From a virus: DNA of 64,000 nucleotides. The notes under the pieces were generated by a model. The model saw only the letters and a program-made list of their open reading frames with translations, did no database searches and had not been told where the DNA came from. Shown piece after piece: positions 1-64,000 of the stretch. A program made the position numbers and the translations under genes. How positions within the stretch are numbered: position 1 is the first letter of the stretch; the number at the start of each line of letters is the position of its first letter. The stretch lies in IMG/VR virus record IMGVR_UViG_3300034095_000847; one strand, given 5' to 3'.

Positions 1-541
1 CTGTATCGTCATATGTATATCCACCAATTGGTATCCAATACTTATATGCTAAAGTTACTGATAGTTTCATTAAGTCTTTTGAGGCTGAATCCATTTGAAT
101 AGCACCTACTGTTTTAGGATAGCATTCTCTTAACTCAACCATATATTTAGTTTTACTTGCAATATCTTCTACACCAATTTGTATAGGTTTTATATAGTTT
201 GCATAATAATTAAATGATCTTGTAACTGGATTTTGTATACTATATTGCCAATCATCAAAGTATTTCTTTACCTTCATTTCATTGTCTACATAAAATGAAA
301 GAGAAAGGTTATCATACATTCTTTGATAAGGAGCTTCTCTTGTTTCACCATACGTTAGATTTGGCGCAGTATTATAATTTAATCCTGGTATTTGTACTTG
401 GTCACAAAACATAGAAACTAGTTTTGGATCTTTGTTTTCATTGGTGTCTGATAAAATAAAAGGCATAAGAACTGAATATCGTGCGGTTCTCATTAACCCA
501 GATACTTTTACTTCCGATATAAAATCTGATAGTAGACTCAT
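1..541 (-). CDS. gp54: Baseplate tail-tube initiator gp54-like (gp19-fold); runs off the window edge
   Basis: Hand-translated from ATG at 541-539, which overlaps the gp2 stop: MSLLSDFISEVKVSGLMRTARYSV...FCDQVQIPG...YDNLSLSFYVD...YFDDW...ECYPKTVGAIQMD. Tail-tube-like motifs; adjacent to gp2. Confidence 0.8.
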   Translation of the reverse strand, partial: MSLLSDFISEVKVSGLMRTARYSVLMPFILSDTNENKDPKLVSMFCDQVQIPGLNYNTAPNLTYGETREAPYQRMYDNLSLSFYVDNEMKVKKYFDDWQYSIQNPVTRSFNYYANYIKPIQIGVEDIASKTKYMVELRECYPKTVGAIQMDSASKDLMKLSVTLAYKYWIPIGGYTYDDT

Positions 542-1146
542 TAATTCATCATCCTTTTTGACTCTTGCCAAACTTTAGCCTTGTTAGCACCTACAAATCC
601 TTCTACTGGTAACATCATAGCAGTTGCCCAATTGTTGGCTGTAATTTCTCTGCATTGAGTACGTATATGCGAGTTTAAATATCTATGAATACATGGTTCT
701 GCAAATTTAAACTTCGATATACCGGATATCAATTGCCAAGAATATCTCAACCTAGTATTTTCATCCATATTCTTATTAGTTGCAAATACCATCATCTTAT
801 CAAGAAGTTTAATTCTTAATTGATAAGGTAAATAATGAAAATTTAATCCATAAAATCCATCTTTAGTTTTCTCATATGGAAACACTAAAGGAAACATATC
901 CCAATATGGTAATGTTGATTTATGTTTAGCATCATATCTGTACAAATATAATTTTCCCGGCATTATTTTACCAATAGAGGTAAATTGTGGAGCAGTCTTT
1001 AATACATTACTACCATTTATATGTTGATGATGTAATAGCAATATCTGCTGATCAAACCAAGATTTACTTGCTCTAGATGCTTGGGGTAGACTGTATTTGT
1101 TTTTCTCAAATACATCTAACAATGTGGGTTCTTTTATATTTGCCAT
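541..1146 (-). CDS. gp2: DNA end protector protein
   Basis: PGKLYLYRYDAKHK.TLPYWD.FPLV and GLNFHYLP motifs; synteny with gp4. Confidence 0.92.
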   Translation of the reverse strand: MANIKEPTLLDVFEKNKYSLPQASRASKSWFDQQILLLHHQHINGSNVLKTAPQFTSIGKIMPGKLYLYRYDAKHKSTLPYWDMFPLVFPYEKTKDGFYGLNFHYLPYQLRIKLLDKMMVFATNKNMDENTRLRYSWQLISGISKFKFAEPCIHRYLNSHIRTQCREITANNWATAMMLPVEGFVGANKAKVWQESKRMMN

Positions 1147-1149
1147 ATA

Positions 1150-1599
1150 CTATTTATTAGTTAACCCAAGATGATGTTCGGTTAATATTACAAATTCCCA
1201 ACTACGATCTGATGCATAATTCTTTGCGGCATCCCATTTAGATTGATTTTTCATAAATGTCATAGATTCATTTAAGTATCTTTTTGTTTGTCTTCCTGGA
1301 TATTTTGGAGGCATAGTTTGGCCATGTGGTTTAATTTCAACTAAATATGTTTTAAGTTTACCTTCTTTATTTCTTACTTGTATTCTAAAATCTAAAAAGT
1401 ATCTATGCCATTTATTATCAGTTGCGCATATATAGGGAACAATTGTTTCTTCTGATTGCCAATTAATAACTGAATTTGAACCATCACACCAATTCATAAA
1501 TTTTAATTCCCACGAAGATCTATAGACAACATTAGTAGGATCACCTATATATTTGTTTGGATATTTTGGTTTATAAATTCCTTGATGATACTTCGCCAT
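1150..1599 (-). CDS. gp4: Head completion nuclease (TnsA-like fold)
   Basis: KYIGDPTNVVYRSSWE..FM.WCD, HRYF.DF, EIKP and KW.AA motifs. Confidence 0.95.
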   Translation of the reverse strand: MAKYHQGIYKPKYPNKYIGDPTNVVYRSSWELKFMNWCDGSNSVINWQSEETIVPYICATDNKWHRYFLDFRIQVRNKEGKLKTYLVEIKPHGQTMPPKYPGRQTKRYLNESMTFMKNQSKWDAAKNYASDRSWEFVILTEHHLGLTNK

Positions 1600-1605
1600 T
1601 TTTAA

Positions 1606-1613
1606 TATAAATA
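1606..1613 (+). promoter_or_regulatory. T4-type late promoter for the gp48 operon
   Basis: TATAAATA 37 bp upstream of the gp48 ATG. Confidence 0.8.
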
Positions 1614-1630
1614 AGTAAACAAAACCATTC

Positions 1631-1638
1631 TATTTATA
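1631..1638 (-). promoter_or_regulatory. T4-type late promoter for gp4-gp2-gp54
   Basis: tatttata on + = TATAAATA on -, upstream of gp4. Confidence 0.8.
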
Positions 1639-1650
1639 GGTTCTCAACAT

Positions 1651-2709
1651 ATGTCATATTTAGACTATATAAATGACAAGTACGATATAACAAGTTTGTC
1701 ATATCCATCAGACATACAATCACCAGAATATGGTGGTAATATGGTTGTGATTTATATTAATGTTGCAACAGCTTCCAAGTTTTTACCTCCACCAAATCAA
1801 ACATATGATATGAAAGATTTGGATATCCAAAGAGATAGAGGTGTAGTTCTTGGTAGACCAATTTCTAGTATAAATGCTGCTGTTTCTTCTGCTTTAGGTG
1901 GAGCTATGGGAGGTCTTATTGGTGGAGTTTTAGGTGGATTTGGCAGTATTGCTACAGGTGCTACTGTTATAGGAGGTGCTGCAGCATGGGCTGCAGGTGA
2001 TATAGCAGGAACAACTACACGAGAGCAGAAAAGGTTAAAAACAGCAATTGCTCTTCATATGCCAAACTCTTTGAATATTAGATACACTACTTCATGGTCA
2101 GAAGAAGATGCAGGAACTGTTGAAGCATTATCTCAAGTAGGTGAAGATGCTATAGGATTACTTAAATCTTTAAAAGATGTAAATTTATCTAATATGGTTC
2201 CTGAGTCTAGTAAAAATGCAGGAAGTACATTAGGTAAAGATGCTAAATCTATTGCTGCATCTGAAGCATTACAAAGAATGGGTACAATGTCAGCTAGAAC
2301 TGGATTGGCTGGTAATCCAAAGAGAGAAATGGTATTTAAAGGTGTTGACTTTAGAACATTCTCATTTGATTATAACTTCTTTCCAAGAGATGAAAAAGAA
2401 GCAGAACATGTGTACAATATAATTTTTCAATTAAAATTACATATGTTGCCTGAATATAAAGAAGAAACAAATAACTTCTTATACATTTATCCTTCTGAGT
2501 TTGATATAAGTTACTTTTCTGGTAATGGACTTAATCAATATATTCATAGACATCCTTCTTGTGTACTTACCGAGTTAAGTGTAAACTATACTCCAAATGG
2601 TAATTTTACTACCTTTGCAAATGGTATGCCAACTCAAATTGCTATCACCATGTCATTTAAAGAATTGACAAACCCAACAAAAGAATCTATACAAGGAAGA
2701 GGTTACTAA
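1651..2709 (+). CDS. gp48: Baseplate tail-tube cap
   Basis: I.LHMP...W and NP..E..FKGVDFRTFSFDY.F.P motifs; C-terminal VNYTPNG...G.P...MSFKE. Confidence 0.9.
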   Translation: MSYLDYINDKYDITSLSYPSDIQSPEYGGNMVVIYINVATASKFLPPPNQTYDMKDLDIQRDRGVVLGRPISSINAAVSSALGGAMGGLIGGVLGGFGSIATGATVIGGAAAWAAGDIAGTTTREQKRLKTAIALHMPNSLNIRYTTSWSEEDAGTVEALSQVGEDAIGLLKSLKDVNLSNMVPESSKNAGSTLGKDAKSIAASEALQRMGTMSARTGLAGNPKREMVFKGVDFRTFSFDYNFFPRDEKEAEHVYNIIFQLKLHMLPEYKEETNNFLYIYPSEFDISYFSGNGLNQYIHRHPSCVLTELSVNYTPNGNFTTFANGMPTQIAITMSFKELTNPTKESIQGRGY

Positions 2710-3200
2710 TGTATTTTAAGAATTTTCCTAATATAATATATGATTTTGATATTGGGGGCAAGGATACTGCTTTATATTTAAGGGATATTACTCGTAATAT
2801 TAGATTCCGCCGAGATGTACTCGCAAATATAACAATATATGATGAGTATGATATAGTAGATAATGAAACACCTGAACATATAGCAGAAAAGTTATATAAT
2901 AATCCAAACTATCATTGGATTATTATGTTAGTCAATGAAAGATATGATTATCTTAATGACTTCCCATTATCATACTATGATTTAGAAAAGCATATTATTA
3001 ATTCATATGGTACTACTATGCATAATATACATCATTATGAAGATAGTAATGGATATATTGTAGATTCTACAAGTGTTGGTGCTTCTTCTATTACTAACTA
3101 TGAATATGAACAGCGTCTTAATGAATCTAAAAGAAGAATAAAGGTTGTACCAAAAGGCATTATTGAGCAAATAGTAACTGAATTTAAGAAAATACTATAA
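2709..3200 (+). CDS. gp53: Baseplate wedge protein
   Basis: MYFKNFP, ETPE.IAEKLY, HWIIMLVN, HHYE and YEYE..LNE.KR.I motifs. Confidence 0.93.
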   Translation: MYFKNFPNIIYDFDIGGKDTALYLRDITRNIRFRRDVLANITIYDEYDIVDNETPEHIAEKLYNNPNYHWIIMLVNERYDYLNDFPLSYYDLEKHIINSYGTTMHNIHHYEDSNGYIVDSTSVGASSITNYEYEQRLNESKRRIKVVPKGIIEQIVTEFKKIL

Positions 3201-4480
3201 TGAATTCTTCAGAACAAATATCAAAAGCCGGTGATATTAATATTGAGTTGGTTCAAATAACCACGGCTCAGAAATTTTATCAGAATATTACTAGCCAAGT
3301 TATAGGCATACAAATATTCGAAGATATATTTTCTCCTTTTATAACTGGTACTCTTGAGATTCGGGATTCACTTGACTTAATGAATGTATTCCCATTTAAT
3401 GGAGAAGAGTTCCTTGAGCTTAAATTGACTACTCCTTCTCTTGAAAAAGGTAATATTGATGGTAGATTTTACATTTATAAAATGGCAAACCGAACTATGG
3501 TTGGAAATAGATCAACCATTTATACTCTGCATTTTATATCTACCGAAGCAATTGTTGATATTAATAAGAAGATAAGTAAGTCATTTTCGGGTAAATGTTC
3601 AGAGATTGTCAAGAAGCTTTTACAAGATGTAGATGTAGGATTACAAGTAACTAAAGAAATATTTGTAGAAGATACTAGTAATTCAACAAAGTATATTTCT
3701 AATTTTTGGTCTCCAATTAAAAATATTAATAATGTTTCTGAAACTTCGGTTAATCAACATGGTTCAGGTTCCTATTTGTTTTTTGAAAATAGATATGGAT
3801 TCAACTTTGTATCTTTAGAATCATTATATAATGCAAAAATCTTTCAACAGTTTTTATATGATAATTATGTTCGTGATAATCAATCATACGGTACTGCTAC
3901 AGTTAAAAATATAACTGAAGATTATAAACGCATTAGAAGTATCACTATTCCTACTGCATATGATTATGTAGAAAGGGCTAGAGGAGGTATGTTTGGTTCA
4001 AGATTATTTACATATGATATTACTACAAAAAGATATAATAATGTGAATTATGATATGATTGAATCTTTTGAATCGTATAACCACCTAAATAAATATCCAT
4101 TAGCATCTAATAAATCTATATATCGGCATAACTCATTTATTATGTCTATGTCAAAGTATACCGGTAACTTCAATGAATATGGGGATGTTACTAATGCTGG
4201 AGTAGTGCAGAATAGAGTATCTTCATTTGCCCAGATAGATGCAAATAAAGTAGAAATAGTTGTTCCAGGCAGATTAGATTATACAGTTGGTCTAAGAATA
4301 GAATTAAAGTTATATAAGGTTGAACCTGCAACAAAAGAAGATAATGAAAATCAAGATGAAATGTTTTCAGGTGCCTATATAATTGCGGCAGTTAATCATT
4401 ATATTAATAGAAACATGCATGAATGTACTATGGAAATAGTAAAAGAAAGTTTATTGATAGATTTGAATAGGAGCAAATAA
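3200..4480 (+). CDS. Baseplate hub protein (gp27-like position)
   Basis: IFEDIFSPFITG, YLFFEN..GFNF.SLE, VPG and SG.Y.I..V.H motifs; lies between gp53 and gp5. Confidence 0.75.
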   Translation: MNSSEQISKAGDINIELVQITTAQKFYQNITSQVIGIQIFEDIFSPFITGTLEIRDSLDLMNVFPFNGEEFLELKLTTPSLEKGNIDGRFYIYKMANRTMVGNRSTIYTLHFISTEAIVDINKKISKSFSGKCSEIVKKLLQDVDVGLQVTKEIFVEDTSNSTKYISNFWSPIKNINNVSETSVNQHGSGSYLFFENRYGFNFVSLESLYNAKIFQQFLYDNYVRDNQSYGTATVKNITEDYKRIRSITIPTAYDYVERARGGMFGSRLFTYDITTKRYNNVNYDMIESFESYNHLNKYPLASNKSIYRHNSFIMSMSKYTGNFNEYGDVTNAGVVQNRVSSFAQIDANKVEIVVPGRLDYTVGLRIELKLYKVEPATKEDNENQDEMFSGAYIIAAVNHYINRNMHECTMEIVKESLLIDLNRSK

Positions 4481-5154
4481 TGTTTCATCTTGGTTGTGTA
4501 GAGAATAGAATTGATCCACTTAAATTAGGTAGATGTCAAGTGCGTATTGTGGGTCTTCATACAGAAGATAAAACAGTATTACCGACTGATGATTTACCTT
4601 GGGCATATCCTATGATGCCAATTAATTCTGCTTCTATATCAGGTCTTGGTTGGTCTCCTACAGGAGTAGTACCAGGTTCTTGGGTAATTTGCGTATTTCT
4701 AGATCCAGATAATCAACAACCTATAATGCTTGGAACAATTGGCGGTATACCAAGTACTAAAACTGTATCATTTATTAATGATGCAACCAATAATGTTATT
4801 TCTGCCGATGATACAGGTGAACTTGTTGATCCTAAAGGTGATGTATTAACCGATGTGGTAGATACAATTATTGCTTCTGAAACTCCGAGTGAAACATCTG
4901 TTCAATCTGCTGGAACCAAATATGAATTAACTGCAGTAACTACTGATGGAGTTACATCATATAATATATTATCTAAATCTAATATAACTCCTATAGCAAC
5001 TGCTACTTATGATGAAACTACCGAATTATATTCTGTTATATTAAAACGACCAGAAAACTTTACAAAAGAACAATATTTACCATTTACAGATGTTAATCCT
5101 AAAACATTTGCAACTACAGATCAAATTACAACCTATTTTGATAAGAACTTTTAA
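4480..5154 (+). CDS. gp5: gp5 N-terminal OB-fold part (split baseplate spike gene, part 1)
   Basis: GCVENRIDPLKLGRCQVRIVGLH...DLPWA.P..P, GSWV..F.D...QQP...GT = Gp5 OB domain. Confidence 0.9.
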   Translation: MFHLGCVENRIDPLKLGRCQVRIVGLHTEDKTVLPTDDLPWAYPMMPINSASISGLGWSPTGVVPGSWVICVFLDPDNQQPIMLGTIGGIPSTKTVSFINDATNNVISADDTGELVDPKGDVLTDVVDTIIASETPSETSVQSAGTKYELTAVTTDGVTSYNILSKSNITPIATATYDETTELYSVILKRPENFTKEQYLPFTDVNPKTFATTDQITTYFDKNF

Positions 5155-5163
5155 GGATTTATA

Positions 5164-7965
5164 ATGGCAGATGCAATAGAAAAAACACCTATACCTCCAA
5201 ATCCTCCCACTAGTGCAGGAGCAACTCAAGGAGCTGTAGCAGGAATTGCGGCAATTATTGCTGCATGTGAAGAGGGTGGATTCAAATCAAAATATGCAAA
5301 ATGTGCTATGCTTGGTATTGCCGGTGTAGAAAGTAAATGGATGCATACATCTGCTGAAGATCACGTATATTCTGCTACAAGAATTAGAGTAGTATGGCCT
5401 AAGATTACACAAGAAGAAGCAGCATTATGGAATAATAAACCTGAAAAATATTCTAAACAAGAATTCTTTGGATTTATTTATGGTACTAAAATAACAGGAA
5501 ATCCCGCAAATGGTCAATATTATGGTAGAGGGTATATACAATTAACATTGCGGTGTAATTATAAAGAAATTGGTTCAAGATTGGGTATAGATTTAATAAA
5601 TCATCCAGAATTACTACAACAGTCTGCTGAAATAGGCGCAAAAGCAGTTGTAGAATATTTTAAAATGAATATCTCAGACTGGGAAAAATTACAATGGGAA
5701 CCTAGTTTCTTTGAAGTAGCTCTTGCTAAAGTTGGTGGACATAAAGGTGGTTGGCCAACTAAAAGAAAATATTATGAATACTTTTTAGGCGGTAAATCTG
5801 CTCCTGCTCCAACTAATAAAGATGCTGTATCTTCTGCTCCTACTAGAACTCAAACAGAAATAAATGCCTTACCCGCATCTAAAAGAGAAGCATACACTGA
5901 AGATAGATCTAGTAATTTCTCTAAAACTGGATTCTGTGATCCTGAAGGAAAGTATCCTTTACGGGATTTTATGAATGAACCAGATACTAATAGATTAGCA
6001 AGAGGTAATATTGAAGATACCCACGTTAAATTTAAAGATGCTACTCGCGCAAAAAATATACCATTAGCAAATGGTGGTTCATATGATCAACCCGAATCTG
6101 CATATAATACCATTTATCCATACAACAAAGTTATGGAGTCTGAATCTGGGCACGTTTTAGAATTTGATGATAGTCCTGAAGGCGAACGTATTAACTTATA
6201 CCATCGTAAAGGTACTTTCATTGAAATAGATCCTAATGGTTCCCAAGTAAATTATATAGTAGGTGATGGATATTACATTACTGAAAACAATGGTAATATA
6301 TTCATTAAAGGAACATGTAACTTAACCGTTTCAGGTCCAATGAATATACTTTGTCAAGGTGATGCAAATCTTGAAGTATGTGGTCAAGTTGACGCCGTAT
6401 TCCATAACAATGTTAATATTGGTGTAGCCCAAGATTTAAATGTTGCGGTAGGCGGCGATTATAATGTATTAGTTGAAGGTAATTATAATGTAGAAGTTGG
6501 TAAGACATCAAACCATAGAGCAATAGGTACAATGTCATTAGAATCAACAGATGCGTTAAAATTAAAAACTGCAAAATCTATTAGTTTAGAAGGTGGGGAT
6601 ACTGCCTCTACTGCCGAAACATTATTAAAAATGTCAAGTAGTATTAAACTAGAGACTGCAGCAGATTTTCAAATTAAGGCTAATACCTTTACACTTGATA
6701 TAGCAACTGCAACTAATATCAAAACAGGAACTTTTAAAACTGAAACATTAACTGGCAATATAGAATTAAAATCTGCTTCGGCTATTAATATGTTAGGTAT
6801 TGGTAACTTAAATGCTACTGCACCTAGAATTGATTTTAATCCTGATACACCCGTATCTATAACTTCTATTTCTCCATTATCTTTACTAGGTGCTCCAAAG
6901 GTTCCAGTAGATTTTAAAGGGGATGCTATTTCAGGTAGAGAAAAAGAACAAGTATTGGTTGATACGGTATTAACTCCTATGGGAGAATACAATCCTAATA
7001 CACTGCCAAAACCTGTAGTTGATTCAGTATTAAATAAAACTCCTTTATCAGCAGATTTACTTAGTTTAGTTGGTGGAACTCAACCTGACATTTATGATCC
7101 AAAATATAGTGAACCTATGGAAAGAAAAACTAGTCTTTCTACTGCAGGTGTTACTGCTGCTCATAGTTTAGTTGTGCCTCCCGCAGATTCAGCGCATCAA
7201 CAAGGTGGACCTAATTTAGTTCCTCCGGCTAGACATACTGATGGTGTATTCAAATTTGAAACAGAAGATGATTGGACTACTGCGGCAGGTCAAAAGGCTA
7301 GAGTGGGTATGGTTGGAACTTCTGATTATGAAAATAATGGTAATGAAGCAGGAACTTCAGGTGATTCATCTCCTGCTACTGGAGGTTCTGGAGCAGGAAC
7401 TCAATTATCTGCCGAAAAACTTGCCGAAATTAATAACATGACTGACTTCCCAACTAGTTATAAGTTAAGTGATAACTTTACTCTTGGCATGTTAACAAGT
7501 GCTCAAGGTAAAGTATTAAAAAGTACTACTTTACCGGATGGAACATATTCTAAACAACAATTAGTTGCTAACCTTTCGGCATTATGTGTAAACATATTAG
7601 AAAAAGTTTATGAAGAAATAGGTCCGTGCAAGCAACAGGATTCTAAAGGTATATGGAATATCAATTCTGGTTTAAGAAATGAAACAGGAGGATCCTTTCA
7701 TAATAAAGGCGAGGCATGTGATATTCAATTAACCTCACGAGATATAACCGAACATTATGAACTTGCAGTTAAATTAGAAAAGATTCTACCGTATAATCAA
7801 GTTATATTAGAATATAGAAACAAGGGTAATAGTGTTTGGATCCATTTATCTTATTCAATGAAAGGAAGCATGAAACTTTGTACTACTTATATTGATGATA
7901 AGAATGTTAATGCATCTGGTAAAAATGCCTCTGGTTCAAATGGTTTACATACCTTTTATGTATAA
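5164..7965 (+). CDS. gp5: gp5 part 2: GH19-like glycosidase, gp5 beta-helix and C-terminal peptidase M15-like domain
   Basis: YYGRGYIQLT..NY (GH19); YPYNKV.ESESGH..EFDD.P..ERI..YH..GTF.EI (gp5 core); V.G repeats (beta-helix); SG.R...SFH.KGEACDI...WIHLSY (M15 Zn motif). Confidence 0.85.
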   Translation: MADAIEKTPIPPNPPTSAGATQGAVAGIAAIIAACEEGGFKSKYAKCAMLGIAGVESKWMHTSAEDHVYSATRIRVVWPKITQEEAALWNNKPEKYSKQEFFGFIYGTKITGNPANGQYYGRGYIQLTLRCNYKEIGSRLGIDLINHPELLQQSAEIGAKAVVEYFKMNISDWEKLQWEPSFFEVALAKVGGHKGGWPTKRKYYEYFLGGKSAPAPTNKDAVSSAPTRTQTEINALPASKREAYTEDRSSNFSKTGFCDPEGKYPLRDFMNEPDTNRLARGNIEDTHVKFKDATRAKNIPLANGGSYDQPESAYNTIYPYNKVMESESGHVLEFDDSPEGERINLYHRKGTFIEIDPNGSQVNYIVGDGYYITENNGNIFIKGTCNLTVSGPMNILCQGDANLEVCGQVDAVFHNNVNIGVAQDLNVAVGGDYNVLVEGNYNVEVGKTSNHRAIGTMSLESTDALKLKTAKSISLEGGDTASTAETLLKMSSSIKLETAADFQIKANTFTLDIATATNIKTGTFKTETLTGNIELKSASAINMLGIGNLNATAPRIDFNPDTPVSITSISPLSLLGAPKVPVDFKGDAISGREKEQVLVDTVLTPMGEYNPNTLPKPVVDSVLNKTPLSADLLSLVGGTQPDIYDPKYSEPMERKTSLSTAGVTAAHSLVVPPADSAHQQGGPNLVPPARHTDGVFKFETEDDWTTAAGQKARVGMVGTSDYENNGNEAGTSGDSSPATGGSGAGTQLSAEKLAEINNMTDFPTSYKLSDNFTLGMLTSAQGKVLKSTTLPDGTYSKQQLVANLSALCVNILEKVYEEIGPCKQQDSKGIWNINSGLRNETGGSFHNKGEACDIQLTSRDITEHYELAVKLEKILPYNQVILEYRNKGNSVWIHLSYSMKGSMKLCTTYIDDKNVNASGKNASGSNGLHTFYV

Positions 7966-7970
7966 GTAAT

Positions 7971-8342
7971 ATGGCATCTTCAGGAATAGCTAAAAAGAGT
8001 GGAAGTAGCAATATTACTTGTACTGATGGTGCTCAAGGTTCTGGGTGTGGAACAAATGTATATCACTGGGATACAGGAACTACTCAAACTTCAGATGCTG
8101 GTAGTTCAACAGTATTTGTAAATGGAATTGGTGTTGTTAGAAAGGAAGATGTCATGGCATCTCATCCAGACGGAGATCCTTGTACAGCAGCACCTATAAA
8201 TCATGCACCGGCTTTAAGTACCTATAGTAGTTCAGTATATGTTGATGGAAAAAATATTGGAAGAATAGGAGATAAATATGATTCAGATGGGCATTATGAT
8301 CATACTATTTCTACAGGTTCAACAAACGTGTTTGCAGGTTAA
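7971..8342 (+). CDS. PAAR-like spike tip protein (gp5.4-like)
   Basis: GSSTVFVNG, SSSVYVDGK.IGRIGD and GSTNVFAG repeats; directly after gp5. Confidence 0.88.
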   Translation: MASSGIAKKSGSSNITCTDGAQGSGCGTNVYHWDTGTTQTSDAGSSTVFVNGIGVVRKEDVMASHPDGDPCTAAPINHAPALSTYSSSVYVDGKNIGRIGDKYDSDGHYDHTISTGSTNVFAG

Positions 8343-8344
8343 TT

Positions 8345-8524
8345 ATGATATCAGACCAAAATTACTTTAGACCCAGAGTAGATGAAAGAGTTTATGAAGA
8401 TGCAGTTAAAAAAGCCTCTTTTCTAACAGATAACATGTATGTAAAATTAACTAGTGGTTATACATTTGAATCATTGGTTAATGATTTAATTAATAAAGAC
8501 TTAAGGGATAAACAATATCCTTGA
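8345..8524 (+). CDS. Small hypothetical protein, 59 aa (not in the ORF track)
   Basis: ATG 2 bp after the PAAR stop; MISDQNYFRPRVDERVYEDAVKKASFL...KQYP* fills the gap. Confidence 0.55.
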   Translation: MISDQNYFRPRVDERVYEDAVKKASFLTDNMYVKLTSGYTFESLVNDLINKDLRDKQYP

Positions 8525-8570
8525 AAAACCTGGTATAACCAGTATATCACAAAAGTAAACGTTTGTAAAC
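8523..8570 (-). promoter_or_regulatory. Repeated element, copy 1: antisense sigma70/T4-early-like promoter
   Basis: Minus strand GTTTACA-17 bp-TATACT with extended TG; 46/48 identical to 54724-54771. Confidence 0.7.
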
Positions 8571-8579
8571 TGTTTTGTG

Positions 8580-8587
8580 AATAAATA
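8580..8587 (+). promoter_or_regulatory. Late promoter for gp25-gp6
   Basis: AATAAATA 23 bp upstream of ATG 8611. Confidence 0.65.
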
Positions 8588-8610
8588 ATACATATTAATT
8601 GGAAATTAAA

Positions 8611-9003
8611 ATGTCACGGAATACTAGGCTTTTCTCAGATTTAGATTTAAACTTTACTGCTAATCCAAATACCGGTGACGTGTCTATTCGGTATGATGAA
8701 AATGCGGTAAAGGCTTCAGTAAAAAATCTAGTTTTAACACAAAACTATGAAAGACCATTTCATTCTGAACTGGGTTCTCCAGTACATAGATTATTATTTG
8801 ATTTATCAACACCTTTATTAACTTACACCTTAAAACAGGTTCTAGTAGATCTTATTATTAATCATGAACCAAGAGTAAGTTTAAATGATATTGTTGTGAC
8901 ACTTTCACCTGATAATAATTCAGTATATGTTTCTATCTACTTTACTATCTTAAATACAACAAAACCAATACAATTAGATTTGGTACTGGAAAGGACCCGA
9001 TAA
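8611..9003 (+). CDS. gp25: Baseplate wedge subunit
   Basis: FSDLDLNF, AVK.SV.NLVLT..YERPF and EPRV motifs; start set at ATG 8611. Confidence 0.93.
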   Translation: MSRNTRLFSDLDLNFTANPNTGDVSIRYDENAVKASVKNLVLTQNYERPFHSELGSPVHRLLFDLSTPLLTYTLKQVLVDLIINHEPRVSLNDIVVTLSPDNNSVYVSIYFTILNTTKPIQLDLVLERTR

Positions 9004-10839
9004 ATGTCAAGTAAAAAAATAAATGTGTCTGAATTAGATTTTGATACAATTAAAACTAGTTTAAAAGAATTTTTAAAAGGTCAAGAAACATTCCAGGATT
9101 ATGATTTTGACGGATCTGGATTATCTGTATTACTTGATATTTTAGCATATAATACTCATTATAATGCTATTTACAATAACCTTTCTATTAATGAAATGTT
9201 CTTGGACTCGGCAAGAAAAAGAAATAGTATTGTTTCTTTAGCAAAAACACTAGGGTATACACCAAAGTCTGCTATTTGTTCTAGCGCAGTAATTAGTATG
9301 ACTTCTACAGGTGATAATGAATCTCCTAATCTTATTATGTTACCGGCGTATTCACCATTTTCTACATCAGTTAATAATAAATCATATACTTTTTATAATA
9401 GATCTTCATATACTGCATCAAAAAATACTAGAAATGTTTATGAATTTTCAAATATAACTTTATTTGAAGGTATTCCATTAACATACAAATATACTGTTGC
9501 AACAGGCACAAAATACATTATACCAAATGCAAATGTAGATACTAGTTCTATAATTATTAAAGTTTATAAGTCTGTTAATAGTTCAGATATTACTACGTAT
9601 ACTTTAGCAGAATCAATATTAAATGTTAATAGTACTTCACACATCTATTGGGTAAAAGAAATAGATGATGGATTATATGAATTAACTTTCGGCGATAATA
9701 ATATTGGAGTTGCTTTACATAATGGAAATATAGTTCAAATTGATTATATGGTATGTAATTTAGATGCACCAAATAATGCTAAGATTTTTACATATAATGG
9801 AAATTCATTATATTCAGGTTTTAATATACCTAATATAACTACTATCTCTTATGCGAGCAGTGGAGAATCTTCTGAAAATTTAGATTCAATTAAATTTAAT
9901 GCACCTAGAGTTTATTCAGCTCAAGATAGAGCAGTAACAGCAGATGATTATAAAGCATTAATATATTCACAATTATCTGATGTTGATTCTGTTACAGTTT
10001 GGGGTGGTGAAGATGCAACACCACCCATATATGGTAAAATATTCATTTGTGTTAAACCGCAAAGCGGTAATTTCTTAACACAACAGCAAAAAGATTACTT
10101 ATTGTATGATATCCTTAAACCTAAAAAAGTTACTACTGTTACACCTGTAATTGTAGATGCAGATTATATTAATATTGGGTTAGATGTAACTGTATATTAT
10201 AATGAATTAGAAACTACAAGATCAAGTGCACAATTACAAACAATTGTACAAAATGAAATTGAAAACTATAATCAAAATGATTTACAAAAATTTGATGGTA
10301 TTTTAAGATATTCAAAATTAAGTAAATTAATAGATAATTCTGAATCATCTATATTAAATAATATAACAACAGTAACTTTATATCGTAAGATTGCACCAAA
10401 ATATAATATTTCTGCTCAATATAGTGTAAATTTAATTACACCAATATATTATTCGGGGGTACCTGAAGATATTATTTTAAGTACAGGATTTTATCTTTCT
10501 GGTGATACAACAAAAGTGTATTATATTGTTGATGATGGAGTAGGTAATATAGTTTTATTTTACTATAACCAAAATGTACGTGTTATTACAAATCCTAAAA
10601 TAGGAACTGTAGATTATAAAAACGGTATTATTAATATATACAATCTAAATATATCAATGATTGTTGGTTCTACTTTAGAACTTTCTATTAAACCTCAATC
10701 TAATGATATAGTTTCAGCATATACTCAGATTGTTCAAATTGATCCTGCTCGAGTTAATGTAAATATAATATCCGATAAAACAATTAATGGTAACACTGCT
10801 GGTGGTACAAACTACATCTTTGCTTCGAGTAGAACATAA
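9004..10839 (+). CDS. gp6: Baseplate wedge subunit
   Basis: ELDFD.IK..LK.FL, DYDFDGSGLS.LLD.LAYNTHY, AK.LGY.P and AQDRAVT..DY motifs. Confidence 0.95.
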   Translation: MSSKKINVSELDFDTIKTSLKEFLKGQETFQDYDFDGSGLSVLLDILAYNTHYNAIYNNLSINEMFLDSARKRNSIVSLAKTLGYTPKSAICSSAVISMTSTGDNESPNLIMLPAYSPFSTSVNNKSYTFYNRSSYTASKNTRNVYEFSNITLFEGIPLTYKYTVATGTKYIIPNANVDTSSIIIKVYKSVNSSDITTYTLAESILNVNSTSHIYWVKEIDDGLYELTFGDNNIGVALHNGNIVQIDYMVCNLDAPNNAKIFTYNGNSLYSGFNIPNITTISYASSGESSENLDSIKFNAPRVYSAQDRAVTADDYKALIYSQLSDVDSVTVWGGEDATPPIYGKIFICVKPQSGNFLTQQQKDYLLYDILKPKKVTTVTPVIVDADYINIGLDVTVYYNELETTRSSAQLQTIVQNEIENYNQNDLQKFDGILRYSKLSKLIDNSESSILNNITTVTLYRKIAPKYNISAQYSVNLITPIYYSGVPEDIILSTGFYLSGDTTKVYYIVDDGVGNIVLFYYNQNVRVITNPKIGTVDYKNGIINIYNLNISMIVGSTLELSIKPQSNDIVSAYTQIVQIDPARVNVNIISDKTINGNTAGGTNYIFASSRT

Positions 10840-13088
10840 TGTCAGATATTAAACCAAAATTATCATCATTAGTATCTGGACAACTTCCTGAATTTATTCG
10901 GGGAGATTACCAGACATTTGTTGCATTTTTGGAAGCATATTATGAATTTCTTGAATCTAATGTAAATACAGATTATAAAAGTTTAAAAGATATTGATAAC
11001 ACATTAGATTCTTTTATTCAATATTTTAAGCATGAAATTGCAATAAATTTACCTAATCTGCCTATAGATGAAAGGTTCCTTTTACAACATATAAGAGAAT
11101 TATATCGTGCAAAGGGAACAGAAGCATCTTTCAAATTATTATTCAGAATTTTATTTAAAAAAAATGTTGTAGTAGATTATCCATATAATAGTGTTTTAAT
11201 CCCTTCAGATGGTAAATGGATTCAAGACAAATCCATATTTGTACGTATTTCAAAAGGTACTCCTGATCTTATTGTTGGTAATACGGTAGATGTTATAACA
11301 TCTACCAAAACTTTTCCAATAACAATAAAAAGTTTTAAACCAATTGATCCTACTATTAGTGGTGATACACAAATAGTAGAATTATTTTATGATAAAGATT
11401 ACTTTAATACTATATCTGAAAATAACAAAATATTTTATCAAAATGAATTTGTTGCAGATGTATTATACACAACTACTAAAATAAATGTATTCGCCGGTGG
11501 AGTAGGGTTTAAACCTGGTCAAGTATATCCTGTAAGTTCAGGTAATGGTATAGGATCTATTGTAAAAATTAAATCTGTTGATAATGTTGGAGCAGTTAAA
11601 ACAGCAGAATTTATATCTTTTGGTGTTGGTTATGAAAGTAATTTTTATGCTTATATAACTTCAGATCAAGCAAAAAAGATAACATTTACTCAATTACCAT
11701 TTGTTATAGGTTCTTCAGGTTCTGGACCAGTAGCATGGAATGCTACATTTAGAGATAATACTGAAGAATTTATAGATTATGGTGTTATTACAAGACCAAA
11801 CTATAACTTAGATATAGCAACCCCTGCTTTAGGCGCGTTATATGTTGGAGATGTTGTACAAACATTTAATAATTCAACAACATATTCAACTAGTACAATT
11901 GATTCTACAGATATTTCTGTTCTTTATATTACTATAGGAGCAGAAGCAAAATACACAGGATATTTTAAAACTAATGATGGATTTATTAGTGATAGCATTT
12001 ATATTCAAGATAGTAAATATTTTCAAAAGTTCTCATATGTTCTTAAGATAGATGAACAACTAAGTAAATATGAATCATTTGTTAAAACATTAGTTCATCC
12101 TACAGGTACCTCTCTATTTGGTGAATATTCTATAACTAATGAATTTAATTTAACAGAATCTTTACAATCAATGATAAAGTTCTCAAATCTTGTATTAGAT
12201 GACAAGATTACAATGAGTGATAGTCATTGGTTACATTTTAGCAAATTATTGAATTATGAAAATGGTAATGCTACTTATGTAACATCTTCTATAAATAATG
12301 ACTGGGTTACTAGACCTAATGGAACTAATGGTGTTCAATTTAATGTTGCGTTAGTAGGAAGAGAAGCTACTACATCTACAGGATCAGTTGGTGTTTGGTT
12401 CCAAATAGCTCAAGTTGGTAAGCAATTAACATCAACTATTGGATCATTAGATAAGAAATTTGATATTACTCCAGTGGGTATATTATTATCTGGATATGCT
12501 GGTCAACTTGACAAGAAATTTGATATTGCTAATACAGGTAGTTCTATAACATTAAGTAAAAATACAGTTTCGCCACAACAAGCAATTAATATTAATGTAA
12601 CAGGATTTTCAACTATATCTAATGTTGATACCTTCTCAAGAAGTATGATAAAGGGATTAACTGGTAATAGTTCATCTTTATCAACTGGGATAACTGTTGG
12701 CGGTCAAGCACAAGGTATAATTGGAATTTCATTAGTTACTGCATTTGGTAATGAAAGTACTTCTATGACAGAAGTTAAATCTCTTACAGGTTTAAGTACA
12801 TCAACTAGTATTGGTTCTTTTGCACCTAGTATTATTATGACAGAGCAATTAGTTACTAATTCTGCATTAACTAGTATAGGATCTGTGTCTAAATATGTTA
12901 CTATATCAGTAAGTGGATTAGGATTGACATCTGGATTTGGCACATATAGTGAAGTAATAAATACTACATTAACAGATATTGCTACACCAAGTGATAGTGG
13001 TTATGTTGCATATAATGCTTATATATTCGGTCCTGATGTATATTTCAGTGATTCTACAGAATATTTCGAAGGCAAAACAAGTTTTTAA
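10839..13088 (+). CDS. Baseplate wedge initiator gp7-like with C-terminal ~20-aa repeats
   Basis: QLPEFI..DY..FV.FL.AYYEF, YRAKGT..SF..LFR.LF and IQDS.YFQ.FSYV...VHP.G motifs; follows gp6. Confidence 0.75.
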   Translation: MSDIKPKLSSLVSGQLPEFIRGDYQTFVAFLEAYYEFLESNVNTDYKSLKDIDNTLDSFIQYFKHEIAINLPNLPIDERFLLQHIRELYRAKGTEASFKLLFRILFKKNVVVDYPYNSVLIPSDGKWIQDKSIFVRISKGTPDLIVGNTVDVITSTKTFPITIKSFKPIDPTISGDTQIVELFYDKDYFNTISENNKIFYQNEFVADVLYTTTKINVFAGGVGFKPGQVYPVSSGNGIGSIVKIKSVDNVGAVKTAEFISFGVGYESNFYAYITSDQAKKITFTQLPFVIGSSGSGPVAWNATFRDNTEEFIDYGVITRPNYNLDIATPALGALYVGDVVQTFNNSTTYSTSTIDSTDISVLYITIGAEAKYTGYFKTNDGFISDSIYIQDSKYFQKFSYVLKIDEQLSKYESFVKTLVHPTGTSLFGEYSITNEFNLTESLQSMIKFSNLVLDDKITMSDSHWLHFSKLLNYENGNATYVTSSINNDWVTRPNGTNGVQFNVALVGREATTSTGSVGVWFQIAQVGKQLTSTIGSLDKKFDITPVGILLSGYAGQLDKKFDIANTGSSITLSKNTVSPQQAININVTGFSTISNVDTFSRSMIKGLTGNSSSLSTGITVGGQAQGIIGISLVTAFGNESTSMTEVKSLTGLSTSTSIGSFAPSIIMTEQLVTNSALTSIGSVSKYVTISVSGLGLTSGFGTYSEVINTTLTDIATPSDSGYVAYNAYIFGPDVYFSDSTEYFEGKTSF

Positions 13089-13109
13089 TAAATTTTAGGA
13101 GTTATATAA

Positions 13110-13550
13110 ATGATTAGTGATATAGTATCAGTTAAGGGTGATCTTGAAATCACTCTATCCGATGATAAAGGAAATATCAAACAACATATGGCAATACCCA
13201 ATTTAATTGTTACAGTTGGTAAAAATCATATTGCAGCAAGAATACAAGGTACATCTCAAGGTGTAATGTCATATATGGCAATTGGTACAGTTGCAACTAC
13301 TCCTACAGTTGGTGATTTAGCACTAAATACAGAAATTGCAAGAGTAGCATTATCAACGTATACAAATACCAATAATACTGTTCAAGCAACCGCAACTTTT
13401 GGAGCAGGTGTAGGTATAGGTACTTTAAGAGAAGCAGGTTTGCTAAATGCAAGTTCAAGTGGTACAATGTTGGCTCATACAACATTTCCCGCAATAACAA
13501 AAGCAAGTAATGATACACTTTCCATTAATTGGACTATTACAATTGCTTAA
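13110..13550 (+). CDS. Small virion structural protein (beta-rich, baseplate-associated)
   Basis: NL.V..G...IA, MAIGT, L..E..R, EAGL.NA...G.ML and I.W.ITI pattern; inside the baseplate operon. Confidence 0.6.
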   Translation: MISDIVSVKGDLEITLSDDKGNIKQHMAIPNLIVTVGKNHIAARIQGTSQGVMSYMAIGTVATTPTVGDLALNTEIARVALSTYTNTNNTVQATATFGAGVGIGTLREAGLLNASSSGTMLAHTTFPAITKASNDTLSINWTITIA

Positions 13551-13580
13551 CAATAAAAATTACTCAGAAAGAGAAAAATA

Positions 13581-16142
13581 ATGGCAGACACAGCATTAAT
13601 AAAATCGAGTTTACACAATTCAGTATCAGATAGTGTATACAATGATGTTATAACAAAAGGTTCAAATTATTATTACTTTTTGGGTAAAACTTTATCTTGG
13701 GGAGATGAAAATAATCCTCCTTTACCGATAGATTCTGCATCACATGAACATGATACACGAAATGAAATAATTTCGTTAAAGGCAATTAGTCCTAATGATG
13801 TTGCATATGTAATACCTAGAATTGATTGGATATCTGGTACAATTTATGATCAATATGATGATTGTTATTCGACTGAAGTTCAAGGAATTGATTTAATTTC
13901 AGGCGGGAGTGGATATGTTGTAGCTCCAACAGTTATAATAACTGGAGTAGGTCAAGGAGCGACAGCATCAGCAGTTGTAGTTGATGGTATAATTACAAGT
14001 ATCACATTAACAAATAAAGGATATGGATATACAGAAACTCCTGTTGTATCTTTTGATGGAGTTGGTAGTGGAGCTTCTGCTAGTGCAGTTATTATTATAG
14101 GTCAAGAGGGTATACAAAGATTAGAAGATACTAGTTATCATGTGTTAGCAGATAACTTTAATGTATACATGTGCATAGATAATAATAATGGAGCACAATC
14201 AACTTCAACTCCATATGGCGCAAGTGCAGATACAATAACTACATCAGATGGTTATATTTGGAAATTCATATACAGTATACCAATTTCATTAAGAAATAAA
14301 TTTCTTACTGGTTCCCATATGCCTATTCTTACGGCATTACAACAACAATTTTATTCTAAAGGTAATATACAGATAATTAAAATTGATGCTAGAGGTACAG
14401 GATATACAGGAGCTATTTTAAATGTTATAGGTGATGGATATTTAGAAGCAGATCCTATCTATGTATTAGGAGCAGTTATAACAGAAGTTGGTTCAGGTTA
14501 TTCTGCACCAACCATATCTATTGAACCTCCATTTAGTAATTCAACTCCTTGGGTATCTGGGGCAAATGTTATTTTATATCAAATTATAGATTATAACAAT
14601 AATTATTATACTATAGTTATACCTGGAACACTTACAACTACTGGACCTATTCATACCAGTGGTATAGTATCAAATGGAACTGCAGCTTTAGAATTTGCCG
14701 GAGCTCGGGCTACAGGAACTGCAACAAAAAATGGCAGTGGTCAATTAAGTTCTGTTACTTTAAATAAAAAACTTGCTACAATCGATGTAGCAAATATAGG
14801 ATCAGGATATACTACTACACCTTCTGTTTCTATTTCAGGTTCTGGTGGAGGAACTGCCAGTGCAGTATTACAAAATGGTTCATTAATTAGTGTACTTGTT
14901 ACAGGATCAGGATCGTATACAACTATACCTACTGTAACAATTGGTACTCAATGGACTGCTACTACATTATATACAATTAATCAACAGATATTTTATGCAA
15001 ATAGGTTGTATACAGTAACAATTGGTGGAACTTCAGGATCCTCAGCACCTACTCATGAAAGTGGATCTGCTACAAATGGAACTGCAACTTTAACTTATGC
15101 TGGTATAACTGCAACAGCAGCACCAACTATGAAATGTGGTGCAGGGTATTCTAAAGCGCCGGTTATTACTATTAGTGATCCTTCAGGTGTGAATGGTTTA
15201 ATAACTGCAACTACTACAATATCAAGTGCAAGATTAGTACCAATAATAACAAGTGGTCAAATTACCGGTGTTCAAATTATTGATGGCGGTATTGGATATT
15301 CTGTTGCTACTATAGATATAAATGGTGATGGAACAGGAGCACAATTAACTCCTTCATTATCAATTGGTGATATTAATTCATTACAAGCTAATGTTGAATT
15401 ATTAACAGTTTCTGGTAAATTAATGAATATCCCGGTAGTTTCAGGTGGATATGGATATGCAACAGCAACTGTTGATATAATAGGAGATGGTACTGGCGCT
15501 ACTGCAACAGTAACTGTAACTACCGGCAGAGTTTCAAAAATAAATATAGTAACTCAAGGTTATGGATATACTTGGGCAACTATTACTATATCTGGATCTG
15601 GAAAAGGAGCTACTGCTAGAGCAATTATTTCTCCATACGGTGGACATGGTAAAAATGCTTTAAACGAATTAAAAGCAAGTGCTTTAATGTTTTTTAGTGA
15701 TATATCAAACTATAAAAACCAAGGTTTTACAGTTAATAATGATTATAGACAAATTGGTATTATTCGTAATATGTATAGATATGGTACTACTTATATTGCA
15801 ACAACTGTATTTGAAACTGCGTGTTGGGTAGCTTATGCAAATACTAATACTACGACATTTCCTGCCGATTCAATGATTGCCGAATTTTCAACTAATTCAA
15901 GATTTAGAATTGTAACAAATACTGGAAGTGCAATGTTATTACAATCATTGGACAATTATACACTTGATGTTGGTAAAGTTATGTATCTTGTGTCAAATCC
16001 AGCACAAACATTTACTATGCTTGATGTTGCACCTCCTACTATAGATAAATATTCAGGTGATCTAATGTATATAGATAATAGACAAGCTTTTACACCTACT
16101 GAGCAACAAACAGTTACTCTTAGAACAATAATTGGATTCTAA
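13581..16142 (+). CDS. gp8: Baseplate wedge gp8-like protein with inserted GSGY repeats and CBM-like modules
   Basis: YYFLGK...W, VIPR.DW..G..YD.Y, VY.C.DNN, DGY.WK..Y.I, YSGD..YIDNR motifs. Confidence 0.85.
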   Translation: MADTALIKSSLHNSVSDSVYNDVITKGSNYYYFLGKTLSWGDENNPPLPIDSASHEHDTRNEIISLKAISPNDVAYVIPRIDWISGTIYDQYDDCYSTEVQGIDLISGGSGYVVAPTVIITGVGQGATASAVVVDGIITSITLTNKGYGYTETPVVSFDGVGSGASASAVIIIGQEGIQRLEDTSYHVLADNFNVYMCIDNNNGAQSTSTPYGASADTITTSDGYIWKFIYSIPISLRNKFLTGSHMPILTALQQQFYSKGNIQIIKIDARGTGYTGAILNVIGDGYLEADPIYVLGAVITEVGSGYSAPTISIEPPFSNSTPWVSGANVILYQIIDYNNNYYTIVIPGTLTTTGPIHTSGIVSNGTAALEFAGARATGTATKNGSGQLSSVTLNKKLATIDVANIGSGYTTTPSVSISGSGGGTASAVLQNGSLISVLVTGSGSYTTIPTVTIGTQWTATTLYTINQQIFYANRLYTVTIGGTSGSSAPTHESGSATNGTATLTYAGITATAAPTMKCGAGYSKAPVITISDPSGVNGLITATTTISSARLVPIITSGQITGVQIIDGGIGYSVATIDINGDGTGAQLTPSLSIGDINSLQANVELLTVSGKLMNIPVVSGGYGYATATVDIIGDGTGATATVTVTTGRVSKINIVTQGYGYTWATITISGSGKGATARAIISPYGGHGKNALNELKASALMFFSDISNYKNQGFTVNNDYRQIGIIRNMYRYGTTYIATTVFETACWVAYANTNTTTFPADSMIAEFSTNSRFRIVTNTGSAMLLQSLDNYTLDVGKVMYLVSNPAQTFTMLDVAPPTIDKYSGDLMYIDNRQAFTPTEQQTVTLRTIIGF

Positions 16143-16182
16143 TAAATAATGATAACAATACCTTTAGGACAAAGAGAGAATC

Positions 16183-19100
16183 ATGTTAGATTTTAATACA
16201 GAACCGTACTACGACGATTACAATGAAGATAAAAAATTCTATAAAATATTGTTTCGTCCAGGATATCCTGTTCAAGCAAGGGAATTAACACAACTTCAAA
16301 CAATTATCCAACAACAAGTTAAAAGACACGGCGACCATATTTTTAAACAAGGTGCAATGGTCATTCCAGGTGAATTTGCTGTTGATACAAAATATAGTTA
16401 TGTAAAAGTAGATCCTACTTATGGTGGAGTTGACGTAAATGATTTCATAGATTCTTTTATTGGTAAACAAATTATTGGTGATACTAGCGGTATTACTGCT
16501 GAAGTTCTATATGCAACTCATCATGACGATATTGATCCAGCAACATTATTTGTTCGGTATATAACATCTGATAATTCTGCTGCATCTGTACCATTTAGTA
16601 ATTCAGAAGTAATATCACTTGCAGATGAAACACATTCTGTACAATCTATCTCTTCAAATGCTACTGGTATTGGTTCTGCTGGTATTATACAAAGAGGTGT
16701 ATATTATATCAATGGATTTTTTGTTTTAGCAGATAGTCAAACAGTAATATTAGACAAATATTCGAATATACCTTCTTATAGAATTGGTTTAACTATCGAT
16801 GAAACTATTATTACTGAATATGAAGATGAATCATTATTAGATAATGCTCAAAATAGTTATAATTATTCTGCTCCAGGGGCACATAGACACAGTATCGATT
16901 TAGTTTTAACTAAACAAACAATTGGTACGACTACTGATTCTAATTTTATTGAGTTAGCACGCATTATTAATGGTAGAATAATTAGCATAAAAAGTGGTAC
17001 AGATTATGCTCAATTAGAAAAAACATTAGCAGAAAGAACATATGATGAATCAGGAGACTACACAGTTGTTCCTTTTGGTATAGATGTACGTGAACATAGA
17101 AATAATGATAGAGGCAGTTGGATATCTGATAGAGCATATTTGCTAGGTGATATTGTTTTAAATAGTGATAAACTTTATACTGCTAGAAATACTGGTACAT
17201 CTGCTGGAGCAACTGGACCAACTCATACTGTAGGTAAAGTATATGATGGTACTACTACAGGAGTTCAATGGGAATATACACCAAAACCAAATTATAATAG
17301 AGGTGTATACAATGCATTTGGTTCTTTAATTTCTATTGAAGTAACAAAACAAGGTTCTGGATATTTAACTGCTCCCGCTATTAGTTTTTCAGGTGGCAAT
17401 GGTACAGGTGCATCTGCAGCAGCTAAAATTAATAGTGAAGGTAAATTAATAGGCATTGATGTTATTAATCAAGGTTCTGGGTATACATCAAATCCAAATA
17501 TTATTATAACAAGTGATAGCGGTATAAATGCTGAAGCAGTTGCTTATGCTAATTTTGGTAATGAATCAAAACTTGCAATAGGCATGGAAGCAGGTAAAGC
17601 ATATGTTCATGGATATAAAATTCAAAAACCATCTACTGAATTTGTAGATGTAGATAAAGCAAGAACATATAATTCTGTAGATAACGCTAAAGTATCAACA
17701 ACAGTTGGTAACTATATTCTTGTTAAAAATTTAGCAGGTATACCTGATTATAAAAATAATGTAACTATAAACATTTATGATCAACTTGCTGCAGCAGGTA
17801 CTGTAATTGGTACTTGTAAAGTAAGAGGTCTAGAATGGGATAATGGTTTAGTATATACAGCATCAACAATATACAAATTATTTATTTTTGATATTGTTAT
17901 GAATGTTGGTAAAACTTTAGTTAGAGATGTAAAATCTTTTGCAGTATCTGATTTTGTTGCTGATATTAGTCCTATTTTAACTCAACTAGCAGGAACTGTT
18001 CAAAGTTCAACTACAACTATTTCTGGAACTGGAACAACTTTTTTATCTGTATTTAAGGTTGGGGATTATATTTCTATTGCTATGCAAGTTAGACGTATTA
18101 CTGCAGTTGCATCTAATGGTTCATTGACTATAGCTTCTGGATTATCTTCAGATATTACTGTAGGAACAAATTTTTATTTATTATCTACAGATATTATTGA
18201 ACCAAATAATTCAGGATTGATTTTTCCATTACCAAATTCATATATTAAAACTTCATCTGATATTAGTTATACTGTATTTGAAAGATTTTCTGCTTTAACT
18301 GTAGCATCTAGTCAAGTAGCATTCCAAACAACAGATACTGGAACATTTGCCTCAGCTGCAGCATATGAAAATTATCTATTATCTACATCATCAGCAATTG
18401 TTCCAATTACAGGTATAGTTGTTGCAGGAAATCAAGTAACAATATCTGTAAATAGTTCTTATAATGGATCAAGTGTAGTTTTATCTGCTGCAGTTAATAA
18501 AACTGGTGCTACGTCAACTAGAAGAACCAAAACTGCCACAATTGCTCATACAGAATATACTACTGCAGCTGCAGGCCAAGCAACAATTTTAAATCTTGGT
18601 TATGCGGATACTTTTAGAATTTTATCTATTAAAATGAAAGCAGGTACCTTTGCTTCTCCTACTGGTGATTATGTTATAGATATTTCAGATAGATATGATT
18701 TTGATAATGGACAAAGAGAAACTCATTATGACTATAGTCGCCTAACTTTAAAATCATCTTTCTCTCCTCCAACAGCACCTGTTCAAGTGTATTTTGAATA
18801 TTTTGCTCATGGTACTGGTGATTATTTTACTGTAGAATCATATACTGGTATTGGATATAATGAAATCCCAACTTATACAGGCTTTCCATTAAGAGATGCA
18901 ATTGATTTTCGTCCTGCATATAATGGTTCTTCTTGGACTTCTACTACATTTTTACCTAAAAGAGCTATTGATGTAAGTATAGATTATGATTATTATTTGC
19001 CTAGATTAGACAAAATCTATATAGATTATACCGGTAATTTTATTAATGTTAAAGGTACACCAAATATACCTCCTGTACAACCTCCAGTAATGTCAACAGG

Positions 19101-22100
19101 TATGGAGTTATATTCATTAACTCTTGCACCATATACATTAGACACAACTATTGATAATGTTATTTTCTCAAAAGCAGAGAATAAACGTTATACAATGCGT
19201 GATATAGGTAAATTAGAAAAACGTATTGAAAATTTAGAGTATTATACATCTTTATCATTGTTAGAACAAGAAACAACATCAATGCAAATAACAGATAGTT
19301 CTGGTTTGGATAGATACCAAAATGGATTTGTTGTTGATAGTTTTAATGGTCAAGGTGTAGGTAATACTCAATCACCTGATTATTTATGTTCAATCGATCA
19401 AGAAAATAATGAATTGCTTCCGTTCTTTACAATGCAAAACATTAATATGATTGAAAAAAATAAAACAGAAGGTGCTAGAACATCGAGTAATTATAAAATG
19501 TATGGTGATATTATAACTTTGCCAGTAGTAGATCATGTTAAAATAGCAGAACAAACTTTAGGTTCAAGAACTGAACGTATAAATCCATTTGCAATTTTTA
19601 CTTTCCTTGGTAAAATGGAATTGACTCCTTCATCTGATGATTGGTTTGAAACAGATCGTAAACCAGATATTATTAATAATGTTGAAGGTAATTATAATGC
19701 TATTAAAACACTTGCAGAATCAGTAGGATTACTTGGTACTGTTTGGAATGCATGGCAAACTCAATGGACAGGTAGACCTGTAGTAACTAATGCATATAGT
19801 GGAAAATATGCGGCTTTAGCAGAAAAACTTGGCGCGACAGGCGAAGCTATTAGCAGCAATGTCGGTTTAAACCGCAAAGCACATGGATGGAATATTTATG
19901 GAGGTTCTTACACTTTAACTACTACAACTGCTACTAAAGTTGGACAATCTAGAACTGGAGTTAATACAACTTTAGTTGCTAAAGTAGATACTCAATTAAC
20001 TGAAGATAGAATTGTTTCATCTGCAGTTATTCCATATATTCGCTCAAGAAATATATTGATTCAAGCAAAAGCATTAAAACCAGAAACACAATTTTATTCA
20101 TTTTTTGAAAATGCTGATATCTCGCAATATTGTACTCCAGCAACAAAACTAGATCTTGGAACTTCTGTTAGTGGAATATTTGATTATATTTCTAATGTTG
20201 GAGGAGATTCTTCTGGTGCTCAACGTAGAATAAATGGTGATACACAAGTTTGTTTAACAAGAGGTGATATTATATTTGTATCACATCGAGGTTCTACTTC
20301 ATATCAAACACCTGATTCTTCTGGATGTCCTGCTACAGCAGTTATTGTAGATGTAGAATATAATCCAACTACATTACATAAATCAATATATGTTGTTAAT
20401 ATTAAAGGTTCATTCTTATCTGGTGATACTGTAAAAGGAAATGTAAGTCTTGCCACTGGTACATTAGCATCTACGCCTGTGGCTAAAGTTGCAGGGGATT
20501 CATTAATAACTAACTTTAATGGTAGTGTTAATTTATTATTTGATATTCCTAATACTGATAGTGTTAGATTTAGAACTGGTAAACGCGAATTTAAACTTCA
20601 AGATACTACTACACCATTAGGATTATTTAATTCTAGAGGTACTGGAACATACGAAGCTAATGGAGTTTTGCAAACTAAGCAAGCTACATATACTGCTACT
20701 AGAAACGGTGAATTAGTACAAGAACGTTTAACAGATAATCGTGTTATTACAGAAACATCTGAAAGGATTGTTTCTGGTACTGGTTGGTATGATCCTCTTG
20801 CGCAAACTTTTACAATTAAAGATCAACCAGGAGGATGTTTCTTAACTAAAGTAGATATATTCTTTGCTAAAAAAGATCCTAATATTCCGGTAACTTTACA
20901 AATTCGTGAAACAGTTAATGGATATCCAGGTGCAAATATCTTACCATTTAGTACAGTTACATTATTACCTGAACAAGTTAATTTGTCTTCAACTATTGTT
21001 ACTGTAACTAGTGAAGAAGGTGGAAATGTGCCATATCCAAAATATGATACACCTACAACGTTTACGTTTAAAAGTCCTGTATATGTAAAAGATGGTACAG
21101 ATTATGCAATTGTATTATTAAGTGATTCTATTCTTTATAGAGTTTGGATTTCTGAAATGGGTAACTTAATTCCAGATTCTACACAAACTATAACAGAACA
21201 ACCTTATGCTGGCGTTTTATATAAATCACAAAATGGAGCATCATGGACCCCATCTGATACTCAGGATATGAAATTTACTGTGTACAGAGCAAAATTTGAT
21301 GTAACTGCAGTTGGTACTGTTGACTTTATTAATGATGTAATTCCAACTACTAAGTTTACACAAGCTTCAATAGATGCATATCCATTCCAAACAACTAGTG
21401 GTTCTGCAGTTGTTAGAGTTTGGCAACAAGATCATGGTATGCCTTCAGGAAGTACTGTTAGAATTAGTGGTATTGCAAATACCATAAATGGTATTACTGC
21501 GGCTAATTTAAATGGTGATAGAACTATATCAAATGTTGATATGGATTCTTATACAATTACTGCAGGAGGTAATGCTACCTCTTCAGGATATGCAGGACCA
21601 TCAGGTACAACTGAAGAATGGTTATTATCTAAAAATATTCAGTATGATGCAATTCAACCTTCATTTGCTAATTTGAATTTCCCTGAAACTAGTATTGATT
21701 ATAAAATTAGAACTGCTTCTGGAAAATCTGTTGATGGTTCTGAAACTCCATATGCTATTGATGCAAATTCAGTTGCATGTGTTGCCAATGATACAAATTA
21801 TTTTAATACACCAAGGATGATTGTATCTGAAGTTAATGAAACAAATGCTGGTTTAGGAGGAATAAAGCCTTTAACACTTACAGCAGAAATGAAAACCACA
21901 AAAGATAGTTTATCTCCTATTATTGATACTCATAGAGTTAGTGCTGTATTGGTATCTAATAAAATTAATAAACCATCTGAAAGTAATACAAATCTTGCAG
22001 TAATTGATGAAGTATCTGTATTTACTGGAACTGGATTAACTTTTAATGTTAAATCAGCAGACACAGTATATGGAAATGCTTCTATTAGTAGTACAAATGC

Positions 22101-22914
22101 AACATTCCGAGATAATTTAAAAGCAATTGCTATTGGATCTTATGTCACTATTTCAGGAACAACTTCATCATTAAATAATGGTACATTCCTTGTATCTCAT
22201 ATTACTAATGATGGAACTACTGGAAAATTATTTGTTACTTTTAGTACTGGAATACAAGATTTTACAAGTCAACCATCAGTATCTGGAACTACCGTAGTTA
22301 ATAAAGTAATGTTCAAAGATGAAATTACTCCTGCCGGAAGTACCACTATTAGTAAATATGTTTCTAATAATATTGTACTTAATCAAGTTTGTGGATATTT
22401 AAAAATAAATTTTGCCGCCAATGTTCCTGTTGGTTCTGATGTGTTTGTATATTATAAAGCAATAAAATCAGGTGATATTGAAGGTTTGAATTGGATTAAA
22501 ATAGAACCACCTACTCCAGTAATAAAAACTGACATAAATGATTTTATGCTTACTGATTATCATTATAATGTAGAAACAGACAAAATTATTAATATTGATG
22601 CAATTAGTGGTGTTTCTGGTGCAAGTACAATTTTAATACCTACAACTACAGGCGTTGCAGTTGGAGCATTAGTAACTGGTCTTGGTGTTGGTACAGCAGC
22701 AGTGATTACTGCTATTACTGATGGTACAGGTACTGATGCAGGCAAATCTACATTAACAATGTCTGTTGTCAATGCAAGTATTGTTCAAGGTACTATTAAT
22801 ATTCATTCAACTACTGGTCAATTTGATACTGTTGCTGTTAAGTTAGTAATGCAATCTACAAATACCTGTGCTGTTCCAACTATTAAAGATTTGAGAATTA
22901 TTGCTTGCGCATAA
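16183..22914 (+). CDS. Large virion structural protein, VrlC/DUF4815-like
   Basis: PYYDDY...K.FY.ILFRPG.PVQARELTQLQ N-terminus; LA.RTYDESGDY; RYTMRDIG.LEKRI; DPLAQTF; P.IKDLR.IA C-terminus; AATAAATA at 16141. Confidence 0.85.
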   Translation: MLDFNTEPYYDDYNEDKKFYKILFRPGYPVQARELTQLQTIIQQQVKRHGDHIFKQGAMVIPGEFAVDTKYSYVKVDPTYGGVDVNDFIDSFIGKQIIGDTSGITAEVLYATHHDDIDPATLFVRYITSDNSAASVPFSNSEVISLADETHSVQSISSNATGIGSAGIIQRGVYYINGFFVLADSQTVILDKYSNIPSYRIGLTIDETIITEYEDESLLDNAQNSYNYSAPGAHRHSIDLVLTKQTIGTTTDSNFIELARIINGRIISIKSGTDYAQLEKTLAERTYDESGDYTVVPFGIDVREHRNNDRGSWISDRAYLLGDIVLNSDKLYTARNTGTSAGATGPTHTVGKVYDGTTTGVQWEYTPKPNYNRGVYNAFGSLISIEVTKQGSGYLTAPAISFSGGNGTGASAAAKINSEGKLIGIDVINQGSGYTSNPNIIITSDSGINAEAVAYANFGNESKLAIGMEAGKAYVHGYKIQKPSTEFVDVDKARTYNSVDNAKVSTTVGNYILVKNLAGIPDYKNNVTINIYDQLAAAGTVIGTCKVRGLEWDNGLVYTASTIYKLFIFDIVMNVGKTLVRDVKSFAVSDFVADISPILTQLAGTVQSSTTTISGTGTTFLSVFKVGDYISIAMQVRRITAVASNGSLTIASGLSSDITVGTNFYLLSTDIIEPNNSGLIFPLPNSYIKTSSDISYTVFERFSALTVASSQVAFQTTDTGTFASAAAYENYLLSTSSAIVPITGIVVAGNQVTISVNSSYNGSSVVLSAAVNKTGATSTRRTKTATIAHTEYTTAAAGQATILNLGYADTFRILSIKMKAGTFASPTGDYVIDISDRYDFDNGQRETHYDYSRLTLKSSFSPPTAPVQVYFEYFAHGTGDYFTVESYTGIGYNEIPTYTGFPLRDAIDFRPAYNGSSWTSTTFLPKRAIDVSIDYDYYLPRLDKIYIDYTGNFINVKGTPNIPPVQPPVMSTGMELYSLTLAPYTLDTTIDNVIFSKAENKRYTMRDIGKLEKRIENLEYYTSLSLLEQETTSMQITDSSGLDRYQNGFVVDSFNGQGVGNTQSPDYLCSIDQENNELLPFFTMQNINMIEKNKTEGARTSSNYKMYGDIITLPVVDHVKIAEQTLGSRTERINPFAIFTFLGKMELTPSSDDWFETDRKPDIINNVEGNYNAIKTLAESVGLLGTVWNAWQTQWTGRPVVTNAYSGKYAALAEKLGATGEAISSNVGLNRKAHGWNIYGGSYTLTTTTATKVGQSRTGVNTTLVAKVDTQLTEDRIVSSAVIPYIRSRNILIQAKALKPETQFYSFFENADISQYCTPATKLDLGTSVSGIFDYISNVGGDSSGAQRRINGDTQVCLTRGDIIFVSHRGSTSYQTPDSSGCPATAVIVDVEYNPTTLHKSIYVVNIKGSFLSGDTVKGNVSLATGTLASTPVAKVAGDSLITNFNGSVNLLFDIPNTDSVRFRTGKREFKLQDTTTPLGLFNSRGTGTYEANGVLQTKQATYTATRNGELVQERLTDNRVITETSERIVSGTGWYDPLAQTFTIKDQPGGCFLTKVDIFFAKKDPNIPVTLQIRETVNGYPGANILPFSTVTLLPEQVNLSSTIVTVTSEEGGNVPYPKYDTPTTFTFKSPVYVKDGTDYAIVLLSDSILYRVWISEMGNLIPDSTQTITEQPYAGVLYKSQNGASWTPSDTQDMKFTVYRAKFDVTAVGTVDFINDVIPTTKFTQASIDAYPFQTTSGSAVVRVWQQDHGMPSGSTVRISGIANTINGITAANLNGDRTISNVDMDSYTITAGGNATSSGYAGPSGTTEEWLLSKNIQYDAIQPSFANLNFPETSIDYKIRTASGKSVDGSETPYAIDANSVACVANDTNYFNTPRMIVSEVNETNAGLGGIKPLTLTAEMKTTKDSLSPIIDTHRVSAVLVSNKINKPSESNTNLAVIDEVSVFTGTGLTFNVKSADTVYGNASISSTNATFRDNLKAIAIGSYVTISGTTSSLNNGTFLVSHITNDGTTGKLFVTFSTGIQDFTSQPSVSGTTVVNKVMFKDEITPAGSTTISKYVSNNIVLNQVCGYLKINFAANVPVGSDVFVYYKAIKSGDIEGLNWIKIEPPTPVIKTDINDFMLTDYHYNVETDKIINIDAISGVSGASTILIPTTTGVAVGALVTGLGVGTAAVITAITDGTGTDAGKSTLTMSVVNASIVQGTINIHSTTGQFDTVAVKLVMQSTNTCAVPTIKDLRIIACA

Positions 22915-22915
22915 T

Positions 22916-23140
22916 ATGAAATATTTAAAAGTAACTGGAAATACTGATTTAGTACGGGATGCAGAGTCCCGTGCTATAATCAATACATCAGATAATGGAT
23001 ATAATGAATATATGAATAAAAGAAATATGCAATTATATCAAAGGGATTTGATTGCACGTCAAGATAATGAAATACAGATGTTGAAAAATGATATTAGTGA
23101 CATAAAACAAATGTTATTAACATTAATAAATAATAAATAA
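22916..23140 (+). CDS. Small coiled-coil virion-associated protein
   Basis: KV.G..DLVRD..S.AIIN motif and C-terminal coiled coil, typical downstream of VrlC-like genes; ATG 22916. Confidence 0.7.
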   Translation: MKYLKVTGNTDLVRDAESRAIINTSDNGYNEYMNKRNMQLYQRDLIARQDNEIQMLKNDISDIKQMLLTLINNK

Positions 23141-23168
23141 GTAAATATACTGTTAACAGGATAAATTA

Positions 23169-25094
23169 ATGGCTGCTATAACTACTCGATCAACTGCAGG
23201 AACAGGTGCAACGGTTAAAAATTCAACATTAACCAATGCTGAGGTTGATAACAACTTTATTAATTTAAATGTTGATATACAAACAAGACTATTAAAAACT
23301 GGTGGAACAAATTTATATATCGGTAGTCAAGCAAATTCTACAAGATTTCCAAATTCAATTACTGTATTTTCAAGTGTTGCTTCGGGTATTCAAAAAAACG
23401 AATCACATAATATTGGTTTAGCATCAGAAAATACAGGATCTTTTTTAGCTAAAACTATTGTTACAGGTTCATCAGGTGGAACTACTATTACACTTAGTGA
23501 TGTAGCAGGAATATATATTGGGCAAGTTGTTTCTGCAACTGGGGTAGCTAGTGAAGCTATTATAACAAATATTAATACAGGAACAAATGTAGTCACACTA
23601 TCTATTGCTAATACTGGTATTCCTTCAGGAACTGCTAATATCATAGCGTATGGCGTAGGTGCTTATGGTATAGGATATACTAGTGGTGGATGTACAGGTA
23701 TTGGTGTAATAGGTGAAGCTCATGTAAATATAAGTAGTGCTTCAGGAAGAGCAATTGGAGTTAAAGGATATTCTAATGATACTCATGCAAGCGGTTCTAA
23801 TATAGGTTTATATGGTTCTGCTGAAAATGGACTTACAAATTATAGTTTATATTTAAATGAGGGTGATATCTATAGTAAAAGCGCTGTAAATAAAACTTGG
23901 TATCTAAATTCAAATTTAACTTTTTCAAGTGTTAGTGGATCTTATAGCGTAACTATACCGCAATTAGTTTTAGGAATAGATTTAGCAGTTTCTCAAGGTG
24001 GAACAGGTGCATCTTCATTTACTACAAATGCTGTCTTACTTGGAAATGGCGGAGGTTCATTTCAAACTGTTTCTCCAGGTACAAGTGGAAATGTATTATT
24101 GTCAAATGGTAGTACCTGGATTAGTTCAACAGTATCATCATCTTTTGTAACAACTGCTTTAGGATTTACTCCATATAATTCTACAAATCCAAATGGATAT
24201 ATTTCTGGAATTACTTACGCTAATGTTATTAGTGCTTTAGGATTTACTCCTTATAATTCTACTAATCCTAGTGTATATATAACTTCAGGAGGAATTACTT
24301 ACGCTAATGTTATTAGTGCTTTAGGTTTTACTCCATATAATTCTACAAATCCAAATGGATATATTTCAGGAATTACTAGTGGTAATGTAACTACTGCTTT
24401 AGGATTTACTCCTTATAATTCTACAAATCCAAATGGATATATTTCTGGAATTACTAGTGGCAAAGTAATTACTGCTTTAGGTTTTACTCCATATAATTCT
24501 ACAAATCCAAATGGATATATTTCAGGAATTACTAGTGGCAAAGTAATTACTGCTTTAGGTTTTACTCCATATAATTCTACTAATCCTAATGGATATATAA
24601 CTTCAGCAGGAAGTGCTGATTATGCAAATAGTTCTGGTAGTGCTGATAGTGCAACAACATTTACTAGTACAACCCAAAATTCAAGATTTAAGTCTTTAGG
24701 TGTAGGTACTAATGCTTCAGAGGTAACTGGAGAAATTAGAGCAACTGGAAATATAACTGGATTTTTTTCTTCTGATAAAAAATATAAAGACAATATTAGA
24801 GACATTGATGGTGTTTTAGAAAAAGTAGTTTCAATAGGTTCTAAATATTTTGATTGGACAGATGATTATATTAATGATCATGGTGGAGAAGATGGATACT
24901 TTGTTCAAAAATCTGACTTTGGAGTAGTTGCTCAAGATGTTCAAGCAGTATTTCCACAGGCAGTAAAACAACGTGAAGATGGTTCTCTTGCGGTAGATTA
25001 TGCAAGACTTGGTGTTTTGTCCTTTGGAGCTATTTCTGAATTGCAAAAACAAATAAATGAATTAAAAGAAATAATTAATAAAATTACTTCTTAA
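23169..25094 (+). CDS. Tail fibre/spike with tandem repeats and C-terminal Peptidase_S74 intramolecular chaperone
   Basis: LT.AE.D.NF..L N-terminus; ALGFTPYN repeats; SSD.K.K.NI, FDW, GV.AQDV..VFP.AV, LAVDY and terminal coiled coil. Confidence 0.85.
   Translation: MAAITTRSTAGTGATVKNSTLTNAEVDNNFINLNVDIQTRLLKTGGTNLYIGSQANSTRFPNSITVFSSVASGIQKNESHNIGLASENTGSFLAKTIVTGSSGGTTITLSDVAGIYIGQVVSATGVASEAIITNINTGTNVVTLSIANTGIPSGTANIIAYGVGAYGIGYTSGGCTGIGVIGEAHVNISSASGRAIGVKGYSNDTHASGSNIGLYGSAENGLTNYSLYLNEGDIYSKSAVNKTWYLNSNLTFSSVSGSYSVTIPQLVLGIDLAVSQGGTGASSFTTNAVLLGNGGGSFQTVSPGTSGNVLLSNGSTWISSTVSSSFVTTALGFTPYNSTNPNGYISGITYANVISALGFTPYNSTNPSVYITSGGITYANVISALGFTPYNSTNPNGYISGITSGNVTTALGFTPYNSTNPNGYISGITSGKVITALGFTPYNSTNPNGYISGITSGKVITALGFTPYNSTNPNGYITSAGSADYANSSGSADSATTFTSTTQNSRFKSLGVGTNASEVTGEIRATGNITGFFSSDKKYKDNIRDIDGVLEKVVSIGSKYFDWTDDYINDHGGEDGYFVQKSDFGVVAQDVQAVFPQAVKQREDGSLAVDYARLGVLSFGAISELQKQINELKEIINKITS
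24147..24606 (+). repeat. Six tandem ~78-bp (26-aa) coding repeats V..ALGFTPYNSTNPNGYISGIT
   Basis: Counted directly in protein and DNA. Confidence 0.95.
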
Positions 25095-25108
25095 TGATAT
25101 TTAAAACT

Positions 25109-25116
25109 TATAAATA
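25109..25116 (+). promoter_or_regulatory. Late promoter
   Basis: TATAAATA upstream of ORF 25145. Confidence 0.75.
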
Positions 25117-25144
25117 ATATATAATTACATAAAAGAGAAATACT

Positions 25145-25390
25145 ATGACTGAAATAGACTATTCTGATGCGATTGCTAATGCAAACCCAACTGATGCACC
25201 GTTAATATATACTTCAAAGGGTAATATTCCTGAAGCTGCTTTGACATATAAAACCGAGTGGATTGTAGAATCTGCATATATTTTGTTCGGTGAAAAATGG
25301 TTTTTAGGTGATGAATTAGTGAAATCAAACGCTCACACTTACACAAATAATCCATTTGGACAACTTGGCGTAGAACAATCAACTTTTTAA
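25145..25390 (+). CDS. Hypothetical protein (probably virion-associated)
   Basis: 81-aa ORF with late promoter and AGAG RBS. Confidence 0.6.
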   Translation: MTEIDYSDAIANANPTDAPLIYTSKGNIPEAALTYKTEWIVESAYILFGEKWFLGDELVKSNAHTYTNNPFGQLGVEQSTF

Positions 25391-25408
25391 ATTTAAGGAA
25401 ATACAAAA

Positions 25409-25864
25409 ATGGCAAATACTGCAGGTTTATGCAATACTTTTAAAACTGATTTAATGAACGGAGTTCATGCATTTTCTATTGCTACAGGTGGTAAAGCAGC
25501 AGCAGATACATTTTATGGTGCATTGTACTTAGCAACTGCTACATTATCTTCAGCATCGGGTGCTTATACAACATCCGGTGAAATTTCAGCAACTGGTACT
25601 TATGCTGCCGGCGGCCAGGTAATTACTAATGCTTCTGCTCCAGCAAATACTGCTGGTACAACTTATTGGACTCCTTCTGGTTCAATGACTTGGACAGGTG
25701 TTACTATTACTGGTTTTGATACCCTGTTAATATACAACTCAACTGTAGCAGGTAAAAATGCTGTTGGTGTGTTTACATTCTCATCACAAAGTATTACTTC
25801 AGGTACTTTTACATTGACAATGCCTACAAATAACAGTACCACTGGTTTAATTCGTATTGCTTAA
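25409..25864 (+). CDS. Small beta-rich virion structural protein
   Basis: AAGGA RBS; Thr/Gly/Ala-rich; C..FK..L..G.H, Y.AGG and LIYN motifs seen in phage structural proteins. Confidence 0.6.
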   Translation: MANTAGLCNTFKTDLMNGVHAFSIATGGKAAADTFYGALYLATATLSSASGAYTTSGEISATGTYAAGGQVITNASAPANTAGTTYWTPSGSMTWTGVTITGFDTLLIYNSTVAGKNAVGVFTFSSQSITSGTFTLTMPTNNSTTGLIRIA

Positions 25865-25883
25865 TAAATAAAAGAGGATTTAA

Positions 25884-26222
25884 ATGGCAACGGTTGCTAA
25901 TCTATTTGTAGATGCAGGTGCTGATTATAGTAATATAATTACTGTTGCAGCATCAACTACTATACCGCTAAATTTGACTGGTTTTACAGCAAAATCACAG
26001 ATGCGTAAATCGTATAGTTCATCTGTTGCCTTTAACTTTAACACTACAATTTATGATGCTGTTGCAGGTAAAGTTCGTATCCAATTAACCTCATCTGAAT
26101 CAGGAGCAATACCTCCTGGTAGATACCTTTATGATATTGAGATAACACAAACAAACACTGGAATAAAAACAAGAGTCATCGAAGGGATAGTTACAATAAC
26201 ACCACAGATAACGCAGATATAA
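25884..26222 (+). CDS. Fibre adaptor/baseplate upper protein-like (BppU_N-like)
   Basis: GAD(Y), NLTG.TAKSQMRKSY.S, GRY.YDIE and R..EG...ITP motifs; AATAAATA at 25863. Confidence 0.7.
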   Translation: MATVANLFVDAGADYSNIITVAASTTIPLNLTGFTAKSQMRKSYSSSVAFNFNTTIYDAVAGKVRIQLTSSESGAIPPGRYLYDIEITQTNTGIKTRVIEGIVTITPQITQI

Positions 26223-26223
26223 T

Positions 26224-26466
26224 ATGGCAGATATTATTGCAATAGTAGATCAAAACCATTTAACTGCATCGGTTGGATATGATACGGGACCATACGTTTC
26301 AACTAATTTAGCAAACCCGGCAATACTTGGTTCTATATCTGATATAGGTGATGTAGATACCTCGATTATACAAAATGGTTCGGTACTTGTATTTAATTCT
26401 ACTACAAATAAATGGACATCCACCATACATCTTGATTTACAAGATATGGAAGCTGGCGAATTTTAA
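26224..26466 (+). CDS. Small fibre-associated protein
   Basis: I.DI.DVD.....GSVLV.N....KW and terminal .AGEF motifs of fibre-junction proteins. Confidence 0.6.
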   Translation: MADIIAIVDQNHLTASVGYDTGPYVSTNLANPAILGSISDIGDVDTSIIQNGSVLVFNSTTNKWTSTIHLDLQDMEAGEF

Positions 26467-26482
26467 CGGAGATAACTAAAAA

Positions 26483-29065
26483 ATGGCATCAACCATAAGA
26501 ATTAAAAGAAGTACAGTCAGCGGGAATCCAAGTGCTCTTGCCGCAGGCGAAATGGCGTATTCAGCTTTAACCGATAATGGTAGTAATGGTGGCGATAGAC
26601 TTTATATTGGTATAGGTACAGAAACGGCAGGAAATGCTACAAACCATTATATAATAGGTGGTAAATATTTTACCGACATGTTGGATCAGTCTCCTGGGAC
26701 TCTTACTGCATCATCTGCTATAGTTGTTGATTCTAATAGTAAAATCAATAATATTAATGTAGGTAATATTACCCTTACAGGTTCTACTAATACTATTAGT
26801 TCAACAAATACTAATGGTGATATTGTTCTTACACCTAATGGTACTGGAAAAACTATAATCACTAATCCATATATTGGTGATAATGCAACTCCATTATCAG
26901 AATATATTTACGATACTGTTGGTGGAGCAGTTACTGCTGGTACCGGTATTACAGTTGCAAATAGTGATGGTGGTAATACAACTACAATTTCTATTACAAA
27001 TACTACTGTAAGTGCTAATACATATGGTTCTGCTACGGCAATCCCTGTAATTACTGTTAATGCTCAAGGTCAACTTACAAATGTAACTACTGCATCAGTA
27101 GCATCTAGTTTAAATATTTCGGGTGATACTGGAACAGATGCGGTTGCTTTATTATCAGATACACTAATATTTATTGGAGGCAATGGACTTACTTCTGCGA
27201 TAACAAATAATACTGTTACATTTGATATTGATACTACTGTAGTTACGTTAGCAGATACTCAAACACTACAAAATAAAACACTAACACTACCAACTATTGG
27301 TGGTACCGGTGCTAAGTTTAATGGTTCATCTTCAGGTACTATTACTGTTTTAGCTACAGCAACTGCCGGTGTTAATTCATTAACATTACCTGCAGATACT
27401 GATACCTTAGTAGGTAAGGCGACAACAGATACATTTACAAATAAAACCTTTAATACTGCCGGTATAGGTAATAGTTTTAGTATTAATAGTAATGCAATTA
27501 CTGCATATACTGGTACTGGTGCGACAGTTGTATTAGCAACTACACCTAGTATTTCAGGTGGTATTAATTTTACCGGCAGTATTAGTGGACAAACTACTTT
27601 AACAACAAATGGTGCTGCTTCAGGTATATTAACATTACCTGCTGCTACAGATACATTAGTTGGTAAAGCAACAACAGATATATTTACAAATAAATCAATT
27701 AGTGGTTCTACAAATACATTTACTAATATTGGTAATAGTGCACTTGTTAATACCTCAGTTACCTTTGGTTCTACAACTGTTGCCTTAGGTGCGGTCTCTA
27801 CAACACTTATTGGATTAACAGAATTAGCTATTGATAATATTAATATTAATGGTAATACTATATCATCTACTGATACTAATGGTAATATTTCATTAGATCC
27901 AAATGGTACAGGTACAGTTGATGTTAATGGAGCAAGAATTACAAATCTTGCAACTCCAACTACTGGAAACGACGCTGTAACAAGAGATTATGTTGATAAT
28001 AAAATAACCGGTTTAACCTGGAAACAAGCAGCAAACTTGTTGGCAAGTTCAAATGTTCCATTAACTGGTAGCACAGGAACAGTATCTATTGATGGTCATA
28101 GTGCATTAACACAAGCACATGGTGATGGATATCGTCTGTTATTAATTGGCCAATTAACACCGTCTGATAATGGTATCTATGTATACAGTGATAATGGTAC
28201 TACCTACACATTAACAAGACCGTCTGATGCTGATACTTATGATGAGTTGATCGGTATGTCGATCTTCATCATGGAAGGTAGCACTTATGCTAATACTGGT
28301 TGGGTACAATCAAATCATTATATAACAAGTTTCAGTAATCAAAACTGGGTACAATTTTCAGGTGCAGGTGCTTATACAGCAGGTGATGGTTTAGGTCAAT
28401 CTGGAACTACATTCTTTGTACAAGCTTCTGCTACTGGCGGCATAGAAGTTGCTGCTGATTATCTACAATTAAAATCAACTGTTGCTGGAGATGGTTTAAC
28501 ATTAACTTCCGGTGTTCTTGATGTAGTTGGTACTGCAAGTAGAATCACAAGTAATGCTAATAGTATAGATATTGCTTCTACTTATGTAGGTCAATCTTCT
28601 ATTACTACATTAGGTACTATTACAACAGGTGTTTGGTCAGGAACAGTAATAGCTTCTGCTAAAGGTGGAACGGGAGTATCTAATTCAAGTACAATTACAC
28701 TAGGTGGAAATATTTCCACCGCTGGAGCATTTAGTACTAGTGGTGCCTTTGCTATTACTCTTACAGCAACTGCTATAACTTCTGTTACATTACCTATAAC
28801 TGGAACTTTATCAACTCTTGCGGGTTCTGAGGCATTAAGTAATAAAACAATTACTGCTTCATCTTTTAGTGGTACTACAGTTGCTGCTTCAGGTAATATA
28901 ACATTTACTTCTGTTACCGATGCTTCTGCCCTTGGAACTGCTCCAGTTGTATTAAGTGGTGGTTTATCTGTTGCTAAAGCAATATATGTTGGTACTAATA
29001 TTACCGGAGCAGGTGCTTCTACATCTACTTTAGATGGATTTAATATCGACGGCGGTACATACTAA
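26483..29065 (+). CDS. Long tail fibre-like protein
   Basis: IRIKRS...P..L..GE.AY N-terminus; LTNKT repeats; DA.T..YVD; C-terminal IDGGTY. Confidence 0.8.
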   Translation: MASTIRIKRSTVSGNPSALAAGEMAYSALTDNGSNGGDRLYIGIGTETAGNATNHYIIGGKYFTDMLDQSPGTLTASSAIVVDSNSKINNINVGNITLTGSTNTISSTNTNGDIVLTPNGTGKTIITNPYIGDNATPLSEYIYDTVGGAVTAGTGITVANSDGGNTTTISITNTTVSANTYGSATAIPVITVNAQGQLTNVTTASVASSLNISGDTGTDAVALLSDTLIFIGGNGLTSAITNNTVTFDIDTTVVTLADTQTLQNKTLTLPTIGGTGAKFNGSSSGTITVLATATAGVNSLTLPADTDTLVGKATTDTFTNKTFNTAGIGNSFSINSNAITAYTGTGATVVLATTPSISGGINFTGSISGQTTLTTNGAASGILTLPAATDTLVGKATTDIFTNKSISGSTNTFTNIGNSALVNTSVTFGSTTVALGAVSTTLIGLTELAIDNININGNTISSTDTNGNISLDPNGTGTVDVNGARITNLATPTTGNDAVTRDYVDNKITGLTWKQAANLLASSNVPLTGSTGTVSIDGHSALTQAHGDGYRLLLIGQLTPSDNGIYVYSDNGTTYTLTRPSDADTYDELIGMSIFIMEGSTYANTGWVQSNHYITSFSNQNWVQFSGAGAYTAGDGLGQSGTTFFVQASATGGIEVAADYLQLKSTVAGDGLTLTSGVLDVVGTASRITSNANSIDIASTYVGQSSITTLGTITTGVWSGTVIASAKGGTGVSNSSTITLGGNISTAGAFSTSGAFAITLTATAITSVTLPITGTLSTLAGSEALSNKTITASSFSGTTVAASGNITFTSVTDASALGTAPVVLSGGLSVAKAIYVGTNITGAGASTSTLDGFNIDGGTY

Positions 29066-29074
29066 TAGTATTCA

Positions 29075-29097
29075 GGGGAGTTATTACTCCCCCTTTT
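29075..29097 (+). terminator. Intrinsic terminator
   Basis: GGGGAGT-TATT-ACTCCCC followed by CTTTT. Confidence 0.7.
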
Positions 29098-29120
29098 ATT
29101 AATCCTTTTTAGGAATCACA

Positions 29121-30713
29121 ATGGCAAACACAGTTCTATTAAAGAAGTCTTCTGTTGCTTCTAAAGTCCCATTAACTACTGATTTAGCTTACGGTGAATT
29201 AGCATTAAATTATACAGATGAAAAACTGTATTTTAAAAATGCATCTAATGTAATTAAATCTTTAAATGTAACTTCATCCGCGTTAACTATTGGTACAGGT
29301 CTTTCAGGTACTTCATATAATGGATCTTCTGCAGTTACTATTGCTATAGATTCTACAGTTACTACATTAACTGGTTCTCAAACTCTTACAAATAAAACTC
29401 TTACTTCTCCTACAATTAATACAAGTACTATTTCAGGTGGTACATTAAACAATTGTATTATTGGTGGAACTACAACCGCAGCAGGTTCATTTACAACAGT
29501 AACTGCATCAGGAATTGTAAGTGGTTCAGAATTAACTTCATCTAATTCTGATGCTGATGAAGGCGGACAAATCAATTTAGCAAAACCACTAACTAATACT
29601 ACATTAGGTGGCGGTGTTACAATTGATGTTTACCAAAATAAATTACGAATTTTTGAACAAGGTGGAACTGCTAGAGGAGTTTATATTGATTTAACTGCTG
29701 CTGGTGCTGGAGTAGCTACAAGTTTACTTGGTGGATCTGGTTCAGTAACTTCTGTTTCTATTGTATCTGCTAATGGATTTGCCGGTACTGTAGCGACAAG
29801 TACCTCAACTCCGACTATTACCTTATCAACTTCTATTACTGGAATATTAAAGGGAAATGGAACAGCAATAAGTGCTGCTATTGTAGGTACTGATTATGCA
29901 TCTCCTTCTCAAACAATGTTTATTGGATCTACATCAGTTGCTATCAATAGATCAAGTGCTAATCTCGCATTGACTGGTATAAGTTCAGTTACATTATCTG
30001 GAAGCACTTCTGGTACTGTTCAATTAATTCCTACGGCCGCGGTTGGTACTGGTACAATATTAACAATACCTGCAACTACAGGTACTATAGTTACTACTGG
30101 GGATACCGGTACTGTTACTAGTACAATGATTGCCGATGGTACAATTGTTAATGAAGATATTAATGCATCTGCCGCAATAGCAGTTTCTAAACTTTCTGCT
30201 AGTACTATTTCAGGTGTTACACTTGGATCAAACCTTAATGCCTTAACAATTGGTACTGGACTTTCAGGTACAAGTTTTAATGGATCTGCCGGAGTAACAA
30301 TTGCAATTGATTCTACTGTAGCTACATTAACTGGTTCTCAAACATTATCAAATAAATCATTAAATGCCTTTGATATTAAAACTGGCACTACAACAATTGT
30401 TAATGAAAATGTAATTCAAGCAACTGTTGCAACAGTATCTCAAACTGCAATAGATACATTTGCTGTTGCTACATATAGATCAGCAAAATATATTGTACAA
30501 ATAACTCAAGGAACAAATTATCAAGTTTCAGAAATCCTTGTTATTCATAATGATACTACTACTACTATGACTGAATATGGTATGATGAATACCAACGGAT
30601 CTCTTGGAACATTTGCTACAGATATTAATACTGGCAATGTTAGATTACTTGTAACAATGGGATCAGCAACTTCAGCAACTATAAATATATCAAGAACAAC
30701 AATGGTTGTATAA
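29121..30713 (+). CDS. Tail fibre-like protein
   Basis: LKKS....KVP...DL.YGELALNY.D.KLYFK N-terminus; LTNKT repeats; YRSAKY..Q...E C-terminal domain. Confidence 0.8.
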   Translation: MANTVLLKKSSVASKVPLTTDLAYGELALNYTDEKLYFKNASNVIKSLNVTSSALTIGTGLSGTSYNGSSAVTIAIDSTVTTLTGSQTLTNKTLTSPTINTSTISGGTLNNCIIGGTTTAAGSFTTVTASGIVSGSELTSSNSDADEGGQINLAKPLTNTTLGGGVTIDVYQNKLRIFEQGGTARGVYIDLTAAGAGVATSLLGGSGSVTSVSIVSANGFAGTVATSTSTPTITLSTSITGILKGNGTAISAAIVGTDYASPSQTMFIGSTSVAINRSSANLALTGISSVTLSGSTSGTVQLIPTAAVGTGTILTIPATTGTIVTTGDTGTVTSTMIADGTIVNEDINASAAIAVSKLSASTISGVTLGSNLNALTIGTGLSGTSFNGSAGVTIAIDSTVATLTGSQTLSNKSLNAFDIKTGTTTIVNENVIQATVATVSQTAIDTFAVATYRSAKYIVQITQGTNYQVSEILVIHNDTTTTMTEYGMMNTNGSLGTFATDINTGNVRLLVTMGSATSATINISRTTMVV

Positions 30714-30740
30714 TTTTAATCTTGTGGATAGGGAAATGAG

Positions 30741-33722
30741 ATGGCAAACGAGTTTGTAGTAAAGAATGGGGCAATCACACCTAATCTTCAATTAACTGGA
30801 TCAACATCTGGTACTATTACTGTTTTAGCAACTGCTACTGCGGGATCAAATACACTTACATTACCTGCAGTAACTGGAACCGCAGTAACAACGGGTGATA
30901 CTGGTTCTGTTACAAATACCATGTTGGCAGGTTCAATTGCTAACACTAAATTAGCAAATAGTTCAATTACTGTAAATGGATCATCTATTAGTTTAGGTGG
31001 ATCTACAACAATTACCTCAAATACTACTAATGCCTTAACAATTGGCTCAGGCCTATCAGGTACAAGTTTTAATGGATCTGCCGGAGTAACAATTGCAATT
31101 GATTCTACTGTTGCAACTCTTACTGGTATTCAAACTCTTACTAATAAAACTCTTACTTCGCCTGCAGTTACAACTAGTTTAACAACTGGAAGTACATCAT
31201 TTGATTTATTAAATACCACAGCAACTACTATAAATTTTGGCGGAGCATCAACTGCTATATCCATAGGTAATACTGCCCATACAGGTACAACATCAATTCA
31301 ACATGATCTATATGTGTATGGTAATATTACCTTTGGTGGCGGTGCAACTCAATTATCTGGTACCCAACTTGTTATTGATGATCCACTAATTTATATTGGA
31401 GATAATAATGTTGCAGATATTACAGATCTGGGTATTATCGGTGCTTATAATAATGGGACACATCTACATACCGGATTAGTAAGAGATGCTTCTGATAGTG
31501 TATGGAAATTATTTAGTGGAATGACTTCTGAACCTAGTTCATCTACAGTAGATTTTACAGGTGTAACATATGCACCATTAAAAGTCGGAAACTTAGAATA
31601 CACAGGCACACTCACAGGCTCAACAGGCGTACTGAACATCGGCTCAGGTCAGGTTTATAAAGATGCGTCAGGCAACGTGGGGATTGGGACTACTTCGCCT
31701 ACAAGCGGTGTAAAACTTGATGTAAACGGAACAATTAAAATTGGTACTGGTACTTCAGCTTCTGCTGGTTGTATTTTTACAAATGCTAACTTCGGGATGT
31801 TGTTTCAAGCCTATCAAGCATCTCCAGCGCTAGCCGACTTTAGTTGGTTAAATTCAGCAGGCACAGAACGCATGCGCATCGACTCCAGCGGCAAAGTGGG
31901 GATTGGGAATACTAATCCACTAACTAAACTGGATGTTTATGGCGCACAAGTTTTAAATCGAGGGGTAATTCAAGCAATAGATTCAACAGCACAAGCAGCA
32001 GGCACAGGAGCTGGGTTAGTATTGGGTGGATTTTATAGTGCCTCACAAACAACTTCAGGAGTACAAATAAAAGCATCAAAAACAAATGGAACTGCTGGTG
32101 ATTATGGTTTTGATATGTCTTTCTTAACCTTACAAAATAGCACTTCAAATTTAACAGAACGTATGCGCATCACCTCCGCAGGTGGTATTTCTTTTGGTTC
32201 ATCGGGTACAGCGTATGGTACATCTGGACAAGTATTAACATCGGCAGGTAACGCAGCACCCACATGGATAAACCAATCTTCTATAGCTGCTGGAACTGCT
32301 ACTAACATAACAGCCTATACAATAAACCAAAACGTAGGAACTGCAAACGCTGTTCAACATAGTGATATAACAACAGCAAGGGTAGGGTCTTTAACTACTG
32401 GGTATGTGTATTACGGCAATACTGGTACTAAATATGCAGGGTTTGATGGTACAAATTTTGTAACTTCTATGCCTATGAGTTTTAATATTCTGGGTTCTTC
32501 AGCATCTTGCACAGGCAACGCTGCTACGGCTACAACTGCTACTAATGTGTCTGGAGGGTCTGGTGCATTTGGTGGACTGATAAACACAAAAACTAACAAC
32601 GCATCGTTTGCTGGTTCAAATGATTCTACCTTGTCAGTAAGAGGTGACCCCTCGTATGGGGCAGTTATGTCATTTCATAGGGCAGGAGCATATGCAGCTA
32701 ACTTTGGACTAGATACAGATAACGTACTTAAATACGGTGGATGGAGTGTGGGGAGTGTCTATCCTGTATATCACGGTGGCAATCCACAACCAAGTGTAAC
32801 AGGCTCGTCAGGTTCCTGCACAGGCAACGCTGCTACTGCTACAACTGCTACTTCTGCTACTTACCTTAATTCATCAAATTATATTTCAAGGGCAGGGAGT
32901 AGTGGTAACGCTAACACAGATTTCCAAAACACACCAGCTGGCTCTGTACGACACAATGGAGATGATGCAAATCTTACAAATGGACCTGGAAATTCTTGGT
33001 GGTTTTATAATAATTATAGACATTCCAATGGAAGTAACTATTGGGGTACTCAGGTGGCTTGGGGTTGGGAAGATAATGCTAATAGATTAGCTACTAGAAA
33101 CGTATCGGGCGGAGGGTTTGGTGCGTGGGTTTATTATCTAAATAGCTCAAATTATACTTCGTACGCTCCATCATTAACAGGTAGTGGTGCTTCTGGAACT
33201 TGGGGTATATCAGTAACAGGTTCATCAGCTTCTTGCACAGGCAACGCTGCAACAGCTACAACATCTAATAAACTTAATCCACTATCAGGGGATGCTAATT
33301 ATAAACTAGCATATACAGCGGATGGGCAAAGATCTAATGCTGGTGAGTGGGGAAGGGTTGTAATGCAATATCAACCTAATGCTCAGACTTATGGTGTAAG
33401 GGTTGATAGAGCAGATTATGCAGATTCTGCTGGAAATGCAATAGGAGTTGGTCAAACTTGGCAAAACTTACTGACAAGTAGAGCCAAAACCACTACTTAC
33501 ACTAATTCAACAGGACGAACTATTATGTTAGCAGTAACATTTAATGCCCTCGCCAGTGGAGCAGGATGTACTCATATACTCGATGGTGTGACAGTTTTTG
33601 GGTTTGGGTTTTCTGCATCAGGGGGTGCTGGCAGTAATGGAGCTGTTATGTTAGTACCTTCCGGTTCTACCTATAGCGTAACAAATGGCGGCACACTTAG
33701 AACTTGGTTTGAGCTTAGATAA
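30741..33722 (+). CDS. Mosaic distal tail fibre (receptor-binding candidate)
   Basis: F.VKNG N-terminus; GNVGIGT..P and ERMRI repeats; SCTGNAATAT spacers; IGVGQTWQ...YTN.TG..I...W.ELR tip. Confidence 0.85.
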   Translation: MANEFVVKNGAITPNLQLTGSTSGTITVLATATAGSNTLTLPAVTGTAVTTGDTGSVTNTMLAGSIANTKLANSSITVNGSSISLGGSTTITSNTTNALTIGSGLSGTSFNGSAGVTIAIDSTVATLTGIQTLTNKTLTSPAVTTSLTTGSTSFDLLNTTATTINFGGASTAISIGNTAHTGTTSIQHDLYVYGNITFGGGATQLSGTQLVIDDPLIYIGDNNVADITDLGIIGAYNNGTHLHTGLVRDASDSVWKLFSGMTSEPSSSTVDFTGVTYAPLKVGNLEYTGTLTGSTGVLNIGSGQVYKDASGNVGIGTTSPTSGVKLDVNGTIKIGTGTSASAGCIFTNANFGMLFQAYQASPALADFSWLNSAGTERMRIDSSGKVGIGNTNPLTKLDVYGAQVLNRGVIQAIDSTAQAAGTGAGLVLGGFYSASQTTSGVQIKASKTNGTAGDYGFDMSFLTLQNSTSNLTERMRITSAGGISFGSSGTAYGTSGQVLTSAGNAAPTWINQSSIAAGTATNITAYTINQNVGTANAVQHSDITTARVGSLTTGYVYYGNTGTKYAGFDGTNFVTSMPMSFNILGSSASCTGNAATATTATNVSGGSGAFGGLINTKTNNASFAGSNDSTLSVRGDPSYGAVMSFHRAGAYAANFGLDTDNVLKYGGWSVGSVYPVYHGGNPQPSVTGSSGSCTGNAATATTATSATYLNSSNYISRAGSSGNANTDFQNTPAGSVRHNGDDANLTNGPGNSWWFYNNYRHSNGSNYWGTQVAWGWEDNANRLATRNVSGGGFGAWVYYLNSSNYTSYAPSLTGSGASGTWGISVTGSSASCTGNAATATTSNKLNPLSGDANYKLAYTADGQRSNAGEWGRVVMQYQPNAQTYGVRVDRADYADSAGNAIGVGQTWQNLLTSRAKTTTYTNSTGRTIMLAVTFNALASGAGCTHILDGVTVFGFGFSASGGAGSNGAVMLVPSGSTYSVTNGGTLRTWFELR

Positions 33723-33732
33723 GGAAGTAAAA

Positions 33733-34089
33733 ATGTTATACTACAAAGATTTAACTGATGATGTTGTTTATGCTTATGATGAAACAGAAGCATCACAGCT
33801 TCCTTATATTCAACAAGCTATAGGTAATGGTTGGGAAGATATTACAGGTAATTGGCCTCTGCCTCCTGAGCCTACAAGCGCTGAAGAAAATAAAGCTAAG
33901 GCTTCTCAATTACTTTTAGAAAGTGATTGGGTCACGCTCCCTGATGTATTAGACCCTAATACTTTACCCTATCTGACCAATCAAGCTGCTTATTTGACTT
34001 ATAGAGCAGCTTTAAGAGTTATTGCGGTTAACCCTGTTGATGGTGATATAGTATTTCCAGTTAAACCAATTTCAGAGTGGATTACATAA
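33733..34089 (+). CDS. Tail fibre assembly chaperone-like protein
   Basis: AAGGA RBS then ATG 33733; LL.ESDW..LPD, YR.ALR.I and FP.KP motifs; follows the fibre tip. Confidence 0.75.
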   Translation: MLYYKDLTDDVVYAYDETEASQLPYIQQAIGNGWEDITGNWPLPPEPTSAEENKAKASQLLLESDWVTLPDVLDPNTLPYLTNQAAYLTYRAALRVIAVNPVDGDIVFPVKPISEWIT

Positions 34090-34241
34090 TGTTTGGAATA
34101 GATGATGCAATAACTTCAGTAGCTGACCCTGTAGCTTTAGCGGATATTGAAGCTAAGAAACAAGTGCTACGAGATGCAACTAAACAGGTAGATAGCTTGA
34201 CGACACTTGATGAACTTAAAGCAGCCCAACTGCCTGTATAG
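34089..34241 (+). pseudogene. Short chimeric ORF/remnant (50 aa)
   Basis: MFGIDDAITSVADPVALADIEAKKQVLRDAT...TTLDELKAAQLPV*; the C-part resembles the end of fibre-chaperone proteins. Confidence 0.45.
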
Positions 34242-34307
34242 GCGGTGCAACCGCTTGACAAGTCCAAATTGATGAACTGAAAGAACTTATAAACAAAGGA
34301 GAATAAA

Positions 34308-34532
34308 ATGGCAATTACAAAAACACAAAAATTAATTAGTATTACTTATCGAGAAGATATGGTAACTATACCTCAACAGTTATATGTTGAATACCTAATT
34401 ACTCTTGATGACCCAGATGATTCTTCATTACCTGTTTATACTAATAAAGGTTATACATTGGTAGAAGATTCAGATATTAGCAATGAAGAAGAGTTGGTCC
34501 AAAATATGTTCAATTTGGTGTTTAATAAATAG
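34308..34532 (+). CDS. Small hypothetical fibre-region protein
   Basis: AAGGAG RBS; 74 aa. Confidence 0.65.
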   Translation: MAITKTQKLISITYREDMVTIPQQLYVEYLITLDDPDDSSLPVYTNKGYTLVEDSDISNEEELVQNMFNLVFNK

Positions 34533-34553
34533 TATATAAAACTAATTATTGGA
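34497..34553 (+). repeat. Direct repeat copy A (57 bp, 55/57 identical to 35914-35970), containing a late promoter
   Basis: GTCCAAAATATGTTCAATTTGGT.TTT.ATAAATAGTATATAAAACTAATTATTGGA. Confidence 0.95.
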
Positions 34554-34595
34554 ATAGTAAGATGACAATTAATACAAGAGAAGGACTCAAACAAT

Positions 34596-35270
34596 ATGCT
34601 AGTAAGCCATACTAAAAAGTTTATATTTTTAAAAACAATATCTGCCGCTGGAACTTCCATAGAAAGTTACTTAGAAAAGTATTGTATGGATGAAGCAGAA
34701 TGGGAATTAAGAATAAGCACTGAAACAAAAGTAAGTGAGTATGGAATTGTAGGGCAACGGTTTTTAGGTGGCACTGAACGTCCTGAATATTATGCGCATC
34801 AGCGTGCAACTATGTTAAAACCTATTTTAGGTGATGACATATGGAATAATTATTTTAAAATTTGTTCAGTAAGAAATCCATATGAAAAACTTATATCTAC
34901 GTTTTTTAAACTATATCCACATATGAATTCATCAGACCCTAGTTTAGAGGCTCTTTTTTATAGTTGGGTAACAGCGGGACAATTAGCAGAACTTAGCACA
35001 AAAGATTCAGGTATTTACACAATAGACAATGAGCTATGTGTAGATTATGTTATACGGTATGAAAACTTATATGAGGATATGAATGAAGTTTGTACCAGAT
35101 TAGATATTAATTGGAATGAATCATTATTTAATGTATTGAAAAAAGATGAAACCATACAACCATCAAAATATGATTTAATTAAAAGACTTATTACTCCTGA
35201 GATTAAAGAAATTATAGATGTTTGGTATGCTTTTGAATTATCACATTTTAATTATCAATATCCTGAATAA
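34596..35270 (+). CDS. Sulfotransferase family (Sulfotransfer_2-like) protein
   Basis: KFIFLKT..AGTSIE, VRNPYEKLIS.F and DYVIRYENL.ED motifs. Confidence 0.8.
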   Translation: MLVSHTKKFIFLKTISAAGTSIESYLEKYCMDEAEWELRISTETKVSEYGIVGQRFLGGTERPEYYAHQRATMLKPILGDDIWNNYFKICSVRNPYEKLISTFFKLYPHMNSSDPSLEALFYSWVTAGQLAELSTKDSGIYTIDNELCVDYVIRYENLYEDMNEVCTRLDINWNESLFNVLKKDETIQPSKYDLIKRLITPEIKEIIDVWYAFELSHFNYQYPE

Positions 35271-35281
35271 GGTAGGTAAAT

Positions 35282-35914
35282 ATGGCAGACTTTTTAACAA
35301 ATAAAAATTTATTAGGTGTCGTTGGCAACTCATTTTCCAATTTTTATGGGGCAAGTGAGTATTGTCCTGCATCCGGTCCAATAAGCATGAGTCAAATGGG
35401 TACGCAAGCGACAACAAATGGTGATGGTAGTCCAGCAACTATTTATCCGATTGGTAGTGGTGTTGTTGACGGTGGATATGTGGTAGGTAATTATAATTCT
35501 GGCGATGATGTTCGTCGAATCATTTGGAATGGCTTATACGCTGCGAAGGCGTACAAAACCGCTAATACTACTAATACTGTCATTACCACAGCAATGTCGC
35601 AGACAGCTACTTACCCTGCTTCAAACTATGCGTATCTTACAGCTCCAACCGGCACTTGGAGCTTTATAGCTCCCCCCGGTTTTGGCGGTCCCACGATCAG
35701 ATATGCATTTGCCGTCTCTGGCAGATTTAGAGGTTTAGCAGGGGCTAGTCCATACATGTCTGGCACTAATGTATGGACTAGCGGTACGCAATCTACGGCT
35801 ACTACTGCTCCTTACATAGATATTACCACTGGGGTATCAAGCACGGCTACCAAAACAACATTAAATTATTCATACCCATTGAAACTAGGAGGAGCCCAAT
35901 TTTGGTACTTGTAG
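35282..35914 (+). CDS. Putative fibre-tip adhesin (gp38-like N-terminal motif, possible C-type-lectin-like C-terminus)
   Basis: PASGPISMS motif; IGS...GGY..G; VWTSGTQ...A......G.....K pattern; higher GC than neighbours. Confidence 0.45.
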   Translation: MADFLTNKNLLGVVGNSFSNFYGASEYCPASGPISMSQMGTQATTNGDGSPATIYPIGSGVVDGGYVVGNYNSGDDVRRIIWNGLYAAKAYKTANTTNTVITTAMSQTATYPASNYAYLTAPTGTWSFIAPPGFGGPTIRYAFAVSGRFRGLAGASPYMSGTNVWTSGTQSTATTAPYIDITTGVSSTATKTTLNYSYPLKLGGAQFWYL

Positions 35915-35970
35915 TCCAAAATATGTTCAATTTGGTATTTGATAAATAGTATATAAAACTAATTATTGGA
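35914..35970 (+). repeat. Direct repeat copy B, containing the gp13 late promoter (GATAAATA)
   Basis: Matches 34497-34553. Confidence 0.95.
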
Positions 35971-35978
35971 TCATTAAG

Positions 35979-36959
35979 ATGGCAACAGTAAATACAAGGG
36001 AAGGTTTAAAACAATATGCATTAAGAGCATTAGGTGCACCAGTGCTTGAAATAAATGTTGATGATGATCAACTAGAAGATCGTATTGATGAAGCAGTAGA
36101 ATATTGGAGATTATATCATCCAGAAGGTATTGAACAAGTATATGCCAAATATATGATTACTGCTTCTGTGTTAAATCTTACAACTAATAATGCTGCATCT
36201 TTTGGTGATGCAACTGAAGTTACTGGAGCAACATCTGGTGCTACAGCATTTGTAGTTTTAGATGAAGGTACTAGAACAGAATCAAGAACATCTACAGGAA
36301 ATGTTCTTCTTGTAGTTAATATAACCGGTAATTTCCTTGCTGGAGAAACTATTTCAAATGATATAATTTCTGCTACATTAAGTTTAACTTCTCCAGTAGT
36401 TAAAGGTGTATTTGATAATAGATATATTACGCTTCCTGATTTATTGTATGGTGTGACTAGAGTTATTCCTATGTCTCAAGCATCTTCTTCAAAGAATATG
36501 TTTGATTTACAATATCAATTACGTTTGCATGACTTATATGATGTTACATCTACATCAATGATCTATTATAAGACAGTTATGCAACATCTTGATATGTTGG
36601 ATTTCGAACTTAATGCCAAACCTGATATTCGGTTTAATAGATTTACAAACAAACTATATCTTGATATTAAATGGCAAGCAGATGCTCTTATTGGTCAATA
36701 TCTAATGGTTGATGGTTATGGTGCTTTAGATCCTGTCACTGCTCCTAGAATGTGGGGAGAGTTATGGTTAAAACATTATACAACTGCATTGTTTAAAAAG
36801 ATGTGGGCAACTAATATCAAAAAGTTTTCCGGTATACAACTTCCAGGTGGTGTAACATTAGATGGTGATTCTCTATATAGAGAGGCAGTTGATGAGATTA
36901 AAGATTTAGAAGATGAATTGATGACAAAGTCTGCTCCATTAAGTTGGTTCATGGGATAA
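35979..36959 (+). CDS. gp13: Neck protein
   Basis: LK.Y.LR.LGAPV.EINVDD.Q..DRIDEA and K(F)SG.QLPGGVTLDG motifs. Confidence 0.95.
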   Translation: MATVNTREGLKQYALRALGAPVLEINVDDDQLEDRIDEAVEYWRLYHPEGIEQVYAKYMITASVLNLTTNNAASFGDATEVTGATSGATAFVVLDEGTRTESRTSTGNVLLVVNITGNFLAGETISNDIISATLSLTSPVVKGVFDNRYITLPDLLYGVTRVIPMSQASSSKNMFDLQYQLRLHDLYDVTSTSMIYYKTVMQHLDMLDFELNAKPDIRFNRFTNKLYLDIKWQADALIGQYLMVDGYGALDPVTAPRMWGELWLKHYTTALFKKMWATNIKKFSGIQLPGGVTLDGDSLYREAVDEIKDLEDELMTKSAPLSWFMG

Positions 36960-36962
36960 ATC

Positions 36963-37868
36963 ATGACAACAACTAATGTATATTTTACGCATGGTACTAA
37001 AAACGAACAATATCTTGTAGAAGATCTAATAATTGAATCACTTCGTATGTATGGAAATGAAGTGATGTATATTCCTAGAACATTAGTTGCAAAAGATAAT
37101 ATTCTAGGAGAAGATAGATTATCTCAATTTAAAACCGCATTTCCAATAGAAATGTATTTTGAAAACATTGATTCATTTGGTGGTCAAGGATTCATGATTC
37201 AAAAGTTTGGATTAATGGTAGAACAATCAGCAACTCTTGTTGTTGCTAGAAGAAGGTGGGAACAATTTGTAGGCAGATATGGGGTAACAACCGTACCTAC
37301 TAGACCAAATGAAGGAGATTTAATATATTTCCCATTGTCAAAAGGTTTATTTGAAATTAAATTTGTACAACATCAAGATCCATTCTATCAATTAGGCAAA
37401 TTATATGTCTATAAACTTCAAGTAGAATTGTTTCAATATGCATCTGAAAGAATTGATACAGGTCATACTGATATTGATGTATTTGAATCATTAAAAACAT
37501 TCTCTACTGATATCACAGATAGTAATTTCGGTGAGGTAACTGCTATTAATATTACAAATACTGGATCTGCATATTCAACTGCCACAGTACAATTTACATC
37601 TTCTACTGGATATGGAGCAACTGCAACCACGGTTATTGGAACTGGAAGTAATGCCGGTAAAATTGTTGATATTATTATCACTAATCCAGGTACAGGTTAT
37701 AAATCAATACCTTATGTTGAAATAATTGGAAATGGTACTGGAGCAGTTATTCAAGCCGTTGTTAAAGTTAATATAGATAAACCAGATTCATACGGTGATA
37801 ACAACTCATTTTTAGATGAAGCATCTACTGTTGTATGGAATACTAATAATCCGTTCGGAGATATTTAA
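36963..37868 (+). CDS. gp14: Neck protein
   Basis: EQ.L.EDL..ES...YG....YIPR, RP.EGDLIYFP, FEI.FV....PFYQLGK and terminal NPFG motifs. Confidence 0.95.
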   Translation: MTTTNVYFTHGTKNEQYLVEDLIIESLRMYGNEVMYIPRTLVAKDNILGEDRLSQFKTAFPIEMYFENIDSFGGQGFMIQKFGLMVEQSATLVVARRRWEQFVGRYGVTTVPTRPNEGDLIYFPLSKGLFEIKFVQHQDPFYQLGKLYVYKLQVELFQYASERIDTGHTDIDVFESLKTFSTDITDSNFGEVTAINITNTGSAYSTATVQFTSSTGYGATATTVIGTGSNAGKIVDIIITNPGTGYKSIPYVEIIGNGTGAVIQAVVKVNIDKPDSYGDNNSFLDEASTVVWNTNNPFGDI

Positions 37869-38608
37869 TGTACGAAACTCCATTTTATCACGGAATTATA
37901 AGAAAAACTATTATTGGTTTTGGCAGTCTTTTTTCTAATATAAAAATAGAAAGAAAGGAAGGTGGTTCTGTTACTGGAACTACAATTCAAACCTTAAAAG
38001 TTCCTATAGGATATGCACCAAAGGAAAAGTGGCTAGTAAGAATAGATTCTGATCCTACTTTAGAAGGACATACATATACATCATTGCCTAGAATATCCTT
38101 TGAAATTACCGGTTATTCTTATGATTCTGTAAGAAAAACAAACAGAATGCAACAAATAAAATGTGGTGATGGTTTAAGTTCTCTAAGTACATTAAGTTCT
38201 GTTGTTCCGTATAATCTTGACATTTCATTGTATATTTTGACAAAAACTCAAGAAGATGCATTACAAATAATAGAACAAATTTTACCTACATTTACTCCTG
38301 AATACACATTATCAATTAATGCAGTTCCTGAAATGAATGTTATTCAAGACATTCCTATTATTTTAAATAGCATTTCGGTTCAAGATGATTATGATGGAGA
38401 TTTTACTACTAGAAGATTTGTAACTCATACATTAAATTTCACTTTGAAATTAAATTTATTTAGCGGAAATAGCACAAGTGGTATCATTACTACTGTTAAA
38501 GCAAATATTAATGATATTATTACTCAACAACCACTTAGTAATTATACTGTTATTGGTGATCCTGCTGATGGTAGTATTACATCAGAATCATGGTTAGAAC
38601 ATTTTTAA
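37868..38608 (+). CDS. gp15: Tail sheath stabilizer/terminator
   Basis: FYH..IRK....FG.LF, VP..Y.PKEK, LPR.SFE and QI.EQILP.F.P motifs. Confidence 0.95.
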   Translation: MYETPFYHGIIRKTIIGFGSLFSNIKIERKEGGSVTGTTIQTLKVPIGYAPKEKWLVRIDSDPTLEGHTYTSLPRISFEITGYSYDSVRKTNRMQQIKCGDGLSSLSTLSSVVPYNLDISLYILTKTQEDALQIIEQILPTFTPEYTLSINAVPEMNVIQDIPIILNSISVQDDYDGDFTTRRFVTHTLNFTLKLNLFSGNSTSGIITTVKANINDIITQQPLSNYTVIGDPADGSITSESWLEHF

Positions 38609-38623
38609 ATTTAAATTTTTATT

Positions 38624-40225
38624 ATGGCTGCATTAACATATAATAGTAATCCTCAATTAAAAGCAGCGAATGTGCCTGTTCAGTATACTCAGGAGCAAAT
38701 ACAAGAGTATATTAAATGTAAAAATGATCCCATTTATTTTATTGATACTTATTGTCATATTATCCATGTTGATTATGGCATTATACCATTCAAACTATAT
38801 GATTGTCAAAAGAATAAAATAAAGATTATCCATGAGAATAGAAAAGTTATTCTTATGGAAGGCAGACAACAGGGAAAGACACAAACCTCTGCTGCATATA
38901 TTCTTTGGTATACTAATTTCCACGATGCAAAGAATGTTGCTATTCTTGCTAACAAAGCATCCGCTGCTAGGGAAGTAATGTCTAGATACCAAATGATGTT
39001 TGAATTATTACCTCCTTGGTTACAACAAGGTGTTAAAACCTGGAATAAAGGTGATATTGAATTAGAAAATATGTCTAAGGTTTTTACTGCAGCTACTACC
39101 GGCGCAGGTATTCGTGGTAAAACAGTGAATATGTTATACATCGATGAAACAGCATTTATTCCAAACACAGTTGCAGAAGCTTTCTTCACTTCAACATTTC
39201 CGACAATATCTTCTGGTAAAACAACTAAAATTTTACTAAGTTCTACTCCACTTGGTTATAATCATTTTTGGAAGTTTTGGACAGATGCAGAAAAAGGACA
39301 TAATGATTTTGTAACATTATTCATTCCATATACAGATATTCCTGGAAGAGATGAAACTTGGGCTTCAGAGCAACGTAGACAATTAGGTGAACTGAAATTC
39401 TGCCAGGAAGTACTTTGTTCCTTTCTTGGTTCTAGTTTAACTTTGATACCTCCTGATACTTTATCTAAACTAACTCCGGATCAAATAGATTATTCTAATG
39501 AAGGTCTTGATATATTTAAACGGCCTGAAAAGGGAAAGAATTATGTAATGACAGTTGATCCTTCTAAAGGCGTTGGAGGTGATAATTCGGTAATTCAAGT
39601 GATTGACATATCAGAAATACCATACAAACAAGTTGCTAAGTATAAAGATAATACAATAAGTCCGCTTATATTTCCTAACATTATATATAAAATAGCAAAA
39701 GATTATAATAATGCACATGTTTTAATTGAGATAAATATATCTGAACAGGTGGCACATATTTTACATCATGAGTTAGAATATGAAAACATGATTATTATAA
39801 ATAAAAAACCAAAGGGATTAGACAGAGGACAATCTGCAGGTGGAGGGTTCGGAGGTAGACCATTCTTAGGTGTAAACACAGATAAAAAAACAAAAAGAAT
39901 TGGATGTGCCAATTTAAAATCATTAATGGTAGAAAATAAATTACTTATTAATGATATGGATACTATTTCTGAACTATCTACTTTTATTGAAGTTAAAGAT
40001 TCATATGCGGCTGATGATGGTTATAAAGATGATTTAGTAATGGGACTTGTTATTTTCTCATGGTTAACTACACAACCATATTTTAAAGAATTAAATAACG
40101 TAGAACTTAGAAAAATGATGTATCAAAACCAAATGAGATTAATAGAAGAAGAGTTAACACCATTTGGTTTTTATGATGATGGACAAATAGAATCAGAAGC
40201 ACCTATTATGCTTTTGAATTTCTGA
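38624..40225 (+). CDS. gp17: Terminase large subunit
   Basis: Walker A RQQGKT, ILANK...A.E, Walker B YIDE.AF, SSTP.G.NHF and nuclease DD.VM motifs. Confidence 0.97.
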   Translation: MAALTYNSNPQLKAANVPVQYTQEQIQEYIKCKNDPIYFIDTYCHIIHVDYGIIPFKLYDCQKNKIKIIHENRKVILMEGRQQGKTQTSAAYILWYTNFHDAKNVAILANKASAAREVMSRYQMMFELLPPWLQQGVKTWNKGDIELENMSKVFTAATTGAGIRGKTVNMLYIDETAFIPNTVAEAFFTSTFPTISSGKTTKILLSSTPLGYNHFWKFWTDAEKGHNDFVTLFIPYTDIPGRDETWASEQRRQLGELKFCQEVLCSFLGSSLTLIPPDTLSKLTPDQIDYSNEGLDIFKRPEKGKNYVMTVDPSKGVGGDNSVIQVIDISEIPYKQVAKYKDNTISPLIFPNIIYKIAKDYNNAHVLIEINISEQVAHILHHELEYENMIIINKKPKGLDRGQSAGGGFGGRPFLGVNTDKKTKRIGCANLKSLMVENKLLINDMDTISELSTFIEVKDSYAADDGYKDDLVMGLVIFSWLTTQPYFKELNNVELRKMMYQNQMRLIEEELTPFGFYDDGQIESEAPIMLLNF

Positions 40226-40237
40226 AATACAATTTTT

Positions 40238-40245
40238 TATAAATA
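40238..40245 (+). promoter_or_regulatory. Late promoter for gp18
   Basis: TATAAATA followed by a 12-bp perfect hairpin (40246-40277). Confidence 0.85.
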
Positions 40246-40308
40246 ATACAATGAATCATACTTAAGATTCATTGTATACCCAGAATATTATTTCTTAGGA
40301 GAATTTAA

Positions 40309-42228
40309 ATGGCATATGCACTATCGCCAGGAGTTACAATAGTAGAAAAAGATTTTACTAATATTGTGCCCGCAGTTTCATCATCTACTGGAGCATTTGC
40401 AGGTAAGTTCCAGTGGGGTCCAATCGAATACCCAGTACAATTATCATCAGAAGTTGAATTAGTAAAACAATTTGGCAAACCTAATGATAGTACCTTTGAA
40501 TCTTTTTTTACTGCTGCAAACTTTTTGTCTTATACAAGTAGTTTGTATGTATCTAGAATCGATTCTGTACTTGCTAAAAATTCAGTTAGTGCTGGTGGTA
40601 CTGCTGTTAAAATTAAAAATATAGATGCTTATGATGCTTTAACTACTTCAACATATAACTGCTTATGGGCAGCTAAATATGCCGGTATTTTAGGTAATTC
40701 ATTAAAAGTATCAATTGCTGATTATAATACATTTAAAAATTTAGCTTTAACTAGTGTTACATCTTCAAGCATTGTTCCTGTAGGTGGAACTACTGTTGTT
40801 GGTGTAAGTACTCTTTTTACTACACAAGTACATGTAGGCGCTATTCTTAAAACAGATGCTGGTTTAATCATTGGTACCGTTAAATCTATTGAATCTAATA
40901 CATCCTTAACTTTAGATGATCCTGGATCTTTAATTTCTGTTCCTGCTGGTTCTGCATTAAAAGTAGATTGGGCATATGCGGATCAATTTGATTTTGCACC
41001 TGGAACTTCTAATTATGTTGCTAATTCTAATGCTACTAATGATGAATTACATGTTATTGTTATAGATGAAGATGGTGTATTTTCAGGAATAAAAGGTACA
41101 ATTTTAGAAAAATTTGCTTTTGTTTCTAAAGTATCAGATGCTAAAAAATATGATGGTACAATAAACTATTATAAAGAAGTGATTAATACACGTTCACAAT
41201 ATATTTGGTGGATGAAACATACTACAAATATTAATAGTGGTGGAACTTGGGGTACTCCAGTTGTTGCAGGTACTGAGTATTCTCCTTTAAAAGGCGCTAT
41301 GAATGATTCATTTGCTGATGGTGTTGATGACTTTGATGATACAGAGGGCGATTTTGCAGTAACCTCTTGGGAATTATATTTAAATGATAGTCAATATGAT
41401 ATTAGTTTAATTCCAGTAGGTAAAGCTTCTTCAGTTACTGCTAATTATGTAATTCAAAGTATCGCTGAAGTTCGTAAAGATTGTGTGGTTTTTGTATCTC
41501 CTCAAGATGTATCAAGTGGTGATGTTATTATAGGCAGTGGTTCAGCCGCAACTGATAAAATTAATGCTTACAGAAATGTTATGACATCTTCTTCTTATGG
41601 CATTATGGATTCAGGTTATAAGTATCAATATGATCGTTATAATGACACATACCGTTGGGTACCACTAAATGGTGATATTGCGGGTATGACTGCTCGTACT
41701 GATTATACCAATGATGCTTGGTGGTCTCCAGCAGGTTATAATCGTGGTCAAGTTAAAAATGTTGTAAAACTTGCAGTTAGCCCAAGCAAAACAGATAGAG
41801 ATACATTATACAAAAATGGTGTTAATCCAGTAGTTACATTCCCTGGACAAGGTACTGTATTATTTGGTGATAAAACTATGCTTGCAAAACCATCTGCATT
41901 TGATCGTATCAATGTTCGTAGATTGTTTATTGTTCTTGAGAAAGCAATTTCTACTGCATCTAAATATCAATTGTTTGAATTTAATGATGCATTTACAAGA
42001 GCACAATTCAAAAATATCGTAGAACCTTTCTTAAGAGATGTTAAAGGTCGTCGTGGTGTTATTGATTTTAGAGTTATATGTGATGAAACTAATAATACTG
42101 GTGAAGTAATTGATCGTAATGAATTTGTAGGCGATATCTATATCAAACCTGCACGTTCAATTAACTATATTACTTTAAACTTCATAGCAGTAAGAAGTGG
42201 TATTAGTTTTTCTGAAGTTGGTGGTTAA
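40309..42228 (+). CDS. gp18: Tail sheath protein
   Basis: LSPGV...E.D, F.WGP, W.SPAG.NRG, FDRINVRRLF and YIKPARSINYI.LNF motifs. Confidence 0.98.
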   Translation: MAYALSPGVTIVEKDFTNIVPAVSSSTGAFAGKFQWGPIEYPVQLSSEVELVKQFGKPNDSTFESFFTAANFLSYTSSLYVSRIDSVLAKNSVSAGGTAVKIKNIDAYDALTTSTYNCLWAAKYAGILGNSLKVSIADYNTFKNLALTSVTSSSIVPVGGTTVVGVSTLFTTQVHVGAILKTDAGLIIGTVKSIESNTSLTLDDPGSLISVPAGSALKVDWAYADQFDFAPGTSNYVANSNATNDELHVIVIDEDGVFSGIKGTILEKFAFVSKVSDAKKYDGTINYYKEVINTRSQYIWWMKHTTNINSGGTWGTPVVAGTEYSPLKGAMNDSFADGVDDFDDTEGDFAVTSWELYLNDSQYDISLIPVGKASSVTANYVIQSIAEVRKDCVVFVSPQDVSSGDVIIGSGSAATDKINAYRNVMTSSSYGIMDSGYKYQYDRYNDTYRWVPLNGDIAGMTARTDYTNDAWWSPAGYNRGQVKNVVKLAVSPSKTDRDTLYKNGVNPVVTFPGQGTVLFGDKTMLAKPSAFDRINVRRLFIVLEKAISTASKYQLFEFNDAFTRAQFKNIVEPFLRDVKGRRGVIDFRVICDETNNTGEVIDRNEFVGDIYIKPARSINYITLNFIAVRSGISFSEVGG

Positions 42229-42235
42229 TTAATAT

Positions 42236-42263
42236 TTGGGAGTTGAAATACACTCCCAATATT
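42236..42263 (+). terminator. Stem-loop after gp18 (terminator or stabiliser)
   Basis: TTGGGAGT-8 nt-ACTCCCAA; weak U tract. Confidence 0.5.
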
Positions 42264-42267
42264 TAAC

Positions 42268-42275
42268 TATAAATA
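42268..42275 (+). promoter_or_regulatory. Late promoter for gp19
   Basis: TATAAATA. Confidence 0.85.
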
Positions 42276-42304
42276 ATATAAAGTCATATACCTAAGGAAT
42301 AAAA

Positions 42305-42907
42305 ATGGCAAATATATCAGATTTTAAATCTCAGTTGATTGGAGGCGGAGCAAGAGCCAATCAATTTAGAGCATATTTAAATTTTCCATCTTATGTGTCA
42401 GCCGGCGCATTTGAAGGATCAAGAGCACAATTCTTATGTAAAGCAGCTCAACTTCCTGGTTCTACTATAGCTAATGTAGAAGTACCATATAGAGGTCGAG
42501 TTGTTAATATTGCAGGAGAACGTAATTTCCAACCTTGGACTGTAACACTTATTAATGATACAACTTTTGGTTTACGTAATGCATTTGAATCTTGGCAAGC
42601 AGGCATTCAAAGATATGCAGCCACTGAAGGTAAAACAAATCCTGCCGATTATCAAGTAGATTTAGAAGTTCATCAATTAGATCGTAATGGTGCTACTTTA
42701 AAAGTATATAAATTTGCAGATGCATATCCAACAACTATTGGGGCTATTCAATTAGACTTTGATGTAATAAACCAACTTGAAACTTTTGATGTAGAATTTA
42801 CTTATAACTACTTTACATCAAATACTGGTACAGATACAGACGGTTCTTCTTTTGGTACTAACATATCAATTGATACACCAGTAGGTACAATTCCATTTAG
42901 TTTCTAA
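42305..42907 (+). CDS. gp19: Tail tube protein
   Basis: GGGARAN.F, FLCKAA.LP, RGR....AG.R.F..WT.T..ND and QLDR.G motifs. Confidence 0.97.
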   Translation: MANISDFKSQLIGGGARANQFRAYLNFPSYVSAGAFEGSRAQFLCKAAQLPGSTIANVEVPYRGRVVNIAGERNFQPWTVTLINDTTFGLRNAFESWQAGIQRYAATEGKTNPADYQVDLEVHQLDRNGATLKVYKFADAYPTTIGAIQLDFDVINQLETFDVEFTYNYFTSNTGTDTDGSSFGTNISIDTPVGTIPFSF

Positions 42908-42937
42908 TCATTTTTCATTATAATTTTGAGATAAAAT

Positions 42938-44425
42938 ATGCAAATTTTTGGTATCGAGTTGGGTAAGAAGAAATCCGTCAAGGAAAATCCGCTTAGTGTA
43001 GTTCCACCAAGTTCGGAAGACGGTAGTACTGTAATAACAACAGCATCAGGTGCTGCGAATTATTATGGTCTTGTTCTTGATATGGATTCTATTGTCAAGA
43101 ATGAAAATGATCTTATCCGTCGATACCGAGAAGTTGCACAATATTCTGATTGTGATTCAGCTATAACAGATATTGTTAATGAATCAATTATAACTGAAGA
43201 TGATAAATCTATTGAACTTAATCTGGATAATTTAAAAGTTTCAGATGGCATTAAGAAAAAAATCACCGATGAATTCGAAGAAGTATTAAAACTATTTGAT
43301 TTCGAAGAATTCGGTCCAGACATTTTCCGTCAATGGTACATAGATGGTAGAGTATATTATCAAGTATTGATTGATCCTGCTAATATCAAAAAAGGTATTA
43401 CAGAATTACGTAAGATTGATCCAAGAAAAATAAGAAAGATCAAGAACGTAATGAAACAACGTAATGAAAAAGGCATTGATGTTGTTAAATCTATAGATGA
43501 ATTTTACATCTATAATGATAAAGGAATTAGTGAGCAAACATCACAAGGTGTTAAACTATCTCTTGATTCAGTTATCTATTGCCCTTCTGGTTTAATTGAT
43601 CCTAATTCAGGAATGACATTAGGCCATTTACATAAGGCAGTAAAACCAACCAACCAGTTAAAAATGATTGAAGATGCGGTAGTAATTTATCGTATATCAA
43701 GAGCACCTGAAAGACGTATATTCTATATTGATGTTGGTAACTTACCTAAGTTAAAAGCAGAACAGTATGTAAATGATATTATGAATAAGTTTCGTAATAA
43801 AATTGTTTATGATGCTACTACTGGTGAAACAAGAGATGATCGTAAACATTTGTCTATGATGGAAGATTTCTGGATGCCAAGGAGAGAAGGCGGTAAGGGT
43901 ACAGAAATAACTACTCTGCCGGGCGGACAAACTCTAGGTCAAATAGAAGATGTACAATATTTTCAAAGTAAATTATATCAAGCTTTAAATGTTCCATTAG
44001 GAAGATTGCAACCTTCAACAGGATTTAGTATTGGCCGTTCTACAGAAATTACTAGAGAAGAAGTAAAGTTCAATAAATTTGTAACAAGATTACGTAAAAA
44101 GTTTGCTAATTTACTTGTAGATGCATTGAGAATACAATTAATTTCTAAAGGTATCATTCGAGACGATGAATGGTATGATATTAAACAAAGTATTCAGTTT
44201 GATTTCCAAAAAGATAATTACTTTTCAGAATTAAAAGAAAGTGAAGTTCTTAATCAACGCATTGTAACCTTACAACAAATTGATTTATATGTAGGTAAAT
44301 ATTATAGTATTGAATGGATTCAAAAGAATGTATTAATGCAATCTGAAGAAGATATAAAAGAAATAGCTGCTCAAAATAAAGAAAATCCTCCACCTGTTCC
44401 AGAAGATGCACAAAGTGCACAATAA
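42938..44425 (+). CDS. gp20: Portal protein
   Basis: NQL.M.EDA.VIYRI.RAPERRIFYIDVGNLP and EDFW.PRREGG.GTEITTLPGG motifs. Confidence 0.98.
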   Translation: MQIFGIELGKKKSVKENPLSVVPPSSEDGSTVITTASGAANYYGLVLDMDSIVKNENDLIRRYREVAQYSDCDSAITDIVNESIITEDDKSIELNLDNLKVSDGIKKKITDEFEEVLKLFDFEEFGPDIFRQWYIDGRVYYQVLIDPANIKKGITELRKIDPRKIRKIKNVMKQRNEKGIDVVKSIDEFYIYNDKGISEQTSQGVKLSLDSVIYCPSGLIDPNSGMTLGHLHKAVKPTNQLKMIEDAVVIYRISRAPERRIFYIDVGNLPKLKAEQYVNDIMNKFRNKIVYDATTGETRDDRKHLSMMEDFWMPRREGGKGTEITTLPGGQTLGQIEDVQYFQSKLYQALNVPLGRLQPSTGFSIGRSTEITREEVKFNKFVTRLRKKFANLLVDALRIQLISKGIIRDDEWYDIKQSIQFDFQKDNYFSELKESEVLNQRIVTLQQIDLYVGKYYSIEWIQKNVLMQSEEDIKEIAAQNKENPPPVPEDAQSAQ

Positions 44426-44440
44426 TTAAGGATACCAAAA

Positions 44441-45622
44441 ATGATTAAAGAATCTATTAAAGATTTAATTAACGCAATTGCTGAAGGCGATTCAATTGCT
44501 ATTGAAGATAGTTTTAACTATGTGATGGCTAGTAAAATATCTGACCATTTAGATAATATGAGGGTATCTGTTGCACAAGGTATGTTTGGTTCAGTTGTAG
44601 AAGAAGGTTATGATTCACGTGATGCATATGACTTGCATGATCCAAAGCATCCTGATTTTGTTAAAAACCATACAAAATGGAAAAAAGCTAATCCAGAAGG
44701 AAAGCTTGGTGACTTCATAGCTCATATGAAAACTAAAAGATTCAATGTTACAGAAAGTGCTGGTGCATATGAAACGTGGGATCCTAAGCATCCTAAATTC
44801 AAAGAAAAATTAATAAAGCATCATGCTCAAGGTGGAACTACTAAAAGTTTTATCGAAAAAGAAAAAGCAAAAGCATGGAAACAATTAACTAGAGAATCAG
44901 TTGAAGAATTCACTCTTGAAGATTATTCAGTTGAAGAACTTGAAGACTTTATGATGTCTGAAGACTTTGAACAACTGGACGAAGTATCTAAGAAAACTCT
45001 AGGCTCTTATGTAAATAAAGCCCATGACCAATTGATGAAACATACTGCAGCCGTTAATTTCAAATCAGGTCGTGGGGATAAAGATGTATTATCATATACA
45101 CACGAACCAACAACAGCAAGAAAAACTGCAAACCGAACTAAAGGTGTTACTACAGCAATTAGCAAATTAACCAAAGAAGAAGTTGAAGAGTTAGATGAAT
45201 TATCAAAAGCAACTTTAGGCTCTTATGTTAAGAAAGCTACTACAAGTGCTATTATTAGTGGTGAAGCTCTAGGTAAAGGCGAGAAATGGTCAAAATCTGG
45301 CCAAATTGCTTCTAAGCGTGAAAAAGGTATTGGTAAAGCAGTCGACAAAATGACTAAAGAAGAATTCACTCTTGAAGATTATTCAGTTGAAGAACTTGAA
45401 GACTTTATGATGTCTGAAGACTTTGAACAACTTGATGAATTATCAAAAGCAACTCTAAGTTCTTATGTTAATAAAGCAAGTGCTAATGCTAGCCAGAACG
45501 CATTTAATTCCGGTGGTGCATACGCTCAACTAAGATCAAAACAAGGAAACAAGGACATGACTAAGACAATTAAACGTCTTAAAAATGTTGGCAAAGCAGT
45601 CGGCAAATTGACTAAAGACTAA
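44441..45622 (+). CDS. gp67-like prohead core protein extended with repeated internal-protein-like modules
   Basis: N-terminal ~55 aa gp67-like and in the gp67 position; then two DPKHP modules and three LDE.SK.TL.SYV.KA modules. Confidence 0.65.
   Translation: MIKESIKDLINAIAEGDSIAIEDSFNYVMASKISDHLDNMRVSVAQGMFGSVVEEGYDSRDAYDLHDPKHPDFVKNHTKWKKANPEGKLGDFIAHMKTKRFNVTESAGAYETWDPKHPKFKEKLIKHHAQGGTTKSFIEKEKAKAWKQLTRESVEEFTLEDYSVEELEDFMMSEDFEQLDEVSKKTLGSYVNKAHDQLMKHTAAVNFKSGRGDKDVLSYTHEPTTARKTANRTKGVTTAISKLTKEEVEELDELSKATLGSYVKKATTSAIISGEALGKGEKWSKSGQIASKREKGIGKAVDKMTKEEFTLEDYSVEELEDFMMSEDFEQLDELSKATLSSYVNKASANASQNAFNSGGAYAQLRSKQGNKDMTKTIKRLKNVGKAVGKLTKD
44903..45432 (+). repeat. 74-bp exact intragenic direct repeat (44903-44976 and 45359-45432)
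   Basis: Encodes EEFTLEDYSVEELEDFMMSEDFEQL twice. Confidence 0.95.
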
Positions 45623-46179
45623 TGTATTATTCACAGTTTTCTAAAAAGTTAAAAGAAACGGTATCAGGTATGGGTATACAGGAGTGCACCCATTACTTTG
45701 GTAATACTATTCAGATAACTAATGATAATACTATACTAATTAATAATGAAGTAACTCAGTTTAGAAATTTGTCGGAAGCAAAAAATCATATTAAATATTC
45801 AGAACAAGCAAAAGATATTATCAATAATTTATATGAAGAATTCTTTTCTGAAAATATATTAAAAATTGCAGACGTAATTAAAGAAGAACACAATATTAAA
45901 GTCACAAATAAAATAGTCGAACAATATATTAAAATAGCTTCCGACAAATCCTTTTCAATTGATCCAGTTGTTTCTAATATTCGTGAAATGAATGAATTTG
46001 ATTCTATTATTAATGGTAAAATACATTACATTCTAGAAGATGAATCAGTTATTGCAATAGATATTCAAACCCAACAAGATATAAATAACTTACTAGAAAA
46101 TAAAGTAGAGGTTGTCGAGTTCATGAAAGAAAGTTCGGATAACTTCCTAAAAATACTCGATGTAATCATTAAGGAATAA
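45622..46179 (+). CDS. Prohead core protein, gp68-like
   Basis: Position after gp67; C-terminal L.D.S...ID......I..L...M..S..NF pattern. Confidence 0.55.
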   Translation: MYYSQFSKKLKETVSGMGIQECTHYFGNTIQITNDNTILINNEVTQFRNLSEAKNHIKYSEQAKDIINNLYEEFFSENILKIADVIKEEHNIKVTNKIVEQYIKIASDKSFSIDPVVSNIREMNEFDSIINGKIHYILEDESVIAIDIQTQQDINNLLENKVEVVEFMKESSDNFLKILDVIIKE

Positions 46180-46181
46180 AG

Positions 46182-46856
46182 ATGGCAGCATTAACAAAAA
46201 CCATTATTAAAGCATCAGAAACTGAGGCAATTATTAAAATTGCAGGTTCAGATACTGCTGCATCTATAATAAATTTAACTACAGATTTGTTACCTTATGC
46301 CAATATTATTGTTGGCGCAGGAACTGTAACAATAGGCACAGGTGCTACATCAATTGTTGGTGTAGGAACAAGTTTTGATACTAATGTTCATGTCAATGCT
46401 AAAGTATATACTAGTGCAGGTGTTTATGTAGGTCTTATCACCTCAGTTACTAATGCAACTAATGCTGTATTATCTGCAAATGGTGCTGCAGTTATAGCAG
46501 GTACTACTTATAAAATTCAATATGCTGCACAAGTTATAATAGGTACTCCATCTGTTTCTATTACTGCGCTTCAATGGGCAGGTGAACCAGGAGCTATATA
46601 TAAAGTAGATAGAAATGGTGTTCGCATTGTTACTCCTCTTGCAGATAATGGTAACCTTATTGATATGATGGGTACATATTTCCCACCTGATAATGTTAAT
46701 GCAACATATTCTATCAGTGTTACTATTGTAGATAAACTTGCTGCTGCAGTCCAAGGCGAAATTTGGATTAAAGTTAGAAAGAATTCAGGTTATTATGGTA
46801 AAATAGAGACCACTCAGTTTGGTGCTCTTGATAACGAATTAGTATACGGAAGTTAA
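46182..46856 (+). CDS. Hypothetical head-associated structural protein
   Basis: 224-aa beta-rich ORF between gp68-like and gp21. Confidence 0.55.
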   Translation: MAALTKTIIKASETEAIIKIAGSDTAASIINLTTDLLPYANIIVGAGTVTIGTGATSIVGVGTSFDTNVHVNAKVYTSAGVYVGLITSVTNATNAVLSANGAAVIAGTTYKIQYAAQVIIGTPSVSITALQWAGEPGAIYKVDRNGVRIVTPLADNGNLIDMMGTYFPPDNVNATYSISVTIVDKLAAAVQGEIWIKVRKNSGYYGKIETTQFGALDNELVYGS

Positions 46857-46857
46857 T

Positions 46858-47508
46858 ATGAAACTAATTAGGGAAGTTAACGAAACATTAAATATGGTTG
46901 TAGAGGAAAAACTCGGTAAAGGTAAACAACTTTATGTAGAGGGTGTATTTCTTCAATCAAATATTAAGAATCGTAATGGAAGAATGTATCCAGAATCAAT
47001 TATGGATAATGAAGTTCAACGATATATTAAAGAAAAAGTAGAAAAGAATTCTGCCTTTGGTGAATTAGGACATCCTGAATCACCTTCAATTAATCTTGAT
47101 AGAATTTCACATCTAATTACTAACTTAAGAAAAGAAGGTAATAATTGGATAGGAAAGGCTAAAATTCTTGATACTCCTATGGGTAGAATTGCTGAAGGTA
47201 TTCTTAAAGGTGGCGGAAGAATTGGTACGTCAAGTCGTGCTTTAGGTTCATTAAAAATGAACAATGAAGGTATTAATGTAGTACAAAATGATTTTATGTT
47301 AAGTACTGCCGGCGATTTAGTAAGTGATCCATCTGCACCTGATGCCTGGGTTCAAGGAATCATGGAAGGTGCATCTTGGGTTTATGTTGATGGAAAGTTT
47401 GAGAAACATGTTGATGAAGCTAGAAAAACAATAACAAAAGCAACGTCAATGAATTTAGAAGAGCAAAAAATACTTGCCTTTCAACACTTTTTACGTAGCA
47501 TTAAGTAA
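46858..47508 (+). CDS. gp21: Prohead core protease
   Basis: EGVFLQ....NRNGR.YP, GELGHP, SSRALGS and D.V.DPSAPDA.V motifs. Confidence 0.97.
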   Translation: MKLIREVNETLNMVVEEKLGKGKQLYVEGVFLQSNIKNRNGRMYPESIMDNEVQRYIKEKVEKNSAFGELGHPESPSINLDRISHLITNLRKEGNNWIGKAKILDTPMGRIAEGILKGGGRIGTSSRALGSLKMNNEGINVVQNDFMLSTAGDLVSDPSAPDAWVQGIMEGASWVYVDGKFEKHVDEARKTITKATSMNLEEQKILAFQHFLRSIK

Positions 47509-47520
47509 AAGTTTAATTTT

Positions 47521-47528
47521 TATAAATA
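47521..47528 (+). promoter_or_regulatory. Late promoter for gp22-gp23
   Basis: TATAAATA. Confidence 0.85.
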
Positions 47529-47557
47529 ATAAGATATATCAAAATTAGGAGATATAA

Positions 47558-48655
47558 ATGTCTATTGATAGCAAAATCGCTGAGATTATGGAAGAATCCA
47601 AATTGGCAGGATTAGTTTTAGAAAACGAAGAAATTGTTGAAGAAGAATTAGATGAAGATTTCATCACTGAAGAAGAATATGATTCTTTAGATGAAGAAGA
47701 ACAAGCATTGTTTGAATTATCTGCTGACATAAAACAAAGAGCTTATGTTAAACGATATAATAAAAGTGATGATGAATCAGATAATGACAAAGCACAAAAA
47801 ACTTTATCACATATTAAAAAAAGAGAAGGACAGAAAGCAGCATTTAAAGCAGCTATGGATGCTGATGCACCGCCAGATGAACATAGAAAACAAATGAAAA
47901 GAGATTTTCTTTCAAAAGAATCAATTGACGTTTCTACCGATGTAGATGCATTAATGTTTGGTGAATCTTTATCTGAAGAGTTTAGAGAAAAAGCAGCGAC
48001 TATTTTCGAGTCTGCTGTAGTTGTACGTGTTAAAGAAGAAGTTGCACGTTTAGAAGAAGAATTTGAAGAAAAACTTGCTGAGCAAGTAGATTCAATTACT
48101 GAGGGTCTGGTTGAAAAAATTGATGGTTACCTCGACTATGTTGTTGAGCAGTGGATAGAACAGAATGAAATAGCCCTTGAAAATGGACTTAAGTCTGATA
48201 TCATGGAATCCTTTATTACTGGTATGAAAGGTCTTTTTGAAGAACATTATATTGATGTTCCTGAAGAAAAGTACGACGTTATCGGTGAAATGGAAACTAG
48301 GATTGATGTACTAGAGTCTAAGTTAAACGAACAAGTTGAAAGAAATATTGATTTGAAAAAATCACTTTCTGAATCAACTCGTAAAGAAATCGTAAATATG
48401 GTTAGCGAAGGTTTGACTGATACAGAAACTGAAAAATTTGTAGCATTAGTAGAAGAATTATCTTATGATGCTGAAGATACATTTAAAGTAAAAGTACAAA
48501 CAATTCGTGAAAACTATTTCACAGGCAAACAAAGCGCTTTGGTAGAATCTTTTGTTACTGATTCTCCAGTAGAAGAAATCAAAGAAAACAAATATGTAAA
48601 CGTTGATCCTACTGTTGCTGCGTATGCTAAAGCATTACAACAATATAACCAATAA
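47558..48655 (+). CDS. gp22: Prohead core scaffold protein
   Basis: LSEEF..KA.TIFE.AV, D.YLDYVVEQW..N and LFEEHYI..PEEK motifs. Confidence 0.95.
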   Translation: MSIDSKIAEIMEESKLAGLVLENEEIVEEELDEDFITEEEYDSLDEEEQALFELSADIKQRAYVKRYNKSDDESDNDKAQKTLSHIKKREGQKAAFKAAMDADAPPDEHRKQMKRDFLSKESIDVSTDVDALMFGESLSEEFREKAATIFESAVVVRVKEEVARLEEEFEEKLAEQVDSITEGLVEKIDGYLDYVVEQWIEQNEIALENGLKSDIMESFITGMKGLFEEHYIDVPEEKYDVIGEMETRIDVLESKLNEQVERNIDLKKSLSESTRKEIVNMVSEGLTDTETEKFVALVEELSYDAEDTFKVKVQTIRENYFTGKQSALVESFVTDSPVEEIKENKYVNVDPTVAAYAKALQQYNQ

Positions 48656-48681
48656 TTTTAATAAAAATAAGGAAACTTAAG

Positions 48682-50085
48682 ATGGAATTAAATCGTTCTG
48701 CCCTTTTAGAAAAATGGGCTCCTGTAATTGACGCTGATGGCGCTCCTGCTATTAAAGACTTTACTCGTCGTGGTGACTTAGCTGTTATCCTAGAAAACCA
48801 ACAACGTGAAATGAATGCTGCTAGTCAAGCTAACGGTATGCTTTTCGAAGCTGGTACAGGCGGTGTTTCTACTAACATTGGTGGTGGTGGCAACTATGGT
48901 GTCAATACTACTGGTACTGGTACATACAATGCTGGCGCTGCTGGTACTGGTGGTGTAGCTGGTTTTGATCCTGTGTTGATTAACTTAGTACGTCGTGCTA
49001 TGCCTCAGTTGATTGCATATGATGTTGCTGGTGTTCAACCAATGACTCAACCAACTGGTTTGATTTTTGCAATGAAATCTCGTTACACTAGTCCAAGTGG
49101 AACAGAAGCATTGTTTAACGAAGCAAACACTAGCTTTACTGGTACTTCAGGCGCTACTGGTACTGATCCTACCGGCGCTACTGGTTTATCAACTGGTTCA
49201 TACCAAACTGGTTTAGGTTTGTCTACTGCTAATGCTGAAATTTTAGGTTCTACTTCAGGTGAAGCATTTCCTGAAATGGCATTCTCAATTGAAAAAACTT
49301 CAGTTGTTGCTAAAACTCGTGCATTGAAAGCTGAATACTCTATCGAATTAGCACAAGACTTGAAATCAGTTCATGGTCTTGACGCTGAAGGCGAATTAAG
49401 CAAAATTCTTTCTACTGAAATTCTTGCTGAAATTAACCGTGAAGTTATTCGTACTATCTACACTGTTGCTAAACAAGGTGCTGCTGTTGGTACTGCTACT
49501 GCTGGTATTTTTGATCTTGACGTTGACTCTAATGGTCGTTGGTCAGTTGAAAAATTCAAAGGTTTGTTGTTCCAAATCGAAAGAGAAGCTAACGCTATCG
49601 CTCAACAAACACGTCGTGGACGTGGTAACTTCATCATCTGTTCTTCAGATGTTGCTTCTGCTTTAGCAATGGCTGGTGTATTAGATTATGCTCCTGCTCT
49701 TTCTACTGGTTTGAATGTTGATGAAGCATCTACTACTTTTGCTGGTATCTTAAACGGCAAATATAAAGTTTATGTTGATCCTTACACTGGTGGTAACAAC
49801 CCATCTGCTGCTGGTCTACAATTCTTTACTGTAGGTTATAAAGGTACTTCTGCGTTTGACGCTGGTTTGTTCTATTGCCCATATGTTCCATTGCAAATGG
49901 TTCGTGCGGTTGATCCACAAACTTTCCAACCTAAAATTGGCTTCAAAACTCGTTACGGTATGGTTGCTAACCCAATGGTTGATATTGATGACGCTTCAAT
50001 GTCTGCTACTTCAAATGCTGACAACTCAATGACAGCTCGTAAAAATTATTATTATCGGATCGTGAAAGTTACAAATTTAATGTAA
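48682..50085 (+). CDS. gp23: Major capsid protein
   Basis: DP.LI.LVRR.MP.LIA, GVQPM..PTGLIFA, R.LKAEYS.ELAQDLK..HGLDAE.EL and QPKIGFKTRYG motifs. Confidence 0.99.
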   Translation: MELNRSALLEKWAPVIDADGAPAIKDFTRRGDLAVILENQQREMNAASQANGMLFEAGTGGVSTNIGGGGNYGVNTTGTGTYNAGAAGTGGVAGFDPVLINLVRRAMPQLIAYDVAGVQPMTQPTGLIFAMKSRYTSPSGTEALFNEANTSFTGTSGATGTDPTGATGLSTGSYQTGLGLSTANAEILGSTSGEAFPEMAFSIEKTSVVAKTRALKAEYSIELAQDLKSVHGLDAEGELSKILSTEILAEINREVIRTIYTVAKQGAAVGTATAGIFDLDVDSNGRWSVEKFKGLLFQIEREANAIAQQTRRGRGNFIICSSDVASALAMAGVLDYAPALSTGLNVDEASTTFAGILNGKYKVYVDPYTGGNNPSAAGLQFFTVGYKGTSAFDAGLFYCPYVPLQMVRAVDPQTFQPKIGFKTRYGMVANPMVDIDDASMSATSNADNSMTARKNYYYRIVKVTNLM

Positions 50086-50116
50086 TAAAATCAATTACTT
50101 AGGTAATTTTAAAATT

Positions 50117-50143
50117 AGAAGGGTCTTTTGACCCTTCTTTTTT
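50117..50143 (+). terminator. Intrinsic terminator after gp23
   Basis: AGAAGGGTC-TTTT-GACCCTTCT plus T tract. Confidence 0.9.
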
Positions 50144-50176
50144 ATTTTGATAGATTAATGGCTTTAATAAATCATT

Positions 50177-50260
50177 AATAAATAAGTTGTAGATCACGGA
50201 TCCCTCAATCCTATCTACTCTAAACATTCTAACAACTATTAAGGAACAGTTATGTCCAGC
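50177..50260 (+). ncRNA. Conserved structured leader, copy 1 (late promoter, two-stem hairpin, RBS hairpin), upstream of an endonuclease
   Basis: Aligns to 52108-52192 with compensatory base changes. Confidence 0.6.
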
Positions 50261-51043
50261 ACAAATATATATTCAATATATCTTATAACAAATTTAATCA
50301 ATAATAAGAAATATATTGGTTATACATCAAATAAATTAGGTCATAGATTTAATGACCATTGTAAAACTACCAAACCAAAATATCAAGAAAGATCTCCTTT
50401 ATCTTTTGCTATTGAAAAATATGGCAAACACAATTTTTCTTATAATGTTATTTTGCAATCTAATGATTATGAATATTGCAGATTAATAGAAACTGATTTT
50501 ATTATTCAATATAATTCATTGACTTCTACTCAAGGAGGTCATGGTTATAATATAGATAAAGGCGGAAGGGGTCATAAAAGATCACCTGAAACTATTGAAA
50601 AACATAGACAAAAAATAAAAGGTAGACCTCAATCAGAAGAACATAAACTAAAAAAAGGGTTTAAATCGGGTAATCAAAGTGGTAAAAAAAATAAAGGTAA
50701 GACTCGTACAGAAGAGCAAAGAAAAACATATAGTGAAATGATGAAAAATAATATATCATCTGGAAAAAGATTAGCTTGTGGGGTTGACAGAGATTGGAAA
50801 AATGACTATCCAGAATCATTAAAAAAGATGAAACAAACAAAATATAATAATAGAATAATAAACAATAAATTTAAAAATGTAGTAATTAAAAATATAATAA
50901 CACAAGAATTACATCAACTAAACCATAATTATCAAGATTTCTTTAAAGAACATAACTTAAATAATTTTATGGCTAAATGTATAAAAAATAATGCATGTAA
51001 TATAAAAGGTTTTATGTTAGTTTCTTATGAATTAAATGGATAA
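50252..51043 (+). mobile_element. Free-standing GIY-YIG homing endonuclease (Seg-like) with NUMOD3-like repeats
   Basis: SIY.ITN.IN.K.YIG.T, R...H, E..FI..YNS, GYN motifs; basic KG..RS.E repeats; inserted between gp23 and gp3. Confidence 0.9.
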
Positions 51044-51048
51044 TTAGT

Positions 51049-51070
51049 GGGGCCGAAAGGCCCCTTTTTT
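51049..51070 (+). terminator. Intrinsic terminator
   Basis: GGGGCC-GAAA-GGCCCC plus TTTTTT. Confidence 0.9.
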
Positions 51071-51116
51071 ATGTCAGAAATATATAATAAATAGTAAAAC
51101 ACTATCAGGTACTATA

Positions 51117-51647
51117 ATGGCAATAACAACTACATGTCCGTTTCCAACAAATATAAATCCACTATCAAGTAATGGGTTTAATTTTTCTATTTCAAAATTA
51201 CCGGAAGTATCATTCTTTTGTCAAGAAATTAATCTTCCAGGTATGTCTTTACCTACATTTGAAGTGAACACTCCTTTATCGGCTTTGCCATTTAGTGGGG
51301 AAATACTTTCATTTGAAGATCTAAATATACAGTTTATTATAGATCAAAATATGAGTAATTATATTGCTGTATATAATTGGATGATAGGACTTGGTTTTCC
51401 AGAAGATAATAATCAATTTACTGATTTTATTAATTTACAAGATACAGGGTATAGTAGAACAAGTAAAGAATATTCTGATGCTACTTTGCAAATATTAGGA
51501 AGTAATAATCTACCGGTAAAAACTGTAAAGTTTATAGATATTCTACCATTGAATTTAAGTTCAATGAATTTTCTATCTACAAATACAGATGTATCATATT
51601 TAGTTGGGAATGTAACATTTAAAATAAGTAGATACGAATTTATATAA
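51117..51647 (+). CDS. gp3: Tail completion/sheath stabiliser
   Basis: N.LS..GF.F....LP.V.FFCQ...LPG, F..D..M.NY...Y.W and SDATL.IL motifs; AATAAATA at 51086. Confidence 0.92.
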   Translation: MAITTTCPFPTNINPLSSNGFNFSISKLPEVSFFCQEINLPGMSLPTFEVNTPLSALPFSGEILSFEDLNIQFIIDQNMSNYIAVYNWMIGLGFPEDNNQFTDFINLQDTGYSRTSKEYSDATLQILGSNNLPVKTVKFIDILPLNLSSMNFLSTNTDVSYLVGNVTFKISRYEFI

Positions 51648-51661
51648 TTTTTGAGGATATT

Positions 51662-52102
51662 ATGGCTACAATTGATGAACTTTTATCAGAATGGGATGAC
51701 GATTCTGTAATGGACGACAATCATATCTCGAATGAATCCATTCGAGTTCCAAAGTTGCATGCTAAGTATATAAGATATTTAATGCAGGCAAAACTTAAAG
51801 TTACAAAATATAATAATGATTATAATGTTCTAAAAAAGACTAAGTTTAGATACTATAGAGGCGAACTTTCAAGAGAAGAATTGTCTACCTTGCAATGGGA
51901 ACAATGGTTAGGTGTCAAACCTATGAAGAATGAGATGGATCAATTTCTTGATGGTGACACTGATCTTAACAATATGAAAGTTAAAATAGAATATTTACAA
52001 ACTATGAGTTACCTACTTGAATCTATCCTAGGTCAAATAAAAGCTAGAGATTGGCAATTAAAAACCGTTCTAGAACATAAAAAGTTTTTAGCTGGAAATT
52101 AA
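51662..52102 (+). CDS. uvsY: Recombination mediator
   Basis: W..DS..D, ES...P.LH.KY, YY.G, D.DL and R.WQ.K....KF..G motifs. Confidence 0.92.
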   Translation: MATIDELLSEWDDDSVMDDNHISNESIRVPKLHAKYIRYLMQAKLKVTKYNNDYNVLKKTKFRYYRGELSREELSTLQWEQWLGVKPMKNEMDQFLDGDTDLNNMKVKIEYLQTMSYLLESILGQIKARDWQLKTVLEHKKFLAGN

Positions 52103-52107
52103 AAATA

Positions 52108-52192
52108 TATAAATAAGTATAGGTCACGGAACTGCAATTCCTACCTATTCTAAACATTCTAACAACTATTACAAGGAACAGTTATGTCCAGC
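52108..52192 (+). ncRNA. Conserved structured leader, copy 2
   Basis: TATAAATA, then ATAGGT-CAC-GGAA-CTGCAA-TTCC-T-ACCTAT and the shared linker/RBS. Confidence 0.6.
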
Positions 52193-52876
52193 GAAACTAT
52201 ATATCAAGAAATAATTCCAACATATCTCTATATAAAACAACATTCAATTACTGGTCTAAAATACTTTGGTAAAACAACCAATGATCCTTATACCTATAAT
52301 GGATCTGGAGTTTATTGGAATGATCATATTAAAAAGCATGGTAAAGAACATATAGTTACATTATGGGTGTCTAATCTATTTCATGATAAATCTATTGTTG
52401 ATTATGCTTTACATTTCTCAGAAGAGAACAATATTGTAGAATCCAAAGAATGGGCAAACCAAAAACCAGAAAATGGTTTAGAAGGCGGGGCAACTACTAA
52501 TGGAAAAATATGGATTAATAATGGTGTAACTAATTTGTATATACATAAATATGATCTTATACCACTAGGTTATAAAAAAGGAAGATTGTGCAAATTTAAT
52601 GACCCTAATTTTCAAAGGGAAATGTCTTCTAAGGTAGATAGGATTAAACAATCAAATGCTATGAAACAAAAATGGAATGAAGGAACGTTTATTAGAGATC
52701 ATTCTAAATGTGGTAAAAAAGGTGCAGATAATGTCTCAAAAAGACCTGAAGTTAGAAATAAACTGTCTATAGTCGCTAAAAATAGACCCCTGATAACGTG
52801 TCCGCATTGTACTAAAATAGGAATAACCTCTCCTGGAATGTTTAAACACCATTTTGATAATTGTAAAAATAAATGA
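52184..52876 (+). mobile_element. Free-standing GIY-YIG-like homing endonuclease with C-terminal Zn-finger-like motif
   Basis: PTYLYIK.H..TGLKYFGKT..PY.Y.GSG..W..H.KKHG, WINNG and CPHC...HFDNC motifs; inserted between uvsY and uvsW. Confidence 0.8.
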
Positions 52877-54360
52877 TTAAAGTTGAAAAATTTAATGAAT
52901 CTTATATTAGAATATTTTCTGATAAATCCATTGAACAAGAACTATCTGATTTCTTTAAATTTAGAGTTAAAGGATATCAATATATGCCAGCATATAAAGC
53001 TGGCATGTTTGATGGGTTTGTTAGACTGTATAACCTGCAAACTAAAACTCTTTATGCTGGTTTATTACAGTATGTTAAAGAATTTGCAAATAGAAATGAT
53101 TATGAATTAACTATTGGCAAAGGTATAGAGAATTCAAATACATATTCTGAAAAAGATATTCAATTATTTGCAGATAGTCTTAATTTATCTGCTAGAGGTC
53201 AACCTATATCACTTAGAGATTATCAAGTAGATGCTCTTTTAAAAGCTCTTAATAGAAATAGAGTAACATTATTAAGTCCTACCGCTTCAGGTAAATCCGG
53301 TATTTTGTATGCTATAATGAGATGGCATCTAAATGCAAATAGAAAATTACTTCTGATAGTACCTAATACCATGCTTGTTGAACAAATGTATTCAGATTTT
53401 GCCGATTATTCAAGCGCAAATGGATTTGATGTTGAACATAATGTACAAAAACTATATTCAGGATTTACAAAGGATTTTACTAAAAATGTTCTTATCTCTA
53501 CATGGCAATCATTAATTACTATAAAACAAAAATCCTTTTATCAGCAATTTGATGTGGCTATGGTTGATGAATGTCATCTTGCTAAAGCTGCTTCTATATC
53601 TGGTATTATGGAAAAATGTGTTAATACCAAATACAGGATTGGGGCTACAGGTACTATTGACGAAAGTTCTAAAACTAATAAACTAACACTTGAAGGATTA
53701 TTTGGACCAGTATATCAGGTAACTACAACCAAAAAATTAATGGATGAAGGTTCAGTAGTTAATCTAAAAATCAAGCAATTAATTCTTAAATATGATGAAG
53801 AAACATGTAAGATGTTTAAAGGTACTGAGTATATTAAAGAACTTGATTGGTTAGTTACAAATCCTGTCAGAAATAAATTTATACGGAATTTAGCAATATC
53901 TACTACAGGCAATACTCTAGTACTTTTCAACTATGTACAAAAACATGGCAAAGTAATATATGAAGATATAAAAAATAAAGTACATCAAGATAGACCTGTA
54001 TTTTATATTCATGGAGGAGTTGATACAAAAGATCGTGAAGAAATTAGAAATGTATGCAGTAAATATAATAATGCAATAATAGTAGCCTCGTACGCGACTA
54101 TGAGTACAGGTACTAATATGCCTTCAATAGAAAATATTATATTTGCTCATCCTTCAAAATCTAAAATAAGAAATCTTCAATCTATTGGTAGAGGTCTACG
54201 TTTAAATGATGGTAAAAATGAATGCCGGCTTTTTGATTTAGTTGATGATCTACATTGGAAGTCTTGGAAGAATACCACGTTAACCCATGGCATAGAGAGA
54301 TATAAGATATATATTACGGAGCAGTTTTTAGTTAACATAGTTGAAGTGGTGTTGAAATGA
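52873..54360 (+). CDS. uvsW: SF2 DNA helicase
   Basis: RDYQ, SPTASGKS, DECH, GATGT and LQSIGRGLR motifs. Confidence 0.97.
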   Translation: MIKVEKFNESYIRIFSDKSIEQELSDFFKFRVKGYQYMPAYKAGMFDGFVRLYNLQTKTLYAGLLQYVKEFANRNDYELTIGKGIENSNTYSEKDIQLFADSLNLSARGQPISLRDYQVDALLKALNRNRVTLLSPTASGKSGILYAIMRWHLNANRKLLLIVPNTMLVEQMYSDFADYSSANGFDVEHNVQKLYSGFTKDFTKNVLISTWQSLITIKQKSFYQQFDVAMVDECHLAKAASISGIMEKCVNTKYRIGATGTIDESSKTNKLTLEGLFGPVYQVTTTKKLMDEGSVVNLKIKQLILKYDEETCKMFKGTEYIKELDWLVTNPVRNKFIRNLAISTTGNTLVLFNYVQKHGKVIYEDIKNKVHQDRPVFYIHGGVDTKDREEIRNVCSKYNNAIIVASYATMSTGTNMPSIENIIFAHPSKSKIRNLQSIGRGLRLNDGKNECRLFDLVDDLHWKSWKNTTLTHGIERYKIYITEQFLVNIVEVVLK

Positions 54361-54719
54361 TTGAGCATGAATATATTACCTTAAAGTTAGTTAATGGAGA
54401 TAACGTCATATGTGTAAAAATAGGTGAGGATGATCATAAATTTATAATTATGTACCCTATCCAAATGAAAACCGTCAACTTTGATTTTGAAGGTAAAAAT
54501 AAAGAAGTATTAGCCGGTTCTCCTTGGTGTTCTTTTACAGATGAACAAATCTTTACAATATGGAAAGATGATGTCATAATCATTAAACCTTTAAATGAAT
54601 CTACTATTGAATACTATAAACGTCTTATAGATGTTCAAATAGGTCAATTAGTATTACCTGAAGAGGAATATGATTTAGAAACAATTAGTTTTAATCTATC
54701 TAATGAAACAATACATTAA
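54357..54719 (+). CDS. Conserved hypothetical protein (Sm-like fold candidate) between uvsW and gp55
   Basis: KLVNG...I, PW and YY pattern; ends in TIH as is common for this gene. Confidence 0.65.
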   Translation: MIEHEYITLKLVNGDNVICVKIGEDDHKFIIMYPIQMKTVNFDFEGKNKEVLAGSPWCSFTDEQIFTIWKDDVIIIKPLNESTIEYYKRLIDVQIGQLVLPEEEYDLETISFNLSNETIH

Positions 54720-54723
54720 CCTA

Positions 54724-54771
54724 GAAAAACCTGGTATAACCAGTATATCACAAAAGTAAACAGTTGTAAAC
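54724..54771 (-). promoter_or_regulatory. Repeated element, copy 2: antisense early-like promoter
   Basis: Minus strand GTTTACA-17 bp-TATACT; first 38 bp identical to 8523-8560. Confidence 0.7.
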
Positions 54772-54794
54772 AGTAAAATAAAAATATATTTTAA

Positions 54795-54823
54795 TGTACT
54801 TTTTATCAATCATAGGATATAAT
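54795..54823 (+). promoter_or_regulatory. Sigma70-like promoter for gp55
   Basis: TGTACT-17 bp-TATAAT. Confidence 0.65.
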
Positions 54824-54853
54824 AGTTCTATATTATAAATTGAGGGAGTAGAA

Positions 54854-55393
54854 ATGAGCAAGAAACTAAATTATATTAATAATGAAGAATTCTTTGTAGC
54901 TATGCAAGAACGTATTGCTTTAGTTAAGGATTGTGAATCAAAGGGAATTCCCAAACCTAGAATCTCTGAATATATTGGTGGATGTATATTTAAGATTGCT
55001 ACTAATTTCTCCAATCTTAGAAGCTTTAATGGATATTCATTTAAAGAGGATATGATTCTTGATGGAGTAGAAAATTGTTTAAAGGTTATTGATAATTTTG
55101 ATGAGAATAAAACACATAATCCTTTTTCCTATTTTACTCAAATTGTTTATTTTGCGTTTCTACGTAGAATAGCAAAAGAGAAACGACAAGTCTATATTAG
55201 AAGCAAACTACTTACCTCAAATGCTTTAGATCTTACTGAACTACAAGCTCATGATGAACAGGGAGATTTCACTAATAATTATATTGAATACATGAAAGCA
55301 TATAATAATTTTGATGGTTCTTCATTTGAAAAACCTAAAAAGGAAAAGATTAAAAAAGAAGTGTACTCACCTTTAGAAGATTTTTATAATTAA
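54854..55393 (+). CDS. gp55: Late-transcription sigma factor
   Basis: Y.NN.EF, YIG.C..KIA, F..YSF.EDM..DG.ENC and NPF.YFTQI...AF.RRI.KEK motifs. Confidence 0.97.
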   Translation: MSKKLNYINNEEFFVAMQERIALVKDCESKGIPKPRISEYIGGCIFKIATNFSNLRSFNGYSFKEDMILDGVENCLKVIDNFDENKTHNPFSYFTQIVYFAFLRRIAKEKRQVYIRSKLLTSNALDLTELQAHDEQGDFTNNYIEYMKAYNNFDGSSFEKPKKEKIKKEVYSPLEDFYN

Positions 55394-55411
55394 TTATTGA
55401 GAGAATATATT

Positions 55412-55594
55412 ATGAATGAAGTTATAAAGCAATATCGTTTATTTGATGAAGAATCTAAAAGATGGGAAGATTGGAAAACTTTAGAAAATTATGAAAAAGA
55501 ACATACAATCAAGTATGCAATAGCTCAAGGATGTAAGTGCCAACTTAAAACATTTGAACAAACAAGTATTGAAGGTTGGGGGTTGAATGAATAA
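55412..55594 (+). CDS. Small hypothetical protein
   Basis: GAGAG RBS then ATG 55412; overlaps the gp47 start. Confidence 0.55.
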   Translation: MNEVIKQYRLFDEESKRWEDWKTLENYEKEHTIKYAIAQGCKCQLKTFEQTSIEGWGLNE

Positions 55595-56645
55595 GGTTTG
55601 TTTAATAACTGACCAGCATTTCGGAGCTAGAACAGGTTCTACAATTATAATTGACCATCAACGTAAATTTTATGAAGAGGTATTCTTTCCATATCTTTCT
55701 AAAAATAATATTGACACAGTTATTATTTTAGGTGATACTTTTGATACTCGTAAATTTACTAACAATTATGTTATAGAACAAAGTAAATTATTTTTCTTTA
55801 ATCAATTAAAAGACAGAAATATAACTGTCTATATGATAGTTGGTAATCATGATATCTATTTTAAACAAACCATTTATCCAAACACTCCTAGTTTGTTATT
55901 GGCAGAATATGATAATATTAGTCTTATAGAATATGCTCAAACTGTTTCTATCAAAGGTATTGATGTTGCAATGATACCTTGGATCTGTAATGATAATTAT
56001 GAAGAATGTTATGAAGAGATTAGAAGTTCACTATCTGATATCTGTATGGGTCATTTCGAGATAGGTGGATTTCAAATGTATCGTGGCGTAGAATCCCATG
56101 GAGGCATGTCAAGTTTAATGTTTGATCGATATGACAAAACCTTCTCAGGTCATTATCATCATAGGTCTACCAAGAACAATATTACCTATCTTGGAACTCC
56201 ATATGAGATTACTTGGCAAGATTACGCTGATCCAAAAGGATTTCATATGTTTGATCTTGCAACACGAGAACTTGAATTTATTGAGAATCCAAATAAATTA
56301 TTTGTGAAACTAGAATATAATGATTTAAACCAAGAACCAGTTGATCTAAGTAATATAGATATTAAAGACACTTATGTTAAACTTATAGTGGTTAACAAAA
56401 CTGATTATTACAAATATGACACATTCTTGACTAAATTATATAATAAAGGTGCTCATGAAATTAAGATTATTGAAGACATTGGAGACTTCTCTTCAGGTGA
56501 ACTATCTGATGATATTAAATTAGAAGATACACAATCTGTTTTAAACCATTATATTGAATCTATAGAGACTGATATAGAAACATCAAAGATAAAATCTTAT
56601 GTGCAGTCTTTATATACAGAAGCATTAAATAGTGAAATTGCATAA
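55587..56645 (+). CDS. gp47: Recombination nuclease subunit (Mre11/SbcD-like)
   Basis: TD.HFG, LGD.FD.RK, GNHD, GHFE and SGHYH metallophosphoesterase motifs. Confidence 0.96.
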   Translation: MNKVCLITDQHFGARTGSTIIIDHQRKFYEEVFFPYLSKNNIDTVIILGDTFDTRKFTNNYVIEQSKLFFFNQLKDRNITVYMIVGNHDIYFKQTIYPNTPSLLLAEYDNISLIEYAQTVSIKGIDVAMIPWICNDNYEECYEEIRSSLSDICMGHFEIGGFQMYRGVESHGGMSSLMFDRYDKTFSGHYHHRSTKNNITYLGTPYEITWQDYADPKGFHMFDLATRELEFIENPNKLFVKLEYNDLNQEPVDLSNIDIKDTYVKLIVVNKTDYYKYDTFLTKLYNKGAHEIKIIEDIGDFSSGELSDDIKLEDTQSVLNHYIESIETDIETSKIKSYVQSLYTEALNSEIA

Positions 56646-58363
56646 TGTCTACATTACATTTTAAGTACATTAGTTACAAAAACTTTCTATCGACAGGTAA
56701 TGTTGAAAATAAAATCCTATTAGATAAGTCAAGAACTACCTTGATTATGGGTAAAAATGGTGATGGCAAATCTACCATACTTGATGCCATAACATTTTGT
56801 TTATTTGGTAAACCTTTCCGTGATATTAAATTAGGCCAGTTAGTTAACTCTATTAATGGCAAACAACTATTAGTAACATGTGAATTCCTTATTGGTATTA
56901 AATCTTACAAGATTATCCGTGGAATAAAGCCCGGTATATTTGAGATATATTGTAATGATGTCTTATTGAATCAAGAAGCGGCAAATAAAGATTACCAAAA
57001 GATTTTAGAACAACAGATACTTAGACTTAACTATAAAACCTTTACACAGGTAGTTATTCTAGGTTCAGCATCTTTTGTTCCATTCATGCAACTTAAATCT
57101 AGTCAACGTAGAGAAGTTGTTGAAGATATTTTGGATATCCGTATCTTCTCGGTAATGAATCAAATATTGAAGGATCGTGTAGCATCAACAAAAGATTCTA
57201 TCGCAAGATTAGAATCAGATATTAAAATAGCACGAGCAAAAGTTGAGTCTCAGACTGCTATAATTTCAGCAATGAATAATGCAAAGTCTGATACTGTTAG
57301 ATTATTATTGGATAAAATTACTAAAAATGATCATCAAATTGAGCAATCACAAGTAACTTCCGATTTACTAGCAGCAGAACTAGTTCATTTAAGAGAAAAG
57401 ATTAGTGACAAAGATAAACTTGATGAAGATATTCAAGGTGTTAATAGGTTACTTAGCAAAGTTACTGCAATCCATAATCATCATGTAACACACAAACATT
57501 TCTTTTGCGAAAATGATGTATGTTCAACGTGTTCACAGGAAATTACCGATGAATATAAACAAATAGTAGTTGCAGATATTCAATCTAAAATAGATGAGGA
57601 AGATTCTAAACTCCAAGCTTTGGAAAAAGCTTATGCTAATCTAAAAGAATCTTTGAAAAATATTCAACTAATACAAAATAATATTACCGATAAAAATATT
57701 GAGTTATCGACAACAAATAGTACTATCACTCTATTGAATAGACAAAACTCTCAGTTCCTTACAGAGATTGAAGGTGTAGAACAAAATACTACAAACGTAG
57801 ATGAAGAGAAACGTAAATTAAAAGAACTTGCAAATAGTACTATAGAACAAATAACTGAGAAAACCTCCTTGATGGAACTTAGAGGGTTACAAGATATTTC
57901 AAATCAGTTGCTTAAAGATACTGGAATTAAGACTGCTATTATCCGTGAGTATCTACCTGTAATGAATACTTTGATTAATAAGTATCTTGCAATTATGGAC
58001 ACGTATATTAAGTTTGAATTAGATGAGTCATTCAATGAAACTATTAAGTCAAGATTTCGAGATGAGTTTACATATGCATCATTTTCTGAAGGAGAAAAAC
58101 GTAAACTTGATGTGGCAATCCTATTTGCTTGGAGACAAATAGCTAGACTTAAGAATTCAGTCAATACTAATTTGTTAATATTAGATGAGATTTTCGATTC
58201 GTCTCTGGATTCTAGTGCTACAGATTTATTGCTTCAATTACTAGATGAAGTCTCGAAGGACACAAATGTATTTGTCATCAGTCATAAAGGGGACATATTA
58301 AATGACAAATTTCATTCAATCCTGAAGGTGGAAAAACGCAATGAATTTTCAGTCATAGTTTGA
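56645..58363 (+). CDS. gp46: Recombination ATPase subunit (Rad50/SbcC-like)
   Basis: G.NG.GKST, CSTC zinc hook, FSEGEK signature, LDE.FD and ISH motifs. Confidence 0.97.
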   Translation: MSTLHFKYISYKNFLSTGNVENKILLDKSRTTLIMGKNGDGKSTILDAITFCLFGKPFRDIKLGQLVNSINGKQLLVTCEFLIGIKSYKIIRGIKPGIFEIYCNDVLLNQEAANKDYQKILEQQILRLNYKTFTQVVILGSASFVPFMQLKSSQRREVVEDILDIRIFSVMNQILKDRVASTKDSIARLESDIKIARAKVESQTAIISAMNNAKSDTVRLLLDKITKNDHQIEQSQVTSDLLAAELVHLREKISDKDKLDEDIQGVNRLLSKVTAIHNHHVTHKHFFCENDVCSTCSQEITDEYKQIVVADIQSKIDEEDSKLQALEKAYANLKESLKNIQLIQNNITDKNIELSTTNSTITLLNRQNSQFLTEIEGVEQNTTNVDEEKRKLKELANSTIEQITEKTSLMELRGLQDISNQLLKDTGIKTAIIREYLPVMNTLINKYLAIMDTYIKFELDESFNETIKSRFRDEFTYASFSEGEKRKLDVAILFAWRQIARLKNSVNTNLLILDEIFDSSLDSSATDLLLQLLDEVSKDTNVFVISHKGDILNDKFHSILKVEKRNEFSVIV

Positions 58364-58546
58364 TTCTAACATATTGATTCTATTTAATAAAGTGAAAAAA
58401 TAATGCGTTCGGTGCACACCTTTTTATTTTAAGGGTGATATATCTACCATATTGTGCAAAAAACCCACTTTTTCATAAAAATAGTATATTATAATCAATA
58501 ACTTAGAAGTGCACTTTTTCACACTCTAGGATAATTTTAAAATACT

Positions 58547-58597
58547 GAAAATAAATATATACATTTACAGAAAAGGTGATATAATAGACTCATAAAT
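58547..58597 (+). promoter_or_regulatory. T4-early-type promoter
   Basis: TGAAAATAAA UP element, TATACATTT, GTGA-TATAAT-AGA; homologous to 60655-60705. Confidence 0.75.
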
Positions 58598-58618
58598 TTA
58601 AAAAGTGAGAATTATAAT

Positions 58619-60649
58619 ATGAAAACCCTTGATTTAACCGCAAAACTTCTTGCTAATGAAAATGTATCAATAATAAGAGCTGCAGTTAAAACTGCTTCTT
58701 TCAATGTCAAATCTAGACAACTAACTCTACCTATCTTTAAAGATATGACTTCTGAAATAGAAGAAATGTTGGTTGCTCATGAGACCGGTCATGCATTGTA
58801 TACAACTATGGATATGATGGAAGCTTCAAAAGAAGATTACAAAATCCATGACTATATCAATGTAGTTGAAGATGTTCGTATTGAAAAATTAATGAAACGT
58901 AAATATCCCGGTCTTAAAAAGACTATGATTGAGGGTTATAGACAACTTAATGAAAAGGATTTCTTCGGTATAAGCAAGATTAAAAATGTAAGAACTCTTA
59001 ACTTAATTGATAGAATTAACCTTTGGTTCAAAGTAGGTATTTCTTCTGGAGTTTCATTCTCTGAACAAGAAAAATTATTTGTTACTCGCGCAGAAAAAAC
59101 TGAAACTTCCATTGAAGTTGTTCAATTAGCAAAAGATATTTATGAATTTTGTAAAAATGAATTAGAAAACCCAGAAAGTAAAGATTCATCATTTAATAAT
59201 GAAAATACTGAAGAATCTGAAGAGAATGAAAGTTATGAAGAATCTGAAGAGAATGAAAGTTATGAAGAATCTGAAGAGAATGAAACAAAATCTCCTGAAG
59301 AAATAGAAGAAGAATTAGAATCTAAAACTAATAAATCTTTAATGGAAAATTTAGATAATTCTGTAGATATGAATGCAGAATATAATTATTTAAGATTAGA
59401 TACTGATTATGATCCTGATACAATAGTAGGTTATAAAACCATTTTATCTGAAACTGAAACTGAACAAGAATTTATATTAAATCGTTGGGGTTATAAAGAA
59501 GATATTCCAAGAAGTGTTGATGCAGAATATATTAAATTCAAGTCAAATACATTGAAAACAGTTAATTATCTCATAAAAGAATTTGAGATGAAAAAAGCAG
59601 CAACTCAATATAAACGTAACCAAGTATCAAAATCAGGTTCATTGGATATGAAAAAGGTTTGGGGTTATCAATTGAATGATGATTTATTTAAAAGAATTAC
59701 TACTACTCAAGATGGTAAAAAGCATGGAATGATCTTTTTGATAGATTGGTCAGGTTCTATGAACGAAGTTATTGGAGATGTAATTCAACAAGTTACTACA
59801 TTATCAATGTTTTGTCATAGATTGCAAATTCCATTTCAAGTATTAGCATTTTCTGATTATTATTATAACTGTTATGATAATAAACCTTATTCTAATAGAA
59901 GAAAAGATAGATTTCAAAAAACTAGATTAGCTACAAATTTATTAAATAATGCAACTAAAGAATGTGCTTTATTGGAATTCTTTAGTCATAAAATGTCAAA
60001 TAAAGATTTTAATGATATGGCTAAAAGACTGTTTAATACTTATAAGTTTACTAGAAAAAGTGAATACTCGTTAGGTGGAACTCCATTAAATGAAGCATTA
60101 GCTTATATGACTGATCATATAGGCAAATTTATGAATCAAAATAATGTGGAAAAGATGTCTTTTATTACATTAACTGATGGAGCAGGAAGTACTTTACGTG
60201 CTTATAATGCTCCACATTATGGTAAGAATTTCTTAGTCGATCCAATAACTAAAATAAATTATGATTTTAGATATGATGCTACTGGACAAACTAATACTTT
60301 ATTAAAAATGATAAAAGATAGATATAATGTTGCTAATATTGGTTTTTATGTTGCAGGTTCTTTAGGTCGTTCAGAAATTAATTCAGCTTCATTTAATAAT
60401 GGTATAGATGATATAGATATCGACGAAGTAAGAAAAGAAGTTCGCCAAAATGGTTTTGCTTCTTTCAAAACTAAAGGTCGTGATGATTTATTATTAGTTC
60501 CTGCAAAGTCTTTGAGAATTAAAGATATAGAATTGGAAGTTTCAGGTAAACAATCAACTTCTTCTATTGCAAATAAGTTCACCAAAATGATGGAAGGACG
60601 TCAAGTGAACCGTTTATTATTGAATAAATTTATCAGTTACGTTGCCTAA
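58619..60649 (+). CDS. Metallopeptidase-motif/vWA domain protein (CobT-like partner)
   Basis: HETGHAL, NVVED.RIE, acidic linker, MIDAS DWSGSM, GGTPL and LTDG motifs. Confidence 0.88.
   Translation: MKTLDLTAKLLANENVSIIRAAVKTASFNVKSRQLTLPIFKDMTSEIEEMLVAHETGHALYTTMDMMEASKEDYKIHDYINVVEDVRIEKLMKRKYPGLKKTMIEGYRQLNEKDFFGISKIKNVRTLNLIDRINLWFKVGISSGVSFSEQEKLFVTRAEKTETSIEVVQLAKDIYEFCKNELENPESKDSSFNNENTEESEENESYEESEENESYEESEENETKSPEEIEEELESKTNKSLMENLDNSVDMNAEYNYLRLDTDYDPDTIVGYKTILSETETEQEFILNRWGYKEDIPRSVDAEYIKFKSNTLKTVNYLIKEFEMKKAATQYKRNQVSKSGSLDMKKVWGYQLNDDLFKRITTTQDGKKHGMIFLIDWSGSMNEVIGDVIQQVTTLSMFCHRLQIPFQVLAFSDYYYNCYDNKPYSNRRKDRFQKTRLATNLLNNATKECALLEFFSHKMSNKDFNDMAKRLFNTYKFTRKSEYSLGGTPLNEALAYMTDHIGKFMNQNNVEKMSFITLTDGAGSTLRAYNAPHYGKNFLVDPITKINYDFRYDATGQTNTLLKMIKDRYNVANIGFYVAGSLGRSEINSASFNNGIDDIDIDEVRKEVRQNGFASFKTKGRDDLLLVPAKSLRIKDIELEVSGKQSTSSIANKFTKMMEGRQVNRLLLNKFISYVA
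59210..59285 (+). repeat. 27-bp tandem repeat x2.8 (EESEENESY)
   Basis: GAAGAATCTGAAGAGAATGAAAGTTAT repeated exactly. Confidence 0.95.
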
Positions 60650-60654
60650 AAAAG

Positions 60655-60705
60655 TGAAAATAAACGTTTACATTTGATGAAAACGTGTTATAATAGATCC
60701 ATAAA
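60655..60705 (+). promoter_or_regulatory. T4-early-type promoter
   Basis: TGAAAATAAA, GTTTAC-17 bp-TATAAT with TG extension. Confidence 0.8.
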
Positions 60706-60730
60706 CTAATTAATTGAGATAAACTATATT

Positions 60731-61846
60731 ATGAAAACAATTCCAAACTTTATTCCTACTATGTACCAAATGTTTCCTGATGCTGAAACAACCGGTACTA
60801 TCACTCGTAAACAACTCAAAGAAGTAAAAGATCAAATGAATTGCGATTGGCCAGATTGGTTAATGCAAAACAAAGTTGCTAGAGGTGTTTATAGATTACC
60901 AACTGCAGAAATGCCTATGAAAGAATTGAAAATAGTTTCCATTCCTAAAGGTGGAACTTCTCTCGTGCCAGAAAAAGATCCTAACTTTGTACCCTTCGGT
61001 AACTTCAAAGATTTAGAGTCTATCATTAAATCCGGCATTTTTTATCCCTCGTATATTTACGGACCTACGGGTAATGGTAAATCTACAATGGTTGAGCAAA
61101 TATGCGCTAAGCATAAAAAACCTTTGATTCGTGTTAACTTGAACATGATGACTGACGAAGAGCAGTTGATTGGTTCTAAAACTCTTCAAGAAGGCAATGT
61201 TGAGATTGTTGAAGGACCAGTATTGGTTGCTATGCGTACAGGTACTACTTTGTTACTTGATGAGATAGATGCAGGTTCAGCAAATACTTTATTATGCTTA
61301 CAACCTATTCTTGAAGGTAAACCATACTACTTCAAGTTGAAGAATGAAATGATTATTCCTGCAGAAGGATTCAATATACTTGCTACAGCCAATACTAAAG
61401 GTAAAGGTTCTGATGATGGTCGTTATATTGGTACTAATGTATTGAATGAAGCATTTCTTGAACGATTTGCGGTTACATTTGAACAAGAATATCCAAGTGC
61501 AAACATCGAATTAAAAATTGTTAAGAATCTAATGGAACAATTTAATTGTGTTGATGAACCTTTTGCTGAACTGTTAGTTAAATGGGCAGACGCAATTCGT
61601 AAAACTTATGATGATGGAGGTGTTGATGAACTAATTACAACTCGTCGAATGGTTCATATCATTCGTGCTTTTGCAATCTTTGGTAATAAAGTAAAAGCAG
61701 TTCAATTGTGTTGCAATCGTTTTGACTCTCAAACTAAGGCAGCATTTATTGATTTACTTGATAAAATGTCTGAACCAGAACTTTCTGAAATAGATCCTGC
61801 AGAAGTAATTATATCTATTGATGAATTTGATGAAATCCCTTACTAA
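60731..61846 (+). CDS. cobS: CobS/MoxR-like AAA+ ATPase
   Basis: GPTGNGKS, LLLDEID, ATANTKG.G..DGR..G...L.EAFLERF and TRR..HI motifs. Confidence 0.9.
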   Translation: MKTIPNFIPTMYQMFPDAETTGTITRKQLKEVKDQMNCDWPDWLMQNKVARGVYRLPTAEMPMKELKIVSIPKGGTSLVPEKDPNFVPFGNFKDLESIIKSGIFYPSYIYGPTGNGKSTMVEQICAKHKKPLIRVNLNMMTDEEQLIGSKTLQEGNVEIVEGPVLVAMRTGTTLLLDEIDAGSANTLLCLQPILEGKPYYFKLKNEMIIPAEGFNILATANTKGKGSDDGRYIGTNVLNEAFLERFAVTFEQEYPSANIELKIVKNLMEQFNCVDEPFAELLVKWADAIRKTYDDGGVDELITTRRMVHIIRAFAIFGNKVKAVQLCCNRFDSQTKAAFIDLLDKMSEPELSEIDPAEVIISIDEFDEIPY

Positions 61847-61864
61847 TAAAAATGAATTATTCAG

Positions 61865-61893
61865 TTTACTTTTATGGGATTATGTAATATAAT
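61865..61893 (+). promoter_or_regulatory. Sigma70-like promoter for ORF61914-gp45
   Basis: TTTACT-17 bp-TATAAT. Confidence 0.7.
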
Positions 61894-61913
61894 TATTATT
61901 TTATGGAGTTATT

Positions 61914-62114
61914 ATGAGTAAATACGAAGATGCAGTATGTGAAAAAATCCAACAAAGAGCTAAATTTGGATTAGATAAGTACGGAGTTTCATTAGAGAGA
62001 ACTGACTTGAATGAATTAGATTGGTTAATCCATGCACAAGAAGAAGCCATGGATTTAGCAAATTATCTTGAAGTGATTATACAACGAAAAATTAAAACTA
62101 TGGAGACATTATGA
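61914..62114 (+). CDS. Small phage protein, possible all-alpha NTP-pyrophosphatase-like
   Basis: R...G..KYG..L.R.DL...W..HAQEE.MD...YL motif. Confidence 0.55.
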   Translation: MSKYEDAVCEKIQQRAKFGLDKYGVSLERTDLNELDWLIHAQEEAMDLANYLEVIIQRKIKTMETL

Positions 62115-62764
62115 AAATCAGTAAAGACACAATTAATATCCTTAAGAACTATGCATCAATCAATAGCAACTTGTTGTTAACACCTGGAAATAGATTGAAG
62201 ACTACTTCGGTAAATAAAACTGTAGCATCAAGTATAACTGTAGTTGAGCAATTCCCTATTGAATTTGGCATATATGACCTTAATTCATTTTTAGGAGCAA
62301 TTTCTTTATTCACTGATCCTGAATTAGAATTTGAAGAAAAGTATGTTAATATTCAAGAGAAAAATAACAGAATTAAATTTTTTGCTGCCGATGCATCTTT
62401 ATTGAAAACTCCAAGTAAAGATATAGTGTTTCCTGCTGCAGATATTAATTTTGACTTATCTGAATCATTATTTGCTGCTATTCAAAAAACTGCCGGTGTT
62501 TTAAAAGCTTCTGATCTTTCTATTGTGGGCGATGGAACTAGTTTAACTTTAACAATTGGTGATAAAAAGAATGCTACTAGCAATTTATATGAATCAATTG
62601 TAGGTACTACTGATAAAACTTTTAAAGCTAATATTAAAATTGAAAACCTGAAAATGTTACAAGGTAATTATACAGTAACTATTCATTCTAGAATCGCTAG
62701 ATTTGAATCTACAATTGGTGATTTAGTTTATTATTGTGCAATTGAGGCTGATAGTACGTTCTAA
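62111..62764 (+). CDS. gp45: Sliding clamp
   Basis: MKISK.T..ILKN.ASIN, FGIYDLN.FL, N.K...G.Y and Y..A.E motifs. Confidence 0.95.
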   Translation: MKISKDTINILKNYASINSNLLLTPGNRLKTTSVNKTVASSITVVEQFPIEFGIYDLNSFLGAISLFTDPELEFEEKYVNIQEKNNRIKFFAADASLLKTPSKDIVFPAADINFDLSESLFAAIQKTAGVLKASDLSIVGDGTSLTLTIGDKKNATSNLYESIVGTTDKTFKANIKIENLKMLQGNYTVTIHSRIARFESTIGDLVYYCAIEADSTF

Positions 62765-62770
62765 AATACA

Positions 62771-62799
62771 TTTACTTTTTGATAAAGTCATGATATAAT
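62771..62799 (+). promoter_or_regulatory. Sigma70-like promoter for gp44, overlapped by a 10-bp inverted repeat
   Basis: TTTACT-17 bp-TATAAT with TG; AGTCATGATA/TATCATGACT. Confidence 0.7.
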
Positions 62800-62829
62800 G
62801 TATCATGACTATTTTACTATGGAGACATT

Positions 62830-63783
62830 ATGACTATCGAATCTAAAGACAATCAATTTTTGTGGGTAGAAAAATACCGCCCGCAATCCATCAGTGAATG
62901 TATTCTTCCTGAATCCATTAAAACTACATTCAATAATTATATTAAGCAAGGTGAATTACCCACACTTTTATTAACTGGTTCTGCCGGTGTAGGTAAAACT
63001 ACTATAGCAAAAGCCCTTTGTAATGAAGTAGGTGCTGACTATATAATGATTAACGGTTCCGATGAAGGTCGTAAAATTGATACTCTTAGAACTACAGTAA
63101 AAGAGTTTGCCTCGTCTGTATCCTTGACTGATGCAAAGAAGGTTATTATTATTGATGAAGCAGATTACATGAATGCTGACTCGGTTCAACCCGCATTAAG
63201 ATCATTCATTGAAGAGTTTAGTAATAACTGTCGGTTTATATTTACTTGTAATTTTAAAAATCGTATTATAGATCCATTGCATTCACGATGTGCTATTATA
63301 GATTTTAAAATAGATCCTAAAGATAAACAAGAAATGGCTGCATTGTTTTTCAAACGTGCTACCCGTATATTGAAGCAAGAAAAAATAGAGTTTGATCCAA
63401 AAGTGGTTGCTGAATTAGTAACAAAACATTTTCCAGATTATAGAAGGATATTAAATGAATTGCAAAGATATTCTGTTGCGGGTAAAATTGACTCTGGAAT
63501 TTTTGTCAATGTATCTACAGACTCTTATAAAGAATTAATTAAAGGTCTTAAAGAAAAAGATTTTACGTCTGTACGTAAATGGGTTGCTAGTGCAGATGCA
63601 GATGCTTCATCATTATTCAGACATTTATATGATAATGCATTAAATGTTTTAGATCCATCAAGTATTCCGCAATTAATTATTATTATCGGTGACTATCAAT
63701 ATAAGAGTGCCTTTGTAGCAGATCAAGAGATAAATACAATGTCAGCAATGGTTGAAATAATGTCTTCTTGTAAATTTAAATAG
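62830..63783 (+). CDS. gp44: Clamp loader ATPase subunit
   Basis: LWVEKYRP, G.AGVGKTT, IIDEAD, LHSRC and FPD.R motifs. Confidence 0.97.
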   Translation: MTIESKDNQFLWVEKYRPQSISECILPESIKTTFNNYIKQGELPTLLLTGSAGVGKTTIAKALCNEVGADYIMINGSDEGRKIDTLRTTVKEFASSVSLTDAKKVIIIDEADYMNADSVQPALRSFIEEFSNNCRFIFTCNFKNRIIDPLHSRCAIIDFKIDPKDKQEMAALFFKRATRILKQEKIEFDPKVVAELVTKHFPDYRRILNELQRYSVAGKIDSGIFVNVSTDSYKELIKGLKEKDFTSVRKWVASADADASSLFRHLYDNALNVLDPSSIPQLIIIIGDYQYKSAFVADQEINTMSAMVEIMSSCKFK

Positions 63784-63791
63784 GTATTAAT

Positions 63792-64000
63792 ATGGAAATG
63801 GATTATCTAACTTTAATATTAGTACTATTGAATGGAGGAATAGGATATTGGTATGGAGTTCGTAGAACTATAAGTAAATTCCAAAATGGAGAGTTATATA
63901 TAGAATATGATGAAGATGAATATATAGATGAAGATAATCAAATAATAGTAAATGATATATTGGCATACTTAGAAGTACATGACAATATTATTTATATGTA
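63792..64000 (+). CDS. Hypothetical protein with N-terminal hydrophobic segment; truncated by the window edge
   Basis: Hand translation MEMDYLTLILVLLNGGIGYWYGVRR...; open to 64000; AGGT RBS. Confidence 0.6.
   Translation, partial: MEMDYLTLILVLLNGGIGYWYGVRRTISKFQNGELYIEYDEDEYIDEDNQIIVNDILAYLEVHDNIIYM

Follow-up and report, generated by a model that had tools for sequence, protein, structure and literature searches.

Two cassettes before two homing endonuclease genes

The window analysed here is a stretch of 64,000 nucleotides of a T4-like phage (IMG/VR virus record IMGVR_UViG_3300034095_000847). As listed in Table 1, it contains two cassettes of about 100 bases, each heading a different homing endonuclease gene. 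A first-pass annotation of the window had pointed to an element shared by the two genes, and this was confirmed, the sequences being as it described. The hairpin (6 bp/CAC/4 bp/6-nt loop/4 bp/T/6 bp) is found in both copies, and three of its stem pairs differ compensatorily between them. A late-promoter box precedes the hairpin in both copies, and ATGTCCAGC follows it. The two leaders are identical across 42 nt, and the 22-mer TCTAAACATTCTAACAACTATT occurs exactly twice in the 64 kb, against a chance expectation of 0.01. The unit had been taken to be 75 nt long; the conserved unit is about 100 nt and reaches about 22 nt into the ORF. Two finer pairings suggested at that stage did not hold up. 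The hairpin GGA(A)CA-GTTA-TGTCC, formed by the ribosome site and the start codon, is not conserved among the relatives. A pairing of TCCT with AGGA was not supported: in the inner stem, TCC makes up the 3′ side and is paired there, and the sequence of this side varies (ATCC, TTCC, TATC, CTCC, and AACC).

Table 1. Features of the two cassette loci (positions are those of the window)
Feature	Position	Strand	Remarks
Intrinsic terminator between gp23 and cassette 1	50117..50138	+	
Cassette copy 1	50177..50275	-	Full match to model R2, 95.8 bits, E 4e-22, positions 1-100, all helices intact
Sense late-promoter box of HEG1, AATAAATA	50177..50184	+	Its complement forms the U-rich tail that follows P3 in the predicted antisense RNA
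P3 copy 1	50189..50218	either	6 bp, 3-nt internal loop CAC/GUG, 4 bp, 6-nt loop, 1-nt bulge
P1 copy 1	50220-50227 (sense CTAAACAT) x 50252-50259 (sense ATGTCCAG)	-	8 bp including two G-U
P2 copy 1	50234..50251	-	7-bp hairpin, one G-U on the minus strand; loop CCUU
HEG1	50252..51043	+	263 aa, GIY-YIG homing endonuclease
Predicted antisense start, copy 1	~50260	-	
Backward late-promoter-like box copy 1, AATATATA	50266..50273	-	One mismatch to the family consensus N-ATAAATA
Intrinsic terminator after HEG1	51049..51064	+	
Cassette copy 2	52107..52207	-	Full match to model R2, 96.4 bits, E 2.8e-22
Sense late-promoter box of HEG2, TATAAATA	52108..52115	+	Begins 5 nt past the uvsY stop codon (52100-52102)
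P3 copy 2	52119..52148	either	
P1 copy 2	52150-52157 x 52184-52191	-	P2 enclosed
P2 copy 2	52164-52170 x 52177-52183	-	Loop complementary to the Shine-Dalgarno sequence
HEG2	52184..52876	+	230 aa, homing-endonuclease-like
Predicted antisense start, copy 2	~52192	-	
Backward box copy 2, GATATATA	52198..52205	-	

The two proteins are dissimilar overall, as had been noticed; the BLASTP match between them (E 0.011) is confined to the first 50 aa. HEG1 has a GIY-YIG catalytic domain (PF01541, E 4.6e-7, above the cut-off; phrog_314, E 8e-25). HEG2 has no Pfam match, a weak match to phrog_655, and no match to solved structures. It has a C-terminal zinc motif (CPHC...H.DNC), and its stop codon overlaps with the start codon of uvsW. 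A GIY-YIG-like Y-x-Y...Y-x-G motif is present at both N-termini, while the hhalign comparison of HEG2 with the HEG1 family gave a probability of only 45% over 26 columns.

A family of cassettes linked to homing nuclease genes

Pattern scans of IMG/VR and covariance models yielded 99 distinct cassette versions from uncultured T4-like phages, with three to seven copies per phage genome. The covariance-model search proposed in the first-pass annotation did recover homologs. Scans in which the hairpin was not specified and scans in which the leader was not specified converged on the same architecture. The final three-helix antisense RNA model, R2, aligns the 99 distinct cassettes. A tally of the downstream genes, also proposed earlier, showed that every cassette having an ORF is located at the start of a homing nuclease gene of the GIY-YIG, HNH, EndoVII-like, or another type; the ORF families are GIY-YIG, several HNH, EndoVII-like, and phrog_3339. 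The idea of a portable module that includes a covarying structured RNA and carries different nuclease genes is supported.

Two relatives of the phage, L240 and L243, whose UvsY proteins are 97% and 91% identical, have neither the nuclease genes nor the cassettes. Since the close relatives lacking the nuclease genes also lack the cassette, the cassette and the nuclease move together. The left edge of the second insert is the forward box, 5 nt past the uvsY stop codon, and at the empty site of L240 the uvsY and uvsW genes overlap as TAATG. The terminator after HEG1 is probably the right end of the insert carrying HEG1. Between nearly identical phages, an identical cassette was also seen with a mosaic nuclease behind it.

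The first-pass annotation had not recognised a named RNA family in the cassette, and none is present in Rfam: when 49500-53500 was run through cmscan on both strands (E up to 10), neither cassette was overlapped by a match. A blastn search of cultured phage genomes with the cassette gave no match either, which carries little weight for a short AT-rich query.

Three helices covary and pair on the antisense strand

Three covarying helices were found, P1, P2, and P3, the last of which is the hairpin of the first-pass annotation. In 85 distinct relatives, 827 of the 842 cells of P3 are Watson-Crick, all ten pairs covary, and none of 500 shuffles matched the observed score. When the three helices are read together as an antisense fold of 25 pairs, 97.4% of the cells are paired, changes on both sides occur in 23 pairs, and there are 487 double-change cells. 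None of 500 shuffles reached the observed level, and slid controls were 29-45% paired. A MAFFT alignment, which was not fitted to the model, was 97.8% paired with 18 covarying pairs.

The strand was assessed with identical columns and the same 25 pairs on both strands. The antisense strand has 1898 Watson-Crick, 258 G-U, and 58 mismatched cells, whereas the sense strand has 1898, 13, and 303, respectively, and is 86.3% paired. The difference lies in P1 (98.1% paired on the antisense strand versus 78.9% on the sense strand) and P2 (93.5% versus 73.2%), which together have 44 mismatches on the antisense strand versus 284 on the sense strand. All seven pairs of P2 covary, with 93 G-U cells on the antisense strand versus two on the sense strand. 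In P1, six of the eight pairs covary across the subtypes, with the swaps CTAAAC-AT/AT-GTCCAG, -GC/GC-ATYCAG, -TT/AA-GTTCAG, -CT/AG-GTCCAG, and CTAATCAT/ATGACCAG. The conservation of TCTAAACAT and ATGTCCAGC is explained by P1 and the other added helix forming on the opposite strand. P3 is nearly strand-neutral (98.7% and 97.2% paired on the sense strand); with hardly any pairs other than Watson-Crick, it can form on both strands, and it may also be active in sense transcripts.

In copy 1 of the window, the 3′ sense arm of P1, ATGTCCAG, consists of the start codon and 5 nt; P1 surrounds P2 and a 6-nt linker, and the CCUU loop of P2 is complementary to the HEG1 Shine-Dalgarno sequence AAGG(A).

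Two other explanations were considered and rejected. Mutational bias does not account for the G-U asymmetry, because the wobbles are fixed states (P1 position 3 in 95 of the 99 cassettes) and not scattered polymorphisms. A small antisense peptide (the minus-strand ORF at 50099-50227, 42 aa) is not supported either: its AUG lies within P1 and is missing in subtype B, and what covariation preserves in the stems is pairing, not codons.

Two late-promoter boxes face each other

In all cassettes, 3-6 nt separate a forward box, N-ATAAATA, from P3 downstream of it, and the window's own late genes have ATAAATA 23-37 nt ahead of their starts. The conserved "Ile-Tyr" codons of the nuclease ORFs coincide with a second T4-type late-promoter box (ATAAATA), which faces backward and lies 5 nt before P1. 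Each position of the backward box is conserved in 93-98% of the cassettes, a figure inflated by the fact that about half of them were gathered with a pattern requiring ATTTAT. In the subset found without reference to the box, it is exact in 14 of 23, and most of the others are one base off. In 97 of the 99 cassettes, the box is followed by exactly 5 nt and then G-CUGG. This spacing is constant although the distance between the start codon and the box ranges from 4 to 36 nt; six cassettes have the box in a frame other than that of Ile-Tyr, and TATTTAT is retained in two of the four cassettes without an ORF. Protein conservation was rejected as the reason for the conserved ATGTCCAGC and ATTTAT, as TCCAGC precedes the start codon in subtype B and the spacing of the box is kept in other frames.

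The lineage of this phage has TATATAT instead of the consensus ATAAATA as the backward box (both copies in the window and a third copy in the nearest genome). Since the window's own late genes use ATAAATA, the backward promoter may be weak or inactive in this phage, though the fold is fully intact. The scan for promoters and terminators reported no -35/-10 pair at the cassettes, and the boxes are of the late ATAAATA type. On the antisense strand, P3 is followed by a U-rich tail, A-Y-Y-U-U-U-W-U-U-U-A-U. The 3′ end of the RNA is uncertain because a simple terminator scan did not call P3 and the tail a terminator.

A proposed cis-antisense RNA

I propose that the cassette is the source of a cis-antisense RNA of about 90 nt, which covers the ribosome site of the nuclease gene and restrains the nuclease; I put the probability of this reading at roughly 0.6. 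Each cassette would be the 5′ end of a mobile homing-endonuclease unit, with two facing T4-type late promoters separated by about 90 bp. From the forward one, the nuclease mRNA would be transcribed. The backward promoter, usually within the Ile-Tyr codons, would start the antisense RNA 5 nt on, at the conserved G of GCUGGACAU. This RNA would fold into P1 (8 bp between the complement of the start-codon region and the complement of TCTAAACAT), P2 (a hairpin of 7-8 bp exposing the anti-Shine-Dalgarno sequence CCUU or UCCU in its loop), and P3, followed by the U-rich tail complementary to the forward box. In the nuclease mRNA, the whole 5′ UTR, the ribosome site, and the start codon have their perfect complement in the predicted RNA. 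I infer that the backward box fires, that the RNA ends about 90 nt on, and that it pairs with the mRNA, perhaps from the P2 loop, to cause less translation or cleavage; convergent transcription could contribute interference. The potentially harmful nuclease would thus be held low late in infection. Both promoters are late, and the joint switch-on of a gene and its repressor is unexplained; a role in dosage is assumed.

The arrangement recalls RNA-OUT of IS10/Tn10, a small stable antisense RNA whose outward promoter lies inside the first codons of the transposase gene and faces the gene's own promoter. RNA-OUT is complementary to the 5′ end of the mRNA, the ribosome site, and the start codon. 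The two systems share a nuclease gene of a mobile element and, as a prediction in the cassette, facing promoters and a folded antisense RNA over the ribosome site and the start codon. In contrast, they have no similarity in sequence or structure, and the cassette has gp55-type late boxes, a predicted RNA of three helices, and homing endonucleases.

A precedent is CfrI of cyanophage S-PM2, an experimentally detected antisense RNA of a T4-like phage (Millard et al. 2010, cited in PMC2984593 and PMC5931967). CfrI is annotated as starting in the 5′ part of the free-standing homing endonuclease gene F-CphI, crossing the 5′ UTR, and entering the upstream gene. Like the proposed cassette RNA, it has its antisense start inside a homing endonuclease gene of a T4-like phage. 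In contrast, CfrI is confined to one locus, is about 200 nt long, and differs in sequence, and it was not described as a portable covarying family. Model R2 had no match (E up to 10) in 120-170 kb of S-PM2, which includes CfrI, and the F-CphI leader differs by eye from the cassette.

Other readings of the cassette

The antisense RNA may be made and yet serve a role other than repression, such as protection from RNase E by the duplex, insulation of the upstream essential gene from antisense transcription, or action in trans on the other copies. In cyanophage infection, an antisense duplex is reported to shield mRNA from RNase E (PMC3113571), and the 42 nt of leader identity would make cross-reaction of the RNAs of the two window copies possible. 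Nothing speaks directly against such roles, but an antisense RNA over the ribosome site and the start codon usually points to repression, and I regard them as rather unlikely.

The first-pass annotation had seen the structure as a leader of the endonuclease mRNA and had pointed to the I-TevI type of control. Neither view was borne out, as the extra helices P1 and P2 pair well on the opposite strand only. In the I-TevI type, a sense hairpin buries the ribosome site, and the late start is downstream of the 5′ arm of this hairpin, a geometry unlike that of the cassette. The predicted sense late start lies within the 5′ arm of P3, so that an I-TevI-type leader does not fit. In the T-even endonuclease genes (I-TevI, I-TevII, I-TevIII, segB, and Aeh1 mobE), as in the cassette, a late promoter is directly upstream and an RNA structure is near the ribosome site (PMC3014915, PMC2988022). 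The T-even hairpins are on the sense strand, with the Shine-Dalgarno sequence in the stem and the 5′ arm upstream of the late start (PMC3014915, PMC2988022). In contrast, the helices of the cassette are selected on the antisense strand with the complement of the Shine-Dalgarno sequence in the P2 loop; P1 and P2 are wholly downstream of the predicted sense start, and the Shine-Dalgarno sequence is not stem-paired on the sense strand.

A longer mask of the T-even kind was also weighed. In read-through transcripts, the forward box UAUAAAUA would pair with UAUUUAUA and close a long hairpin over the ribosome site, the second box being a pairing arm and not a promoter; late transcripts would lack the 5′ arm and be translated. 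Such masking is established for the five T-even genes above (PMC3014915, PMC2988022), and the forward and backward boxes are indeed mutually complementary. However, eight A-U pairs around an interior of about 90 nt are very weak and are unused in the minimum-energy folds of the read-through RNAs. Where the forward box is CTAAATA, the second box is still TATTTAT, which indicates no compensation. The mask also leaves unexplained the G-U asymmetry of P1 and P2 and the fixed 5-nt spacing between the box and P1. It is thus quite improbable as an explanation of the cassette, but a mask and an antisense RNA could coexist. The same kind of reading was given to similar motifs by Dassa et al. (2009), who found hairpins upstream of 15 of 16 free-standing endonuclease genes at "fractured gene" loci of marine metagenomes, likewise in the setting of T4-like phages, ten of them with a late-promoter box (PMC2677866). 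They described two mutually complementary conserved motifs and TATAAATA in the 5′ UTRs and read them as a sense translational hairpin (PMC2677866). Compared by description, these hairpins are probably the same cassette or a related one; the 2009 study contains no strand analysis, family model, or antisense promoter (PMC2677866).

A sense-strand riboregulator would be another explanation, in which the hairpin and the leader act in the endonuclease mRNA on translation or stability, e.g., as a 5′-terminal stabiliser or a protein-binding site. P3 would suit it, being nearly all Watson-Crick, foldable on the sense strand, and located where the predicted late transcript has its 5′ end, and the A/C-rich linker TCTAACAAC before the Shine-Dalgarno sequence could aid ribosome loading. 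However, the usual 5-nt spacer would place the sense start 1-3 nt inside the 5′ arm of P3 and truncate the hairpin in the late mRNA. P1 and P2, which account for the other conserved blocks and have the excess of sense-strand mismatches given above, also speak against it, as does the conserved TCCAGC, which precedes the start codon in some subtypes but follows it in others. I consider this reading very unlikely.

The bottom strand might instead fold as single-stranded DNA during replication or recombination and serve as a signal for the shuffling of nuclease genes, as in PeSLs or integron attC sites. As G-T is the best-tolerated mismatch in DNA, the same strand asymmetry would be expected, and the multi-copy occurrence of the cassette, its place at the left edge of an insert, and the mosaic nuclease behind an identical cassette would all fit. 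PeSLs are promoter and stem-loop repeats mediating shuffling in T4-type phages, and PeSL/PmSL resemble the cassette as multi-copy motifs of a promoter and a stem-loop flanking variable genes (PMC2839356, PMC4122927). In contrast to the cassette, PeSL/PmSL have early sigma-70 or middle promoters and a terminator stem-loop, and have no tie to endonucleases (PMC2839356, PMC4122927); P1, P2, and a second, opposed promoter are absent from them. A signal in DNA is a poor candidate: the cassette is built like a transcription unit, with a consensus promoter box exactly 5 nt ahead of the first helix and a U-rich stretch past the last one; it has no associated recombinase, and the P2 loop is always anti-Shine-Dalgarno, which is meaningful for RNA only.

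Meaning for phage homing endonucleases

How free-standing homing endonucleases are restrained in phage genomes is poorly known, and a review of T4 described the control of its twelve free-standing enzymes as largely uncharacterised (PMC2790892). I see about even odds for a broader statement of the proposal: that mobile homing-endonuclease units in T4-like and jumbo phages are bounded on their 5′ side by an unnamed large family of structured cis-antisense RNAs, starting from a gp55-type late promoter in the Ile-Tyr codons and acting as the element's own dosage governor. If this is true, one portable cassette, in about 100 sequence-distinct versions before at least four nuclease families, would be a general and testable answer. 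Homing endonucleases of unrelated folds would share a portable RNA control device, as insertion sequences carry RNA-OUT, and phage biology would gain a new structured RNA family. The Met-Ser-Ser-x-x-Ile-Tyr start common to unrelated endonucleases would reflect a promoter and a helix in its codons rather than a motif of the protein. In annotation, the cassette would also show where mobile nuclease units have their 5′ edge, and the marine "fractured gene" hairpins of 2009 would be reinterpreted.

The cassettes and their surroundings

The window derives from a T4-like myophage, and two genomes (G001 and G002) carry a phage contig near-identical to it. The same type of cassette lies 5′ of both homing endonuclease genes, HEG1 and HEG2, as the first-pass annotation had proposed: the 22-mer TCTAAACATTCTAACAACTATT is found at exactly two places in the window, where 0.01 occurrences would be expected. 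Its hairpin, here called P3, has one layout in both copies (6 bp, CAC, 4 bp, loop, 4 bp, T, 6 bp), and three base pairs have changed in a compensatory way from one stem to the other; on both points the annotation was right. The likeness of the two copies extends past ATGTCCAGC, about 22 nt into the ORF. At the head of each cassette is a T4-type late-promoter box (the forward box).

Genes and cassette elements of the window
Feature	Position	Sequence or family
gp23	48682-50085	
Cassette copy 1	50177-50275	
Late-promoter box, start of cassette 1	50177-50184	AATAAATA
HEG1	50252-51043	GIY-YIG
gp3-like gene	51117-51647	
uvsY	51662-52102	
Cassette copy 2	52107-52207	
Late-promoter box, start of cassette 2	52108-52115	TATAAATA
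HEG2	52184-52876	
uvsW	52873-54360	

The window holds other repeats. A 62-nt direct repeat (8512-8573 and 54713-54774, the second site intergenic; 90% identical) contains a sigma-70-like promoter, TTGAAA, 17 nt and TATATC, with an inverted repeat CCTGGTATAACCAGG-like sequence in the spacer, and may be a PeSL-like early-promoter cassette or an operator. A 72-nt repeat (34497-34568 and 35914-35985; 92% identical) runs from the end of one ORF through a late-promoter box (TAATAAATAG) into the leader and start of the ORF that follows, and is probably a sign of tandem paralogous structural genes. A unit of 78-84 nt occurs as seven tandem copies at 24051-24676, inside a large ORF and amid many internal repeats (24-33 kb), as is typical of fibre or collagen-like structural proteins.

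Related cassettes and the hairpin P3

IMG/VR was searched by four pattern scans with different anchors: the leader core; the hairpin core and tail; the leader, RBS and start, with the hairpin unconstrained; and the promoter box, start and ATTTAT, with both hairpin and tail unconstrained. All four returned one common architecture, and the hairpin was present in every true match of the hairpin-agnostic scans. A covariance model of the hairpin (R1) added more diverged cassettes, including second and third copies within the same loci. Across 85 distinct sequences, 827 of the 842 cells of the ten P3 pairs are Watson-Crick; each of the ten covaries, and no shuffle reached the observed score. Thus, the covarying hairpin of the annotation is real and under selection. 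Its internal GYG loop and purine bulge are conserved, as is the linker GUUAGA of the cassette.

Complete phage records carry 3-7 cassettes each. The ORFs starting inside them encode GIY-YIG, several groups of HNH, EndoVII-like and phrog_3339 homing endonucleases. Outside the window, contig C1 of G001, the phage contig nearest to it, has a third cassette of the short subtype B (10969-11050, locus L224) at the 5′ end of a HEG2-like gene encoded on the opposite strand.

Strand of the fold

Is the structure a leader of the endonuclease mRNA, as the annotation had it? Three sequence features pointed away from a sense-strand leader. First, among the rare non-Watson-Crick cells of P3, A-C (11 cells) outnumbers G-U (2 cells) on the gene strand, and A-C there is G-U on the opposite strand. 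Second, TCCAGC and ATTTAT keep a spacing of 6 nt whether the start codon falls before TCCAGC (subtype A, ATGTCCAGC) or after it (subtype B, TCCAGCATG), so this conservation lies at the nucleotide level rather than the protein level. Third, the late-promoter box, when reverse-complemented, reads ATTTAT(A).

Two extra helices emerged from an alignment of 76 cassettes in the antisense orientation. In P1, CUGGACAU, which complements the start codon and 5 nt, is paired with AUGUYUAG, which complements the conserved tail CTARACAT; pairs 3 and 4 are G-U, and the helix covaries between subtypes (-AT/AT-, -GC/GC-, -TT/AA-, -CT/AG- and CTAATCAT/ATGACCAG). P2 is a G-U-rich hairpin of 7-8 bp whose loop (CCUU, UCCU or CUCC) is complementary to the Shine-Dalgarno sequence. 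In A4, a MAFFT alignment of 38 antisense sequences unfitted to any model, the three-helix structure is 97.8% paired, 18 of 25 pairs covary and none of 500 shuffles was as good. R2, the model built from A4, scored 95.8 bits at cassette copy 1 and 96.4 bits at copy 2, both on the minus strand, with no other match in the window. A5, in which R2 aligned 99 distinct cassettes, is 97.4% paired (slid controls, 29-45%), with covariation in 23 of 25 pairs and a double change in 487 cells; being fitted to R2, it favours the structure, and the unfitted A4 gives the same picture.

The same A5 columns hold 1898 Watson-Crick cells on either strand, but 258 G-U and 58 mismatched cells on the antisense strand versus 13 and 303 on the sense strand. 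The asymmetry stems from P1 (98.1% paired in antisense, 78.9% in sense) and P2 (93.5% and 73.2%), P3 being almost strand-neutral. The mRNA leader of the annotation is thus not upheld. The fold may alternatively be one of the bottom-strand DNA instead of an RNA. In the classical T-even scheme, the ribosome site is buried in a sense hairpin whose 5′ arm lies ahead of the late start (PMC3014915, PMC2988022); of the three features that define it, the cassette lacks two. Dassa et al. (2009) described hairpins, TATAAATA and a pair of motifs complementary to each other 5′ of marine phage endonuclease genes, and interpreted them as a sense hairpin of the T-even kind (PMC2677866). They probably saw the cassette without resolving it, because two facing boxes would mimic their two motifs exactly.

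Two facing late-promoter boxes

The antisense strand has an ATAAATA box (the backward box; each position 93-98% conserved in 99 cassettes). The spacer after this box is exactly 5 nt long in 97 of the 99; next come a G (96 of the 99) and then P1. The tail 3′ of P3, A-Y-Y-U-U-U-W-U-U-U-A-U, is the complement of the forward box and its spacer. T4 late promoters have a box centred near -10, with the start about 6 nt past it. This rule places the predicted start of the antisense RNA at GCUGG, one base ahead of P1, and that of the sense mRNA 1-3 nt into the 5′ arm of P3.

The backward box encodes an in-frame Ile-Tyr in 89 of 95 cassettes; six use another frame (e.g., Met-Ile-Phe-Ile) with the box position unchanged. 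It lies between 4 and 36 nt from the start codon, and two of four cassettes lacking an ORF retain TATTTAT. Among 23 cassettes collected without a box criterion, 14 have the exact ATTTAT and most others differ by one base. In the phage lineage of the window, TATATAT replaces TATTTAT in all three cassettes, while the late genes of the window have ATAAATA boxes; the antisense promoter may thus be weak in this lineage, with the fold intact.

Mobility of the cassette with its gene

At two closely related loci (L240 and L243; UvsY 97% and 91% identical), neither of the endonuclease genes nor either cassette is present. There, a terminator and a late promoter stand between gp23 and gp3, and uvsY and uvsW share the overlap TAATG. 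In the window, insert 2 begins with the forward box, 5 nt past the uvsY stop codon, and ends at the overlap of the HEG2 stop codon with the uvsW start codon. Since the empty sites lack gene and cassette together and insert 2 starts at the forward box, the cassette is the 5′ end of the mobile unit. The HEG2-uvsW overlap, ATGA (52873-52876), stands in for the TAATG of the empty site (L240 1224-1229), so that insertion of the HEG2 unit preserves translational coupling into uvsW.

The gp23 terminator and spacer (50086-50176) are wholly unlike the empty site (L240 156-215), while gp23 and gp3 share 98-100% identity, a pattern that fits a co-conversion tract carried in with HEG1. HEG1 and its counterpart at L010 (5905-6690) form a mosaic in phages elsewhere 99-100% identical: the catalytic half (residues 1-130) is about 95% identical, the C-terminal DNA-binding half only about 45%, and the cassettes ahead are identical. 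This suggests that the target-recognition half was swapped behind an unchanged cassette.

A few cassettes have lost the ORF. Four (L222, L227, L233 and L160 9021-9105) have no intact ORF behind them, two of which keep both boxes and all helices; the four may be remnants after nuclease-gene loss or free-standing copies of an RNA gene.

A candidate cis-antisense RNA

The cassette gave no match in Rfam, in line with the annotation, which recognized no named RNA family. The proposed RNA would functionally resemble IS10 RNA-OUT as well as CfrI of cyanophage S-PM2, which is an expressed RNA (PMC2984593). It shares homology with neither: Rfam gave no match and R2 found none at the S-PM2 CfrI locus.

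The best-supported reading of these sequences is that the cassette would encode a cis-antisense RNA of about 90 nt. Driven by the backward late promoter, it would complement the nuclease mRNA fully across 5′ UTR, ribosome site and start codon, and would expose an anti-Shine-Dalgarno sequence in the P2 loop. The antisense RNA would thereby lower translation of the nuclease, to which convergent transcription may add interference.
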